Of a DNA stretch of 64,000 nt, positions 1-64,000 are shown piece after piece. Origin of the DNA: an uncultured Chthonomonadaceae bacterium (GTDB lineage: Bacteria; Armatimonadota; Chthonomonadetes; Chthonomonadales; Chthonomonadaceae); contig CAWFQB010000001.1 of assembly GCA_963817895.1 (NCBI GenBank), positions 160,001-224,000 of the forward strand, given 5' to 3'. Position numbers and translations under genes: made by a program. Below the pieces are notes generated by a model. That model searched no databases and was not told the DNA's origin. It was given only the letters and a program-made list of their open reading frames with translations. The stretch's first letter is position 1. Each line of letters starts with the position of its first letter.

Positions 1-206
1 TCGCGGCGATGATACAGGTCATGCAGATGATCCTGATCGCGGCGAATGTCGGCAATATCGCGGTGGATTTCATTCCGGTCACGATTGTCGCGGGTATAAT
101 CGTCGGCATGGGCAGGCAGAATCGAAATCGCGCCGACAAACAGAGTGGTCAGTCCCAGAACTCCCGCCCATCGAATCATCGAACTATGCGCAGTTATGCG
201 TTTCAT
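1..206 (-). CDS. Secreted Asp/Arg/His-rich hypothetical protein (5' part; runs off the window start)
   Basis: Manual translation MKRITAHSSMIRWAGVLGLTTLFVGAISILPAHA-DDYTRDNRDRNEIHRDIADIRRDQDHLHDL...; AAGGAG RBS upstream; signal peptide ending AHA. Confidence 0.75.
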   Translation of the reverse strand, partial: MKRITAHSSMIRWAGVLGLTTLFVGAISILPAHADDYTRDNRDRNEIHRDIADIRRDQDHLHDLYHRR

Positions 207-392
207 AACGTTGGCTCCTTTGCTTCGTGGCAACTCTTCAGCAGTCCCCGGCAAAAAATCTGTTGGGAACGGAAGGAATTTGCTGTTCCCGATGCTGAAT
301 ACTCTTGCAAACGAAAACAGACCCAGAGCGTGACAGGATAACAAAGTTATCCTTCTTAACAGGGTTCAAGAGCAAGGAGCGATAGTAAGATC

Positions 393-989
393 ATGCGCCG
401 TGTTTCCTCTCCCATTCGGACAGTTGTAAATTGTGTAATGATCGGCTGCTTTGGCGTCACCGCGTTGGTATTCAATGCCAGAGTCATGCCGGTTTTGCGC
501 CGACAGCAGGCCAATCGTGATATTTGGTGCGCCGCAATTACCGACCATCCGAGCGAACTGAGGGCCGCATTGGAGGCAGGCGGCGATCCCAATGCTCGCA
601 ATCCCGCCAATGAACCCTGTTTGATGGTGGCGGCGCACAACGGCAATACCGCCTGCGTTCGGCTGCTGCTGCAATACAAAGCGAACCCGAATATTCGCGG
701 TTCCCAAGCCGCGACGCCCCTCATCCATGCCGCCCGCAACGCGCACCCCGACATTGTAGCCCTGCTGCTGGCAAGCGGGGCCAACCCCAATCTTGCCGAT
801 GCGAGGGGAGATACGCCCCTGATTATGTCGGCTATGATGGGCGACGTACAGAGTCTACAGCGCCTGTTAGGAGCGGGAGCCAATCCCCGCGCGCCCAACC
901 TGCAAAACATGACGCCCCTGTCAACGGCAAAACAGTGGGGTCATGGGGATATTGAGGTGTTGCTCGGTCGGGCAATGGCGTGGCAGTAG
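393..989 (+). CDS. Ankyrin-repeat protein with N-terminal hydrophobic anchor
   Basis: Repeated TPLxxAAxxGxxxxVxLLLxxGAnPN motifs; AAGGAG RBS. Confidence 0.9.
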   Translation: MRRVSSPIRTVVNCVMIGCFGVTALVFNARVMPVLRRQQANRDIWCAAITDHPSELRAALEAGGDPNARNPANEPCLMVAAHNGNTACVRLLLQYKANPNIRGSQAATPLIHAARNAHPDIVALLLASGANPNLADARGDTPLIMSAMMGDVQSLQRLLGAGANPRAPNLQNMTPLSTAKQWGHGDIEVLLGRAMAWQ

Positions 990-1004
990 GGAAAGTGCGC
1001 CGTC

Positions 1005-1302
1005 TTATTCTCGTCCGCTCGTCTCAAATGAGCGTAGTAGTGTTTCCGGCGCGGTTTCCTCATCTGCCATTGCGGGACGCACAAGGGTTTGCGGCTGCGC
1101 GTCCCCTGTCATACCGGCGCGAAGCAGAACGTTTTGCGGTTCCTGCGCGCGTTGGGCTTCCTGCTCTCGCATTTGCTTTCGTTCGTCGGTTATATCCATC
1201 GCCTTCTCTGTCACGGAGCCAATCCCTATTTGAAGTAAGACAGCAAACACCAGACCACCGGCAAGGAAAAAAAGTCAGAGCCAATCCAATGAGTGTTTCC
1301 AT
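1005..1302 (-). CDS. Small single-TM membrane protein with triple-LLR tail; one frameshift in an A7 run (~1267-1273)
   Basis: Removing one base from the homopolymer joins METLIGLALTFF to LAGGLVFAVLLQIG...LLRA...TLVRPA...ETLLRS. Confidence 0.65.
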
Positions 1303-1308
1303 ACGCGC

Positions 1309-3489
<2,181 letters not shown>

Positions 3490-3606
3490 CATTGCAGATG
3501 ACAAAGGTATCCATTATATGAGCGCCTAAATTGGATAGTCAGGTATAAAGCCGAGCAAAAGCCAACTTTGCGCATCATCTGGTTTTTAGCAGATAGTGAA
3601 GGTAAA

Positions 3607-4089
3607 ATGCGTAAACGCCGCACACGAGAACACATCATTGCTGATTTGAGCGTAAATCATGTTGAGCGTCAGGCGCTGCTGGCGGGTTACACGATTGAGC
3701 GCGTTATCTACGACTATGGCATTGATCTTACGTTGACGACTTACAACGCGAACGGCGAAGTGGAAAACGGCAAAATCTATTTTCAACTAAAAGCCACTGA
3801 CTCGCTTCGCGTTTCTGCGGACGGTCAATCGGCAATGCTGGTGGTTGATCGCGCCGATTTAGATTACTGGTTGGGAGAAGAGTATCCCGTAATCTTGACG
3901 CTGTATGACGCGCAGACAGATACTGCCTTCTGGCTGCATGTTCAGGCGCATTTTGCTGATTCTTCAAATCAAGTAGTTACATCGGCAGGGCAAACTGTAT
4001 CTGTGCGGATGCCGCAAGCCAACGTTGTCAGTCAAAGCGCTATGCAGGTGTTTGCTCAATTGCGGGATGCTGTAATCAGTCAACGCTAA
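3607..4089 (+). CDS. DUF4365-like PD-(D/E)xK-fold protein
   Basis: DYGIDL...IYFQLKAT motif; PVILTLYD...AFWL. Confidence 0.8.
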   Translation: MRKRRTREHIIADLSVNHVERQALLAGYTIERVIYDYGIDLTLTTYNANGEVENGKIYFQLKATDSLRVSADGQSAMLVVDRADLDYWLGEEYPVILTLYDAQTDTAFWLHVQAHFADSSNQVVTSAGQTVSVRMPQANVVSQSAMQVFAQLRDAVISQR

Positions 4090-4116
4090 GGTTGCGGGTA
4101 GGAAAGGAGCAGAAAG

Positions 4117-4416
4117 ATGCTGCCAACAGGTGTGCGTTATGCCAGCCTTGAGGAAACACTGCAACGGTTGGGGTTTATAAAGCGCATTGACGCAACCGCG
4201 CATGTCCGGTTTGAACATGCTGATGGCGCGGTATTCGCGACACGCGCCTATACGCCCAATGAAGTTGTACGGGAAATTGTGCTTGTTGCGGCAAGGAGTA
4301 CGGCAGATGATTGGGGTATAGCGGACCGGGAAACATTCGAGCGCCTGTTGGCGGAGAGCATAGCGCAAAATAGTTCGTCTGCGCCTGCGCATGAAGGCGT
4401 CTCAACAGCGGCATGA
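4117..4416 (+). CDS. HicA-like small protein
   Basis: LEETLQRLGF...AHVRFEH pattern resembling HicA (LxxxGF...SHxxf.H); AAGGAG RBS. Confidence 0.5.
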   Translation: MLPTGVRYASLEETLQRLGFIKRIDATAHVRFEHADGAVFATRAYTPNEVVREIVLVAARSTADDWGIADRETFERLLAESIAQNSSSAPAHEGVSTAA

Positions 4417-4432
4417 TGGGAAGGACTGAAAA

Positions 4433-6766
4433 ATGCGTTTGGCTTGCCTGCTTGGTATTGGAGTGGCGTTGAGTCTGTTGGTCGCGGTCAGGGCGGAAGC
4501 CGCGCCGTGGCAGCAAGCCATGCCGCTGCAAAAAGGTTCGGTTATCAGTCTGTCAGGGAAGATTGCGCCGGGGGTTTATGAACTGGCGTCTGAAGGCGAT
4601 GCGGGAAAGACGGGCGCGATTACGGTGCGGGGCGACAATCTCACGGTTGATTTTGCCGGGGCGGAACTGCGCGGCACACCTTTGACCGCGCAACCGGACG
4701 AGCGCAGGGGAACCGGGATCGTCGTGGAGGGGCGCAACATCACCCTGAAACATCTGCGCGTTCGGGGCTATAAAATCGGCCTGATGGCCCGCCACTGCCC
4801 CGGCCTGAAAATTCTGGACAGCGATCTCTCCTACAACTGGAAGCAACATTTGCGCAGTACCCTCGAACACGAAGACCTCGAAGATTGGATGTCGTACCAC
4901 CACAACGAAGCCGAGGAGTGGCTGCGGTATGGCGCGGGCGCGTATTTGCAGGACTGCGATGGTTTTGAAGCGCGGGGCAACACCATTCAGGGCGGGCAAT
5001 GCGGCCTGATGCTGACCCGCTGCAACAAAGGACTCGTCTGGAACAACAATTTCTCGTTTCTGAGTGGGCTTGGCGTGGGCATGTACCGGGCGAGTGAAAA
5101 CCGCGTATTCCACAACAAAATTGACTGGTGCGTCCGGGGTTACTCGCATGGCGTGTACAACCGAGGACAGGATTCGGCGGGCATTCTCGTTTTCGATCAG
5201 TGCAATAAGAACGTTTTCGCCTACAACTCGGTCACGCATGGCGGCGACGGCTTCTTTTTGTGGGCGGGGCAGCACACGATGGACACGGGCGAGGGCGGCT
5301 GCAACGACAACCTGCTGTACGGCAACGATTTCAGCCACGCGCCCACCAATGGCATTGAAGTGACGTTCAGCCGCAACACCATCATCAACAACCGCGTGGA
5401 GGAGTGCGATCACGGTATATGGGGTGGTTACTCCTACGACACGCTCATTTTGCAAAACCAGTTTGCCCACAACAACCGCGCTATTGCCATCGAACATGGC
5501 CAGCATAACCGAATCGAGCAGAACACGTTTATGGAAGACGGCGAAGCTATCGCTTTGTGGCAGAACAAAACGCAGGACCCGAACTGGGGCTATCCCAAGC
5601 ATCACGATACCGTCAGCCACGATTATCGTATCAACGGCAACAACTTCTATTGGCCTTCGCGCGATGCCGTTTCCCTGCGCGATACACGAGACGTATCCTT
5701 AGATGACAACCTGTTCGTCGCCCTCGCGCCAGCAATGATGCTGACCGGCGACACAGCAGGCCTGCGCGTCGGGTCAAACCGGCTGCTAGGCAATGCCGAC
5801 AATTTCAAAGGATTGCCGATCCCGCCCAATCTTCTCCTGACAAACAAAGCCCCTAAAGAATACCAACCGAAGGAGTGGACCCCCGTGTTTTCGCAGCGAG
5901 CGCGCGACAATGAAAACGTAAAGGAAGCCCTGACGTTTAAGCCGATGCCGCTCAAGGATGGGCAGAAGGCATTCCTCAAACTCAATCAAAAGCGGGGACG
6001 CCAGTATATTCTTGTGGACGAGTGGGGGCCGTATGACTTTCAATCGCCGCGTTTGTGGCCGCGCGGCAAAACTTCGGCGCAGGCAGGGGCAAGCGGCGCA
6101 ACGCGCTACCAATTCGATATGCTTGGCCCGTCCGGCGCGTGGCGCGTGAAATCGGCGCGTGGCGTTGCCCGCTGGTCGGCGCAATCGGGAAACGTGCCGG
6201 GAACGCTCGACGTGGAATTGGAACCGGGCAAAGCGGTTGACCTGCGAATGGAACTGGAATACACGGGCGCGGCCACAACCGATTACCGGGGCATTGCCAC
6301 TCCTGCCGGTACGCCCGTCACGTTCGCCTATTCCAAATTCTTCGCGCCGATTGACTGGAATGTTCGATTTTTTGCCTACGACCCGAAAACACAGGAACCG
6401 CGTACCCAGTCCGAAGGCTTCGTGAACCTGATTGCAAGCGGCAAGCCACTTGTTTCCCTGAAAACTGATCAACTGGATTTCGCCGGGTATGGCGCGTTTG
6501 CCAAAGGCGTTCCCGCCAACTATTTTGCTACAATTGCCGATGGCGCATTGGAAGTTCCGTCCGGCGATTACACGCTGGAAGTAACGACAGACGACGGCTG
6601 CCGCGTCCTGCTGGACGGCAAAACAATTCTCAACGAGTGGCATTATCAGGGGCCGACCACGTACAACGTAGATTTGAAATTGAGCGGCAAGCACAAACTT
6701 CACGTTGAGCATTTTCAGATTGACGGCTACGCCACCCTGAAAGTGAACCTGCGCCCGAAACACTGA
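4433..6766 (+). CDS. Secreted right-handed beta-helix (NosD/pectin-lyase-like) protein with C-terminal PA14 domain
   Basis: Asn-ladder beta-helix repeats; PA14-like GDYTLEVTTDDGCRVLLDGK...HKLHVEHFQ. Confidence 0.85.
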   Translation: MRLACLLGIGVALSLLVAVRAEAAPWQQAMPLQKGSVISLSGKIAPGVYELASEGDAGKTGAITVRGDNLTVDFAGAELRGTPLTAQPDERRGTGIVVEGRNITLKHLRVRGYKIGLMARHCPGLKILDSDLSYNWKQHLRSTLEHEDLEDWMSYHHNEAEEWLRYGAGAYLQDCDGFEARGNTIQGGQCGLMLTRCNKGLVWNNNFSFLSGLGVGMYRASENRVFHNKIDWCVRGYSHGVYNRGQDSAGILVFDQCNKNVFAYNSVTHGGDGFFLWAGQHTMDTGEGGCNDNLLYGNDFSHAPTNGIEVTFSRNTIINNRVEECDHGIWGGYSYDTLILQNQFAHNNRAIAIEHGQHNRIEQNTFMEDGEAIALWQNKTQDPNWGYPKHHDTVSHDYRINGNNFYWPSRDAVSLRDTRDVSLDDNLFVALAPAMMLTGDTAGLRVGSNRLLGNADNFKGLPIPPNLLLTNKAPKEYQPKEWTPVFSQRARDNENVKEALTFKPMPLKDGQKAFLKLNQKRGRQYILVDEWGPYDFQSPRLWPRGKTSAQAGASGATRYQFDMLGPSGAWRVKSARGVARWSAQSGNVPGTLDVELEPGKAVDLRMELEYTGAATTDYRGIATPAGTPVTFAYSKFFAPIDWNVRFFAYDPKTQEPRTQSEGFVNLIASGKPLVSLKTDQLDFAGYGAFAKGVPANYFATIADGALEVPSGDYTLEVTTDDGCRVLLDGKTILNEWHYQGPTTYNVDLKLSGKHKLHVEHFQIDGYATLKVNLRPKH

Positions 6767-6771
6767 CAAAC

Positions 6772-7635
6772 CTACATGTCAATCGCGACATCGGTGAGAA
6801 CGAAACCGCCATTGAATGTGTTCGTACCCGTCGCTTTCAATTGCTCCCCAACTTGCAACTGACTGAACAGCAGGGGCGTGACCCGGTTTATCTGCGCGTC
6901 GGTTGCGGCCCTGACAGTTACGGATGCGCCGCTGTGCAATTTCATCACGAGCGGGCTGACCGAGGTAATCATTCCGTTGAGCGTCACCGTATTCGTGGCC
7001 TGCGTAGCGACAGTTGTCTGTCTGGCGTTCGCGCTGCTGGAAGAATTGCCGGGAGGATTGCCGCCCATGCCGGACGCGCGCATGTTTTGCTGCAAAAAGG
7101 CGGGGATTTGTCCCGCCGTGATGGTGGCTGCCGTAAGCGAAGCCGGCCCTGTCGCCGTATTGGTGGCAACGCCCTGAACCTGCACCCACTCACCGGTTTC
7201 AAGATCGCTTGCGGTAATTGCCGTTTGCGTCACGAACCGGGTGGCGTTGCTGACTTGAAGCGTCTGCGAACCCCCGTTGGATTGCGATTGTATCAGGATT
7301 TGCCCCGCGCTTGCGTCCCCGGCCACGATGGTTCCGATTATGAGCGGCGTTTGCGGACCGTTGCCGCCGCCCTGATTGCCTCCCGGCCCTCCCCCGTTCG
7401 CGCCTGCGCCCATGCCGCTGACGCCTGCCACTGCGCCGGTTTGACCGTTCGCTGCTTGCCTGTTCGACAGGGAACCGGTTCCCGTTGTGGAAGCTGCGCC
7501 GCGTGACGGCATCGGCCTGAAAACGCGGCGGTTTCCCGCGCCCTGCGCCTGCGCGGGATTGCCGACGGCAAGCGCGGCGCACAACGCGAACCCTGCCGAT
7601 ACAACCGTTTTCATGGCTATGCTGTTTGTTTTCAT
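6772..7635 (-). CDS. Secreted Gly-rich protein with repeated OB-fold-like (DUF5666-like) units
   Basis: Signal peptide (AQA); ASDLETGEWVQVQG and FSQLQVGEQLKATG repeats. Confidence 0.65.
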   Translation of the reverse strand: MKTNSIAMKTVVSAGFALCAALAVGNPAQAQGAGNRRVFRPMPSRGAASTTGTGSLSNRQAANGQTGAVAGVSGMGAGANGGGPGGNQGGGNGPQTPLIIGTIVAGDASAGQILIQSQSNGGSQTLQVSNATRFVTQTAITASDLETGEWVQVQGVATNTATGPASLTAATITAGQIPAFLQQNMRASGMGGNPPGNSSSSANARQTTVATQATNTVTLNGMITSVSPLVMKLHSGASVTVRAATDAQINRVTPLLFSQLQVGEQLKATGTNTFNGGFVLTDVAIDM

Positions 7636-7867
7636 CTGATTTCCTCCGTGACTGTGTAAACACCCATTCGAGCAAATAACGTGGAAGACAACGTTCTGTC
7701 AAATTCACATGTTAGCGGAAGGTGAGTTGGATACGAAATCCCCTCCGCGCCTGTCATAATGGAGTATAAGCGCGAAACATAAAAACGGCATAAGAGCCGG
7801 AATTTCTTTTGAAGAGTTGAAAAGAAGATGTGAGTTGAAAGAAGATTTGAAAGGGGAGGGCAAGAGC

Positions 7868-8335
7868 ATGGGAGAAGTGAGCAGCATTGTGTACAAGCCG
7901 CGCGACGCGGCAGGAACGGCGGACGGCTATACGCGCCTGCCATTGCGTGAAGCCCGTCTTGTGGTGGGGCAGGGGATTGACGGCGATGCCAAAGGCAGCG
8001 GCAACCCCGGCCGGCAGTTGAACATCATGACGCTGGAAACGGTTCAGCAGTTGGGCGAGGAGGGCTTTCACACGGACGCGGGCGAGATGGGCGAGCAGTT
8101 GATAGTCGCGCAACTTGACATGAACGCGCTGGCTATCGGAACCCGCCTGCAAATCGGCGCAACCGCCTGCGTGGAACTGACGGAACCGCGCACCGGCTGC
8201 GGCAAATTCGAGAAGTATCAGGGCAAAAAGCGCGAGGAAGCGTCGGGGCGCTTGGGCATGATGGCGCGCGTCGTCGCGGACGGAACCATTCACGTTGGCG
8301 ATTTCGTTCAAGTCGTTGAGGAACCCGGCAAGTAG
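7868..8335 (+). CDS. MOSC-domain protein
   Basis: GIDGD, RQLNI, GEMGEQL, TEPRTGC, GMMARVVADGTIHVGD motifs. Confidence 0.9.
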   Translation: MGEVSSIVYKPRDAAGTADGYTRLPLREARLVVGQGIDGDAKGSGNPGRQLNIMTLETVQQLGEEGFHTDAGEMGEQLIVAQLDMNALAIGTRLQIGATACVELTEPRTGCGKFEKYQGKKREEASGRLGMMARVVADGTIHVGDFVQVVEEPGK

Positions 8336-8381
8336 CGGATGGTTCTGCATACCGAAGCCGTGTCAGTAATGGAGGCCCAAT

Positions 8382-8768
8382 GTGGCAACACGCGAACAGG
8401 TTTATCTTTTCTGCTGGCTGTTGGCGATGTTATTCATCATTGCGGAAAAGCCCATTGAGGAAAAATACAGGCCGAACGGCAAACTTCGCGAACATCCGAA
8501 GATTTGTACCCGTTCCGAAGCGACTCTGGGTTGCGCGGCGATGGTCGTACCCTATTACTTCCTCTTTTTTGGAATTCGCCCGCCTCAAAACTTCGCGTGT
8601 TGGATTTGGGGCGTGAGCCTGTCTGCCGTGCCGTGTTTTGCCGCTATCTGGTACTGGCAGCGCAAGTATCCGCCCCAAATCGCCCGGTGGTTTCTCGCGA
8701 AACTCGGCACAGACTTTATGATGCGCGCGGTCATTCAAGGCATCTGGTGGCTATGGGTTTGGCATTGA
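8382..8768 (+). CDS. Hypothetical membrane protein
   Basis: GGAGG RBS; several hydrophobic segments. Confidence 0.5.
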   Translation: MATREQVYLFCWLLAMLFIIAEKPIEEKYRPNGKLREHPKICTRSEATLGCAAMVVPYYFLFFGIRPPQNFACWIWGVSLSAVPCFAAIWYWQRKYPPQIARWFLAKLGTDFMMRAVIQGIWWLWVWH

Positions 8769-10001
8769 CATAGAGGCGGGCGGGTTTGCCGATTTCTTCG
8801 CCCATTTTGCTTCCAATGCCGGACGCTTAACCCGAATAAAGTGATCGGGCGCGGACGTGGTAACGCTCATTCCCATAAACATAGGCTTGCGCGGCATGTG
8901 ACAGCCCACGCAGCCGGTGCGGGGATTAACCGGGCAGACATTGCCGATTTCCGATTTTCGATTTTCGATTTTCGATTGAGTTCCTTCTTTTCCCTTTTCC
9001 CTTTTCCCTTTTCCCTGTCCCGAATGGCAACCAAGACACGCCGCTTCGTACTTGCGCATGTTGTGGGAGGTGTTCTGGTGGGGGTTGTGGCAGGTGTTGC
9101 AGGAGAGGGTATTCTTGCTCTCCTTGAAACAGCGGGACAGCATCAGGCCATACGGCTGGAAGCGGGACGTGACGCTCAGGTCGGGCGTATCGCCCACCGC
9201 CATGCCCGCCACTTCCGCGTTGCGGTGGCACTTGCCGCACAGGTCGTTGACCCGCTTCGCGTCCCATTTGCCGATACGCTCTATTTGTATATCCGCTGTC
9301 TTGCCGCTTTGCATTGCCGCAATGTGCGCCCCCCCGGCCCCGTGACACGCTTCGCAGCCCACGCCGTAGAATCGCTTTTCCGGTATGTTCGAGTCGGGCG
9401 GCAGCGTGGTGACGTGGCACTGGATACAGGAACGCGCCTCCTCGTCCCTGTGATCTACGCCCAGTGCCGTTCGGGAAATGTTCTTTTGTCCCGGCGTGAT
9501 TTTCCACTGATGCTGATTGGGAAAATAACTGGCGCGCATTTCAAAAACGTGGCTGCCCATCGGCGTCACATACGTCATGCCGCTTTTACCGGAACCAAGC
9601 GCGTACCGCAGCGGCCCCTGACCGCCCCCCGGCATCTGCGCCTGATAGCCATCCCCTACCTGTATGATCCGCGCTCTGGTTCCGGGTAACGGACCGGTTT
9701 TGGGCGCCAGTCTGCCCAAACTGATTTTATCCGCCGCATGGAATGTAATGGCGTGACGACTGGACTTGTGATCTCGAAACGCCTGCGCGTGACATCCGGC
9801 GCAAGCCTGATCGCCCACAAACACGGCAGTATCCCCCGTATCCGAAACCGGGGGAGCCGGGGCAACCGTCGCGTCTTTTACCACAGCGGCAGGCGCTACC
9901 GACGGCGCGTTATGAACGCAGCCCGCCACGCACAGCAGCAGGATAAAGGAGGCGACTATAAACAGGATAGTCGCGCGACAGGCGGAAAAGGAACGCATCA
10001 T
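8751..10001 (-). CDS. Multiheme c-type cytochrome lipoprotein (cytochrome c554-like), 7 CxxCH
   Basis: CAGCH, CIQCH, CEACH, CGKCH, CNTCH, CLGCH, CVGCH; lipobox VAGC. Confidence 0.9.
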   Translation of the reverse strand: MMRSFSACRATILFIVASFILLLCVAGCVHNAPSVAPAAVVKDATVAPAPPVSDTGDTAVFVGDQACAGCHAQAFRDHKSSRHAITFHAADKISLGRLAPKTGPLPGTRARIIQVGDGYQAQMPGGGQGPLRYALGSGKSGMTYVTPMGSHVFEMRASYFPNQHQWKITPGQKNISRTALGVDHRDEEARSCIQCHVTTLPPDSNIPEKRFYGVGCEACHGAGGAHIAAMQSGKTADIQIERIGKWDAKRVNDLCGKCHRNAEVAGMAVGDTPDLSVTSRFQPYGLMLSRCFKESKNTLSCNTCHNPHQNTSHNMRKYEAACLGCHSGQGKGKREKGKEGTQSKIENRKSEIGNVCPVNPRTGCVGCHMPRKPMFMGMSVTTSAPDHFIRVKRPALEAKWAKKSANPPASMSMPNP

Positions 10002-10260
10002 TACAACTCAGTTCATTTCAACTCATTGTGGCAATTTCGCGTAACCGTCGGCAGCAACACAGGATAACATACTTCCACATTGTAGCGCGAACAGGGTAAT
10101 TCGTCAAGGCGCGATATATTTTTCTGCGCAATATGAACATCCCCGGACTCTCCGCGTCTAAAATTATGCAGCCGGATAAAAGATTATCAGTCAGGTGAAA
10201 ACTGTTGAAAATATTCTGCGGACGAAGCAGGAATCCGGTATGATAATAGTGTAAATAAGA

Positions 10261-10323
10261 GTTGACAAAGAATTTTGAAAAAATTCTTGCCAACGGGTGT
10301 CACGAAATTCGGAGCGTCTCGTA
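10261..10323 (+). promoter_or_regulatory. Operator-like inverted repeat plus ECF-type promoter candidate
   Basis: GTTGACAAAGAATTTT / AAAATTCTTGCCAAC imperfect palindrome (10261-10294); TGTCAC-N16-CGTA at 10298-10323. Confidence 0.45.
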
Positions 10324-10388
10324 CCGAGACAACAATGGAACGTTTTGGAAAGATTTGCGCTCTGAACGCCGTGTTGAGGAGAGTGCCC

Positions 10389-11978
10389 GTGGTCACGCAA
10401 AATAACAATTTAGTTTCGCGAACCGCCGTAACCGCCCGGAAATCTTCCGGCGAGATGTCACGCGCCGTTGCCGTCGCGGTGACGCCGCTGGAAGCGGCGG
10501 AAACCATATTTCGGCGCTTCGCGCCCCGCGCGATTTCGATACTGTCTAATCCGCGCACACTGGAAGATGGCCGGACGCTTCCCGCCCGCCTGAGCGCGAA
10601 TGACTGCTATGTGGCGATGGAAGAGGCGTGCCGGAAAATGGCCCGCGTAGCCCTGCGTAAGTTCGAGGGCGATACCACGCTGGAAGCGATTGGCTTTTCC
10701 GACGCGCTGGACGTGATCTTTCCCGATCCGCCCGCGTATCTGACCCGCTGTATCCGTTCCGTCGTCAGCGATGGCGAGCGCGTGACGCGCCGGGAAGTTC
10801 CCGCCGTTTCGATGGATCAGCCGATTGGCTTCAGCGGCGACGGCGACAACGCCCTGTGCCTGCGCGATACCATTTCGGACACGGACAGCAACGGGCAGCC
10901 CGAAACCGCTTTACTGGAACAGGACGACCGCCAGCGTTTCCGCAGCGCGCTGAACAACGCCCTGCAATCCATTCCGAAAAACTATCTGGAAGCCTTGCAG
11001 CGCGACATGTCCCGCTCCCGCGAACGCGAAGACGGAGCCAGAACCGCGCCCGAATCCGATAAGGAACGACAGACCGTGTGCCGCGCCCGCGCCGCCGTGT
11101 CGGAAATCCTCAAGCGCGAGTGCGGCCTGGACAATCCCTTCATACGCCAACTGGCGCAGCAGAGGAGCGGACGGGTGCGCCAAAAGCCAACGGCAGGGAA
11201 AAACACAGCCAACTGGACGGCGGAAAAGCAGAGCCATCTGTTTCAGCGCCTGCTCAACACCTCATGGCAAGATCGCGCCCAATCCGGCGCGAACCCGGAC
11301 GGCAACATTGAGGAGGCGATTGTTAACGACGTGAGCGGCAGCAGCAACGTCGCGCCGCCCTCGCCCGAAATGCGCCAATCCATGCGCGTGATGGACATGT
11401 ATTACCTGAACGAGCGCAAAACAGAAAATAATGACGCGCAGGAACTCTATAATCAGGCCGAAACCTCGCGACATCGTGGTAAAATAGAAGAGGCGATGCG
11501 CCTTTACCGGCAGGCGTATGAACTGGACCCGAAATATTTCGCCGCGCTTAACGAAGTGGGCCTGCTGCTGATGCAAACCGGGAACCTGCGGGACGCGCTG
11601 AAAGTCTATCTGACAATCGTAGAGCATCCCGAAGCGGGCGCGATCAAGTATGTGGCCGCAACCAATGCCGCGGATGTGTATCTGCACTGGTTTGACGCGG
11701 GCCGCAACAAAGAGCGCAACATCGAACGCGCCGCGTTTTATGCCAAAATGGCGATGCGCAAGCCGACACCCATGCGCGCCTGTAACCTGATTTTGGCGTA
11801 TGTGAAAGACCGATACTATACGGAAGCGCAGGAACTGATGAACACGGTTCTTCAAAGCAACCTGCCCGGCTGTCCCGCCGATAAGTTTTTGCAGACGCTG
11901 TTCCAAATCCGCGATGCCGATCTGGTATCATGGTGGAGTTGGCTGGACAGCGAAATGGGAAAGGATGAAGTCCGATGA
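10389..11978 (+). CDS. ECF-sigma-like protein fused to C-terminal TPR domain (start GTG 10389 or ATG 10335)
   Basis: Region-2-like PPAYLTRCIRSVVSD; VSMDQP linker; region-4-like ALQSIPKNYLEAL...RQTVCRARAAVSEIL; TPRs EEAMRLYRQAYELDPKYFAALNEVGLLLMQTGNLRDALKVY; GAGGAG 7 nt before the GTG. Confidence 0.75.
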   Translation: MVTQNNNLVSRTAVTARKSSGEMSRAVAVAVTPLEAAETIFRRFAPRAISILSNPRTLEDGRTLPARLSANDCYVAMEEACRKMARVALRKFEGDTTLEAIGFSDALDVIFPDPPAYLTRCIRSVVSDGERVTRREVPAVSMDQPIGFSGDGDNALCLRDTISDTDSNGQPETALLEQDDRQRFRSALNNALQSIPKNYLEALQRDMSRSREREDGARTAPESDKERQTVCRARAAVSEILKRECGLDNPFIRQLAQQRSGRVRQKPTAGKNTANWTAEKQSHLFQRLLNTSWQDRAQSGANPDGNIEEAIVNDVSGSSNVAPPSPEMRQSMRVMDMYYLNERKTENNDAQELYNQAETSRHRGKIEEAMRLYRQAYELDPKYFAALNEVGLLLMQTGNLRDALKVYLTIVEHPEAGAIKYVAATNAADVYLHWFDAGRNKERNIERAAFYAKMAMRKPTPMRACNLILAYVKDRYYTEAQELMNTVLQSNLPGCPADKFLQTLFQIRDADLVSWWSWLDSEMGKDEVR

Positions 11979-12187
11979 AGACCGAAACTGTAACGCGGAG
12001 ATTGCGCCTGGTGGTAATGGTCGGCGCGCTTGCGCTGATGTTGGGAGCCGGAGCGAAAATCGCGCCGAACTCTCACCGTTCGGATGCGCCTACGGTCACG
12101 ATTTCCAGCGATGTCCTCAATGGCTCGCTTCAGATCGCGGATGGCAGCGAATCAACGGGTGGCGGCAAACCCAAGCCACACGGCTAA
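11975..12187 (+). CDS. Small secreted peptide precursor (70 aa), candidate signalling peptide
   Basis: ATGA overlap with the upstream stop; basic N-region, hydrophobic core and AGA cleavage site; polar tail LQIA-DGSESTGGGKPKPHG. Confidence 0.75.
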   Translation: MKTETVTRRLRLVVMVGALALMLGAGAKIAPNSHRSDAPTVTISSDVLNGSLQIADGSESTGGGKPKPHG

Positions 12188-12189
12188 GG

Positions 12190-12253
12190 AGTTGATAGTT
12201 CGTAGTTGATAGTTGATAGTTCTTGTGTGTCTATCAACTATAACCTATTAACT
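12190..12253. repeat. Inverted pair of heptamer tandem repeats (AGTTGAT / ATCAACT)
   Basis: agttgatagttcgtagttgatagttgatagtt ... ctatcaactataacctattaact. Confidence 0.7.
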
Positions 12254-12277
12254 TTCCAAGCCAGTATTCTATTGTTC

Positions 12278-12305
12278 AGCCCGCTTTCGCTTTAGAAAGC
12301 GGGCT
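12278..12305 (+). terminator. Hairpin, putative terminator of the sigma-TPR/peptide operon
   Basis: AGCCCGCTTTC-gcttta-GAAAGCGGGCT perfect 11-bp stem; U-tract weak. Confidence 0.6.
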
Positions 12306-12357
12306 TGCGTCCTGTGTCACCCGTTGTCGCTTTGATAAAGCCATCAGGGAGAGTGTT

Positions 12358-13338
12358 ATGCCTCGATGCGTGTTCTCAATTTTTGTGGGGGTTGCCGGGT
12401 TGTCGGCAACTTTGTCGCCTGTACAGGCGCAGCAGGCCGATGCCACGCTCCGGCTGATTCAGCAACAGCCGCCGGATCCGCCTGTTATCGGAATCGGGCG
12501 CAGGCAGCAGCGCAATGGCCTGGTTACCAATGAGGGACATACGACCGGATGGATACAAACGGAAACGCGGCGGATTGACAATGACCCGCACAAAGCGTAC
12601 GTGCTGCTCGCGCCGGGGGGACGGGGATACAACGGGCGGCGCAACGTCTTACGTTTTAACGATACGCCACGTCCATCGAACGACAAAGACACTGTGCCGG
12701 AGATGCCCTCAGCGGGTCTACTTGTGGTGCTGCCTCCGGCGGATGGCGACGGCACACTGGCCGCGCAATTCTGGGGCGAAGTGATGCGGAGCGTGCTGAA
12801 GGGCCGCTATTATGTAGCCGTTGCCGTCGCGCCGAAGTGGGCGGACGCGCAGACGTCTCCCTGGGTCACGGAAACTACCCTCAAACAGACGAAGGGAGCG
12901 ACCTTCACGACGGAAACCTTCGCGAAAGACATTGTAAACGACGTGAACACGGTTTACAACATTGATCCGCAGCGGGTGTTTCTGCACGGCGCGGCGGAAA
13001 GCGGATTGGCCGTATATGCCTGCTCCCTGGCGCCGCAAACGCCGTTCAAAGGGTTTTACATTCACGACGCGCCATTCCGCTCCGGGCAGTTGCCGCCCCT
13101 CGCCGCGTCACGCGGCAGGCGCTACTTTTTACAGCAGAGTCAGGACGACAAGACCGGCCCCCTGTGGATGGCCGAAGCCGCCCGCAAACTGCTTGGGGAG
13201 CGGGGCGCGACCGTAAAAGTGGCCCCCTATCACGGCACGGGCGCGTACAACTTTGCCGATAACAACCGCTGGGAACATTTAGGTGAGGCCATAACGTGGC
13301 TCGAATCCGGTTCCCAACCCATTGCCAAAATGAAGTAG
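12358..13338 (+). CDS. Secreted alpha/beta-hydrolase-fold protein (nucleophile elbow degenerate)
   Basis: Signal peptide; LLVVLP, YNIDPQRVFLHGAAESG, RYFLQQSQDD pattern. Confidence 0.65.
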   Translation: MPRCVFSIFVGVAGLSATLSPVQAQQADATLRLIQQQPPDPPVIGIGRRQQRNGLVTNEGHTTGWIQTETRRIDNDPHKAYVLLAPGGRGYNGRRNVLRFNDTPRPSNDKDTVPEMPSAGLLVVLPPADGDGTLAAQFWGEVMRSVLKGRYYVAVAVAPKWADAQTSPWVTETTLKQTKGATFTTETFAKDIVNDVNTVYNIDPQRVFLHGAAESGLAVYACSLAPQTPFKGFYIHDAPFRSGQLPPLAASRGRRYFLQQSQDDKTGPLWMAEAARKLLGERGATVKVAPYHGTGAYNFADNNRWEHLGEAITWLESGSQPIAKMK

Positions 13339-13504
13339 GGTGTTGTCTTGAACCCGGATTTTCAGGATTAAGGGATTATCAGGATTTTTAGAACGCGCGT
13401 CTGTCCGGTTGAATTATCGTTCGCCGTATTGCAGAATTTCTATGAGGAAGACCGGTCCAATCCCGTTAATCCGCTATCTTGAAAATTCGGGTTCAGACAG
13501 AATT

Positions 13505-13532
13505 CGCCCGCCGCAAACAGTTGCGGCGGGCG
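13505..13532. terminator. Hairpin between convergent genes
   Basis: CGCCCGCCGCAA-acag-TTGCGGCGGGCG perfect 12-bp stem. Confidence 0.6.
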
Positions 13533-13566
13533 TTGTTGCCGGTATCGGCAACCAGCAGACAAAAAA

Positions 13567-14502
13567 CTATTTTTTAGAGGCGAGTTCTTCGTAGGGCGGA
13601 GCTATTTCGCGAGTTCGAGAAACGTACATCGTTCCATGCCCGCCCGGCTTCGGCTGCGCGACAGCAGTATCTTCGATGATGCGTCCGCTGGCCCATAACG
13701 AATACTCTGTAAATCCCCTGTTGAGGGAATGGGCCAGTCGTATATCGGGATGATTGGTAAAGCCGCCCCGGAACCTGTTCGTCGATGCTCCGCGAAGTTT
13801 CGTAATTGGTTCCCAGGTAAACATGCATTCGTCTGCGCTCAGGAATTGAAGCGTTAGTCCTGCGCCCTCTTTCGGGAGAACGCCCGGCAGCGCGTCCCAT
13901 ACTTTTTGCAGCGATTCGGACTGGCTAAACCGATCCACAATCAGCATTTGACGCAACTCCGATTTGTGCTGCATGGCCCAGGGCTTCCACAAAAGGCGCA
14001 GTTGGTAGGCTTTCACGCGAAACTTTGCGCTGTCCTCCGGGCGAAACGCCGCAGGAGTTGCAGCGCCAGAAGGAACAACAGAGGGTGTTCGTATCTGCGG
14101 GCCGGTTAAATATACAAAAAGAGCATGTTGCAGATTGTAGACAAGTCTCGGCCCACATACCGCAACGACCAGTGCCGCGCTTACCGTCATCGCCCATATC
14201 CTGCGCCGTTGCCGTCTGCCCATATCGCCATTTCGATCAAGCACAACGTCTTCGTGAAACGTTTGTGGCATTTCCGCGCCGCTCAGTTCCGGCAGTCGCG
14301 CCATGAGCGCGGCGTAAACATGCGGTGGCGTGGCCTCCCTCGCCAGATTTTGCAAACCGGTTTCGATTTGCCGCATTTGTGTCTGTTCTTCCCGGCACTC
14401 TGGACAGGCGCGGCAGTGCCGGCGCAGTTTCCAGGCTTGTATCGGTGACAATCTTTCACTCTCACGCGAGGCAATCTGCGCGCGGCTCGGTTTGCTGCAC
14501 AT
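13567..14502 (-). CDS. Zinc-binding (zf-HC2) transmembrane anti-sigma factor
   Basis: LRRHCRACPEC (HxxxCxxC); single TM; overlaps the 3' end of the ECF sigma; AAGGAG RBS. Confidence 0.85.
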   Translation of the reverse strand: MCSKPSRAQIASRESERLSPIQAWKLRRHCRACPECREEQTQMRQIETGLQNLAREATPPHVYAALMARLPELSGAEMPQTFHEDVVLDRNGDMGRRQRRRIWAMTVSAALVVAVCGPRLVYNLQHALFVYLTGPQIRTPSVVPSGAATPAAFRPEDSAKFRVKAYQLRLLWKPWAMQHKSELRQMLIVDRFSQSESLQKVWDALPGVLPKEGAGLTLQFLSADECMFTWEPITKLRGASTNRFRGGFTNHPDIRLAHSLNRGFTEYSLWASGRIIEDTAVAQPKPGGHGTMYVSRTREIAPPYEELASKK

Positions 14503-15073
14503 CGTTGCACTCCTTCTCAACGGCGTGAAGCAGGGCTGCCATTTGCTTTTTTGCCTGCCACACGCGCCATTTGGTTGTCGTCAGCGGCTCGTTCATCACT
14601 TCCGCCGCTTCTCGTTGCGTCAATCCCTGCGCAGTGACCAGCAGCAGGGCTTCGCGAAAAAGCGGCTGCAATTGCGCCAGCGCACGTTCCAGAGTCAGGG
14701 CGTCAATCACGCCCGCTTCCATTCCGCCGCCACCCGCCACAGGCATAATCATAATTGTGGTTTCGGGTTCCCCACTCCATTCTTCTATGAATGGAACTGT
14801 TTCCGGCGCGTATTGGCGGCTGCGGTCACGCCACCGTCGGGACGCGATGCCGAGCAGCCATGTCAGCAGGCGCGAACGCCCCTGAAAGCTGTCGCGCCCC
14901 TGCCATGCGGCGAGAAACACCTCCTGCACAATGTCCTCCGCGTCGCTCCGGCTGCCGCTCAGACGCAGCGCGAAGCCCATCACGCGATCCGCATACTGCG
15001 CGTACAGCAGTTGAAAGCCGCGTGGATTGCCCGCCCGTATCAGTTGAAGCAGTTCTTGTTCGTTGTCCCGCAT
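14462..15073 (-). CDS. ECF RNA polymerase sigma factor (sigma-24 type)
   Basis: DAEDIVQEVFLAAW, LLTWLLGIA, region 4 QGLTQREAAEVM...TTKWRV. Confidence 0.95.
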   Translation of the reverse strand: MRDNEQELLQLIRAGNPRGFQLLYAQYADRVMGFALRLSGSRSDAEDIVQEVFLAAWQGRDSFQGRSRLLTWLLGIASRRWRDRSRQYAPETVPFIEEWSGEPETTIMIMPVAGGGGMEAGVIDALTLERALAQLQPLFREALLLVTAQGLTQREAAEVMNEPLTTTKWRVWQAKKQMAALLHAVEKECNDVQQTEPRADCLA

Positions 15074-15158
15074 AAAATTTGCCCTCACCTACTTGGTAGC
15101 GGAAGGGGCGGAAATAGTTAGTGGCTGACGGCTACTATTTAATGCCGAATGAGAACTT

Positions 15159-15188
15159 CATGTTGGGCGCAGCAAGCAACGCCCCTAC
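15159..15188 (-). repeat. GTAG-type REP element (second copy at 58008)
   Basis: Reverse complement GTAGGGGCGTTGCTTGCTGCGCCCAACATG matches 58008-58037 at all but one base. Confidence 0.75.
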
Positions 15189-15220
15189 AAACCTGAAGTT
15201 TTCATACGCTGTTAGTATAT

Positions 15221-18200
15221 CTAATGCTTGATGCCTTCATCCTCTTTCGATTGTGGGGCGAGAACGCGGTAGGGACGCACGGCCTGCGTCAGCCCTTTCA
15301 CCTGTACCGGTTCGCCGACCACGAACACAAAGGCGTCTCGCGTCTCCTGAAAAACCTCTTCGCTGACGATAATATCCCCGCCATTCGCAATAGATTGCAG
15401 GCGCGCGGCCACTACGACCGTCAGGCCCATCGCGGTATAGTTCACCTGCTGTTTGGAATTGCCCACCAGCCCGACAATCGCGTCGCCATAGTGCAGGGAG
15501 ATGCCGAAATTGAGTACGGGTTTGCCGTTTCGCGCCTGCCACGTAGATAGGGCGAGTACGGCTTCGCGCATGGCAAGCGCGGCGCTGACGGCCCGCGAAA
15601 TGTCTTCCTGTACAGCAAGCGCGGCTTGCTCTGTTCGCGTAGTCTCTTTTTGTTGGGAAGGAGTAAGCTGAAAAAATGCCATCAGGCCATCCCCTGTGTA
15701 TTTATCCAGAATTCCGCCATGCGCGTGCAGCGCGTCCGTGAGCGCGGTCATGTAAGCGTTGATAACCTCCAGAACTTCCGTTGCGTCGTGCTGCTCGGCA
15801 AACGCGGTGAACTGGCGCGCGTCGGCGAACAACACACAGATTTTCTCGCGAACGCCGCCCATTTGCAGTTCCTGCCCGTGCTGTTTCAGCCACGCCTGTA
15901 GCATGTGGGGAGCCACAAACCGCCCGAACAGTTCCGACACGCGCAGTTTGTCCACCCGTTCGCGCGTAAAGCGGAACTGCGTGGCAAGCGCGGCGGTGGC
16001 TGCCATTGTCAGCAGAGGAAGCACGGGATCAAACCAGTAACCGCCCAGGAGATATTCCGCAATGCTGCCTGCAATCACGAGAAACAGCGGAATCAGCAAT
16101 CGAATCGCGGATTCCAGCGGCTCATGCCGCGCGCAGGTATAGCCAACGGCCATGCCGAGCAGCAGCGTGAGGAGTTCAAATGTGAGCGGTGGCGCGCGTT
16201 GAAAGGCTTCCTGCGACAACAGAGTGGCGGTGGCATACGCCTGCGCTTCGGGCAGGGTCATCACCCCGGCAGACGTGGAAACCATCGGATGCGGCGTTGA
16301 ATCCAGAAACACCACGCGCCCGCGCAGCATGTCTGCGGCAGGTTTCCATTCTCCCTCCGCTTCCCCGGAATCCTCTGAATCCTCTGAGTTTTTCGGCGGC
16401 TGCAAACCCTGCGGTTTGCCAGGCGGCGTTGGCGGCGGAGGCGCGGCAGGATGTTCCCCGGTGGCGGCAGGACGCAGCGAAAGCATGGGCGCGTTGGCGC
16501 GGACTTCGGCATAGGTGGCGCGCAGAAAGTCCTCGCGCGGCCCCTCGCCGACAAAATCAATCATTACGCTGTCCGGGTATACCTGCGGTCTGGCGCAGCC
16601 GGGAATGTCGCGCAGGGAGGTAAGTTGAGGGTTGAAAATTATGTCTTTCCCATGTCCTTCCCGCTCTGCGGGTGGACGCCCGGATTGAGGGGCGTGTCCT
16701 TCTCCCCGTGTTGACGCCCCGATGATAGGTGGAGGGTTACTGTTTGCAGGTGGATGCGCGCCGGCAGGGGGCGTGTCGGGCAGGGTTGCCGGCTGGCTCA
16801 AAGGCAAAACCGTTTGAAGATCGGCGCACAGCAGGGCCGGCAGGGGCGGTCTTCCCGTCCAGGTTTCGGGCACAACGGGCAGATAGGTGGCAGGGGAACG
16901 GAGCATTGTCGCGTTGCCCACAGTGGGCGCGGCTGTTTCCAACCGTTGTATGATGGTATCGTCGGCATGGGCGATGGGAGGGACCGCCAGCACAACATCG
17001 GGTGAGCGGCGTAGTACAGCGGCCAGTCTGCCCGCGTCGCGCCGGTTCCGCTCCACATCATGGCTGTTAGGAGCCAGTCCCTCGTTGCGGGATGTCCAGG
17101 TGTCAATCATCCGGTTGTACAGATAGGGCAGGGGCAGAACGATACGCGCCGCGCCCCGTTTGCGCAGCAATTCGATCATGTCCGCCTGCACCGCAGCTTC
17201 GGACCGCTGACTCGCGTCATACCGCGTTTGCGCGTCCATGCGCAGGATAACAAATCGGTCGCGCGGGCCAGGAGCGGGCCGCATGAGATGGGGCAGCGAA
17301 ACAAACGGCAGGTTTCGCGCCGTATGAAGGCGCGTGAGCGTTGTCAGGGCAAGGCTTTGCAGGGGGCCGGTAAACCGGGGCGGCACATTCAAGACCAGTG
17401 TGGCAATCGCAAGTCCCAAAACGACGCCGCGCAGGTCGAGCGTGTAGAGCGTTTTGTCCGTCGCCCGTTTTGTCCCGAAGGAAGATATGGGTATGCGCCA
17501 GCGCCATACAAGGCATCGGGTAAGCGCGCGGGTGAAAGGCTGAAGCCAGTGACGCAGGGGACGCGCCGAGCTTTGCAGCGTGTGGATATACAGGCGCGTC
17601 AGCAGAGGGAAACTAAAAAAACACAGGCTTAATCCCAACATATCCAGACCCGGATTGTCCGGCGTGAACGTTAGCGCGAGCATAAACACGATGGCGGACG
17701 CCATGCTGAGAGTGATTCCGGCGCGGGCGGAGCGTTCGCTGTCGCCACTCCGCCTGCCCGCAAACGAACCGATGGCCGCGCCGAGCAGGGCGATCACCCA
17801 AAAAACGCAAAATAGTGCGAACCAGATCGGCAGCAGCCAGATAGCGCCGTTGGCATCCACTTCACCGGGCGCTACAGAAATCGTGTTCAGATTGTTCAGG
17901 GCTTTGTACTGAACGGTATAAATCAACAGCCCGCCGATAACGGACAGGCAAACGGCCCACCGCAGGGCGCTGTCGCGAGTGTGCCACACGGCCCGCCCGT
18001 GAACCATAACCCACACAGCGGCAATCAGGCCGTAGCCGATGTTCAGGGATATCCAGATTCCTGTCAAGCCCTGCCGCCAGTGAGCCGACACCATCGCGGC
18101 AAGAACCACCATTACCAGAAGGGCGCGCTCCGCCATGCGCAGCCGGGGCCGCCAGTGTTGCCACCATGCGCCAATCCGCAGGCGCAACCCCGGACGGCGC

Positions 18201-18250
18201 GGGGCAAGTTCGGAGGATACAGGCAGAGACTTATCGGGGTTTTCATTCAT
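15221..18250 (-). CDS. Membrane-bound class III adenylate/guanylate cyclase with CHASE2-like sensor
   Basis: VLFADARQFT, GILDKYTGDGLMAFF, GISLHYG, NYTAMG, VKG motifs; multiple TM helices. Confidence 0.92.
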   Translation of the reverse strand: MNENPDKSLPVSSELAPRRPGLRLRIGAWWQHWRPRLRMAERALLVMVVLAAMVSAHWRQGLTGIWISLNIGYGLIAAVWVMVHGRAVWHTRDSALRWAVCLSVIGGLLIYTVQYKALNNLNTISVAPGEVDANGAIWLLPIWFALFCVFWVIALLGAAIGSFAGRRSGDSERSARAGITLSMASAIVFMLALTFTPDNPGLDMLGLSLCFFSFPLLTRLYIHTLQSSARPLRHWLQPFTRALTRCLVWRWRIPISSFGTKRATDKTLYTLDLRGVVLGLAIATLVLNVPPRFTGPLQSLALTTLTRLHTARNLPFVSLPHLMRPAPGPRDRFVILRMDAQTRYDASQRSEAAVQADMIELLRKRGAARIVLPLPYLYNRMIDTWTSRNEGLAPNSHDVERNRRDAGRLAAVLRRSPDVVLAVPPIAHADDTIIQRLETAAPTVGNATMLRSPATYLPVVPETWTGRPPLPALLCADLQTVLPLSQPATLPDTPPAGAHPPANSNPPPIIGASTRGEGHAPQSGRPPAEREGHGKDIIFNPQLTSLRDIPGCARPQVYPDSVMIDFVGEGPREDFLRATYAEVRANAPMLSLRPAATGEHPAAPPPPTPPGKPQGLQPPKNSEDSEDSGEAEGEWKPAADMLRGRVVFLDSTPHPMVSTSAGVMTLPEAQAYATATLLSQEAFQRAPPLTFELLTLLLGMAVGYTCARHEPLESAIRLLIPLFLVIAGSIAEYLLGGYWFDPVLPLLTMAATAALATQFRFTRERVDKLRVSELFGRFVAPHMLQAWLKQHGQELQMGGVREKICVLFADARQFTAFAEQHDATEVLEVINAYMTALTDALHAHGGILDKYTGDGLMAFFQLTPSQQKETTRTEQAALAVQEDISRAVSAALAMREAVLALSTWQARNGKPVLNFGISLHYGDAIVGLVGNSKQQVNYTAMGLTVVVAARLQSIANGGDIIVSEEVFQETRDAFVFVVGEPVQVKGLTQAVRPYRVLAPQSKEDEGIKH

Positions 18251-20533
18251 ACGAATTTTCCACAGGAGCCGAACGCGCCTGAACCTCTGGCAGCAAAAGA
18301 CGCTCTCTATCCGCCGCCTGTGTCAGCGCCCACGCGAACCCGAACAGCATAATCATGGCCGCCGCCGTCACGCCCGAATCATTAAACAGCAGCGACGCGA
18401 CGGCTCCGGCGATAAGGCCGTAGGAGGTTGAGAGTTGAGAGTTGAGAGTTGAGAGGAATTCTTTTCCCTTTTCCCTTTTCCCTCTTCCCTCTTCTTGTAT
18501 CTCGTATCTCGTATCTTGTATCTCTTCTTTTCCCTCTTCTCCCTGTCTCCTCTTCTCCCTGTCTCCTTGTCTTCCCATATAGACGAAACCCAACGTCGCA
18601 ACAATCAGAGCCGCGCTCCAGGGGCTGTGCAGCAGAAGATGACCTTCCAGCAACAGTTTGCGGGACGCGGCGGCGAACAGGCCACCGCCGGAACCGGCGA
18701 ATGTCCGCGCAAAGTGCGACTGCCCGGAGATGCCGCGCCGCATGTCCAGCAGGAGCAGACCGGCCAACCCCAGCGCTACCCCGACGCCAACAAGAAGCAG
18801 GTCGCGCCCGCGCAATTTCCCGCGCCACAACATCAGCCCCTGTACGCCAAACGCGATTCCCGCTGAAGGAATCGCGCCCACCTTCGCGCCGAACCGGTTG
18901 TAGCCGAGGAGGAAGAGGAGGAGGAGAAAAGGAGAAAAGGAGAAAAGGAGAAAAGGAGAAAAAGCATCTCGTTCCACTTTTTGCCCGTTAGACAACACCT
19001 TATTATTGTCTCTCCTCTCCTCTTCTCCTCTTCCTGCCAAAATACACGCCGCGCCGATGACCACGCCCATGTACTCGTTGCCGATGCCGTAGAAGCGGGC
19101 GGCTTCCATGATGGAGTAGCTCATCCAGGCTTGTCGCAGCAGGAGGGAGCCGGAAAGCAGGTCGAGAGCGATAGCGCCGAGCAGAACGGCAAACAGGATG
19201 GTGAGCAGCAGGGGAACGCCGTGCCGGGAGGGATACAAACGCCACGCAGTTCCGGCAAAGGCAAGCGTGACGATTGCCAGCATCGCGCCTGCGCCCGGAA
19301 TGGATTGGGGAACGAAGGGCAGGGAGGGCAGCATCAGCAGGGCGAACGGCAGGGCTACGATGGCGGCGCAGCAGGCGCAGGCGAAACGGCGCTGATTCCG
19401 CTGATAACATCCCAACGCCGCAATGACAAGCAGCATTTGCAGCGTAGGCAGGCCGCCGTACACATCTTTCAAGCGTTCGGACTGCAAAACGCGGTCATGC
19501 GCGGCCTGCCAGTCGGCAAGCGTATTGAGTTGGGGCGGGGGCTGAACGTGAAACGCGCGTCCGATTGCGCCTGGCAAGAGTGGCAATCCCCAGGCGTCGG
19601 CAACAGAAGGCAGGAAATCGGTGTTGACCACAATGCCGGGTACGCGAGTGGAGGGCGAAGTCAATGTACCGGCAGGCGCGTCGCGGCCCCACATCAGAAT
19701 CGGCGCAAGGCGATCTCGAACTTCCGTTGAAGCGGCAGGCGCGGGCGACACTAGCAAGAATCGAATCGGTGAGCCGGATGTTGTCTGCATCTGAGCGCGA
19801 ATGTTGGTCAGCAGGCTATCCAGAAAACGCAACGTTATAAGGCGTTGCGCGTCCCGTTGCGCGGGCAGGCAAAACGGGCCGTAACTGTCCGCCCGCGCCA
19901 GATCGCCGAACACGAGAACCGTCAGCGCGTCCCGTTCCGACAGGTTGGCAAGAGCGCGTTGCAGCATGGCAGCATCGTCGCGCCTGCCATACGGCGCGTA
20001 AATCGCCCCGGTATCGGTCAACGTTTGTGGCTGCGCGACATCCACGCGCCCCGCATCGTCCCCTGCAAGCAGCAGGCCCTCCCCCTGAATCGTATCCGTA
20101 TCGGCGTTACCGTAAACGGCTGTGCGCCAGCCTTGCGCATGGGCCAGAGCGCCGATTGATTTCATGGGTGTCGGGTGTTGTGGATTGCGCAAGGGCGCGT
20201 GTGCCGTTGCCGAGAGTGAGGGACAGGGAAGGGAGCGTGTCGCGCCCGTCGGCGGTTAGTTGGCGGGGATTGCCGGCGCGGGCGGCGCGGCATACCATCC
20301 AGCCTGCCGCTCCCTCGCTGCGCAGGGCTGTCAGACCGGGCAGGGGGCAGCGCGTCAGGTCATCGGCGCGCAGACCGGGAACCAGCAATACCACAACGCG
20401 ATGGGCAGGAACGGAGGGCGTTTGCGCGATTGCAGGCGCAATGCCGCCGAACAGCAGGAACCACAACAGCGCGGTGAGGGGGCAGGCACACGCCCGCAGC
20501 AGCAACGCCGCCGTATGTCGGGATAGTCGGCAT
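18243..20533 (-). CDS. Multi-pass membrane protein with alkaline-phosphatase-like extracytoplasmic domain; frameshifted near 20170-20190, start uncertain
   Basis: RVVVLLVPGLRADDL...AAGWM in ORF 20107-20763 continues into ORF 18243-20192 (LTSPSTRVPGIVVNTDF, ARFYGIGNEYMGV, NDSGVTAAA). Confidence 0.7.
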
Positions 20534-20761
20534 TGTTGAAACTGTTGAAAGTGTTGAAGTTGTTGAAAAAGTGAATTGGTCACATCGTCATTATGCCGCA
20601 GTATAAAAACAGTGTCAAGGCGCGAAATCAGCAGGGCAAGCGCGGAACATTTCGGCGGCAAACAGGTCAAAAGAAAGAATACGCATGAAACCCCCTTTTC
20701 ATGCGGACGCTGACCCTGCTTGCATCCCCTGCCGCTACGCGCGGCTTGCATGGGAGAGTTC

Positions 20762-21079
20762 ATGATGGAACCCTGGCGGCTATCCGTTCACCCGATTTAT
20801 GGAGCCATTTATCGAGACGGCGAATTTGTGCAGCGCGGCGCGATACTGGGCCTGAACACGCAGGCCAATGGCGTTGTCGTGGCCCCGGCCAGCGGGTGGG
20901 TTCGCGTGGTACGCGCCTCCGCTTCTGACGATTCGCTAAAATCATCCTCTGAATCCGTCCCGCAAAACGCTGCCAGAAACAATGTTATAGATAGTTCTAG
21001 AGACAGTTCTAAAGACAATTCCAAAGAAACGCGGGTTGACTACATACTGGTAGAAATCTGGCCGCAATCCCGAACGTAG
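20762..21079 (+). CDS. Small protein with biotinyl/lipoyl-like hybrid motif lacking the attachment lysine
   Basis: DGEFVQRGAILG...VVAPASGWV; GGGAG RBS. Confidence 0.5.
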   Translation: MMEPWRLSVHPIYGAIYRDGEFVQRGAILGLNTQANGVVVAPASGWVRVVRASASDDSLKSSSESVPQNAARNNVIDSSRDSSKDNSKETRVDYILVEIWPQSRT

Positions 21080-21315
21080 CGCGTCTTACTGGTGTTCGGT
21101 ACTCGGTACTCGGTGTTGCTGATGTCGCCGTTTTCGTATCCCTGTCACGTTGCAGTTCCCCCGCGAATTTCCTCTCTTTTGCCCCTTGATATAGTAGACA
21201 AAAGCATACTTTCGTGTTACAATAAACTACTTGAACCAATTTCCGCTTCTGAATAGATAGAACAGGCCGCTTCCATTTTTGGAGTAGAGTTGGCCTGACG
21301 CAGAAAGGTATCGCT

Positions 21316-22387
21316 ATGTCACGACGAGGAGATGACGAGGAGCGTTTCATGTCGCCGGGAGAACAGCCGGACGATTCGGGTGAATTGTCCTTGCGCCCGA
21401 AACGCCTGCGCGAAATGATCGGGCAGCCCAAAGCCAAGCAGAATTTAGGCATCGCCATTGAAGCCGCCAAATCGCGCGGGGAAGCGTTGGATCACGTACT
21501 CTTGTATGGCCCGCCCGGATTGGGCAAAACCACGCTCGCTAACATTATTGCCAATGAAATGGAAGTGCCGATTCGGATTACGTCCGGCCCCGCGCTGGAA
21601 AAACCGGGCGACCTTGCCGCCATATCTGACCAGTCTGGAAAAGGACAGCGTGTTTTTCATTGACGAAATCCATCGCCTGAATCGCTCCGTCGAGGAGGTT
21701 TTGTACTCGGCAATGGAGGACTTCCGGCTGGATATTATCATCGGCAAAGGTCCCGCCGCCCGAACGCTGCCTCTCACCCTTCCGCATTTTACGCTTGTCG
21801 GCGCGACCACGCGGGCGGGCATGATTTCGTCGCCCATGCGTGACCGATTCGGCATCCATCACCAGTTCGAGTTGTACAACACGGACGAACTGGATACCAT
21901 TGTCAAGCGCAGCGCGGTGATTCTGGGCGTACAGATCGAGCCGGAGGGTTCGTGGGAGATCGCGCTCCGCTCACGGGGTACGCCCCGTATCGCCAACCGG
22001 ATGCTCAAGCGCGTACGCGACTACGCGCAGTTGTTCACCAACAACATTATCACCAAAGAGGCGGCTGACGCGCAGTTAAAGAATCTGGAAGTGGACGGGT
22101 TGGGACTGGACAACCTGGACAGGCGGTTTTTGCGCGCCATAATCGAAAAGTTCGAGGGCGGACCGGTCGGATTGGACACGCTGGGCGCATTACTTGGCGA
22201 GGAAAAAGACACCTTGGAAGACATGGTAGAGCCGTACCTGATGCAGTTAGGGTTTCTAAACCGCACGAACCGGGGCCGTCTCATCACCCGCGCCGCCTGC
22301 GACCACCTGTGCCTGCCCTTCTTCGTGAAACCAAACAAGAACGATGACTGGGGCAACGGCGGCGCTGGACAGCAAAGTTTGCTGTAA
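21316..22387 (+). CDS. ruvB: Holliday junction branch migration helicase RuvB (+1 frameshift near 21625)
   Basis: [59 protein letters not shown] split over two frames. Confidence 0.96.
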
Positions 22388-22436
22388 GTCCGTGTCCTGT
22401 TTCCGCTCCGTTTGCGCTGAAAACGTAAACAAGAAT

Positions 22437-22478
22437 AAGAGGCCGTCGCGTAAACACGACGGCCTCTTGTTTTATTTT
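22437..22478. terminator. Bidirectional intrinsic terminator
   Basis: AAGAGGCCGTCG / CGACGGCCTCTT 12-bp stem, T-rich downstream and A-rich upstream, between convergent genes. Confidence 0.8.
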
Positions 22479-22497
22479 GGCGCGCATACAAACAGGT

Positions 22498-22940
22498 TTA
22501 ACGTTGCCGCTGCTTTCCGCGCCGCTGAAGCAGGAGGGAACCGCTCACGCCCAAACCAATCAGCAGAGCGAAGGAGGAGGGTTCAGGCGTGTTGGTTATA
22601 GGGGTGAGCGCCTGCGCGGTGAAGGGCGAAGAGCCGATTTCAGTTTGCGCCAGGCCGTCCACGCCGCCGATGAGCCGAAACACGCTGGAAGCCGATGTGC
22701 CTTCCGGCAAGCCGGCATCCAACGAGATGGTGAACAGCGCGATGTCCGCCGAGGAAGCGTTGGCAAGCAGCGATGTTGGCGCATTCAGGAAGAAGGGCGT
22801 GTCGTCAAAGGTAAACCCGGAGGGCAGTGAATCATTCGCCGTGCCGTTGAGAAACACCTCCGCGCCGGTCGTGTTCTGGAGAACGCCGCTAAATGTCAGA
22901 ACCGTGCCGGGCGGCCCCGTCAGCGTAGACGCGATGGCGT
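22498..22940 (-). CDS. PEP-CTERM protein (mature part only; no own start or signal peptide visible)
   Basis: TPEPSSFALLIGLGVSGSLLLQRRGKQRQR sorting signal. Confidence 0.8.
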
Positions 22941-25291
22941 ACCGAGAGTGGCGGACAGGATGGGCGAACCGTTGTTGCGATTGTACACGGCGTAGCTTGT
23001 CAGGGCGGAACCCGCGCTCGGATTTTTTATCATCAATGCGCCCAATCCCGCTCCGGCAAGGTCGCTCGTAAGCAGTGTCACCTTTATTTGCGACGGCGAC
23101 ACGAACGTTACGGTTCGGGCCGCGCCATTCCACGTCGCCTGCGTGGTCAGGTCGAAGCCGCTGCCGTTGACAACGAGATCGAAGCCGCCTGAGCCGACAA
23201 GCGTGGACGTTGGATTGAGACTGCTGATGGTGGGCGACACGCTGCTGACCGTAACCATGACGTTGGCGTTGCCCATGTTGCCCTGCGTATCCTGCGCCAC
23301 GTAGGAGAAGTAATCCACGCCGATGAAGCCGGGATTGGGCGTATAGAAGGTTTGCAGTCCATCTGTTGTCACGACGCCATGCGCGGCCTGTGTCACGGAC
23401 GCTACCGACAGCGTGGTATCTCCGACATCGTTGGTCAGCACGGGAATGTTGACCTGCGTGACGGCATGAGTGGCAGCGGTATCGTCCACATCCTTCACTT
23501 TGGCGGCGTTGACCGTCACATCGGGCGAGATTTCCGGGTTGGGCGACACATACGTCTGCACTTCCAGCACTTTGCCCGTGACGAGGGAGGTGAAGCTGAA
23601 GTTGACGTGTTTGTTTTCGCCTATCGCAATGCTGCCCGGACTGACGAGATCAGACTGACCGGGCGCGAGGACGCAGTTCACCAGGCGGTCGGTCTTGATG
23701 TGAACTTCCACGAGTTGCAGATCAATGCTGAACTCGTTGGTGATGTCAATGCCGAGATTGAAGTTCTGTCCGGCAACCACAGCATCCGGTGTCTGGAAGG
23801 CGACATTCAATTGCGGCGCGACAACCGTAATCGTGTTGGAACGCAGGGTAGACGCGAGGGGAACGCCGCTGCCGCCGAGCGCAAGGGTTCCGGTTGCGGT
23901 TCCCGTGAGTTGATACAGGCCCGCCACATCGCCGCGCACAACCCATTCCGCCTGACTGACGCTCATGGCCGGAATGGTTCCGATGGTTTTGGTGAGCGGC
24001 TGCGGCTGCCCGAACAGGGGCGGCAGGGACAGGCCGGTCGGCACAGTGAGCGTGGCATCCACGTTGTTGATGGCAAGGCTGGTGTTGTTGTTGATGAACA
24101 CAGTCGCGTCCCAGAACTGTTTGAGGACGCGAATGTCGCCTTCGATGACAATCCAGGTTTCCGCGCGAACGGCCGGGGCGCCGGTCGGGAAGTAGAACGA
24201 GTAGTAGCCGCTGAAGCCGATTTCGCCGTCATCGAAACTGCCGACAACAGTGGAACCGGGTTCAGGATGAGCGGGAATAATAACGTTGGGAACCGTTGCG
24301 TCGCCAATGCGCAGTTTCACCACGAAGTCATAAATAAAGAAGTTGCTCGGATCGTTGAGATTGATGCCGCGCGCCTGAATCTGTGCCGGGGTGAGCGGCG
24401 TGGCGGTCACGCTGCTGACTGCCAATGCCTGCCCCTGTTTCAAACTCAAGGTAACGGGGGCAAGCGCGCCATTATCCAGAATAACCGTTTGCTGATTGGG
24501 CAGATGGCCTGTCACATACGCGAAGACGGTACGCGCGCCGGGTGTAACCGTCAGCGTCACATTGCCGCCGGGGTCAGTCTGGTACAGCGTGGAAGTGTTG
24601 TCGAGCGCGACAAGGGCGTTGACAATCGGCTGATTGGTGGCATCGTCCTGCACATGCGCCACAATCTGCGTGGCGGGAACTTGATACAATTGTATCTGGA
24701 ATGGCTCGGAGAACTTTTTAGCGTTGCTGATGACATCCAGCGAAACCGGAATAACGACCGGACTGTCCGGCCCTCCTCCTGCGACATTATTGGGAATCGT
24801 CAGTCGGTAGGTAAACTGCGTCTGTTCGCCAGGTTGCAGGGGAGCGACAGGCGGCGCGGAGAGCAGCGTGACCCAGGGCGTTCCCGTAATGGCAGCCGAG
24901 GTCAGCGACTGAGGCGTGATGCCCGTGTTCTTGATGTTGACCGTAAACTCGCTGGTGTTGCCAACCCAGGTGCGCTGATCCACCACTCCAAGCAAAATGC
25001 CTGTACTTTTAATTGGCGTGGATGTAATACTGATGTTGTCAAAGTAGATATCATCGTCCGTCGAATTGCCGGGAAAGTCGTGTTGTTTGCTACAACACCG
25101 ATACCAGCCATCCTGACCGTTGACACCTGGAAAGGGATGGGTCGGCCCTGTTGCCAGACTGTCAAAGTTGGTTTGATAGAGGGTTTCTGCGTATGTTGGT
25201 TGGGGAACTGCCAGTAAATTCAGGCAGAGCAGAGAAGTAAAAGGAGGCGGACAGGCACTCCCAACCGATGAAAACCTTTGAAAGTGTCCAT
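22920..25291 (-). CDS. Large secreted Ig-like/carboxypeptidase-regulatory/Big_9-repeat protein; frameshift in the signal peptide (~25240), C-terminus truncated or frameshifted
   Basis: AAGGGAG RBS then MDTFKG...; VLTND...AAHGVV...YTPNPGFIGVDYFSY (Big_9/cadherin-like); PTISSLNP...NGSGF (IPT/TIG-like). Confidence 0.75.
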
Positions 25292-25435
25292 GTGGGTTCT
25301 CCCTTATCGCAAAACGTCAGCAAATGTGAAGCCACTTGACGGCGCAATTGGTAGCGATATGTGTAATGCTGATGATGGCGTAGAAACAGCTTTGCTTCGA
25401 AAACGGCGGTTCCTGTCCGCAGGGATGGTAGCGCC

Positions 25436-25786
25436 CTATTTTTCGAGGATGACTACGTAACCGGTAAAGATGCCATTGCCTGAGCCGGATGTCGAAGGAA
25501 CAACGGAGTGAAGTTTCCAGCCCTGCGCAGGAAAACCATGTAGGGCAATTGCCATATCGTTTGCGCCTAATATGACGCTTCCCGCCCCGTTAGGAACTAA
25601 TTCCCCCTTTTCCGTTTGGGCAACGACAGCGTAGCTTTTGTAGGAGGCTGCCGCCGGTGTCCCTGCTTTGTGTTTCGATTGCGCGAAGGCAGGTAATGCG
25701 GCAAATACTGGGCTAACAAGATGCCCCCATATTCCCACCACCAATAGTGTCAGCATGATCTTCATGTAGCGATCCGCGCGTTGCAT
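25436..25786 (-). CDS. Small exported hypothetical protein
   Basis: AAGGAG RBS; N-terminal hydrophobic segment; C-terminal QGWKLHSVV...YVVILEK (DUF4177-like). Confidence 0.65.
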   Translation of the reverse strand: MQRADRYMKIMLTLLVVGIWGHLVSPVFAALPAFAQSKHKAGTPAAASYKSYAVVAQTEKGELVPNGAGSVILGANDMAIALHGFPAQGWKLHSVVPSTSGSGNGIFTGYVVILEK

Positions 25787-25835
25787 TCCATGTCTCCTTT
25801 GTGCCTTATTTGCGTAGGATGGTTTTGCTGCTCAA

Positions 25836-25947
25836 GAGCCTTTCAACAAAATAGCCGTTCCAGTCCGCGCAGGCGGACTTTGTTACCGGGCGTCCACCCG
25901 CAGGGAAGGACACAACCGCGAGTTTCAACTCACGGTTTGAAGCACAG
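25836..25947 (+). mobile_element. Degenerate copy of the MITE found at 55650
   Basis: GAGCCTTTCAACAAAATAGCCGTTCCAGTCCGCGCAGGCGGACTTTGTTACC aligns with the MITE left end; no right TIR seen. Confidence 0.65.
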
Positions 25948-26109
25948 CCGTGAGAATAGTATAGAAACCTACCGTTACACAATCGCGCTAACATTGAGCA
26001 GAGAAATTAACGAGTCGGCAATTTTTGCAGGATTTTTGTGGCGGCTTGCCTAATTGGTGTTGTACGGCGGCTTGCTTATTGTTGCAAGGCTTTGTTATGG
26101 AGAGAACGG

Positions 26110-28782
26110 ATGATGGCGGCACAGTGGCGGATCGAGATGTTGGGGAACCTGCGCGCGAGTGACGGGACGCGGATGCTGCATCAGTTTCGCACGGGTAAAA
26201 CCGGCCTGCTGCTGGCTTATCTTGCCCATTCCAAACGGGCGCAAAATCGAGATGCGCTTGCCGCCCTGTTCTGGCCCGACGCCGACCCGCAAAAGGGACG
26301 TCTCAGCCTGCGCAGCAGTCTGGCGGCGTTGAAGCGTGAGATGGAGGGCGCGGCGATCCAAAACGCGCAGGCCGAGGCTTCGGAATCTAATAGTTCGACA
26401 GACGATTCCGATGCGTTGCTGTTTCTTGCCGACCGCGTTTGCCTGCAACTCAATCCGGTTCGCTATATGACTGATGTGCAGGAATTCGAGGCCGCCCTGC
26501 GCGAGGCCAGGCGCGCCTCCTCTAATGAGGATAAAATAGAAAAGTTGTATGCCGCGCGCGAGTTGTATCGGGGCGCGTTCCTGCCGGGGTATGCGATGCC
26601 GATTTGCGAAGACGAGGAGATGGAATCCGGCGAAATGGACTGGATTGCGGTAGAGCGCAGGCGTGTGGAAGTGGCCTTCGGGGACGCGCTGGAAACACTG
26701 GCGGACTTGCTGGAAAAGCAGGGGAATGGGCGCGACGCGCTGGAAATCACGCTGAATGCCCTTGCCCACGACGCTTACGACGAACGGCAGCAGCAGCGGC
26801 TTTTACGGGCCATGACGCGGGACGGACAAAAACGGTTTCCCGCCGCGCAAGCCGCCAGACTGAAAGCCGCGCTTGCATCCACAGAACCGCTTCCCCCGGA
26901 ATTGCTTGCCAGCCTGACGCGGCATCTGCGCGCGGTTCACCATTCGGGACACAAAGCCACGCGGGATGAAACGCAGCTTTTCACTGCCGCGCTGGAAACC
27001 GCGTATCTAACGCTGACACCCGACGCGCAGCGATTTTACGCCCGCCTCTCCGTTTTTACCGGCAGCTTCACGGCAGAACAGGCGCAGGCCATTGGCGACG
27101 AGCCGGCAGCCGTTTCCCTGCTTCAACAGATGGCCGGTCAGTTGGTAGGTGTCGAACCCGACAGCCGCTATAGCCTGTCAGAACCGGCGCGCGAATTCGC
27201 GCGCCGCCGATTACGCGCCGATGCCCGCGGTCCTCTCGCGAAACGCCATGCCCGGTACTTTCTGGCGCAATGCGAGGCAGCAAACCGCCGATTGGAATCC
27301 GCGCGAAACCCGCCCGAAGCGGACGCATTGCGGCACGACAAAATCAATACGCTTGCCGCGCTGACATGGACGCTGACGGAAACGAATGACAAAGCCGCGA
27401 ACGATCTGGAAACCGGGCTGCAAATGCTGTACGCCCTGACCCACTTTTGGGCAGTGTGGGAATCTCCGGCAATCTGGCGGCAATGGCTAAACAGCGCGCT
27501 GCATTATGCCCCGCGCCTGAATGTGGAACAACGCTGTCGCCTGCTGTTTTATGCGGGCGAAATGGCGTTTTTCCATGCCGACCATGCCGTTGCCTTTGCC
27601 CGGTTTATGGAATGGTCAACGCTTGCGCGGGAAACATCGAGCGGCATCAGCGAACAAAGCAGCGCTGCTGCGGGTATGCTGAACCGCCTTGGGAATGTGG
27701 CGCACCAACAGGAACGCGGCGCGGACGCCATCGCCGCCCATAAAGCGTGTCTGCATCTCTACCGGGTCAACGGCTTCACCGGCGGACAGGCTACGGTTTG
27801 CGCCGATTATGCGGACGCGCTTTTGGTTCAGGGACAAACGCAAAAAGCAAAGGCGTTGTATGACGAAGCGCTGGATTTATGTCGGCAGCACAGACTACTG
27901 GCGGAAATGGCTTCCGTGCTGCATCGCGCTGCGCAGGAACGCAAGCAGGCCGGGGATTATCCGACCGCGCGCCGCTATTTGAACGAGGGATTTCTAATCC
28001 AACAGGAAATACATGCGGATGTCAATCGAACTCACATCCTTGCCGATCATCTGCGCGGGATGGGCATTTTGCACAGCGATCAGGGCAACTACGCCGAAGC
28101 CCTGGCCCTCCTGACCCAAAGCGTGGAAACCTATCGCTGTCTGAAACATGATACCAGCCGAACGGCGGCGCAGGGTAGTTTGGGAGACGCGTATCTGCGC
28201 CTGGGCCAGATCCAACGCGCTTTGCCGTACTATGAAGAGGGATTGGCTGTTTGGCGCGAACAGAATCACCGTCGCTGGCAGGCCGTTTTCCTCTGCCGCC
28301 TGGCTCTTGCCGCCTACTACCAGGCAAGGAATGAAGACGCCAACAGATATTGTGAGGAGGCCATTGAACTCTGTCCCGATTCGCACGGCCCGCCTACCTT
28401 TGCTTCTGCCCTCCATTTGCAGGCGCGATTGCTGCTGCGATCCGGCAAGGTGGCGCAGGCGGAAGCCCTGTGTCAGCGCAGTCTGGCCGTTCGGCAACGC
28501 TGCGGATACCGGCGGCAGGTCGCGGAGAGTCTGGAACTGCTGGCAGTCCTGGCGGTTTGCCAGCAAGAATTCCAACGCAGCGCTCAAATGCTCGGCTGCG
28601 CTGATGCTTTGCGCGCTGCCATGCAGGCTCCTATTCCCCCTGTAGACCATGTCGAACACGAACAAACGATTCAGGCGGCGCGTTCGGCGTTGAGGCCGCC
28701 AGAGTGGGAAACGGCTATGCGCGAAGGCCGCAGCGTAAGCGAAAGCAGTGACATTCTCCTTGTGTTCGGACGCCTTTCGTAG
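26110..28782 (+). CDS. AfsR/SARP-type regulator (wHTH, BTAD, TPR) without a P-loop ATPase domain
   Basis: WRIEMLG, LLLAYLA, LAALFWPD, TDVQEFE, LYRGAFLPG; RLSVFTGSFT winged helix; long TPR array. Confidence 0.88.
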   Translation: MMAAQWRIEMLGNLRASDGTRMLHQFRTGKTGLLLAYLAHSKRAQNRDALAALFWPDADPQKGRLSLRSSLAALKREMEGAAIQNAQAEASESNSSTDDSDALLFLADRVCLQLNPVRYMTDVQEFEAALREARRASSNEDKIEKLYAARELYRGAFLPGYAMPICEDEEMESGEMDWIAVERRRVEVAFGDALETLADLLEKQGNGRDALEITLNALAHDAYDERQQQRLLRAMTRDGQKRFPAAQAARLKAALASTEPLPPELLASLTRHLRAVHHSGHKATRDETQLFTAALETAYLTLTPDAQRFYARLSVFTGSFTAEQAQAIGDEPAAVSLLQQMAGQLVGVEPDSRYSLSEPAREFARRRLRADARGPLAKRHARYFLAQCEAANRRLESARNPPEADALRHDKINTLAALTWTLTETNDKAANDLETGLQMLYALTHFWAVWESPAIWRQWLNSALHYAPRLNVEQRCRLLFYAGEMAFFHADHAVAFARFMEWSTLARETSSGISEQSSAAAGMLNRLGNVAHQQERGADAIAAHKACLHLYRVNGFTGGQATVCADYADALLVQGQTQKAKALYDEALDLCRQHRLLAEMASVLHRAAQERKQAGDYPTARRYLNEGFLIQQEIHADVNRTHILADHLRGMGILHSDQGNYAEALALLTQSVETYRCLKHDTSRTAAQGSLGDAYLRLGQIQRALPYYEEGLAVWREQNHRRWQAVFLCRLALAAYYQARNEDANRYCEEAIELCPDSHGPPTFASALHLQARLLLRSGKVAQAEALCQRSLAVRQRCGYRRQVAESLELLAVLAVCQQEFQRSAQMLGCADALRAAMQAPIPPVDHVEHEQTIQAARSALRPPEWETAMREGRSVSESSDILLVFGRLS

Positions 28783-28828
28783 TGGCTTCCTCAACCCGTG
28801 CTATAATAAGGCAGGAGGAATCCCAGCC

Positions 28829-29088
28829 ATGCAATCTGCCCTGAAACTGAAAACCACCATTCTGCCCGGTCATCGCATTGAAGTCACTTCGCCCGGACTG
28901 CCGGAAACCGGAGAAGTGGAACTCATCATCGTTCTGCCGGAACCTGCTGCGCCAACGCTTGAAGAGCCGCGCAAGTTTAAAAGCGTAATGGAATTTCTAA
29001 ATTCTCTGACGTCGGTACAGCGCACTCCTGAAGAGTGGGCGGAAGTGGAACGCCAGATACAAGAGGAAAAAATTCGTGGGATTGCTGA
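28829..29088 (+). CDS. Putative antitoxin (VapB-like); one-base frameshift in an A run near 29070, end approximate
   Basis: TATAAT at 28802 and AGGAGG RBS; TTILPGHRIEV...EVELIIV; tail EEWAEVERQIQEEKNSWD after correction; precedes a PIN remnant. Confidence 0.65.
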
Positions 29089-29222
29089 AAACGCCGGACG
29101 CTATTCATGCGGCGACGGCAATAAAGGCCGGGTGCGCGTTGTTTGTCACCAATGATCTGGGATTTAAGCGCGTACCCGGCCTGCGGCTTGCGATTTTAGA
29201 TGAGGTTCTGGCTGCGCCCTGA
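29085..29222 (+). pseudogene. vapC: C-terminal remnant of a PIN-domain (VapC) toxin
   Basis: Manual translation LKTPDAIHAATAIKAGCALFVTNDLGFKRVPGLRLAILDEVLAAP*; N-terminal part absent. Confidence 0.8.
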
Positions 29223-29232
29223 ACATGGAGTA

Positions 29233-30239
29233 TCAGGCGGCAAGGTCGAAATTGCGCGCGTACAGGTCGGCGATTTGCGCCAGTTCATCCGAGGTGAGCG
29301 GGGGCGTGTCGGACGCGGCGGCGAGTTCTTCCAAAAGCGGCTCGTCGTAGATGTTGGGCAGGGCGGACGCGAGGGCGGGCTGCGCCAGCAGGAACTGAAT
29401 CGCCACCTGTCCCAATGTGCGGCCCGTGCCTTCCGTCAGAAAACGCAACTGCGCGATTTTCTTCACGCCGTCCAGTTGCCATTTCTTTTTGGCCTCATCC
29501 GTCGTGACGCGGAAGCGGCGGTGGTCGTTGGGCGCGAACTCCGTATCGTTATCCACGCGTCCCAGCAGCAGGTCGGAGGAGTGGGGGACGCGCACAATAA
29601 TGCCCGTGCCGTGCTGCGCGGCAAACGGGACACAGCGGCTCGCCCAGCACCTGTTCCAGCAGATTGTAAATGATCTGGATCGTGGCATGGCGCTTTTCAA
29701 TGGCGTACAGCCCCTCGTCTATCTGACGGTCGGGCAGCAGGGCCGGGCCGAGCGCGGCTCCATACGCGCGGATTTTACCCTCCGCTTTCAGTTCTTCCAG
29801 CGTGGCGAACGTATCGTCGCGCGCCAGCGCGTCCACGCGGGGATTGTGCAGTTGGTACAGATCAATGCGATCCGTTTTCAGGCGGCGCAGACTTGCCTCG
29901 CAGGCTTTGCGAATATACGCGGGCGACCAGTCGTGCGGGCGCTCGCGCTGCCCCGGCTGCAAGCCCGGACGTGGTATAAAAATCATAGCCGAATTTCGTG
30001 GCGATGACGATCTCGTCCCGGCGATTGCCCAGTGCGTCCGCCAGCAGGGTTTCGCCCTTGCCATCGCCGTACACATCGGCGGTATCATAAAACGTCACGC
30101 CCAGATCAAAGGCGCGGCGCAGCAGATGCAGCCCCACCGCATCGTCTTCAATGCCCCACATCGTTGTGGAAACCGTCCACACGCCGAAACCAACGGCGGA
30201 AACGGTCAAGCCCGTATCACCCAGAGCGCGATATTGCAT
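29233..30239 (-). CDS. Aldo/keto reductase (two frameshifts)
   Basis: [61 protein letters not shown] across three frames. Confidence 0.92.
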
Positions 30240-30600
30240 GGCAGTGCCTCCTGAACCCTTTTCCTGTTTTGCCCGACAAAAAGATGGTAGCGTACCCGCG
30301 CGCCGCCTGTCAAGCGGAATTGTGTTTTGCGCCTGCTTTGAGTGCGCGGACACAACAAGCGGCCACAACCTGTACCGGAAGAGGACCCAACAAGTTGTGT
30401 CACTGCGAACGCTTATTTGAATGGTACTGGTGTTAGAGTCATAATCCGTTCCGGTGTTACGGGTTTGGAAGCAAACGGCGATTGCTCGCTTGCGCGTTCG
30501 CAGGCGTTGACTTCTTTTGCGAACTATGATACACTGTGCCAATCATGCCACTCCACTCTTGCCGGTTGTGAGCCGATTCTGTTAAGGAAGGGGTTCTTCT

Positions 30601-32218
30601 ATGATAAGCCGCAATGCCGTTCGACTGGCCGCCAGCGCCCTCGCGCTCGGCAGTCTGACTTCCCTGAGCGGGCGCGCCCATGCGCAGGGCGCTCCATTCA
30701 CCATTCGCCGTCCGCCGGATGGCGCGACCGTGCGCGAAAAAGTGCGCGTTGAAATTCCCGCAGGCCAGCATCGGCGAAAAAAGTTTTGTCGTCGTGTATC
30801 TGGACGGCAAATTCGATGCCGCCCTGGACCCGCAAGCGCCTGCAGGATGCTGCCGTCAGCGGAAGCACGACGCAGAGACGAAGAAGCCGGAAAGCCGCTT
30901 TTTCACCTTTATCTGGGATACCAAAGCGGAAGGCGTTTCCGACGGGCAGCACTCCGTGCGCGTTGTGCTGTTCGATCCCGGTCGAGGGGGCCGCGCGAAT
31001 CTGGGCGTAACGCAGCGCGCCACCAGCGAAGTGAAGCTCACCGTCGCCAACAAAATCAAGGATGGTCCCTCCAGCCTGCGCCTGCGCTACAAATATCCCG
31101 AAGGCAAAAACATCGAATACGAGCGGACGAGCAAGACGGTGCGCGCCGATGCCGGTTCGCTGACCAAGGTGAGCGCGGATCAGGAACTGACGTCCATCAA
31201 CAGCAAACTGCTGCTCGGCATCCTCAGCAACGATCCGCGACCGGGCTGTCTCTGGTGCGCAACAAACTGACCAAACTGGCCGTGTTGAGCGGCGGGCAGG
31301 AAGCGGAGCTATCCCGACAAAGATTTGTCCACAGTCCATGTATCAGGAACTGGACGCGCAGGGCCGGGTCAATTACGAGACGGGCGTGCTGACGGGGATT
31401 GAATTTGCCGGCCTGCCCGTAGACGCCACCATCGAACTGCCGGTGATGCCCACGGCGGCGGTTTCCGTCGGCCAGACGTGGACTTCGCCCGACCAGCGCA
31501 TTGACGTTCCCGGCCTGCCGCCGGTTTTGCAGCCGCACGTGAAATTTCAGAACACGCTGGTGGACCTGGAATGGGAAGGCAACTATCGCACGGCCAAAAT
31601 TCATCAGCATGCCGACGATGTGAAACTGCCGGCCACAATCACCGTCGAGGGCCTTCCCATCATGTCGCCGACGTGTACCTACGACCGCGACATTTACATC
31701 GCGTACACATCCGGCACACTGGTTCGCATGACGCGCACACTGACCATCAAAGGGCGCACCAACGTGGCAGCTTCTGAAGGCGGCATGCCCGGTGGCGGCG
31801 TTGGCGGCGGCTGTTCAGCGGCGGACTGCTCGGCGGCGGCGGCAATCGCCCGCCCGGCGTATCCCGGCAGTTTCGGCGGTGGAGCGCCTCCCGGTATGTT
31901 CGGCAACTGCGGCGGCTTCCCCGGTTCGGGCGGATCCCGGTTCGCGGCGGTGGCCCGGTTCGGGCGGTTTTCCGCGGCTCCGGTGGCGGCAGACGGGGGC
32001 GTGAGGGGACGGCCGGATGCCTGGCAGCGGCGGTCAGGGCCGGCGCTGAGCGACGCGGTTCGCCGGGCTCCGGCGGCGGCACTCAGGGCGCGGCGGCCTG
32101 ATTTGGCGGCGGCGGTGGCGGGCAGGGCTTCGGCTCCGGCCTTAATGCGCAGACGGATTATCCCGATACCATCAAAGCCACCAACGACACGCAACTGCTG
32201 CGCATCACGTCAGCGTAG
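30601..32218 (+). CDS. Secreted hypothetical protein with Ig-like N-terminus and Gly-rich C-terminus (multiple frameshifts)
   Basis: Signal peptide (AHA-Q); IRRPPDGATVREKV, FIWDTK...DGQH; continues through ORFs 30680 and 31338. Confidence 0.65.
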
Positions 32219-32271
32219 CAGTTGGATCTGAACAACCTGAGGGACTGAGATTAAAATCGTTCCGGTCAAAC

Positions 32272-32310
32272 AACGCGCCGCAAACGCAGTCCTTGCGCTT
32301 GCGGCGCGTT
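32272..32310 (+). terminator. Hairpin downstream of the secreted protein gene
   Basis: AACGCGCCGCAA...TTGCGGCGCGTT 12-bp stem. Confidence 0.5.
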
Positions 32311-32486
32311 TGCCTGTATACTGCAGGATAAGCGAACATTTGTAGGGACTGCTGACGAGATCGTCGCATGTGCAGAAGCGTAACAATGTGGAGTGAAGAC
32401 TGTCAGAGCATCATCAACGGCGCGGCAGATCACAAAGCAGGGAACACAGCTGTTACAATCGTAGCAGGCAGGAGGCATGGAGAAAC

Positions 32487-33419
32487 ATGAAATCGGGACA
32501 CGATGACAAGCGCATGGAACTGACCGAGCATCTGGGCGAACTGCGGACGCGCATCATTCGTTGCATCTGGTATCTGTTGATCGGTTCCATTCTCGCGTAC
32601 CAGTTCTTCACGCCGATTTACGAGTTCATGTACGCGCCGCTGCATCAATGAGATCAACCGCCTGAACAACACGCGCACCATTGCCGAAGCCAAAAAGCAG
32701 ATCAGACGTGGATAATCCGCCGTTCGATCCGCTGAACATGCCCAAGCCGCATAATCCGCCCACTGCGGACGATTTGCATGGCGCGGGATCAGGTGATCGC
32801 ATGGATTTACACGCATCCCGCTACGCCGCCCATGACGGGAGAAGCGTTTCACGGCTTCCACGAGATGTTCATGGTGCGCCTGCAGCTCAGCGTGATTATC
32901 GGCTTTATTTTCGTCACGCCGCTGATGATCCGCGAGATCGCGCTGTTCATTCTGCCCGCCCTGACGCCGCAGGAACGCCGTCCGCTGAAGTATCTGGTTC
33001 CGGTTTCCATTTTCTGCCTGCTGTTCGGCATCAGTGTCGCGTATGCCACGCTGTTCTTTGCGATGCGCTGGTTTCTGTCGTATCTGGGCGATTTCCCGCA
33101 CGGCGCGACCCTGCTGCAAGACCCCGGCGAGTACATTCTGTTCTTCGTCAAGATGATGGCCGCGTTCGGCTTCGCGTTTCAGTTGCCGGTTCTGCTGATG
33201 GCGGGCGCGTTCGTCGGCATGGTCACTTCGGAGGGGTTGATCAAGCACTGGCGCTGGGGCGTCGTGATCGCCGTCCTGGGCGGCGTGTTCACGCCCTCCA
33301 ACGACGTGATCTCGATGGCGCTGATGGCGATTCCGCTGCTGCTGCTCTACTTCGGCAGCATCTTCCTGGTCAAAATGGTGGAGCGCATGAAGGCAAGGGA
33401 TCGTTTCAAGCCCGCATAG
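32487..33419 (+). CDS. tatC: Twin-arginine translocase subunit TatC (frameshifted in the periplasmic loop)
   Basis: MELTEHLGELRTRIIR, FILPALTPQERR, AFGFAFQLP, GVFTPSNDVISMALMAIPLLLLY. Confidence 0.93.
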
Positions 33420-33431
33420 ATTTTCAGAGAA

Positions 33432-33581
33432 TAGCCGCGAATGAACGCGAATAAACGCGAATGGCTCAGGTTAGAGACATAGGGCTTCGAGAATTAATAC
33501 GATATTTGAAATGTTATTTTCGTGCCCTCGCCTGCCTCTCAACTTTTAACATTCGCGTTTATTCGCGTTCATTCGCGGCTA
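33432..33581. repeat. Inverted pair of 10-mer tandem repeats (third copy at 55921-55952)
   Basis: TAGCCGCGAATGAACGCGAATAAACGCGAATG at 33432-33463 and its exact reverse complement at 33550-33581. Confidence 0.85.
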
Positions 33582-33590
33582 AATGGAATT

Positions 33591-35904
33591 ATGGATTTTA
33601 CCGGCTATCTTTCGGATTTGCGGCGCGCGCCTTTTTACAAGGGGCAGATCGCGCATGTGCAGCACATTCCGGCGCGGCCTGCCGCGTATGGCGAGTTGGA
33701 ACGCCCGCTGCATCCGCAATTTGCAGGAGAAACTGGAGCGCGCAGGGCATCGCGCGGCTGTTCTCGCATCAGGCGGAAGCGGTCAACGCGGCGCGCGATG
33801 GCGAACACGTCACCGTCGTCACCGCGACGGCCAGCGGCAAGACCCTGTGCTACAATCTGCCCGTGATAGACGCCGTTTTGAACGACCCCGCTGCCCGCGC
33901 CTTTTATCTGTTCCCCACCAAAGCCCTTGCGCAGGATCAACTGGGCAAACTCAACGACTTCGGCTTGTTCCCCACCGTCCGCTTTGCCACGTACGACGGC
34001 GACACGCCCGCGCAAGAGCGCCGCTACATCAAAAAGGGCGCGCACATCGTTCTGACCAACCCCGACATGCTGCACGTCGGCATTCTGCCCTACCACACCA
34101 CTTGGAGCGCGTTTCTCGCCAACCTCAAATACGTGGTCGTGGACGAGATGCACACGTACCGGGGCGTGTTCGGGGCGCACGTCGCCCATATTCTGCGCCG
34201 TCTGCGCCGCGCCTGCGCGTTTTACGGGGCCGACCCGCAGTTTCTGTGCTGCTCCGCCACCATCGCCAACCCCGACGAACTGACCGAACGCGCTGACCGG
34301 CGTGGAACGTCCCATCATCGTAGACCAGAACGGCGCGCCGAGCGGGCCGCGCACGTTCGTCTTCTGGAACCCGCCGTTTGTGGATCAGGATCAGTCGGCG
34401 CGGCGCAGCGCGAACATGGAGGCGACGAGCCTGTTCACCGATCTGGTGTCGCAGGGCGTCCGCAACATCACGTTCGCCAAAGCCCGCAAAAGCGCGGAAC
34501 TGATTTTGCGCTACGCCCGCAACGCCTTCGAACGGACCGACCCGCATCTGTGCTCGCGCATCACGTCGTACCGGGCGGGCTATACCGATCAAGGAGCGGC
34601 GGCACATCGAGCAGGGGCTGTTTTCCGGGCGGATCATCGGCGTCACGTCCACCAACGCGCTGGAACTGGGCGTGGATGTGGGCGGTCTGGACGCGACCGT
34701 GATGACCGGCTATCCCGGCACGATTGCCAGCACCTGGCAGCAGGCGGGGCGGGCGGGACGCGGCGGCGAGGAGTCGCTTTCCATTCTGGTGGCGCATCGA
34801 CAACCCGCTGGATCAGTTCCTGATGCGCCATCCCGACTACTTTTTCGGCAGGCCGCACGAAAGAGCCGTCGTAGACCCGGACAACCGGCGTATTCTGGCG
34901 CAGCATCTGCTGTGCGCCGCTTACGAGCGCGCCGATCACCTGGCAGGATTTGCCGCGCTTCGGCCCGAACGCGAAAGGCGCGCTGGACACGCTGGAAGAG
35001 GAGCGCAAAGTTTTTTATCGGGAGCAGAAGTGGCATTTCGGCGGGCGGCGATTATCCCGCCGCAGCCGTCAATATCCGCTCGGCTTCGGACGGCGCGTAC
35101 CGCATTGTGGACGAGGAGAACGGCGGGCGGCTGATCGGCACGGTCGAAAGCAATATCGCCTTCAAGACCGTGCATCCGGGCGCGATCTATCTGCATCTGG
35201 GCGAAACGTATCTGGTCGAGCGGCTGGACATTGACGCCAAAACCGCTTATGCGCGTCCCGTCGAAGCCAATTACTACACGGAAGCGCGCGAAAACTCGCA
35301 TATTCTGATTCTGGACACGCGGCAGCGAGCGGGAATTGGGCAACACGAAGGCGTACTTTCGGCGAAGTGGTCGTGACCAACCGCGTGACTGGGCTTTCGG
35401 CGCAAGAAACTGTACAGCGACGAGGTGCTGGAAGTCGAGGATTTGGAACTGCCGGAGCAGACCTTCGAGACGGAGGCGTTCTGGTTCACGGTTCCCGCCG
35501 AAATGATGCAAGCGCTGGTGAAGGAGGGCGTGCGAACTGGGCGGCAGCATTCATGCCGTCGAACACGCGGCCATCGGCATGATGCCCCTGCTCTCGACCT
35601 GCGACCGTTGGGACGTGGGCGGCGTGTCGCACCCGCGAACATCCCGACACCGCCCTGCCGACGATCTTCATTTACGACGGCTATCCGGGCGGCGTGGGCA
35701 TTGCGGAAGCGACCTATGCGCAGTCTGCGCGAACTGCTCGGCGCGACCCACGCCATCATCGCGGACTGCCCCTGCGCGGACGGCTGCCCCTCCTGCGTCC
35801 AATCGCCCAAGTGCGGCAACAACAACGAACCCCTCGACAAAAGCGGCGCGCAACGCCTGCTGGAAGTGCTGCTCGGCCTGGAAACGCGCGTCCTTGCCGC
35901 ATAA
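33591..35904 (+). CDS. DEAD/DEAH-box helicase with C-terminal DUF1998 (MrfA/SftH/Hrq1 family); many frameshifts
   Basis: [68 protein letters not shown]. Confidence 0.92.
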
Positions 35905-36125
35905 ATGTTCTCACGGCAAAAGAGGCATCTACCGCTGCTTTTCAGGCGTATAGCCGAGGTTGACCCGTTTACGTACCTGATTTTTGAAGTTTTTTCTGAA
36001 ACAAGCCCGCTGCAAGGCGGGTTGGCATGAATTGTGCAATAAAGGTGTATGTAGGAACGAAGGGATCGCTATTTTCCTGGTTCCATGCTCACTAACTAAT
36101 GTACTCACGCAGGAGGCTGGAACCC

Positions 36126-36869
36126 ATGGTTTACCAACGTTCGCTTCAATTCGCTTTCGCGGCAAGCCTGTGCTTGCTTGTTGCCGGAACCCCCGCGCGC
36201 GCGGACCTGGTGACGGACGCCGCCAGTATCCTCGCTCCCCAAAACGTGGTGGACTTCAGCCAGTTTTCCGGGGTATCCACATTTTTCGGACCCGATTTCC
36301 GCTCTACTCCGGTTCAAATTGGTAGAAGTATTGGCGAAAACATCCTCTGGTCGTCAACCGATCCGACTTCGTTTCTCGGGGACGATGGGGGCAATCCGAT
36401 CTTTGCCTATGATTTATCTCCTAACGGTTTCTGGGATGACGGTCGGGCAGGTTTTAGCGCTCTGGATGTGGTGTCAGGCACGATGACATACACCTTCCGC
36501 AACCCGGTCAGCGCAGTGGGCGGTTTTATAAACTACTCTCCTGATCCGACGACTTTTGTAACAATCGCCGCGCTGGACAGCAACGGCAACATCCTTGAGT
36601 CCTATGAGATTACCAGTCTGGCTCCCATTTCTACGCCGGGAGAAATGGATGCCGGCGCGTTTCGCGGCATTGCGCTTTCCAGCGCCGTTATTGCCGCGTT
36701 TCAAGTGTCGGACTCCTACGTGGCTCTGGACGACCTGACTTTCAGCCGTACCTCTTCCGTGCCGGAACCGTCCACGCTGGTTCTGTTCGCCGCATCGGGG
36801 CTGTCGGGGATTGTCATGTTACGCCGCAAGCGGGGCGCAAAAACATCTCCTCAACCCTGCCGCGAATAG
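36126..36869 (+). CDS. PEP-CTERM protein
   Basis: AGGAGG RBS; signal peptide (ARA); VPEPSTLVLFAASGLSGIVMLRRKR. Confidence 0.9.
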   Translation: MVYQRSLQFAFAASLCLLVAGTPARADLVTDAASILAPQNVVDFSQFSGVSTFFGPDFRSTPVQIGRSIGENILWSSTDPTSFLGDDGGNPIFAYDLSPNGFWDDGRAGFSALDVVSGTMTYTFRNPVSAVGGFINYSPDPTTFVTIAALDSNGNILESYEITSLAPISTPGEMDAGAFRGIALSSAVIAAFQVSDSYVALDDLTFSRTSSVPEPSTLVLFAASGLSGIVMLRRKRGAKTSPQPCRE

Positions 36870-36914
36870 CGCCACCGGGCAGCAAACCCAAAATAAAATC
36901 GGGAAATACACAAA

Positions 36915-36941
36915 ACGGCCTCGAACACTGTTCGAGGCCGT
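36915..36941. terminator. Hairpin downstream of the PEP-CTERM gene
   Basis: ACGGCCTCGAACA / TGTTCGAGGCCGT inverted repeat. Confidence 0.5.
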
Positions 36942-37125
36942 CGAGCTATGGGATGGGTTAACCAGAAATCAAACCTGTCAGGCCATGCCTCTTCTGCCGG
37001 GTATATGCCTCCCGGTTCAAATGGGGTATGCTATGACTATCAGCGCAACCGCAACAAAACGCAAGCGCAATTCATAAAGAAGCAGCCACCTGAATTTGGT
37101 TTATCCGGCAGAGGTTTTAAGGCGC

Positions 37126-37882
37126 ATGACGACACAGGAACAGCACGATACGCATGAAGAAATAAACAGCCCGATTATGGCAGGCACGGTGCGCCTGCTG
37201 GAACGGCTGGACAACTGGGCGCATGTCATTGTCGCCGCGTTCTTCATCCTGATGGCGTCTACGGTTATCATTCACATGGGCTTTATTTTTCTGCGCCAGC
37301 TTCCCCTGATTGCGCCCGCGTCCACCAACAGCGAAGCGAAATCGCAAATGGAAACGGTTGTCGCGCCCCATTCCGCCGAAACCGTCAAAACTCCCTCCGG
37401 CGCGGAAACCACAGTGGGACATACCGCCGAGTCCGAACCCGGAAAAGCATCCACGCCCGACGAGGCTATGCCGTTGAAAGCGCATACCGAGATGGCGCGC
37501 GCTTCGGGCGAACATGGAGCGGAACATACGGCGGAAACGGCAGACCCGTTCGTGAAGAACAGTCTGGAACTGCTGAGTAACATCCTCTTTGTGGTTATTC
37601 TGCTGGAACTGCTGCGCACCATCATCACGTACCTGCAAACACACGACATTCAGGCAATCATGCAGGAGTTTCTCGTGGTCGGCATCATCTCCAGCGTCCG
37701 CAAAATCCTGCTCGTGGGCGCGGAAGCCTCCCTGAGCAGCAACAAAAGCGTAATGGAATTCATTCAGAGAATCAACGGGCGTCGTAATAGACATCCTCGG
37801 CATCCTGCTGCTGATTCTCGGTCTTGTCCTGCTCAAACGCGCCTTCGGCAACAAAGTCCAAAAGGAACCGGGAGAAGCCTGA
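37126..37882 (+). CDS. PsiE-family (phosphate-starvation-inducible E-like) membrane protein; +1 frameshift near 37768
   Basis: ILFVVILLELLRTI, EFLVVGIISSVRKIL; the last TM helix GVVIDILGILLLILGLVLLKR lies in the shifted frame ending TGA 37882. Confidence 0.8.
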
Positions 37883-37905
37883 TTGTTCGTTATTCGGAGT
37901 TCGCC

Positions 37906-38958
37906 ATGAAAATTCAACTGCAATCCCTGCGCGTCGTCAATTGCGGCCCCTTAGATAACGTCTGCATCGAATTCAACACCAACGGCGACAGCCCTGTAAC
38001 CGTCCTCGCCGGCGCAAACGGCAGCGGCAAAACCACGGTTTTGAGATTGATTGCTGCTCTTGCCAACACGTTGAGCCAGCCCTCTATGGTTCCTGCGGAT
38101 GAAGACGCGCGCCTGCTTGATAGCGCTGATTACGTCGAAATGAGTCTGCTGGTAGACAATGAACGTTTTGATGTGTTTTATGGACAGGAACAGGATGACG
38201 ATGAAGAGGACCAAAACGACCGTCCACGCGCTAACTACTTTGGCACTACCCTTGCCATAAGACACAACAGAATGGCAGCATCACTACGCAGACGCACGAA
38301 TCGGGTGATGGATGGACACATTCAGCAAAAACTCCGAGACGCCATCCGAGAGCAGGAAGATAAGTTGCTAATCGAAGAAGATCGAAGCAAATTTCAAGAG
38401 CAAGGTGCAGATTATGTGCCGTCTATTTTGTATTTTCCGCATGAACGTGGATTAATACGAATAACTGGAAGAGCGGTAAGACGTGAACACGTCAAATATA
38501 AATGGGTGTACGGCTATGAAAGTAGCCGCGCTTTTGCTCAGTCTTTAGATAGTTACCTGATCTGGCAGGAATATGCTGAACCAGAGTTGTACGCGCGCAC
38601 CATAGACTTTTTGAACAGTTTGGATTTGGAGGGCAAAAAATTTAGTGTGGAGCGTAAGGAACTACGCGCTATTGTGACGACCAAAGACGGGCAGACACAT
38701 GGTGTTGCGGAACTGAGTTCCGGCGAACAGAACATTCTCATTATCATGGCGGAATTGCGCCGTCGTTTGTTGCCGTACAGCATTGTTCTCATTGATGAAA
38801 TCGAAAACAGTTTGCATGTTGCCTATCAGCACCTACTGGGGCAGGGATTAAAACAACTACAGAAACAAATCCCATTCCAACTTATTGTAACTACCCATTC
38901 TACCGAGATCGCGCGTATCTTTGGGGCGGAAACGGTACGCATTCTAACGGAGTTTTGA
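37906..38958 (+). CDS. ABC-type (AAA_15/AAA_21-like) ATPase, AriA-like
   Basis: Own RBS and ATG; GANGSGKT, LSSGE, IVLIDEIE, TTHS. Confidence 0.88.
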   Translation: MKIQLQSLRVVNCGPLDNVCIEFNTNGDSPVTVLAGANGSGKTTVLRLIAALANTLSQPSMVPADEDARLLDSADYVEMSLLVDNERFDVFYGQEQDDDEEDQNDRPRANYFGTTLAIRHNRMAASLRRRTNRVMDGHIQQKLRDAIREQEDKLLIEEDRSKFQEQGADYVPSILYFPHERGLIRITGRAVRREHVKYKWVYGYESSRAFAQSLDSYLIWQEYAEPELYARTIDFLNSLDLEGKKFSVERKELRAIVTTKDGQTHGVAELSSGEQNILIIMAELRRRLLPYSIVLIDEIENSLHVAYQHLLGQGLKQLQKQIPFQLIVTTHSTEIARIFGAETVRILTEF

Positions 38959-39788
38959 TGGTGAAGCGTACCATGCGGGTTGTAAAAGCAAAGCCACCGG
39001 ATATAGCAACGCTGCTTCTTGAACTAGGCCGCCGCCGTCTGGTTTTATTGGAAGGTGACAGCGATTTTGACGCTTTGAACGAGTGGTTTTTAGAGCATGA
39101 AAGACGAATTATGTTCCATGTTCCGGGCGGTGGTTGGCGTGGCGTGGAAACCTTCCTACAGCAAGTGTTGGCAGAGGGCGTTACGGAACGAGTATTCGGC
39201 ATCATTGACCGTGACTTTCGTGACGAGGTGGAAGTTGAAAATAGCCTGAGCGACCCGGTAAGTCACCTGTTTATTTTGCGCCGCTACGCCATTGAAAACT
39301 ATCTGCTGGAACCGGAAGCCCTACAGGAAGAATTGCGCGTTTTCTATGGCGCGAAGTTTGTAGTTCCCGATGTGAGCGTACTACGCGGCGAACTGCTGAG
39401 AATGTGTCAGGAACTTTGTACGGCGATGGCGGCGCAATGGACACTGTTGGAAAGTGGCGGCGAGTTTCTGCCGGACGGCTTTAACATCAGCAGACGGGAA
39501 TTGGTTGTACTGCAAGTGGCGGCGCGACTCGGCATTGACGCGACAGACGCGGAACAGCGCGTAGCCGCAAAGGAAGCGTTGATTGCGCCTAATCTGACGA
39601 CATTGGAAGCGGCACACGCCTGCATTGACGGCAAGTTTCTGATACACAAGGTCTACGACAAGTATATTCATGCCGTCGGCAGCGGCTTTGTCAAAGACCA
39701 CTTGTTCCGGCTTCTGGTACGAACCGTCAAACAGCAGGGCGTACATGTAGACATAAGGGACATAGTTGAGGGTAAAATCTTAACATGA
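38958..39788 (+). CDS. TOPRIM-like DUF4435 protein, AriB-like
   Basis: TGATG coupling to the ATPase; LVLLEGDSD, FGIIDRDF, YAIENYLL, IDGK motifs. Confidence 0.8.
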   Translation: MVKRTMRVVKAKPPDIATLLLELGRRRLVLLEGDSDFDALNEWFLEHERRIMFHVPGGGWRGVETFLQQVLAEGVTERVFGIIDRDFRDEVEVENSLSDPVSHLFILRRYAIENYLLEPEALQEELRVFYGAKFVVPDVSVLRGELLRMCQELCTAMAAQWTLLESGGEFLPDGFNISRRELVVLQVAARLGIDATDAEQRVAAKEALIAPNLTTLEAAHACIDGKFLIHKVYDKYIHAVGSGFVKDHLFRLLVRTVKQQGVHVDIRDIVEGKILT

Positions 39789-41077
39789 GAAAGACCACTT
39801 TAGGGTTCGGCTTGTTGATAATGCTAGTTGGCCTGTCACTGCCAACGAATATACTGGCGCAGGCTGTTCACGCGAAACTGATGGAGGCGGGCGCATCCGC
39901 GAAAATGAGCGGGGTTCGGCCCCGCCCGCTGGACTTTACGGCGCAAAAGCCCGACCGCATCAAGAAGCTACCCAACGGGATTGAAAAACCGCTGTATGGC
40001 AGGCTGACGATGGGGAATGTGGACGCGCCGACGGGATTCGATGCCGTGATGGACAGCGCGGCAGAAGGGGAACCGCGCGTCTGGATTGATACCAATGGCA
40101 ACGGCGACCTGACCGATGATCCGCCCATTGTCTGGAAGAAAAGCGCGTACCAATCCTTTGATGGCACTCCGCTTGCCCTGTATACGGGCAGCGTGGTTCT
40201 TCCCGTCCGCTATGGGGGTACGCCTGTTCCGCTGCGCATCAACCTGCTGCGTTACGACCCCAGTGATCCGAGCCGCGACCTGCTGCGAAACACTCTCCTG
40301 TGCCTGCCGGATTACGCTCGCGAATTCGACCTGACGCTTGGCGCGAAAACCTATCACGCGCTTCTGGTGGATATACTGGGGCAGGGGGATTTTCGGGGCA
40401 GGCGCGACCAGCCGAACTCCGGCGTCCATCTGTATATTGATGTCAATGGCAACGGGCAGTTCGATGCGCGGGGCGAAATCTATGACGCCGCCCACCCGTT
40501 CACCATCAAGGGCGTCACCTACGAACTCGCCAACATACCGCCCGATGGCGCGAATTTCAACGTGATAAAATCGCCGCGCATCGTGCCGGAAGTGCTGCCG
40601 CCGCCCGATCTGCGCGTGGGCAAAACCGTTCCCGCCTTCACGCAAAAGCGATTGGACGGCAAACCTGTTCGCTTTCCGCAGGATTACAAAGGCAAAATCG
40701 TTCTGCTGTACTTCTGGGCGTCGTACTGCCCCGATTGCTCTGCCGAAATCCCCTACGTCCGTAACGCCTACAAGCAGTTCCACGAGCGGGGGTTGGACAT
40801 TCTGGGCATCAGCGTAGACCCGCCTGCCGGAACCCTGACCGGCGCGAACGGACTGGCCTTCGACAAGTACATCGTCGCCAGCCATATCACATGGCCGCAG
40901 GTTTATGAGGGCAAGTGGATGGACGGCGACATCCCGCATCTGTACTTCATCCAGAACATCCCCACCCCGTTCCTCGTGGACGGCACAACAGGCAAAATTC
41001 TGGCGCTCGGCGACGACCTCAAAGGCGCGAAACTCGCCACAACCCTGCAAACCGCGCTAACACAAAAGAAAGATTGA
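39785..41077 (+). CDS. Exported TlpA-like thiol:disulfide oxidoreductase with EF-hand-like N-terminal loops
   Basis: GKIVLLYFWASYCPDC; DTNGNGDLTDD and DVNGNGQFD loops; signal peptide. Confidence 0.88.
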   Translation: MRKTTLGFGLLIMLVGLSLPTNILAQAVHAKLMEAGASAKMSGVRPRPLDFTAQKPDRIKKLPNGIEKPLYGRLTMGNVDAPTGFDAVMDSAAEGEPRVWIDTNGNGDLTDDPPIVWKKSAYQSFDGTPLALYTGSVVLPVRYGGTPVPLRINLLRYDPSDPSRDLLRNTLLCLPDYAREFDLTLGAKTYHALLVDILGQGDFRGRRDQPNSGVHLYIDVNGNGQFDARGEIYDAAHPFTIKGVTYELANIPPDGANFNVIKSPRIVPEVLPPPDLRVGKTVPAFTQKRLDGKPVRFPQDYKGKIVLLYFWASYCPDCSAEIPYVRNAYKQFHERGLDILGISVDPPAGTLTGANGLAFDKYIVASHITWPQVYEGKWMDGDIPHLYFIQNIPTPFLVDGTTGKILALGDDLKGAKLATTLQTALTQKKD

Positions 41078-41199
41078 ACCACCAAGACGCCAAGAACACC
41101 AAGAGGAAGAAAAGAAAAGGAGAAACAGACACATATCTGTTTGCAATCCTGTCTGTATTCCCTTTTCCTCTACTTGGTGTTCTTGGCGTCTTGGTGGTT
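41078..41199. repeat. Inverted pair of 9-mer tandem repeats
   Basis: AACCACCAAGACGCCAAGAACACCAAG / CTTGGTGTTCTTGGCGTCTTGGTGGTT. Confidence 0.8.
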
Positions 41200-41212
41200 C
41201 AAACATACTCTC

Positions 41213-44200
41213 GTGCAATTAAAGAAACTTCAACTGCTGGGCTTCAAGACGTTTGCGGACAAGACTGAGATTGATATTGATCAGGGCTTGACCGCGATTG
41301 TCGGGCCGAATGGCAGCGGTAAATCCAATATTGTTGACGCTCTGCTTTGGGTGTTGGGCGAGCAGAATCCGCGCCTGTTGCGGGGCAATAACGCGCAGGA
41401 CGTGATTTTTGCGGGAACCGACAAGCGCAAGCCGCTGGGGTTGGCCGAGGTGAAACTGACGGTAGACAATAGTGACCGCGCCCTGCCGATTGACTTTGCC
41501 GAAGTGGTGATTACCCGGCGGGTGTACCGGTCGGGCGAAAGCCAATACCTGCTGAATAACGCGCCGTGCCGCCTGAAAGACATTGTGGAACTGTTCATGG
41601 ATACGGGCGTCGGCAAGGGCGCGTATTCGTTTGTCAGCCAGTCGGAGATTGACGCCGTGCTGTCGGCGCGGGCCGAAGATCGGCGCGAATTGTTCGAGGA
41701 GGCGGCGGGCATCAAAAAGTACCGCGTGAAGAAGCGGGAAGCCCTGCGCAAACTGGAGTCGGCGGAAGTGAATCTGAACCGCGTCCGCGATATTCTGCAC
41801 GAACTGGAAGCGCAGCGCGAGCCGATGGAAAAGCAGGCGTTGAGCGCGAAACGCTTTTTAGGCTTGCAGGAGCGACTGCACGAAATCGAAGTGGGCCTTC
41901 TGGTGGCCGAAGTGAAGAAGGCGGATTATGAACTATACGCCGCCCGAACCGAGCGCGGGGACGATCAGGCCGCGCTGCTGAAATACGACGCGGAACTGGC
42001 GCGATTGGAGCGCCTGGCAAGCGAAGTCGGGGAGCGGCTGGCGCAAACCGAGGGCGAAATGGACGCGGTTCGATTGGGGCAGCAAAACGCCCTGCAAACC
42101 GTCGAGCGCACGGAAAGCCAACTCGCCTTGATGACGGAGCGGGGGCAGTCGGCGCAACGCAACGCGGAACAACTGGCGCGCGAACTGACCGAAATCGTGG
42201 AGCGGATCGCGCGGCTGACAGACAGCATCGAAATAGATCAGGCCGACCGGGTGGAAGCGGAAGGGCAGGAAACGGAGAAGCGGCACGAGTGGGCGGCGCA
42301 GAAAGCCTCGCTTGTCGAACTTGAATCCGCAGTGACGCAGGCCATGCGCGACATGGAAACGCGGCAAAGCGAACGGATGCGACTGGCGCAGGAGCGGGCG
42401 GGACGCGAAGCGCAGCTAAAAGCGTCCGGCGACCGTCTGGCCGACGCGCAAACGCGGGCCGAACGCCTGCAAACGGAAGCCAACGCGCTTAATGCCGCGA
42501 TAGACGAGGCGCAGAGCAGGGAACGGGAAGCGTTGGCGGCGCGTGACGAGCGAACCGCGCAGCGGGAAGCAAAAGCCGTTACAAGGCGCGAAGTGGAAGC
42601 GCGGCAGCAGCAAATCCAATCGGAACAGGCCACAACGCGGCAGGCGTTGGAAAATTCGCGGCGAACAATGGCCGAGCAGTCCGCCCGATTATCCACCCTG
42701 ACCGAGTTGCAGGAAAACCACGAGGGGTTTTATCAGGGCGTTCGCGCCGTGCTGAACGGACACAAGAAGGGACAACTGCGCGGGCATTACAAAGCCGTCG
42801 TAGACCTGCTCACCGTGCCGGAACCGTATCGCGTCGCCATCGAAGTGGCGCTTGGCGGCAGCCTTCAAGACGTGGTCACGCTGACCGAAAGCGAAGCCAA
42901 AGCGGGTATTCAGTGGCTCAAAGACAACAGAGCCGGACGCGCTACGTTCCTTGCCATACCTTTATTGCGCCCCGGCGCGAAAATGCAATTACCCGCAATC
43001 GCCAATCGTCAATCGTCAATCGAAAATGCTATGAATCTGGTGGACTTCGCGCCGGAGTATGAGACGGTTGCGCAGTATTTGCTGGGGCGCGTGCTGGTCG
43101 TGGATACGATGGATGAGGCCATTGCCGCGTCTCGACGGTTGACGGGGTGGAGCAAGATCGTTACTTTGGAGGGGGAATTGCTGTCGCCGGGTGGGGCTTT
43201 GACGGGCGGTTCCTTACAGGGTAAAGGAGCGCATCTGGTCGGGCGCAAGGGTGAAATGGACGATTTACGCGCCCGCCTGCCCCACGTTCGGGCCGATGTG
43301 GAGCGGCTGGCACTCCAAACGGAAAGCCATGTTCGGGGTTTGCAGCAGTTGGAAGCGGAGCGCGGCGAACTGCTGAAGGAAGAATCGCGCTTGCAGGCGG
43401 AAATCGCCTCGCAGGAGAGCGCGCGTAACGCGGCGGAGCGGGAAGGCAGGCGGCTGCTTCAGGATAAAACAGGGCGCGACAATACGCAGGCGAACCTGAA
43501 CGCGCAAATTACATCGTTGCAGGCGGATGTGCAGCGGTTGACGCAGCAGTTGGAAGCAGGACGGGCGGAAAACGTCACTTCGGATGACGCGCTTGCCGCC
43601 CTGAACGACGAAACCCGCGCCCTGATTACGCGGCGGGACGAGTGCCGGAGCCGGACGGTCGCGCTGGAAGTGGAAGTGAGCCGCCTGCGCGAAAAGCGGG
43701 AGGGATTGACCCGCGCCGTCGCTTCGGATCGCGCTACGCTTGTGGGCTTGCAAAATCAGCAAAACCAGAAACGGATGCAGCAGGACACGACGCAGGCGCA
43801 GGGCGTGGACGCGGTTGCCGAACGCGCCCGTTTAGTTGAACAACTGGCCCACGCCCGCGAACATCTCAAAGTGGTGGAAGCGGATTGGGCGCAGTGGCGC
43901 GACCGGCGGCAAAAATTGCTCAACGAGAGTTTTGAAACCAATTCCGCCATCAAGCAGATCGCGCAGCGGCGAACCGATGTCACCACGAACCTGCACGATA
44001 CGGAACTGCGTCTTGCCCGTCTGGAAGTGCAAATGGCGCAGGCGACGGAACGGCTTCAGGAAGAGTACAGCATTTCCCGCGAGGACGCTCTGGCCCGCCC
44101 GGATGATACCGCTATTGACAAGAATACCGCAATGGAAGTCAGTCGTTTGCGGCGTGAACTGCGGGCAATGGGGCAGGTGAACACGGGCGCGATTGGCGAG

Positions 44201-44809
44201 TACGAACGCTTGACGGAGCGGTTCGACTTTTTGACCGAACAACGCGCCGATCTGGACAAGGGGCGAGAAGGACTGCTCGCCACTATCGCCGAGATTGACG
44301 ACAGCACGCGAGGCGTGTTCATGGAAACGTTCGAGGCTGTGCGGACGGAGTTCGACCGCCTGTTCACGCGCCTGTTCGACGGCGGCAGCACCCAACTGAT
44401 CCTGACCAATCCCGACGACATTCTGGAAACGGGCATCGAAGTGATCGCGCAGCCACCCGGCAAGAAACCGCAGCATTTATCCCTGTTATCGGGCGGCGAA
44501 CGGGCCTTGACCGCAACCGCGCTGCTGTTCTCGTTTTTGGCCGTAAAGCCCAGTCCGTTCGTGCTATTGGATGAGGTAGACGCGCCGCTCGACGGCCCGA
44601 ACGTGGAAAAATACACGCAACTCGTGAAAGAGTTCGCGCAGCGCAGCCAATTCCTGCTGATTACGCACAACCCGACGACGATGGAAGCCGCCCCGACATG
44701 GTACGGCGTCACGATGCGCGAACCCGGCGTCAGCAGCGTCCTCAGTTATCGCGTGCCGCAGGAGTCGGAACCCACCACTGCCGCCACCGCCGTCGTCCTG
44801 AGCCGGTGA
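41213..44809 (+). CDS. smc: Chromosome partition protein Smc
   Basis: GFKTFAD, GPNGSGKSN, coiled coils, hinge GRATFL, LSGGE, LLDEVDAPLD, ITH. Confidence 0.97.
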   Translation: MQLKKLQLLGFKTFADKTEIDIDQGLTAIVGPNGSGKSNIVDALLWVLGEQNPRLLRGNNAQDVIFAGTDKRKPLGLAEVKLTVDNSDRALPIDFAEVVITRRVYRSGESQYLLNNAPCRLKDIVELFMDTGVGKGAYSFVSQSEIDAVLSARAEDRRELFEEAAGIKKYRVKKREALRKLESAEVNLNRVRDILHELEAQREPMEKQALSAKRFLGLQERLHEIEVGLLVAEVKKADYELYAARTERGDDQAALLKYDAELARLERLASEVGERLAQTEGEMDAVRLGQQNALQTVERTESQLALMTERGQSAQRNAEQLARELTEIVERIARLTDSIEIDQADRVEAEGQETEKRHEWAAQKASLVELESAVTQAMRDMETRQSERMRLAQERAGREAQLKASGDRLADAQTRAERLQTEANALNAAIDEAQSREREALAARDERTAQREAKAVTRREVEARQQQIQSEQATTRQALENSRRTMAEQSARLSTLTELQENHEGFYQGVRAVLNGHKKGQLRGHYKAVVDLLTVPEPYRVAIEVALGGSLQDVVTLTESEAKAGIQWLKDNRAGRATFLAIPLLRPGAKMQLPAIANRQSSIENAMNLVDFAPEYETVAQYLLGRVLVVDTMDEAIAASRRLTGWSKIVTLEGELLSPGGALTGGSLQGKGAHLVGRKGEMDDLRARLPHVRADVERLALQTESHVRGLQQLEAERGELLKEESRLQAEIASQESARNAAEREGRRLLQDKTGRDNTQANLNAQITSLQADVQRLTQQLEAGRAENVTSDDALAALNDETRALITRRDECRSRTVALEVEVSRLREKREGLTRAVASDRATLVGLQNQQNQKRMQQDTTQAQGVDAVAERARLVEQLAHAREHLKVVEADWAQWRDRRQKLLNESFETNSAIKQIAQRRTDVTTNLHDTELRLARLEVQMAQATERLQEEYSISREDALARPDDTAIDKNTAMEVSRLRRELRAMGQVNTGAIGEYERLTERFDFLTEQRADLDKGREGLLATIAEIDDSTRGVFMETFEAVRTEFDRLFTRLFDGGSTQLILTNPDDILETGIEVIAQPPGKKPQHLSLLSGGERALTATALLFSFLAVKPSPFVLLDEVDAPLDGPNVEKYTQLVKEFAQRSQFLLITHNPTTMEAAPTWYGVTMREPGVSSVLSYRVPQESEPTTAATAVVLSR

Positions 44810-44899
44810 AAAGTCGCTACTTGCCTCATTTAACGCAGCCACGCAGTCACCTGTATAGATGCGCCGGGTTTCAACCCGGTGTGTCTGCGTACCGAAAAA

Positions 44900-45250
44900 C
44901 TATTTTTTTGTGTTCAATTTGCTCACGTCTACTTTGTCCACGCCGCGTATGCCCTCCACCGTCTCCTTCACGATACGCTTCTCGTTGGCGTCGTTGACAT
45001 GCCCGCTGATGGTGACAACGCCATCTTTGGCCTCCACATGCAGGCCGTCAAAGTGAACGCCTTTACGCTGTAACAGAGTCGTATTGACGCGCCCTGCAAG
45101 CTGCGTGTTGCCGGACGCTTCTCCGACATCTTTGGCGATTTTCCCCGCATCCTTCGCAAGGTTGCCCGCGTCCTGACTGTTGCACCCCGCCAATCCCAAC
45201 AGAAGCGTCACTCCCATCAGAAGAATATTTGTATATCTTGCGCGTCTCAT
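44900..45250 (-). CDS. BON-domain lipoprotein
   Basis: Lipobox LAGC; HVEAKDGVVTISGHV...IRGVDKV. Confidence 0.9.
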   Translation of the reverse strand: MRRARYTNILLMGVTLLLGLAGCNSQDAGNLAKDAGKIAKDVGEASGNTQLAGRVNTTLLQRKGVHFDGLHVEAKDGVVTISGHVNDANEKRIVKETVEGIRGVDKVDVSKLNTKK

Positions 45251-45483
45251 GTGTAACTCTCCCTTTCTGACCTACCGAACACCCAACACCCAACACCCAA
45301 CACCGACTTCGCCTGTCAGACGCGAAGCCCGGCCTGACGGTTTCGGCATCTTTCCCGGCGCGGTATTCCTGTCCGGCGAGAAAGTGGCTGTCCGTTGCGG
45401 AACTGCTCCTGTCTTCCTGCGTAGGAGGATAGAAGCAGTACGACTTTTTCAGCGGTTGTGACGGGTTGGAGGAGAATACCGAA

Positions 45484-46251
45484 ATGCGATTACAAAACAA
45501 AGTGGCGTTGATTACCGGGGCGAACAGCGGCATCGGCAAGGGAATTGCCATCCGGTTCGCGCAGGAGGGGGCGCATGTCGCCGTCAACTATCTGCCCGGC
45601 GGCACGCGGGACGCGGACGCGCAGGCGGAAGTGGCCGCGTTCGCAACCGAAGGGCTGGCCGTTGGCGGCGACGTAACGAAGCGCGACGACGTGCAAAGCA
45701 TGGTTGACGCGACTGTGGCGAAATTCGGGCGGCTGGACATTCTCATCAACAACGCCGGTATCGAGATCAATAAGCCGTTTTTAGACGTGACGGACGACGA
45801 ATGGAACCGAGTGCTGAACGTGAACCTGTTCGGCACGTATCTTTGCACTCAGATTGCGGCCAAACAGATGGTGAAGCAGGGACCCGGCGGCAAAATCGTG
45901 AATATCTCGTCCACGCACGAAGACATTCCGTTTCAGGGCTACACCTCCTACTGCGCGTCCAAAGGCGCGGTCAAGATGCTGATGCGCAACCTGTGTCTGG
46001 AGTTCGCGCCCTACAAAATCAATGTCAACAACATCGCCCCTGGCGCGATTGCCACGCCCATCAACCAGAAAGTGCTGGACGATCCCGAAGCCAACAAAAA
46101 CGCCCTGAGCGAAGTTCCCTGGGGCCGATGGGGAACGCCCGAAGACGTGGCGGGCGTAGCCCTGTTTCTGTCCAGCGATGAGGCCGATTATGTGACCGGC
46201 AGCACATACTACATTGACGGCGGACTGGTGCAGCAGGTGACGAAATATTAA
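45484..46251 (+). CDS. SDR oxidoreductase (glucose 1-dehydrogenase-like)
   Basis: TGANSGIG, NNAG, SSTHE, YCASK, PGAIATPIN. Confidence 0.93.
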   Translation: MRLQNKVALITGANSGIGKGIAIRFAQEGAHVAVNYLPGGTRDADAQAEVAAFATEGLAVGGDVTKRDDVQSMVDATVAKFGRLDILINNAGIEINKPFLDVTDDEWNRVLNVNLFGTYLCTQIAAKQMVKQGPGGKIVNISSTHEDIPFQGYTSYCASKGAVKMLMRNLCLEFAPYKINVNNIAPGAIATPINQKVLDDPEANKNALSEVPWGRWGTPEDVAGVALFLSSDEADYVTGSTYYIDGGLVQQVTKY

Positions 46252-46269
46252 GCAAAGTAACTGTGGAGG

Positions 46270-46311
46270 CCCTCACCCCAACCCCTCTCCCAGAAAAGCC
46301 TGGGAGAGGGG
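46270..46311 (+). repeat. CCCTCACCCC-type palindromic repeat (second copy at 56993-57038)
   Basis: CCCTCACCCCAACCCCTCTCCCAGAAAAGCCTGGGAGAGGGG. Confidence 0.75.
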
Positions 46312-46362
46312 CTAATGCAGAGTTGTGAGAACAGATTGGAAGTCGTTACAGGAAGAAACATC

Positions 46363-47688
46363 ATGGATCGAAGAGGATTTTTGACGGCGGCGGCAGGATT
46401 GACGCTGACGAGCGCGGGGGCGTTTGGCGAGGAGTTTGCTGACCAGAAGCCCCGCGTGGGCTTGATCGGCGCAGGCTGGTACGGCAAGTGCGATCTGTTC
46501 CGGCTGATACAGGTGGCTCCCGTCGAAGTCGTCTCTATATGCGACGTGGATAAACATATACTGGCGGATGCGGCGGAACAGATCGCGTCCCGACAGGCAT
46601 CCCGGCAGAAGCCGCGCATGTATGCCGATTACCGCGAGATGCTCAAGCCAAAGGATTTAGACATTGTTCTGATCGCCACGCCCGACCACTGGCATGCCCT
46701 GCCGATGATCGCGGCTGTCGAGGCGGGCGCGGACGTGTACTGCCAGAAGCCTATCAGCGTGGATGTGCGCGAAGGTCAGGCGATGCTTGCGGCTGCCCGC
46801 AAGCACAACCGCGTGGTACAAATCGGAACGCAGCGGCGCAGCACTCCCCATATCGCCGAAGCCCGCGAACTGGTACGCGAAGGTAAACTGGGCAAAGTGG
46901 GAATGGTGGAAACCTACTGCTACTACCACATGCGCAACAATTCCAACCCGCCCGCTTCTGCGCCCCCGGAATGGCTGGATTGGGAAATGTGGACGGGTCC
47001 AGCCCCTCTTCGCCCCTACAATCCCATTGCGCACCCGCGCGGATGGCGGGCATTTATGGAATACGGCAACGGCATTGTGGGCAATATGTGCGTTCACATG
47101 CTGGACATGTCGCGCTGGATACTTGGTCTGGGCTGGCCGAAAACCGTCTCTTCGACCGGCGGTATTCTGATGGACAAGGGCGCGAAAGCCAATATTTCGG
47201 ATACGCAGTCCGCCATTTTCGACTACGGCGACACGCAGATGCTGTGGCAGCACCGGACATGGGGCGCGCCTAACGATACGCAGTATCCCTGGGGCGCGAC
47301 GTATTACGGCGATAAGGGGACGCTGAAAGTCAGCATCATGGGCTACGACTTTATTCCCAACAAAGGGCCTGCTGTCCGTAAAGACGTGACGTATGAGTTG
47401 GAACAGTACCCGGAAGACAAAACGGAACAGGATTTGGAAAAGCCCGTCGCGCCCGCCATCCGCTACCACATGAAAGACATGCTGCGCGCCATCGCCAACC
47501 GGAGTCGCCCGGTCGCCGACATTGAAGAGGGGCATATCTCGACAGCAACCTGTATTCTGGCGAACCTCTCCATGCAGTTAGGCCGCTCCCTGACGTGGGA
47601 TGCCGCCAAACAAATGGTACTCCACGACGACGAAGCCAACCGCCTGCTGAAACGCCCGTACCGCCGTCCGTGGACGCACCCGGCGTAG
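46363..47688 (+). CDS. Tat-exported Gfo/Idh/MocA oxidoreductase
   Basis: MDRRGFL Tat motif; GLIGAGWYG, IATPDHWH, YCQKP, QIGTQRRS. Confidence 0.93.
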   Translation: MDRRGFLTAAAGLTLTSAGAFGEEFADQKPRVGLIGAGWYGKCDLFRLIQVAPVEVVSICDVDKHILADAAEQIASRQASRQKPRMYADYREMLKPKDLDIVLIATPDHWHALPMIAAVEAGADVYCQKPISVDVREGQAMLAAARKHNRVVQIGTQRRSTPHIAEARELVREGKLGKVGMVETYCYYHMRNNSNPPASAPPEWLDWEMWTGPAPLRPYNPIAHPRGWRAFMEYGNGIVGNMCVHMLDMSRWILGLGWPKTVSSTGGILMDKGAKANISDTQSAIFDYGDTQMLWQHRTWGAPNDTQYPWGATYYGDKGTLKVSIMGYDFIPNKGPAVRKDVTYELEQYPEDKTEQDLEKPVAPAIRYHMKDMLRAIANRSRPVADIEEGHISTATCILANLSMQLGRSLTWDAAKQMVLHDDEANRLLKRPYRRPWTHPA

Positions 47689-47812
47689 GTTGTTAGGTTG
47701 TTAGGTTGTTAGTTCATCAGGTACTTAGCTGACGTTCTTTTTGTGCGCAAATAAACGCGCTGCTCTTGTATTGGCCTAACAACCTAACAACCTGATTTTG
47801 AGGAGTTACACA

Positions 47813-48496
47813 ATGCTCAACGGCCCGATGCCTTTGGAACTGCTGGAATATGTACACGGCTTGTTTGCGCCCGAAGACGCGGATTTTGCCACGCTGACGG
47901 TGGCGGCGGCGGAGTTCGGGATGCCGACGGGCTGGGAGATTTCCAGTGACGTGGGGCGGTTGTTTCAGGTGCTGTGCCGCGCGATTGGGGCAAAACGCGT
48001 GGTGGAGTTTGGAACGCTGGCGGGGCATAGCGCCCTGTGGCTTGCCCGCGCCCTTCCTGACGACGGCAAGGTTATCAGCATCGAAGCCAATGCCGCGTAT
48101 GCCGACTTCGCGCGCAAACAACTGGCGCAGCGAACGGGCGGCGAAAAAGTGGAAGTGCGTGAGGGCGGGGCGCGGGAATGGCTGGAACGATTGGAAGCCG
48201 AAGCAAAAGCAGGCGATCAAAAATTCGATGTGGTGTTTCTGGACGCCGATAAAGGGCACTACCCCGAATTTCTGGATTGGGCGGTTCGGGTTCTGCGTCC
48301 GGGCGGATTATTGCTGGCAGACAACGTGTTGCGGGCAGATTCGTGGAACGGCCAAACCCTGCTTGACCCGGCTGCCGACGACCCGCGCATCCTCGCCATA
48401 CGCATCTTCAACGAACGCCTTGCCGCGCACCCGCAATTCACCAGCATGATTATTCCCCTACGCGCCGGTATCGCCGTGGGAACCTTTCAGCCTTAA
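47813..48496 (+). CDS. O-methyltransferase (caffeoyl-CoA/methyltransferase_3 family)
   Basis: VVEFGTLAGHSA, FDVVFLDADK, LRPGGLLLADNV. Confidence 0.92.
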   Translation: MLNGPMPLELLEYVHGLFAPEDADFATLTVAAAEFGMPTGWEISSDVGRLFQVLCRAIGAKRVVEFGTLAGHSALWLARALPDDGKVISIEANAAYADFARKQLAQRTGGEKVEVREGGAREWLERLEAEAKAGDQKFDVVFLDADKGHYPEFLDWAVRVLRPGGLLLADNVLRADSWNGQTLLDPAADDPRILAIRIFNERLAAHPQFTSMIIPLRAGIAVGTFQP

Positions 48497-48654
48497 CAAG
48501 CATACGTATGAACCGCGAAAAAGACGAAATGACGCGAAATATCAGACGCGGATACAAATGAAGCGTGTGTGAAGGCCGGATAAGCGGACTAAACGAGATC
48601 GTTTGTGTGCCGCAGACAGCTATTGCCTGCGGCGCAAAGGGGTGTGGAATGGGG

Positions 48655-49366
48655 TTATTTTCGGCGACGGCGCAGGACGAATCCGGCTCCGCAAACGGAT
48701 AGCCCACTCAACAGAGTAAGAGCGCCGGGTTCCGGCACAGCCGCTGTGTGTCCGTATTGGAGATGGTCAACCTCAATACCGCTGGATGTGTTGCTGATCC
48801 TGATGGCGGATACGCCTGCCGCGTTGACAACGCCGTAGAACCGGTCTTCCGCTGTTTCCCCGTTGGAAGAGTTGTCAGCATGGTTGCCGTTTACTGTTCC
48901 AGGCGAAACCCCGTTCTGGTCAAACGCCTCGAAAGTAATTGTTCCATCGCCGTCTGTCCACACAATGCCCGCATGTGTGGGCAAAGCGCCGAGAGTACCC
49001 GCATTGAAACTGAACGTGATGCCGGCGTTCCCATTGCCGCTGAAAAATCGTCGCCACGCAGCCCGGATCCATCTATCACGCCATCGTCAGCATCCACCGA
49101 ATCATGCAGAGTTGGCCCAAAAACAACGCTGACGACTCCGCCCGCGCTTGCAGTCACGCCCGGAACATTGAACAGGTGATCCTCGAAATCTTCCAGATAG
49201 AAGTAGGAAAAGTTCCCCCGTTGAAGGGGCTGTTGGCGAAACTCAGGTAAGGTGTGTTGGCGTCAGGGTAAGGACCGATGAGTTGCGCGGTGGCAGGCCG
49301 TGAACAAAGCCCTGCGGCGGCAAGCAGGCCGATACTGAGAAGGGTAATGCGAGTACGGCGGAACAT
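48655..49366 (-). CDS. PEP-CTERM protein (two frameshifts)
   Basis: AAGGAG RBS; signal peptide; segments in ORFs 49154-49366, 48891-49157 and 48655-48984; VPEPGALTLL...LRRRRK. Confidence 0.85.
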
Positions 49367-49570
49367 GAGCGATTCTCCTTTTTATACAGCGCGTAACAAC
49401 GAGAGAAAGACCACATCCAACACATACAAGCTCGGAACAAGTCGTAACCGGAGATTACGCGATACATGTGTGACGTTGAATGAAACAGCAAAAATCGTGA
49501 GCCACAAAGCGGCTTGCATCCTTTTGCCTCTATGGTAACTGGCAGGAGAGGTTGTTTTCTCTATGGGCAA

Positions 49571-50473
49571 TCAGGTAAGGGGCGTATCTTCATTGGAAGC
49601 AATGCGCAGCAATTCGGCGGGAGATGTGGACGAGGAAGCAGTGGCAGGACGGAGCAGGGTATCGGGCGTGTTGGTTTTATGTATGGACGCGCGGAGCAGG
49701 GTTTGCGTGGATGCCACTTCGCCGATGTTGGCGCGGAGCAGGGGCAGACATTCCGCCGCCGCCTCCTGTATCCTGCGCTGATTGTCATTGCGCGGGCGGT
49801 GATTGGCGATCCGTTCCACAACCGGAATGGCCTTCGCATCCCCGACCTGCTCGTATGCTTTCAAAATTGCCAGCGTAAAATCATTATCTACGCCCCGCAA
49901 GTGCGGTTGAAAACAGGAGCCGAGCATGATGTTCAATGTGTAACGGTGACGCGACGTGAGCAGGTTCGCGTCGGAGGCTTTCAGCCGGGGAAGCAGCGCG
50001 GCCAGCGCGCGAGTCACCCGCTTACGATATTTCTGAGAAGCGTTCAGTGTAATGGCGTCTATGAGCGTGGGGATAGCATTGACATTCCCTGATTCTGCCA
50101 TTGTTTCGAGATCAATATCTACTGTCCTCCACATCATCCATAGTATCGGAGTCACAGCCACAGCCAGAAGCAGAAGGAAGGCTGTAAAGCGCATGGCAAC
50201 CGCCTTGTCATCGGGGGCAGCGCCTATGGCTCTAATCAGGGGAAGGGACAGAACAATCAGCGATTCACAAGCAACGAACGCGGTGAAATTCCGTTGGCGA
50301 CGGCAGCGTATTTTGCCCTGCGCCTGCGCGAGAAGGGCGGCAACAGTCTGCGTTGACGCGGTCGCTTCCACGCCTTCAGTTTGCATTACGTCGGTCGGGG
50401 TTAACGCTTCAACCGGCAGGATATAAGGGGTAACTTCTACGGACGTTTCGGACGGGAGAAATTGGTTCTGCAT
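49571..50473 (-). CDS. Membrane protein with HEAT-like helical domain and triple-LLR tail
   Basis: Two TM helices; AIPTLIDA, AILKAYEQVGDAKAIPVVERIA; TLLRAS...TLLRPA...ELLRIAS. Confidence 0.75.
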   Translation of the reverse strand: MQNQFLPSETSVEVTPYILPVEALTPTDVMQTEGVEATASTQTVAALLAQAQGKIRCRRQRNFTAFVACESLIVLSLPLIRAIGAAPDDKAVAMRFTAFLLLLAVAVTPILWMMWRTVDIDLETMAESGNVNAIPTLIDAITLNASQKYRKRVTRALAALLPRLKASDANLLTSRHRYTLNIMLGSCFQPHLRGVDNDFTLAILKAYEQVGDAKAIPVVERIANHRPRNDNQRRIQEAAAECLPLLRANIGEVASTQTLLRASIHKTNTPDTLLRPATASSSTSPAELLRIASNEDTPLT

Positions 50474-50665
50474 GACACATCGGCTTTCCGCCCTGAACAG
50501 GGGGCTGGAAAGAATACGTTGCGTCGATCATGCCGGTTGCATTTGTTTTCGCTGACGCAGCCAGTCGCGCAGATTCGCGCTGAAGTTGCCGACCACGCAG
50601 GCAAGTGCCGGGGTGTAGGTGGCAACAATCTATTCGATGTGCAGTAGAGAGTGTGGCAAAACTGA

Positions 50666-52196
50666 ATGACGATTTACCATCAAAAACTTCCGGCAACGGG
50701 TGAGGCGCGTGAGGGGTTGCGGAAGAAGGGGCAGTTCTGGACTCCGGCGTGGGTTGCCGAAGCAATGGCGGCTTATGCTCTTGCGGGAAGAAGCAATCAT
50801 CTGTTCGATCCGGCGATTGGCGAGGGCGCGTTCTTTCGGGCAGGGAAACAGGAAGCATTGCGTTTAGGAAGCCGATTGCGGCTGATGGGAACTGAAGTTG
50901 ACGCCGATATTCTACGGCAATCCGGCAGCAATGAACTGACAACCGATGATCTGGCAGGCGTGGAATTACGCGATTTTGTGTTTGATCCGCCCCATGCCAC
51001 CTATGACGCCATCGTTGCCAATCCGCCCTACATTCGGCATCATCGGCTTTCTCTCGAAGCGAAACAAACCCTCAAAACGTGGAGTTCGCAACTGCTCGGC
51101 AAAGCGCTGGATGGACGAACAGGTCTGCATGTGTATTTTCTGCTGCGGGCGTTGACGCTATTACGCGAGGGCGGACGGCTGGCGTTTATTCTGCCTGCTG
51201 ACGTATGCGAGGGAAAGTCTGCGGGATTGCTCTGGCAGTGGATTACCGCCCATTACTGCCTTGACGCCGTAGTTACGTTTGAACCGCAAGCCTCTCCGTT
51301 TCCGGGCGTGGACACCAACGCGCTTCTTTTTCTGATTCGGAAAGCGGAACCCCGCAGCGAGTTCCAATGGGTTCAGATACAGGAAGCGTGGACGGACGCC
51401 CTGCGCGATTGGATTGCGGATGGACTGCCGACACAAGCCCGGATGGGTCTTTCCGTCCACGCGCGGCTATTAACCGAAGGCTTGCAGACAGGATTTTCCC
51501 GCGTCCCGCGTGTTCATAACGAGAGCTGCCCCCGGTTAGGGGACTTCTGTACCATGATGCGCGGCATCGCGACGGGTGACAACGAGTTCTTTTTCCTGAC
51601 ACGCGCGCAGGCGCGAGAGTTGCAAATTCCCGAAGCGTTTCTCCGGCCTGCAATCGGGCGTACCCGTGATGTAACCACTGAGGTTATAACAGCCGACACT
51701 TTGCAGCAGTTGGAACAGGCGGGACGGCCTACCCTGCTGTTTGCGCCCGATGCCCGCCCGTTACACGAATTTCCGCCTTCCGTTCAGGCGTATTTGTTGG
51801 AAGGAGAAAAACGCGGGCTGCCGGAACGCGCCCTCATCAGCCAGCGCAAGCCCTGGTACAGCATGGAAAAGCGGCGTGTTCCTCCGTTCCTGTTCGCCTA
51901 TTTAGGCCGCCGCAACGTCCGCTTTATCCGCAATGAAGCCAATGCGTTGCCGCTCACCAGTTTCCTGTGTGTATCCGCGCCACGACGACCCGGAAACCAT
52001 CAACCGGGTAGGGCGTCTGCTGCAACACCCTTCCGTATTAGCAAATCTCGCCTGTGTCGGCAAATCCTACGGTTCCGGGGCCATCAAAGTGGAACCCCGC
52101 GCACTGGAGTCGCTTCCTCTTTCCATAATGGCTCTGCAAGAGGCCGAACTTGTCTCGCTACGGTTGTTCGAGCGCAGTGAACTGTCTTACCTGTGA
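50666..52196 (+). CDS. N6-adenine DNA methyltransferase (gamma class, Eco57I/TaqI-like); frameshift near 51970
   Basis: KGQFWTP, FDPAIGEGAF, IVANPPY, RGIATGDNEFF; C-terminus GKSYGSGAIKVEPRALE in ORF 51933-52196. Confidence 0.9.
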
Positions 52197-52264
52197 CGAA
52201 AATGCCGGGTATAATGGACATTGGTACGTCACCTTTGAAATAGTTTCTAAGGAGAGTTGGGAAT

Positions 52265-52549
52265 ATGAGCAGCCTCGTAGAGATAAAGGATAGCCAATCG
52301 GCGCGGTTAGAGAAGATCGCTTTTGAGAAAGGCGTTACGCCCAACGCGCTTCTGGAAGAGGCGTTAGAATTGCTGTTTCAGCAAACCGAAAGAGAGAAAA
52401 TAAGTCGGGAAGAACAGGCGTTTCTGAAACAACTGGAAGTGGAAAACGGCGGGCCATTTCCGATACAAACGAAGCCACTTTTTAACATGGAAAAGATTAC
52501 AATCACGCATACGGTTCCCATTGATCCGGCAACCTTGCGCCGACTATGA
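52265..52549 (+). CDS. Small ribbon-helix-helix-like protein (putative antitoxin/regulator)
   Basis: VEIKDSQSARLEKIAFEKGVTPNALLEEALELL; TATAAT at 52210 and AAGGAG RBS. Confidence 0.65.
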   Translation: MSSLVEIKDSQSARLEKIAFEKGVTPNALLEEALELLFQQTEREKISREEQAFLKQLEVENGGPFPIQTKPLFNMEKITITHTVPIDPATLRRL

Positions 52550-53079
52550 CTGTAAAACTGCCTCCTCGCAATAGTCTTGATGGAACTCGCGCGGAACGTC
52601 TGCTACGGCGAGACTTCTACGGCAAGTATCTGCAAGCCCGATATGTCGTGGGAGAAGATCAGGTTTTGCCGGATGCAGCTGCCGTTTTCACGCAGGAAGG
52701 AATTCAGCGCTTACTTCAGCATCTTACCGGGGAAGCGTTGCAAGCGCCTGTCGTCCTTACCGAACGGCTGAGTAACCGCGTACTGGCGGCGCATATCGTT
52801 CAGAACTTTGTGGAACGTTTTGTCGTCGTCAACATGCGTTTCAAGGTAGACCTGGATGTTCTCGCCCATGCCTTGATAGAAGAATACGTCCATTCGCAAC
52901 AAGTCCTTGACAACGTAGACTTTGACCTTCAGAAACAACAGTTTGCCTATCAAGACCGCCCCTACGAAGTGGAAGCAAAGCGCATTGCGTCGGAAATTCT
53001 CGGCTATAATCCAGACATCTACGATACCTATCAAATGCGAGAAGAACCTGCTCAAATACTCTACGACACTCTGCAATAG
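52546..53079 (+). CDS. Zincin-like metallopeptidase with EExxH motif
   Basis: ATGA coupling; LAHALIEEYVHSQQ...YQDRPYEVEA. Confidence 0.6.
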   Translation: MTVKLPPRNSLDGTRAERLLRRDFYGKYLQARYVVGEDQVLPDAAAVFTQEGIQRLLQHLTGEALQAPVVLTERLSNRVLAAHIVQNFVERFVVVNMRFKVDLDVLAHALIEEYVHSQQVLDNVDFDLQKQQFAYQDRPYEVEAKRIASEILGYNPDIYDTYQMREEPAQILYDTLQ

Positions 53080-53438
53080 AAAATCTCGCCTGCGTCGGCA
53101 AATTCTATGGTTCCGGGGCTATCAAAGTAGAACCCCACGCTCTGGAATCGCTTTCTGTTTCCGTAGAGGCGCTGCAATAGTCTGGCCTTGTCTCGCAACG
53201 TCAGTTTTCTGCGCCATTTCCTGCATCTGTTCCATCGCTTGCGCTCTGCCTATCTCGAAGCCTATCAGCAACTTGTTCTTCAACAGCCCGATAGCGCGGT
53301 TGGTTCGCCTTTGAAAGAGGCGTGACTTGCGTTGCGGCAGGCCGCCGCAGTTGGTTTAATGCCAACAGATGAAGCCCCGGCTACAGCATGAAGCGCAGGA
53401 TGCTTAACAGCCGATGCCGGGGCTGCTTTGCGGACGTT

Positions 53439-54362
53439 TTATTTGGGCGGGCTTATGGCGTCGCCGGGGCTTGCCGTGTTGGGAATGCGGTTGGGTTCGC
53501 GTTTGACGGGAAGTTGCGGACAGACGGCGTTGCGCTGCCGGGGCGTCAAGCGTTCCAGCAATTCGTTCGAGGCGTGGTACGGGTGGCGGAAGTTGCCCCA
53601 CGACGGCCCGTAACGATATACCACAATGCGCCGCTCGCCGGGATTGACTCGTTTGGCCGAACCGTGACTGATAGCGTCCACGAACAGCAGCGCGTCGCCC
53701 GCCTCTAAATGCGCTTCAATGGCCCCCTCCACATCATCTACGGAGCGCGTTTCGCCCATCTTCATGACATGCTGCTCAGAATCCGGGTGAACAAAATTCG
53801 ATTTATGGCTGGCGGGAATGATCATTGTCGCGCCATCGCCGGGGCCAATGTCCGTCAGCGCCATGAGAATATTGACCTGCCCGCACTGAAACCGTCCGTT
53901 GTGATAGCGAAACTGATTGCGCTTGACACCCGCGTAACCGCCGGAATGAAGCCCGATAGCCTCGCCCGGTCCGCGCAGATTAGCAAAGTTCTCGTCAATA
54001 AACACCGGGCCGTGATGCCAGTCGAACGTGTTTTCCCCGCCAACAAAATGCTTCACTTTGGCATACCAGCCCGGATAATCAATGAGACGCTCGAACGGCT
54101 CGCCCGCCTCATAAATCTGCTGCAAGTTGATGCCCTCGGAACCGCCGTAGCTGTGCGCGTGAACGCAGCCGTACCATTCGCCCTGTCCGAGCGGCGGGTC
54201 AAGGCGGGTAATATCGGTCAGCAGGGCGTTCATTTCCGCCACATGGCTTTTGGTCAGGACGTTTTTCAGAATCAGATAGCCGTTCAAATCGAACAGATAC
54301 TCTTCGCGGGGTGTCACCGGCGCATCGGCCATTGTGACAGCGGGGGAAGTTGTCAGCGTCAT
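53439..54362 (-). CDS. Phytanoyl-CoA dioxygenase (PhyH)-family Fe(II)/2OG enzyme
   Basis: FDLNGYLILKNVL, GATMIIPASHK, EAGDALLF, SHGS, RR; proximal motif LHSG. Confidence 0.9.
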   Translation of the reverse strand: MTLTTSPAVTMADAPVTPREEYLFDLNGYLILKNVLTKSHVAEMNALLTDITRLDPPLGQGEWYGCVHAHSYGGSEGINLQQIYEAGEPFERLIDYPGWYAKVKHFVGGENTFDWHHGPVFIDENFANLRGPGEAIGLHSGGYAGVKRNQFRYHNGRFQCGQVNILMALTDIGPGDGATMIIPASHKSNFVHPDSEQHVMKMGETRSVDDVEGAIEAHLEAGDALLFVDAISHGSAKRVNPGERRIVVYRYGPSWGNFRHPYHASNELLERLTPRQRNAVCPQLPVKREPNRIPNTASPGDAISPPK

Positions 54363-54651
54363 TGTGATTTCTCCATGGTTCGTGTTTCGGACACTGCTTT
54401 GTCCGATGGTTTAGTATAGATGGGTTTTTCTCGGAATGTATCGGCCATTGTAAGCAATTTTTCCGGTATCCTGAGATTGTAGAGATCAATTTCGCTGCCA
54501 TGCGTATTTTCGCCAGAGGTTGAAACCCCTTGTCTGTATGGCCTGCGGTCAGGCGTCCATCAGGCGCGAAGCCCTGAGAAGAATCTGGTATCCATCGGGG
54601 CATAACATATTATGCCCTGCGTTTTGGTATAATTGTGCAGGAGAAAACGTT

Positions 54652-55908
54652 ATGTCTCATTCAGTTGCGCCGCTTCGGGTGGCGATTATCGGCACGGCAA
54701 AGCGCTCGGACTATCTGTATGGCCCGCTGATTCAGGCGATGCCGGATGTGGAACTTGTCGCCGTGTGGGGGCGCAGCGAAACGTCGGCGCAGGCGTTGGG
54801 CGCAAGTCTTGGCGTCCCGTATTTCACCGACATGGAACGGCTGATGCGCGAAACCGCGCCCCAACTCGGCATTGTTTCCGTGGCGTATGGCGCGAACGGC
54901 GAAGTGGGATTGATGGCGGTGGAGCAGGGGTTGCATGTGCTGCTGGAAACGCCCATTGCGCATAAAATGAGCGAAGCGGACGCCATCATCGAAGCGGCAA
55001 AGCGGCGCAATGTAAAAATCGAAATCGCCGAACAGTTTCATCGCCGCCCGATGGAGCAGATCAAACTGAAACTGCTGGCGTCCGGGCTGTTCGGGCATGT
55101 GCATACGGCTTTCAACGACTTTGCGGGACACGGCTATCACGGCGTCAGCGTCCTGCGCAGTTACATCGACTTCGATGTGAGACCGACGCAGGTTACGGGT
55201 ACGGTACAGCAGTATCCGCTCACCCCCTACTGGTCGCGCCTTGAAAACAAACACGCCGCCCGCAATGAAACGCAGGAACACGCCCTTATACAGTTTGAGG
55301 GCGGGCAAACCGGCGTATACCACTGGACGAGCGTAGGATATGACTCGCCCCTGCGCTGGTGGCGCAGCAGCCGTTTTCTGGCTGAAAAGGGCATGGGCGT
55401 GACGACGGGCGTTTATCCCGATTTGCAGGAACATCTTTCCCTGCTCACGCCCGGCGAGGAAGCGCCCCGTTTTCTGCGCCTCGAGCGGCGTTATGAGCGC
55501 GTGGATGGCGGCGCGTTAAGCGCGGTTGTGGCGCATACGGGCGACCCGGATTTGCCCACCGTGATATGGGAAAACCCGTTTCGCGCTGTAAAGCAGGGAC
55601 ACGGGATGCAGTGGCACGATGATGAAATCGGCGTGGCGGGTTGTATTCAGGGACTCTCAACAAAATAACCGTTCCAGCCCGCGCAGGCGGACTTTGTTAC
55701 CACAGCCGCGCAATTTATTGCGCGGACTGCAAGTGGAACAATTTAATCCTTGAGAGTCCCTCAGAGCCTTGTGGACGCCGTTCGCAACGATACCGAACCG
55801 ACGTATGGCGCGTTGCAGGGGCGTTTGGATCAGGAAATCGTCCTCGCCCTCCGCCAATCTTCCACGCTTGGCGGACAGCCGGTTTTGCTGCCGCTGAAAT
55901 CAGAGTAG
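54652..55908 (+). pseudogene. Gfo/Idh/MocA oxidoreductase interrupted by a MITE
   Basis: LRVAIIG, HVLLETP, AEQF; removing the insert restores ...GCIQSLVDAVRNDTEPTYG...LPLKSE* (TAG 55906-55908). Confidence 0.88.
55650..55760. mobile_element. 111-bp MITE with 11-bp TIRs and 3-bp target duplication (TCA)
   Basis: TCA-GGGACTCTCAA...TTGAGAGTCCC-TCA; internal hairpins. Confidence 0.92.
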
Positions 55909-55982
55909 CCATAATCAGAGTAGCCGCGAATGAACGCGAATAAACGCGAATGATGGACACGTCAGGTAAACACAATGAGCGG

Positions 55983-56960
55983 CTATTGTTGGAATGAGGA
56001 AATTTTGCGAACGTAAGTGGTTGTGCCGGGATACAGCTTCATTATCGCCGCGCTTGCGTCGGGTTCCAGCAGGCTCGCCACTTTGGAAAGGCTGTCCGAA
56101 GTGATGCCGTCGCGGGCGATAATCGTCACCTGTACGCGGCTGGTCAACGCCTGCCCGCTGCGCGGGTCAAGGATATGCGAATAATGCTTGCCGCCGATTT
56201 CCACAAATTGTTCCGTGTCGCCGGAGGTAGAAACGGCGACATTGGCGAACGTCATTAACGGCGAAGCAACGGCATTAGGAACCTGAATTTTCCATCCGGA
56301 TTCTCCCGGCGGCGAGTTGCTGACGACAATATCTCCGCCCGCTTCCACGAGTGCGCGGGTGATGCCGTGCCGTTTCAGAACCTGTTGGGCGCAATCATCG
56401 GCATACCCTTTGCCGATGCCGCCCAAATCCAGCTTCATGCCGGGTACAAGCAGTTGCGCCGTGTGTTTTGATGGGTTCAGCCGCATCTTTTGCCAGCCGA
56501 CCAATTTACGCGCCTGTTCAATGTCTTCGGGCGTGGGCAGCACAGCGGTTTTTCGCGCTTGCCGCCAGAGCGCGACGAGCGGGCCACAGGTCACATCGAA
56601 CGCGCCGCCGCTCTGCCGCGCCACCTGCTGCGCCCGCAACAGGACGCGGAACAAATCTTTGCTGACGGGAACAGGCGGTCCGCCCGATTGGGCGCAAAGG
56701 CGCATCAGTTCGCTGTCGGCGCGATAATCGCTCATAATGGTATCCAACGCGGCGAATCGCTCGAAAGCCTCGCCGCAACCCCGTTCCGCCGTTTTCGCGT
56801 CGGGGGCATAGGCCACAATACGAACATCCACGCCCATGTGGTATTCGGTATACTCGAAGCGTGTCAGGCTTGCTTTATCAGCCTGCGCGTTTCGCGGCAG
56901 CAGCAATCCGAATACAACAATCAGGCATGAAAGGGTTTTTCCGCTTTTGAGCAACAGCAT
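55983..56960 (-). CDS. apbE: FAD:protein FMN transferase ApbE
   Basis: HMGV, MSDYRADSEL, GAFDVTCGPL, LDLGGIGKGY, EAGGDI, STSGD, YSHILDPRSG. Confidence 0.93.
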   Translation of the reverse strand: MLLLKSGKTLSCLIVVFGLLLPRNAQADKASLTRFEYTEYHMGVDVRIVAYAPDAKTAERGCGEAFERFAALDTIMSDYRADSELMRLCAQSGGPPVPVSKDLFRVLLRAQQVARQSGGAFDVTCGPLVALWRQARKTAVLPTPEDIEQARKLVGWQKMRLNPSKHTAQLLVPGMKLDLGGIGKGYADDCAQQVLKRHGITRALVEAGGDIVVSNSPPGESGWKIQVPNAVASPLMTFANVAVSTSGDTEQFVEIGGKHYSHILDPRSGQALTSRVQVTIIARDGITSDSLSKVASLLEPDASAAIMKLYPGTTTYVRKISSFQQ

Positions 56961-56992
56961 CGTGAAAACAGACCTCACTATCCTGAAAATAG

Positions 56993-57038
56993 CCCTCAAC
57001 CCCCAACCCCTTCTCCCAAAAAAGCCTGGGAGAAGGGG
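56993..57038 (+). repeat. CCCTCACCCC-type palindromic repeat
   Basis: CCCTCAACCCCCAACCCCTTCTCCCAAAAAAGCCTGGGAGAAGGGG, similar to 46270. Confidence 0.7.
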
Positions 57039-57093
57039 AGCCACTTGCCTTAATGCTCTCAGGCGAACGGAGTTTACGGGTTCTAATTCTGGA

Positions 57094-57957
<864 letters not shown>

Positions 57958-58007
57958 CGATCAAACCCGGCTTCGCGCGTACTTGCTAAACTATCGGCAC
58001 ATGAGAA

Positions 58008-58099
58008 GTAGGGGCGCTGCTTGCTGCGCCCAACATGCTTGCTGCGCCCAACATGCTTGCTGCGCCCAACATGCTTGCTGCGCCCAACTGCGCCCAACA
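58008..58099 (+). repeat. GTAG REP with 18-bp tandem expansion
   Basis: GTAGGGGCGC then TGCTTGCTGCGCCCAACA x4 plus a partial copy, no spacers. Confidence 0.85.
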
Positions 58100-58179
58100 G
58101 GAACTACGGACTCGCTGTTAGTATAATTACGCAAACTCCTGACAAGCCTCCGAAAATGACAACAAAAGGTGACAACAAA

Positions 58180-59049
58180 ATGAAAAGAACAAACTCAGCG
58201 ACAGCGCCGAAGATCATAACCGCGCTGCTGTCCCTCGGCCTTACTACGGCGTTCGCAGCCCTGACGCTGAATTGCGCGCGGACGCAGGAAGCGGCAGCGC
58301 GACAAACGCCGACGGCAACAACCGCCGTGCCGCCCCTTCTGGCGAATGTGCATCGTATTGTCTGTTTGGGCGACAGCATCACGCAGGGGGGTGAGGGACC
58401 GGGCGGCTATGTGTGGCTGACGCGGCACTATCTACAGGCGCTTTACCCGCAGCAGAACATCACGGTCATCAACGCGGGTATCTCCGGTCACAAGTCCAAC
58501 GACATGCTGGCGCGGTATCAACGGGACGTGCTGGACAAATCGCCCGATCTGGTGACGATCAGCGTGGGCGTTAATGATGTATGGCATGCGTTCCGCGACT
58601 TTGCGCATGGCCGCGATTATCCCGAAGGCAACCTGCCCAACGGCGTTCCGCTCGAAGATTACCGGCGCAACGTGGAGGAGATGGTGACGCGGGCGCAGGC
58701 GATAAAAGCGCAGGTGGTGATTGTGTCGCCCACCCTGATTTATGAGAATCTGGACAGCCCGGAAAACGCCCGCCTGACGCAATACAGCAACGCCGAGCGC
58801 GACATTGCCAGAACGCATCACTGCCTGTTCGTGGATTACCAGAAGCCGATGAAAACGCTGGTGCGCGATTACCGGACTTTGACCGGCGACACCGCCAACC
58901 TGCTGACGGGCGATGGCGTCCACATGAACGCGACTGGCAACCGCGTCATGGCGCATGTTTTGCTGACCGCTCTCGGCGTCACCCCCCAAGCCCGCGCAGC
59001 GGTTCAAGCGACCGTGATGAAGGAACAGCAGGCCGGCAAAACACCCTGA
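58180..59049 (+). CDS. Secreted SGNH/GDSL hydrolase
   Basis: LGDSIT, NAGISG, GVND, DGVHMN blocks. Confidence 0.93.
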   Translation: MKRTNSATAPKIITALLSLGLTTAFAALTLNCARTQEAAARQTPTATTAVPPLLANVHRIVCLGDSITQGGEGPGGYVWLTRHYLQALYPQQNITVINAGISGHKSNDMLARYQRDVLDKSPDLVTISVGVNDVWHAFRDFAHGRDYPEGNLPNGVPLEDYRRNVEEMVTRAQAIKAQVVIVSPTLIYENLDSPENARLTQYSNAERDIARTHHCLFVDYQKPMKTLVRDYRTLTGDTANLLTGDGVHMNATGNRVMAHVLLTALGVTPQARAAVQATVMKEQQAGKTP

Positions 59050-59108
59050 TGAAGTTTGACAATGCCGCGTCGTCGTGATAACATACGTCTATAATTCATG
59101 TCCGCGGA

Positions 59109-59390
59109 TTGGAGGGTAAAACCGTGTCTGTTGTAGATGTTATTGTACCGGTGTCCGGGCAAACCAAATCCCCTGTTTCCGTCCCTGACGACAGGGAACA
59201 GGAGAAGAATGGTTTGACAGGTCAGCCCGTTTCTATCCCTGCCGAAACAACGAATACGATTATACAATATCTTCTGGCGCAGGGTTTAAGCAGGGAGGAT
59301 ATTGTCATGCCCGGTGGAGGTAAAGCTTCTATCCTTTACCTGAGCGAAGATTTCAATACGCCGTTAGACGGGTTTGAAGACTATACCTGA
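59109..59390 (+). CDS. DUF2281-like antitoxin (start uncertain)
   Basis: C-terminal LSEDFNTPLDGFEDY; TGATG coupling to a PIN gene. Confidence 0.6.
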   Translation: MEGKTVSVVDVIVPVSGQTKSPVSVPDDREQEKNGLTGQPVSIPAETTNTIIQYLLAQGLSREDIVMPGGGKASILYLSEDFNTPLDGFEDYT

Positions 59391-59799
59391 TGGATTTATT
59401 ACTGGATACACATAGCTTCCTGTGGTTCGTACAAGACAATCCTTTGTTGAGTCTGTCTGCCAAAGCGCATCTCATGGACGGACGTAACAGGAGGTTTTTG
59501 AGCGCTGCCAGCATTTGGGAACTGGCAATCAAAATGTCGCTTCCTGAACACCGTCCCCCATAAGACTGGATTGTTCGCTTGAAGAGTTTCTCAATGTGCA
59601 AATGGCTAAACATGCCGTTACGCTTCTTCCCATAGAGCCAGGTCATGTAAACTGTGTATCCATGCTGCCGTTCAAGGCCAAAAAGGAACACAACGATCCT
59701 TTTGACCGCCTGATAATAGCGCAAAGCATAGTGTTGAAAATTCCTGTTGTCAGCGTTGACAGCCACTTTGCGGATTACGGCATAACGTTGATTTGGTGA
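59390..59799 (+). CDS. vapC: PIN-domain VapC toxin (frameshift near 59555)
   Basis: MDLLLDTHSFLWF, SAASIWELAIK, HNDPFDRLIIAQS, VSVD. Confidence 0.88.
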
Positions 59800-59923
59800 C
59801 GGCAAGTATACTGCTTGCCGTTGACCATGTAGGCGCAGGGAGTGGCGTAGCCGCCCGCGTTTATGCGGCTAAGTAGACCGAGGGCTAAAGTTCGTAGATT
59901 CTACATCTCGAAAAACTACGAAC

Positions 59924-60331
59924 TTAGTCCGATGCCCGCCTTAGAAGTAAATCAAGCATCTTCCGTGTCAGCGTGTCTGCAAAAATGGTACGCAAGTCTT
60001 GTTCCAGTTCTTCCTGGCTGCTGCATCCGTATACTGGAACCTTGTTTACATCAGCAGTCAGGGTAAATTCAATTTCGACAGGATAAGGTCGGTTTTTCTG
60101 GTGGATGGCCTTCAAAAGCGTATGTGTGTAGCCGCCAATTGCCTCGCCTTTTAGAATAAAACTATGCTCTAATTTTCCTTGTCGCAAGGGCTTCGTCAGC
60201 ACTTCCGCTTCTACGCGGCCTTTGGCACGTTCGCCAGGCCGTTTTGCCTGACGTCGCAACACCATTGCCGGTGAGTCGTCCTCCGGTACTCGCAAATCTT
60301 CCGACCATAGATTAATATCATGAACTGACAT
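59924..60331 (-). CDS. Hypothetical protein
   Basis: GGAGG RBS; NLWSEDL...SPAMVLRRQA...YPVEI; overlaps the 3' end of the EEP remnant. Confidence 0.65.
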   Translation of the reverse strand: MSVHDINLWSEDLRVPEDDSPAMVLRRQAKRPGERAKGRVEAEVLTKPLRQGKLEHSFILKGEAIGGYTHTLLKAIHQKNRPYPVEIEFTLTADVNKVPVYGCSSQEELEQDLRTIFADTLTRKMLDLLLRRASD

Positions 60332-60659
60332 CGGCATTCTCTTCCTCCAGGGTTAGTTTGAACAAAATTGGTAGATGATCCGAAAAATCGTCTCGCTTTA
60401 GGATGCCATGACGAGAAACCAACGATTCTGTTCCCGCATGAGTAACAACAATAAGGTCATTGTCATGAAAGCCGGGTAGCAACGGCGCGCGTAGTAGCAC
60501 CTGATCGAATATATGCCAAAAGCGCGTACTTGGCCCGTTATCATAGTATAACGTACCTGCAGGCGCATTGTTATGCGGTGGAATGAAATGTTTCCACATC
60601 GGGTTACAGAAGCGTTTGTAGTCTCTTTCGTGAATTCTACGCGGTCTTCTGGCTAACAA
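60318..60659 (-). pseudogene. C-terminal fragment of an endonuclease/exonuclease/phosphatase (EEP) protein
   Basis: NPMW, PAGTLYY, WHIFDQVLL, FSDHLPI; N-terminal catalytic motifs (WN, QE, GDFN) absent. Confidence 0.75.
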
Positions 60660-60748
60660 CCTATCCCAATAGCCATGACATCCGCGTCCGTAGGACGCTT
60701 GTACTTTCCTGCCGGGTTAGGCAGTACCCGGCCTACGGGGATAGGCTC

Positions 60749-62032
60749 TTACAGTTGCTCGGCCAGAGCGTCGGCTTTTGCCTTCAGACCCGGCAAATGA
60801 TTATGCGCGGTAATCTGGACGAAAGCCTGCTGCAGCCAGTCATGCGCCTCCAGACGGCTGCCGAGTTGATGATAGGCTGTGGCGAAAACAAGCATCACGC
60901 GGGCGCGATTAAAGGTGGAGTAGCTGCCATCAGGAAAAGGCAGGACGCGCAACGCCGTTGCAGGCTGGCCCGCTTCTACCAGTAGTTGTCCATAGTCATA
61001 GCGCCGCAGATAGATTTCTATTTGCAACCCGCTCCGCTCCGCCGCTTGACACGCCTCTTGCGCAAACCTCAGTCCAGCCTCGATTTGTCCCTCCATTGTG
61101 GCATACGTCGCCATATCGCTAAGAATCCAGGCGGTAAATGTCGGCAAAACCGACTGTCTCACCCAGGGCTGAAGCAGCAGCAAGCCGCGCTCCGGCGCAG
61201 GCCGACTGCCGCCATGAACCAGCGCTGCCCCCTGTGCCAGAAGTGAGCGCAAAAACACATCAGGAATTTCTTGCTGTCGGGAAACAAGCGCAAGTGCCTG
61301 ACGCACCGACGCTTCGGCTTCCGACCACTGCTTCATGTTACGGCAGTAGGTGGCGTAGTGAGCGTACAAACGCCCCAGAAGAGGCCGCGCGGCTTCGGTG
61401 CGGGTTGCCCAATCCCAGGTTTCGCGCTGCAAGGAGAGATATTTCAGGGCTTTGAGGTCAGCAGGCGCGGTCAGGACATTTTGCAGGCGCTCGGTCAGTT
61501 CCGCTTCCTTGGCTTCCCAGGTTGTCGTCTCCTTCGATGACGCGACCAGAGCGCCTGTAGTGATCGCAACCAGTTCTTCTTCCCGCGCCCCCAGCGCAAA
61601 GCATAGCGTGTGAAGCTGCGTGGTCGTGGGGATGCGCTCGCCCTGTTCCCATCGCGCAACTGTGCTGCGAACCACCCTGACTGATTGTGCGGTCTGCTCC
61701 TGCGTCCATCCCTTGCGCAGGCGCATGGCCCGCAACAGGTTCCCGACGACCGGGGGAGCGCCCATGCCATTGATTTCCGCACTCTGGCGCAGACGACGCA
61801 GAGCGCGGGGCGCTTCCACATGGGCAAAGACCCGCGCGCGTTGCGCAGCGTTGGCCTGAAGCGCGGATAATACCGCTTCCAGTTCCGGTATGCGCGGCAA
61901 ACGCGCGCCTGATTCCCATTGCGACAGCGCCGCCTTGCTCACTCCCGATAGTCGTGCCAATTGCCCCTGCGACCAACCGCCCGCTGTCCGCATCTCCCAT
62001 AACAGTGTTCCCACGCGATTGGCACGATCCAT
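60749..62032 (-). CDS. Transcriptional regulator with two XRE HTH domains and a TPR-like C-terminus
   Basis: GWSQGQLARLSGVSKAALSQWESG and GWTQEQTAQSVRVVRSTVARWEQG; GGAGG RBS. Confidence 0.88.
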   Translation of the reverse strand: MDRANRVGTLLWEMRTAGGWSQGQLARLSGVSKAALSQWESGARLPRIPELEAVLSALQANAAQRARVFAHVEAPRALRRLRQSAEINGMGAPPVVGNLLRAMRLRKGWTQEQTAQSVRVVRSTVARWEQGERIPTTTQLHTLCFALGAREEELVAITTGALVASSKETTTWEAKEAELTERLQNVLTAPADLKALKYLSLQRETWDWATRTEAARPLLGRLYAHYATYCRNMKQWSEAEASVRQALALVSRQQEIPDVFLRSLLAQGAALVHGGSRPAPERGLLLLQPWVRQSVLPTFTAWILSDMATYATMEGQIEAGLRFAQEACQAAERSGLQIEIYLRRYDYGQLLVEAGQPATALRVLPFPDGSYSTFNRARVMLVFATAYHQLGSRLEAHDWLQQAFVQITAHNHLPGLKAKADALAEQL

Positions 62033-62373
62033 TCCACCTCCGAAAGTTCGGGTACATACACCTTACTCTCCGGCTTCTTTTTTCGACGGTTTTACAGTTA
62101 ATTCCTGCAAGCCGTTCACAAAACTGGAACGCCGTTTCGTTTTCTGGCAACCGGTGGTATTACGTGGCAAAACACTGCATACTGATAATTGTATCAGGCA
62201 GAAAGTTGATAATGGATTTTACCGCAGAAATCTAGTTCTTGTTTCCGGCATTGGCTTTGATTTCATCAAAGCCAAAACTGTTTACACCAGTCCGGACAAT
62301 ACAGAATTCGCAGCGGCAACTGCCAATCTCTGCATCCTGTTGTGCCGCAGCAAGTTTTACCAAGGAGCCTATT

Positions 62374-64000
62374 ATGTCCTCTAATCCGTACTCTTCCGGC
62401 GAATTCAACCCGAACATTGGGCGTCGTGGGCGTGGAAATGCCGTCGCAATTTTTAACGGTGACCTCTGGCTCATTGGCACTGACACAGACTCGCATCCTG
62501 GAGACGACAGCCCATCTTATCAAACTGGAGACAGTTCATCACTCAAGCAATCTGTTTTTAGTTTAAGCAATGGCATATCAAATGGGGCAGTGACGAACCC
62601 AAATAACTGGACGACCCAATGGGTTACGATTCCCGGGCTTCCTGTAAGAAATACATGGTCGCGTTGCGCTGCGGTCACTTCCACCAAATCGAACACTTCC
62701 ACCAAATCGAATCCCAGCCTCTTTCTCTTCTGGAACGGAGCGGTAGTATATGAGCCAGAATTTCCTACACAAACAATTCATGGTTTGCTCGCTTCTCAAT
62801 ACACTCTACCGTCCCAGTCCGACTCGCCTCCCCAATGGAGTTCAGCCCTCAAACTGCTCGAAACCGACAATCAGACGCAGATACTGCCAAGCAGCCCATC
62901 CGCCGATGTCGCAGCGACCACATTCGGCAATAATTCCTTCTTCATCGCCTGTGCCACGACGAATTCGAAGAATGTTCAGGATACGGGGCCCTTTATCTTC
63001 CTGGGACACTACAATGTCAAGGACATAGACACAAATTCCGGTACCTGGCCGGCGCGGCAACAAGTCTATATCCCCGCCAGTCAACTGCAAACGTTCCTGC
63101 CCGCAGGGAGTTCTACCATCAAGGACCTCGGGACTTCCATCGGCCTCGACTGGTTCAGCACGTTTCCGAATAACGCAAAATCACACGCCGGTACTGCCCC
63201 CTCCAATTACCTGATGCTCGTGATCGAACCTGATTACCAGCATGACAGCGCAGGCTCGCCCTGCTTGATTATTCCTATTGCCGCCCCCAACGAGATCGTG
63301 TCGGCTTCTATATCGCTGGCAACAATGCTGCCTGCCGGAGGGTATAGATATCAGGTTGTTCGCGATCCGCGGCCGCATCTTCGCTTACGGCACTACGCAA
63401 TCCAAGGAGATCGTCAGTTATTGCTTCAGCACATACTCTCTGCCGTCCGCCCCGACAGAAACGACCATCAGCGCTCCTCATGCCTCTTACGCGCCCCCCG
63501 CTGTAGGCTTCTTCATTGATACAGCGACAACGCAATCGTCAACACCGCAGTCGTCAACACCGCCGGATACATATCCGGTCTATCAGTTTGTCTTCTATGG
63601 AAGTTCTGTGGAATGTCAGGTGAACTACTTCGGAACGGGCGAGAGGATCAACAACTTCAAATCCTACACGCCCAAACCGCAGGGGAAATACCTCCTCACG
63701 GGTATTATTGACGGTCCCATTCCGGTTCCGAATTCCAACATCCTGGGGCACCTATTCCAGGAAACCGATCCGAATGTCGGGAATATCACCTACGGGCAAA
63801 CCACGAGTACAGAGGGGACGCACCAATCGAGTTTTGCATGGACCGTTGGTTTCAAAAGCGAAGGCTCAAGTGATAAAGGAATCGGGCCGGCCTGGGACAT
63901 CTCACTGAGCGGCGGCACAGGATCGGTGCAAAGCAATACAACTGGCACACATCAGGGGCACAGCCTGATTCAGAGATCGGTAGTGGACGTTGATGAACAT
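62374..64000 (+). CDS. Large Ser/Thr-rich hypothetical protein (frameshifted at ~63370-63500; runs off the window end)
   Basis: AAGGAG RBS; a frame open to 64000 (YPVYQFVFYG...GIIDGPIPVP...SFAWTVGFKSEG...). Confidence 0.65.

Follow-up and report, generated by a model that had tools for sequence, protein, structure and literature searches.

Can a sigma factor be switched directly by a small peptide that is encoded next to it? This question is raised by a locus in the window, i.e. the whole stretch of 64,000 nucleotides from an uncultured Chthonomonadaceae bacterium that was analysed. A first-pass annotation had seen here a sigma-like/TPR fusion protein followed by a small secreted peptide, and had proposed a cell-cell signalling system. 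Judged from its sequence, the two-gene unit looks like peptide signalling wired straight into RNA polymerase. At the computational level, the pairing of the two genes, the homology of the domains, covariation, conservation of the promoter and co-distribution could be established, and we consider it fairly probable that the fusion protein is a peptide-gated, one-component sigma factor with a co-encoded peptide and a regulon defined by the promoter element P2 (Table 1).

Organization and distribution of the operon

The ORF coordinates, the overlap of receptor stop and propeptide start (ATGA) and the motifs quoted in the first-pass annotation are all present. The receptor ORF starts with GTG, and a GAGG/AGGA-type RBS was found by inspection 5' of the equivalent GTG or ATG in most relatives. 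An earlier open start (TTG, position 10275) was discarded because it overlaps P2 and has no conserved RBS. Full-length homologues measure approximately 498-558 aa, and the propeptide starts at -14 to +10 from the receptor stop in 59/61 cases, indicating translational coupling. Behind the peptide gene, where one hairpin had been noted, two were found; a simple terminator scan flagged neither. Contigs from RNA runs (related strains, small share) span 10290-12307 and one joins both genes, although contigs cannot show a transcript; bins are covered up to approximately 12350 and none past it, a weak indication of the operon end. The reported absence of an adjacent anti-sigma gene was borne out at the locus. 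The operon neighbours are not conserved across the order, with no conserved sigma or anti-sigma gene among them. Scattered genes and a large number of sigma factors have been noted as traits of the order (PMC4959169).

The expectation that a small signal-peptide ORF always follows the receptor homologues holds in 66/66 loci with downstream DNA (61 distinct peptides), and this pairing is far beyond chance. The receptor is single-copy and confined to one order of the Armatimonadota (53/401 genomes of the phylum, all 53 in this order), the named relatives of the receptor-bearing genomes being Chthonomonadales. A peptide profile matches 63/68 genomes of the order at E ≤ 0.05, a few of them weakly. 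Members of the order are outer-membrane bacteria of soil and hot springs. The host, rightly suspected to be a diderm non-Firmicute, encodes the diderm markers BamA and LpxC in a genome that is 81% complete. Two SBP_bac_5 proteins are present as well; SBP_bac_5 was found in 62/68 genomes of the order, with no match in four carriers of the system (G109, G254, G215 and G136). The best 150 matches listed in a search of 50%-identity representatives comprised family members or fragments, generic TPR proteins and one divergent full-length protein, P0127 (35-37% identity), for which no further relatives were found among 8000 candidates scored.

Table 1. Features of the operon and of a second P2 site in the window
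Feature	Position	Strand	Basis or remark
Second P2 site	311..335	-	Upstream of a small exported Arg/Asp-rich gene running off the window start; candidate regulon
P1, ECF-type promoter GAAC-N16-CGTCT	10135..10159	+	Loose match in 45/57 loci
P2, putative autoregulatory promoter TGTCACG-N15-CGT(A)	10298..10322	+	56/57 upstream regions
RBS GAGGAG	10376..10381	+	5' of GTG start; sequence
Sigma-TPR receptor gene, 529 aa	10389..11978	+	Single-copy; homologues 45-98% identical
Sigma region 2-like domain, residues 33-135	10485..10793	+	Beta-hairpin and helical insertion; VIA-align, conservation, model
Sigma region 4-like domain, residues 165-245	10881..11123	+	First HTH helix atypical (DxxRxRxRxxG)
Recognition helix R227-Q228-x-x-C231-R232-A233-R234	11067..11090	+	R, Q, R, A, R invariant in 59/59
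Conserved linker domain, residues 276-345, two helices and two strands	11214..11423	+	Candidate coupling element
TPR domain, approximately four repeats and capping helices	11430..11972	+	Pfam, model, conservation
M395 codon, position 12 of TPR2	11571..11573	+	Specificity position, covaries with core position 3
Propeptide gene, 70 aa	11975..12187	+	N-terminus resembling a signal peptide, then variable spacer, core and short tail
Conserved core DGSESTG (family consensus DGQETHG)	12140..12160	+	G2 and E4 invariant columns in alignment
Two hairpins 3' of the operon, the second a probable terminator	12188..12304	+	Folding z-scores (12188-12255, z -4.9; GC-rich, ~12278-12304, z -4.1); RNA contigs (weak)

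The sigma-like half and its promoter

No Pfam sigma domain was found in the receptor at E ≤ 1, and the curated Sigma70_r2 and Sigma70_r4 models gave nothing above cut-off, only single weak matches in 1/59 members each. The sigma resemblance seen in the first-pass annotation was therefore put to profile and structure tests. The NCBIfam model sigma70-ECF (TIGR02937) matches 21/59 members (best E 2.1e-5), with the SigK and SigH models next, and hhalign aligns a paralogous ECF of the same genome collinearly from region 2.4 to 4.2 (probability 85%, E 6e-6). The top 16 Foldseek rows are sigma factors or their RNA polymerase/anti-sigma complexes, over 212-318 columns and all at E ≥ 0.11. VIA-align places sigma factors at ranks 1-4 and 6-8, with sigma2 and sigma4 matched in order; the region 2-like domain matches an RpoE (Z 5.6, rmsd 3.7, 81 aligned) and the region 4-like domain SigL sigma4 (Z 6.5, rmsd 3.2, 69 aligned), Z values in a range that the tool calls common for helical proteins. 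These four, partly independent lines of evidence all point to sigma factors and, at the level of profiles and predicted folds, confirm that the N-terminal half is a sigma-70 domain of ECF origin, though divergent, in which sigma2 is followed by sigma4 after a short linker, every score being modest. The region 2.4-like helix reads YLxRxIRSVxxDxxR (invariant Y117, L118, S124, V125, D128 and R131), region 2 has two insertions and the first HTH helix is without the usual hydrophobic core.

In the recognition helix, the invariant R227-Q228 is aligned with an RS pair of the paralogous ECF. This pair probably occupies the positions of Arg171/Ser172 of RpoE, which set -31/-34 specificity (PMC7776599). 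Among the 51 other sigma genes of the genome, 26 helices were readable (25 unreadable), and RQ was found only in two RpoD-like ones. RQxxxRA[RK] also occurs in three ECF41-type sigmas, each with TGTCACA at most 1.7 kb upstream.

Two promoter elements precede the operon. For P1, [GA]AAC-N15-18-CGTC was found upstream in 45/57 loci, some of these matches being loose or overlapping P2. GAAC-N17-CGTCT is enriched between the genes of this genome (44 sites vs 7-16 for other spacers), and P1 is a probable input from a SigE/SigH-like ECF. The bipartite P2 consensus TGTCACR-N15-CGT lies before the operon in 56/57 loci, with a spacer of 15 in 55/56; receptor L065 is without it. This promoter would be read by the receptor itself. 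Intergenic P2 sites number 26 in this genome vs 5-14 for nine other spacers. The bare pattern occurs 32 times genome-wide vs 15 for a reversed control, with no consistent excess across 61 genomes; as such counts are uninformative, phylogenetic footprinting was used. P2 precedes DUF6600/FecR protein genes in 24/28 and small exported protein genes in 26/30 cases (other spacers ≤ 3 for both), and squalene-hopene cyclase in only 6/30. At orthologue loci outside the order, P2 was found in 0/19, in 17 genomes of which nine belong to one family. The small Arg/Asp-rich protein at the window start matches no Pfam family. The divergent multiheme cytochrome, once suggested as a target, was rejected: it is not a conserved neighbour, no minus-strand P2 lies upstream of it, and the candidate regulon is located in other parts of the genome.

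ECF41 factors, which carry a SnoaL extension, share with the receptor the -35 TGTCAC, the RQxxxRAR recognition helix and a fused regulatory extension. They read TGTCACA with a spacer range of 16±1 and have a single target transcript (PMC3426412), whereas here the C-terminal extension is TPR, the spacer is fixed at 15 and the candidate regulon is multi-gene. ECF41 was found in 2/68 genomes of the order and not in this one (TIGR02957: no match at E ≤ 1e-40). The match of helix and -35 looks convergent, because the closest profile paralogues are RS-type SigE/SigH-like ECFs.

PhyR, too, joins a divergent sigma-like domain to a sensor domain (PMC4598750), and the receptor could be a mimic of this kind: the peptide would expose the sigma-like domain, which would titrate an anti-sigma and so free a separate P2-reading ECF. 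Such a role would suit the atypical HTH, the stress-like look of the regulon and the four genomes that keep P2-preceded genes where the receptor was not found (G389, 91%; G410, 79%; G406, 77%; G413, 70% complete), which reflect either assembly gaps or another P2 reader. We regard it as improbable, since those residues of regions 2.4 and 4.2 that face the DNA never vary and agree with the TGTCAC code, the readable helices include no other RQ of ECF type, a P2-like site lies within 600 bp in only 1/51 other sigma genes (about chance level) and no sigma or anti-sigma neighbour is conserved. The sensor also differs from that of PhyR, being TPR with a co-evolving peptide; no receiver domain was found in the receptor with Pfam.

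Quite improbable is a sigma-derived DNA-binding activator or repressor of the bipartite site that is not an RNA polymerase subunit. Core binding could suffer from the region 2 insertions and from the changes in region 4, and the spacer of 15 bp falls short of the 16-18 applied in ECF scoring (PMC7776599). However, CGT is usual as the -10 half of ECF promoters, both sigma domains are strongly conserved and a spacer of 15 fits the ECF41 range.

The peptide core and the TPR groove

The linker domain has invariant E309, A310, P324, R329, R333 and D336 (model pLDDT 50-66). TPR matches in Pfam cover residues 350-412 (best E 2e-9), with TPR_19 in 56/57 members; repeats 3-4 were placed in register manually. 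Groove-facing R361, N426, D429, M462, N466 and K473 are invariant, and the Asn residues that had been remarked upon in successive TPR helices are conserved (N426 and N466 in 58/58, N388 in 51/58).

The propeptides are 48-102 aa long (median 65, n=61; one of 102), and all 61 distinct peptides have a basic N-terminus and a hydrophobic h-region by a simple hydropathy/charge rule; an AxA site at residues 16-40 is present in only 33/61. They carry the core [D]G-x-E-[TS]-[HNT]-G, with G2 and E4 in 68/68 copies (partly by search pattern, both being invariant columns in the alignment too), D1 in 63/68 and G7 in 66/68. Two to three tandem cores occur in 6/61 propeptides, as they do in Phr propeptides (PMC11343458). 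Among 529 small signal-peptide-like ORFs in the genome, G.E[TS].G was found only in two, the cognate peptide and an orphan with P2. Eight orphan peptide genes were identified in the order, all with P2; four of these were profile matches that had played no part in building the profile. There are orphan genes with a core that begins right after a signal-peptidase-like site, and one orphan core reads GTETTG. The type of orphan core mirrors that of the cognate peptide nearby, being T-type in this genus and H-type in G329.

Core position 3 tracks receptor residue 395 in 58/58 pairs: Q goes with S/C (37/37) and non-Q with M/I/N/H (21/21). Position 12 of a TPR is a concave-face ligand position (PMC1261162). 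Mutual information is 0.84 for residue 395 vs 0.34 for the next of 486 columns. Both positions changed five times on the tree, with only two changes on well-supported branches, and a sign test on these changes was not significant. Further pairs agree in 6/6 cases (4 Q-S, 1 S-M, 1 V-I; a seventh, duplicate pair was left out), so that the covariation of TPR and peptide proposed as a check by the first-pass annotation was indeed found. Weaker, clade-bound candidates that link core positions 5 and 6 to residues 307, 339, 342 and 430 were rejected. The complex predicted for the TPR half and propeptide residues 41-70 (runs of 0.42, 0.00 and 0.00) was taken as evidence neither for nor against binding.

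ECF42 TPR extensions exist without known peptides (PMC8999054), and the small protein could by analogy be no TPR ligand at all (a RiPP precursor or a membrane-anchored accessory), beside an ordinary ECF with a TPR extension. The residue-level covariation with a groove position, orphan cores that follow the local cognate core and the lack of a conserved modifying enzyme or transporter adjoining the operon make this very improbable; the RiPP version was rejected because conserved enzymes are absent beside the operon.

A low yet appreciable probability is assigned to self-sensing, in which the same parts would inform the cell about the state of its own export or envelope rather than serve cell-cell signalling. 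Either the unexported precursor would bind the TPR when Sec is congested, or the peptide would be confined to the periplasm, its retention set by outer-membrane integrity. Considering RRNPP diversity, the core varies far less from species to species than kin-specific pheromones typically do: DGQETHG is identical in 32/68 core copies across the order, and such sharing appears poor for kin discrimination. Self-sensing would also suit the diderm envelope, the translational coupling, the abundance of exported proteins in the regulon and the four carriers without an SBP_bac_5 match. On the other hand, tandem cores and orphan cores after a signal-peptidase-like site fit processed pheromones, and the specificity variants co-evolve with the groove.

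For the preferred reading, a peptide-gated sigma factor, we infer export, processing, import and binding of the peptide, sigma activity with RNA polymerase engagement, the sign of control and the physiological role as follows. The operon would yield a sigma-TPR protein that stays in the cytoplasm and a propeptide destined for Sec export and trimming to the 6-7 residue core (D)G-x-E-[TS]-[HNT]-G. This core would re-enter the cytoplasm, probably via an Opp/Dpp-type ABC importer, and dock in the concave TPR groove, where invariant basic and Asn residues may grip its acidic residues and backbone and residue 395 may read core position 3. Binding would switch the fused sigma domain; activation is mildly favoured over the opposite sign, because the operon and the orphan peptide genes bear the target promoter (autoinduction loop). 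The active sigma would steer RNA polymerase to TGTCACR-N15-CGT promoters of its own operon, of orphan peptide genes and of genes for mostly exported proteins (DUF6600/FecR, small Arg/Asp-rich), and in this genome possibly also of subtilase, polysaccharide deacetylase and DXS. Its probable ancestor is a SigE/SigH-like ECF that read GAAC; the -35 specificity would have changed and part of the ancestor's regulon would have been taken over, and P1 would keep the operon under the older SigE/SigH-like ECF. The role may be an envelope or stress/stationary-phase programme. We are evenly divided on the bolder version, in which a diffusible pheromone directly gates a sigma in a diderm, with an order-wide DGQETHG, dialects due to one groove residue, orphan peptide genes of the regulon amplifying or tuning the loop and a captured stress-ECF regulon, as a convergent one-protein quorum receptor that would at the same time be a subunit of RNA polymerase.

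Relation to known systems and significance

The RRNPP(A) systems of Bacillota (PlcR-PapR, NprR-NprX, Rap-Phr, AimR-AimP, ComR-ComS) likewise have a cytoplasmic TPR receptor with an N-terminal output domain and an adjoining small propeptide (Sec-type, here putatively so) whose short core lies close to the C-terminus; repeated cores, conserved Asn in the groove, orphan peptides and a target promoter upstream of the system are shared as well. Their output is an HTH or a phosphatase bundle (three-helix bundle), whereas here a sigma-like domain is found in a diderm armatimonadote, with approximately four TPRs and a single-copy core gene as receptor with a nearly order-wide peptide core. Screens for RRNPP(A) use propeptides of 10-100 aa and receptors of 250-500 aa (PMC10075063). 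Propeptide size (48-102 aa, one of 102), TPRs and gene adjacency (66/66) agree with this class; the receptor (529 aa, homologues mostly above 500) exceeds the size range, and the sigma-like output and Armatimonadota host lie outside it. No RRNPP structure was among the sequence and fold matches listed, the full-length fold search being filled with generic TPRs. ComRS-SigX of streptococci also leads from a peptide signal to an alternative sigma; its receptor is an HTH factor that drives transcription of the sigma gene, whereas here receptor and sigma would be one polypeptide.

DUF6596, which we take to be the ECF42 marker, was not found in the receptor at E ≤ 1, and hhalign against this genome's own ECF42-type (DUF6596) sigma gave a probability of 0.2%; an ECF42 identity was rejected on both counts. 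ECF42 factors share the sigma2-sigma4 plus TPR extension plan and the lack of an anti-sigma, and their activation has been proposed to run through a TPR partner (PMC8999054, PMC7826278). Here, in contrast, an exported peptide gene adjoins a receptor without DUF6596. The first-pass annotation was aware of no such system. None was found in the literature covered; supplements of ECF surveys might list these proteins. The novelty does not extend to sigma-TPR fusions as such, which are known from ECF42, and the new element is the co-evolving exported peptide.

If true, the scheme would represent a new mode of sigma control, by a co-encoded peptide ligand, which did not appear in the passages covered of two ECF surveys. 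The range of cytoplasmic peptide signalling would come to include a diderm phylum, and its output would be one that is not known among RRNPP systems. The analysis supplies a candidate ligand, specificity residue, promoter and regulon, and the scheme is therefore testable at once, in vitro and with a heterologous reporter. Other sigma-TPR fusions, e.g. ECF42, may merit a search for peptide ligands, and a sigma that is induced by a peptide, has a promoter of its own and can be retuned in specificity would make a useful orthogonal switch. For this poorly studied order, it would be the first defined regulatory circuit.

Operon, host and distribution

Both ORFs, for a 529-aa sigma-TPR receptor and a 70-aa propeptide, were borne out with their ATGA overlap; the hairpin annotated behind them also stood, as two stable hairpins rather than one. 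Receptor matches occur in 53 of 401 phylum genomes (the window's genome counted), comprising 31/32, 20/20 and 1/1 other genomes of the order's three families; genomes outside the order yielded no match. The named relatives are Chthonomonadaceae or Chthonomonadales of the phylum Armatimonadota, and an N-domain profile matched 52/401 genomes with the same distribution. The receptor is single-copy, the sole double match being two non-overlapping pieces at contig ends, and one divergent metagenomic homologue shows 35-37% identity. The host proved diderm, as had been presumed, because its genome encodes BamA and LpxC.

The genes flanking the operon are not conserved, the biggest neighbour clusters comprising 7 loci. 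The multiheme cytochrome c proposed as a target is absent from these largest clusters, and that link was not upheld; its gene has a low-complexity insertion, and its strand carries two sigma-70-like promoter matches, one at 10107-10079 and one at 10268-10240. The next gene resembles, by inspection, an enolase-superfamily dipeptide epimerase in seven family-f2 loci (L033, L054, L058-L060, L062, L063) and encodes an exported helical-repeat-like protein of ~400 aa in seven family-f1 loci (L010, L017-L019, L021, L024, L029). One genome only has an SBP_bac_5 oligopeptide-binding protein gene divergent to the receptor (L005/L008, G394:C502). The imperfect AT-rich inverted repeat behind the operon consists of GTTGATA units, and similar low-complexity repeats (GATACGA, AGGGAAA, GGAGACAA) recur inside and between genes of this genome. 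Many genes of the assembly, including several sigma genes, stop early or shift frame, which suggests indel errors; the cyclase at L121 has 411 aa, whereas its relatives reach about 700.

Receptor and peptide core

Pfam recognises TPRs in the receptor (residues 350-412) and gives no hit for a sigma domain. The sigma-like N-domain that had been proposed is nevertheless supported by profiles, paralogue alignment and structure. NCBIfam sigma70-ECF matches 21/59 family members (best E 2.1e-5), followed by the SigK, SigH and RpoS models, and the best PDB sequence match of the family profile is SigL (E 0.14). Against the 51 ordinary sigma genes of the genome, the profile singles out one ECF group, which we take to be SigE/SigH-like; one member aligns collinearly over regions 2.4-4.2 (E 6e-6, probability 85%). 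With the predicted N-domain model (pLDDT 84.5), both Foldseek (E>=0.11) and VIA-align rank sigma factors at the top, the latter with sigma4 of SigL (Z 6.5, rmsd 3.2, 69 residues) and sigma2 of an RpoE (Z 5.6, rmsd 3.7, 81 residues). Each score is modest and the evidence is their agreement, by which the N-domain is a predicted divergent sigma-70. The first HTH helix is atypical, and the recognition helix R227-Q228-x-x-C-R232-A-R234 keeps R, Q, R, A and R invariant in 59/59. That the protein is a DNA-binding regulator other than a sigma factor is very improbable.

A core-bearing small ORF adjoins the receptor in all 66 loci with downstream DNA (two of the 68 loci stop inside the receptor gene), as expected if a small signal-peptide ORF always follows. 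Five duplicates removed, 61 distinct propeptides of 48-102 aa remain, all signal-peptide-like by a simple rule and highly variable outside the core (mean column identity 19%). The core consensus is DGQETHG (32 of 68 copies); the core ends 20 propeptides and is present in two or three copies in 6, tandem cores being a feature of Phr propeptides in the available text of PMC11343458. One DGQETHG lies in a 21-residue open frame (G404:C195, L242/L086) with no receptor in the 3.8 kb of sequence around it or in the rest of its genome, which is 76% complete.

The anticipated covariation of peptide and TPR was found at core position 3 and receptor residue 395. Among 58 pairs, Q accompanies S or C in 37/37, and S, T, V, I or N accompany M, I, N or H in 21/21; mutual information is 0.84, the runner-up among 486 columns reaching 0.34. 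Both positions change five times on the tree, and a sign test is not significant because well-supported branches contain no more than two independent pairs. Six of six pairs added later fit the rule (a seventh duplicated L003, and in two further regions the receptor was not matched). In Pfam register residue 395 occupies position 12 of TPR2, a concave-face position setting ligand specificity according to the available part of PMC1261162, and its groove neighbours R361, N426, D429, N466 and K473 are invariant. That peptide and TPR have no ligand relation is the least probable of the readings considered.

P2 promoter and putative regulon

P2 (TGTCACR-N15-CGT) lies upstream of the receptor in 56/57 regions, with spacer 15 in 55; P1, a looser GAAC..CGTC site, lies farther upstream in up to 45/57. 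Upstream motifs of this kind are the standard means of inferring ECF target promoters (PMC7776599, in part). Between genes of the window's genome P2 is enriched (26 versus 5-14 for other spacers), and the genes behind it mostly encode exported proteins. In footprints of the 30 best loci per query, each including the window's genome, P2 precedes the DUF6600/FecR gene in 24/28 loci (two with too little flanking sequence left out), the gene of a small exported protein in 26/30 and the squalene-hopene cyclase gene in only 6/30, with at most 3 for other spacers. Outside the order, P2 was found at 0/19 DUF6600/FecR orthologue loci (1 of 20 dropped), and a loose GAAC-type site at 14/19 as a raw count. 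The DUF6600/FecR comparison inside and outside the order covers L155-L184 and L215-L234. The difference suggests a hand-over between sigma factors, in which the regulon would earlier have belonged to a GAAC-reading ECF. The small Arg/Asp/His-rich proteins are possibly related to stress or desiccation.

The ECF41 promoter is TGTCACA-16+/-1-CGTC (available text of PMC3426412), and three ECF41-type sigmas examined combine RQxxxRA[RK] helices with TGTCACA-type sites; their RQ pair is invariant in the sigma-TPR family. We infer that this pair corresponds to RpoE Arg171/Ser172, which set -31 and -34 in the part of PMC7776599 available. ECF41 occurs in 2/68 genomes of the order. Among the genome's 51 other sigmas, two of 26 readable helices carry RQ, both RpoD-like, and one gene has a P2-like site upstream. 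Four genomes 70-91% complete (G389, G410, G406, G413) keep P2 sites although no receptor match was found in them, which counts against the receptor as P2 reader; PhyR-like mimicry of a sigma factor (cf. PMC4598750, in part) is nonetheless improbable.

G.E[TS].G occurs in just 2 of 529 small signal-peptide-like ORFs of the genome, the cognate and an orphan. A four-sequence profile finds orphans in 8/68 genomes (L091-L098), in unrelated contexts where inspected; P2 lies 211-323 nt ahead of the core in 8/8, four of them not part of the profile. Their core, GTET[THQ]G, directly follows the hydrophobic region and, in genomes whose cognate core is also known, is of the same type as that core (GTETTG beside ESTG-type cores; GTETHG beside ETHG in G329). 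Most begin right behind a signal-peptidase-like site, a hint that the core Asp may be dispensable or belong to the processing site. Possible roles of the orphans are to amplify, antagonise or tune signalling.

Coordinates of the operon, P2-associated genes and neighbouring features
Feature	Location	Strand	Remark
Receptor ORF	window 10389-11978	+	529 aa
Propeptide ORF	window 11975-12187	+	70 aa
Inverted repeat	window 12188-12255		AT-rich
Multiheme cytochrome c	window 8751-10001	-	
ECF sigma and following gene	window 13567-15088	-	ordinary ECF sigma at 14462-15088; next gene with N-terminal HxxxCxxC, likely a zinc-binding anti-sigma unrelated to the sigma-TPR system
Small exported Arg/Asp/His-rich proteins	window 1-335	-	P2; no Pfam family; also L070, L105, L106, L108, L109, L114
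DUF6600/FecR exported protein	L107:370-3126	+	P2 within the order, mostly GAAC-type sites outside
Subtilase	L116		P2-like site in window's genome
Polysaccharide deacetylase	L117		P2-like site in window's genome
DXS	L118		P2-like site in window's genome
Squalene-hopene cyclase	L121:387-1619		P2-like site in window's genome
CHRD	L123		P2-like site in window's genome
Orphan propeptide gene	G000:C1:282306-282467 = L069:3307-3468	-	P2
Third exact P2 pattern	window 57832	+	inside predicted coding region; probably chance

Proposed signalling and known systems

The sigma-TPR-peptide locus is real, conserved and internally coherent. We lean towards a scheme in which the core would be exported and trimmed, with the P2-preceded subtilase as candidate maturation protease, would return into the cell and dock in the TPR groove, and would switch the fused sigma, on being likelier than off. 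SBP_bac_5 importers are present in 62/68 genomes and missing from four receptor carriers; self-sensing of export or envelope state is an unlikely alternative to peptide return, though the likeliest of the others.

ECF42 is a known sigma-TPR fusion (available text of PMC7826278 and PMC8999054); this identity was ruled out, since the receptor has no DUF6596 and does not resemble the DUF6596 sigma encoded in its own genome. Of the five features screened for RRNPP systems in the available text of PMC10075063, three are present, a signal peptide is likely and the length falls outside. By analogy the system would work like RRNPP, yet it should not be placed in that class: its output domain is of another kind, its host belongs elsewhere, and the homology seen is generic TPR at most. 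Our search of literature listings found no description of such a system, and the available part of PMC4959169, reporting many ECFs in the cultured genus, does not mention one. The sigma-TPR-peptide system joins two known kinds; its ligand, the residue that sets specificity, its promoter and its regulon are all predictions.
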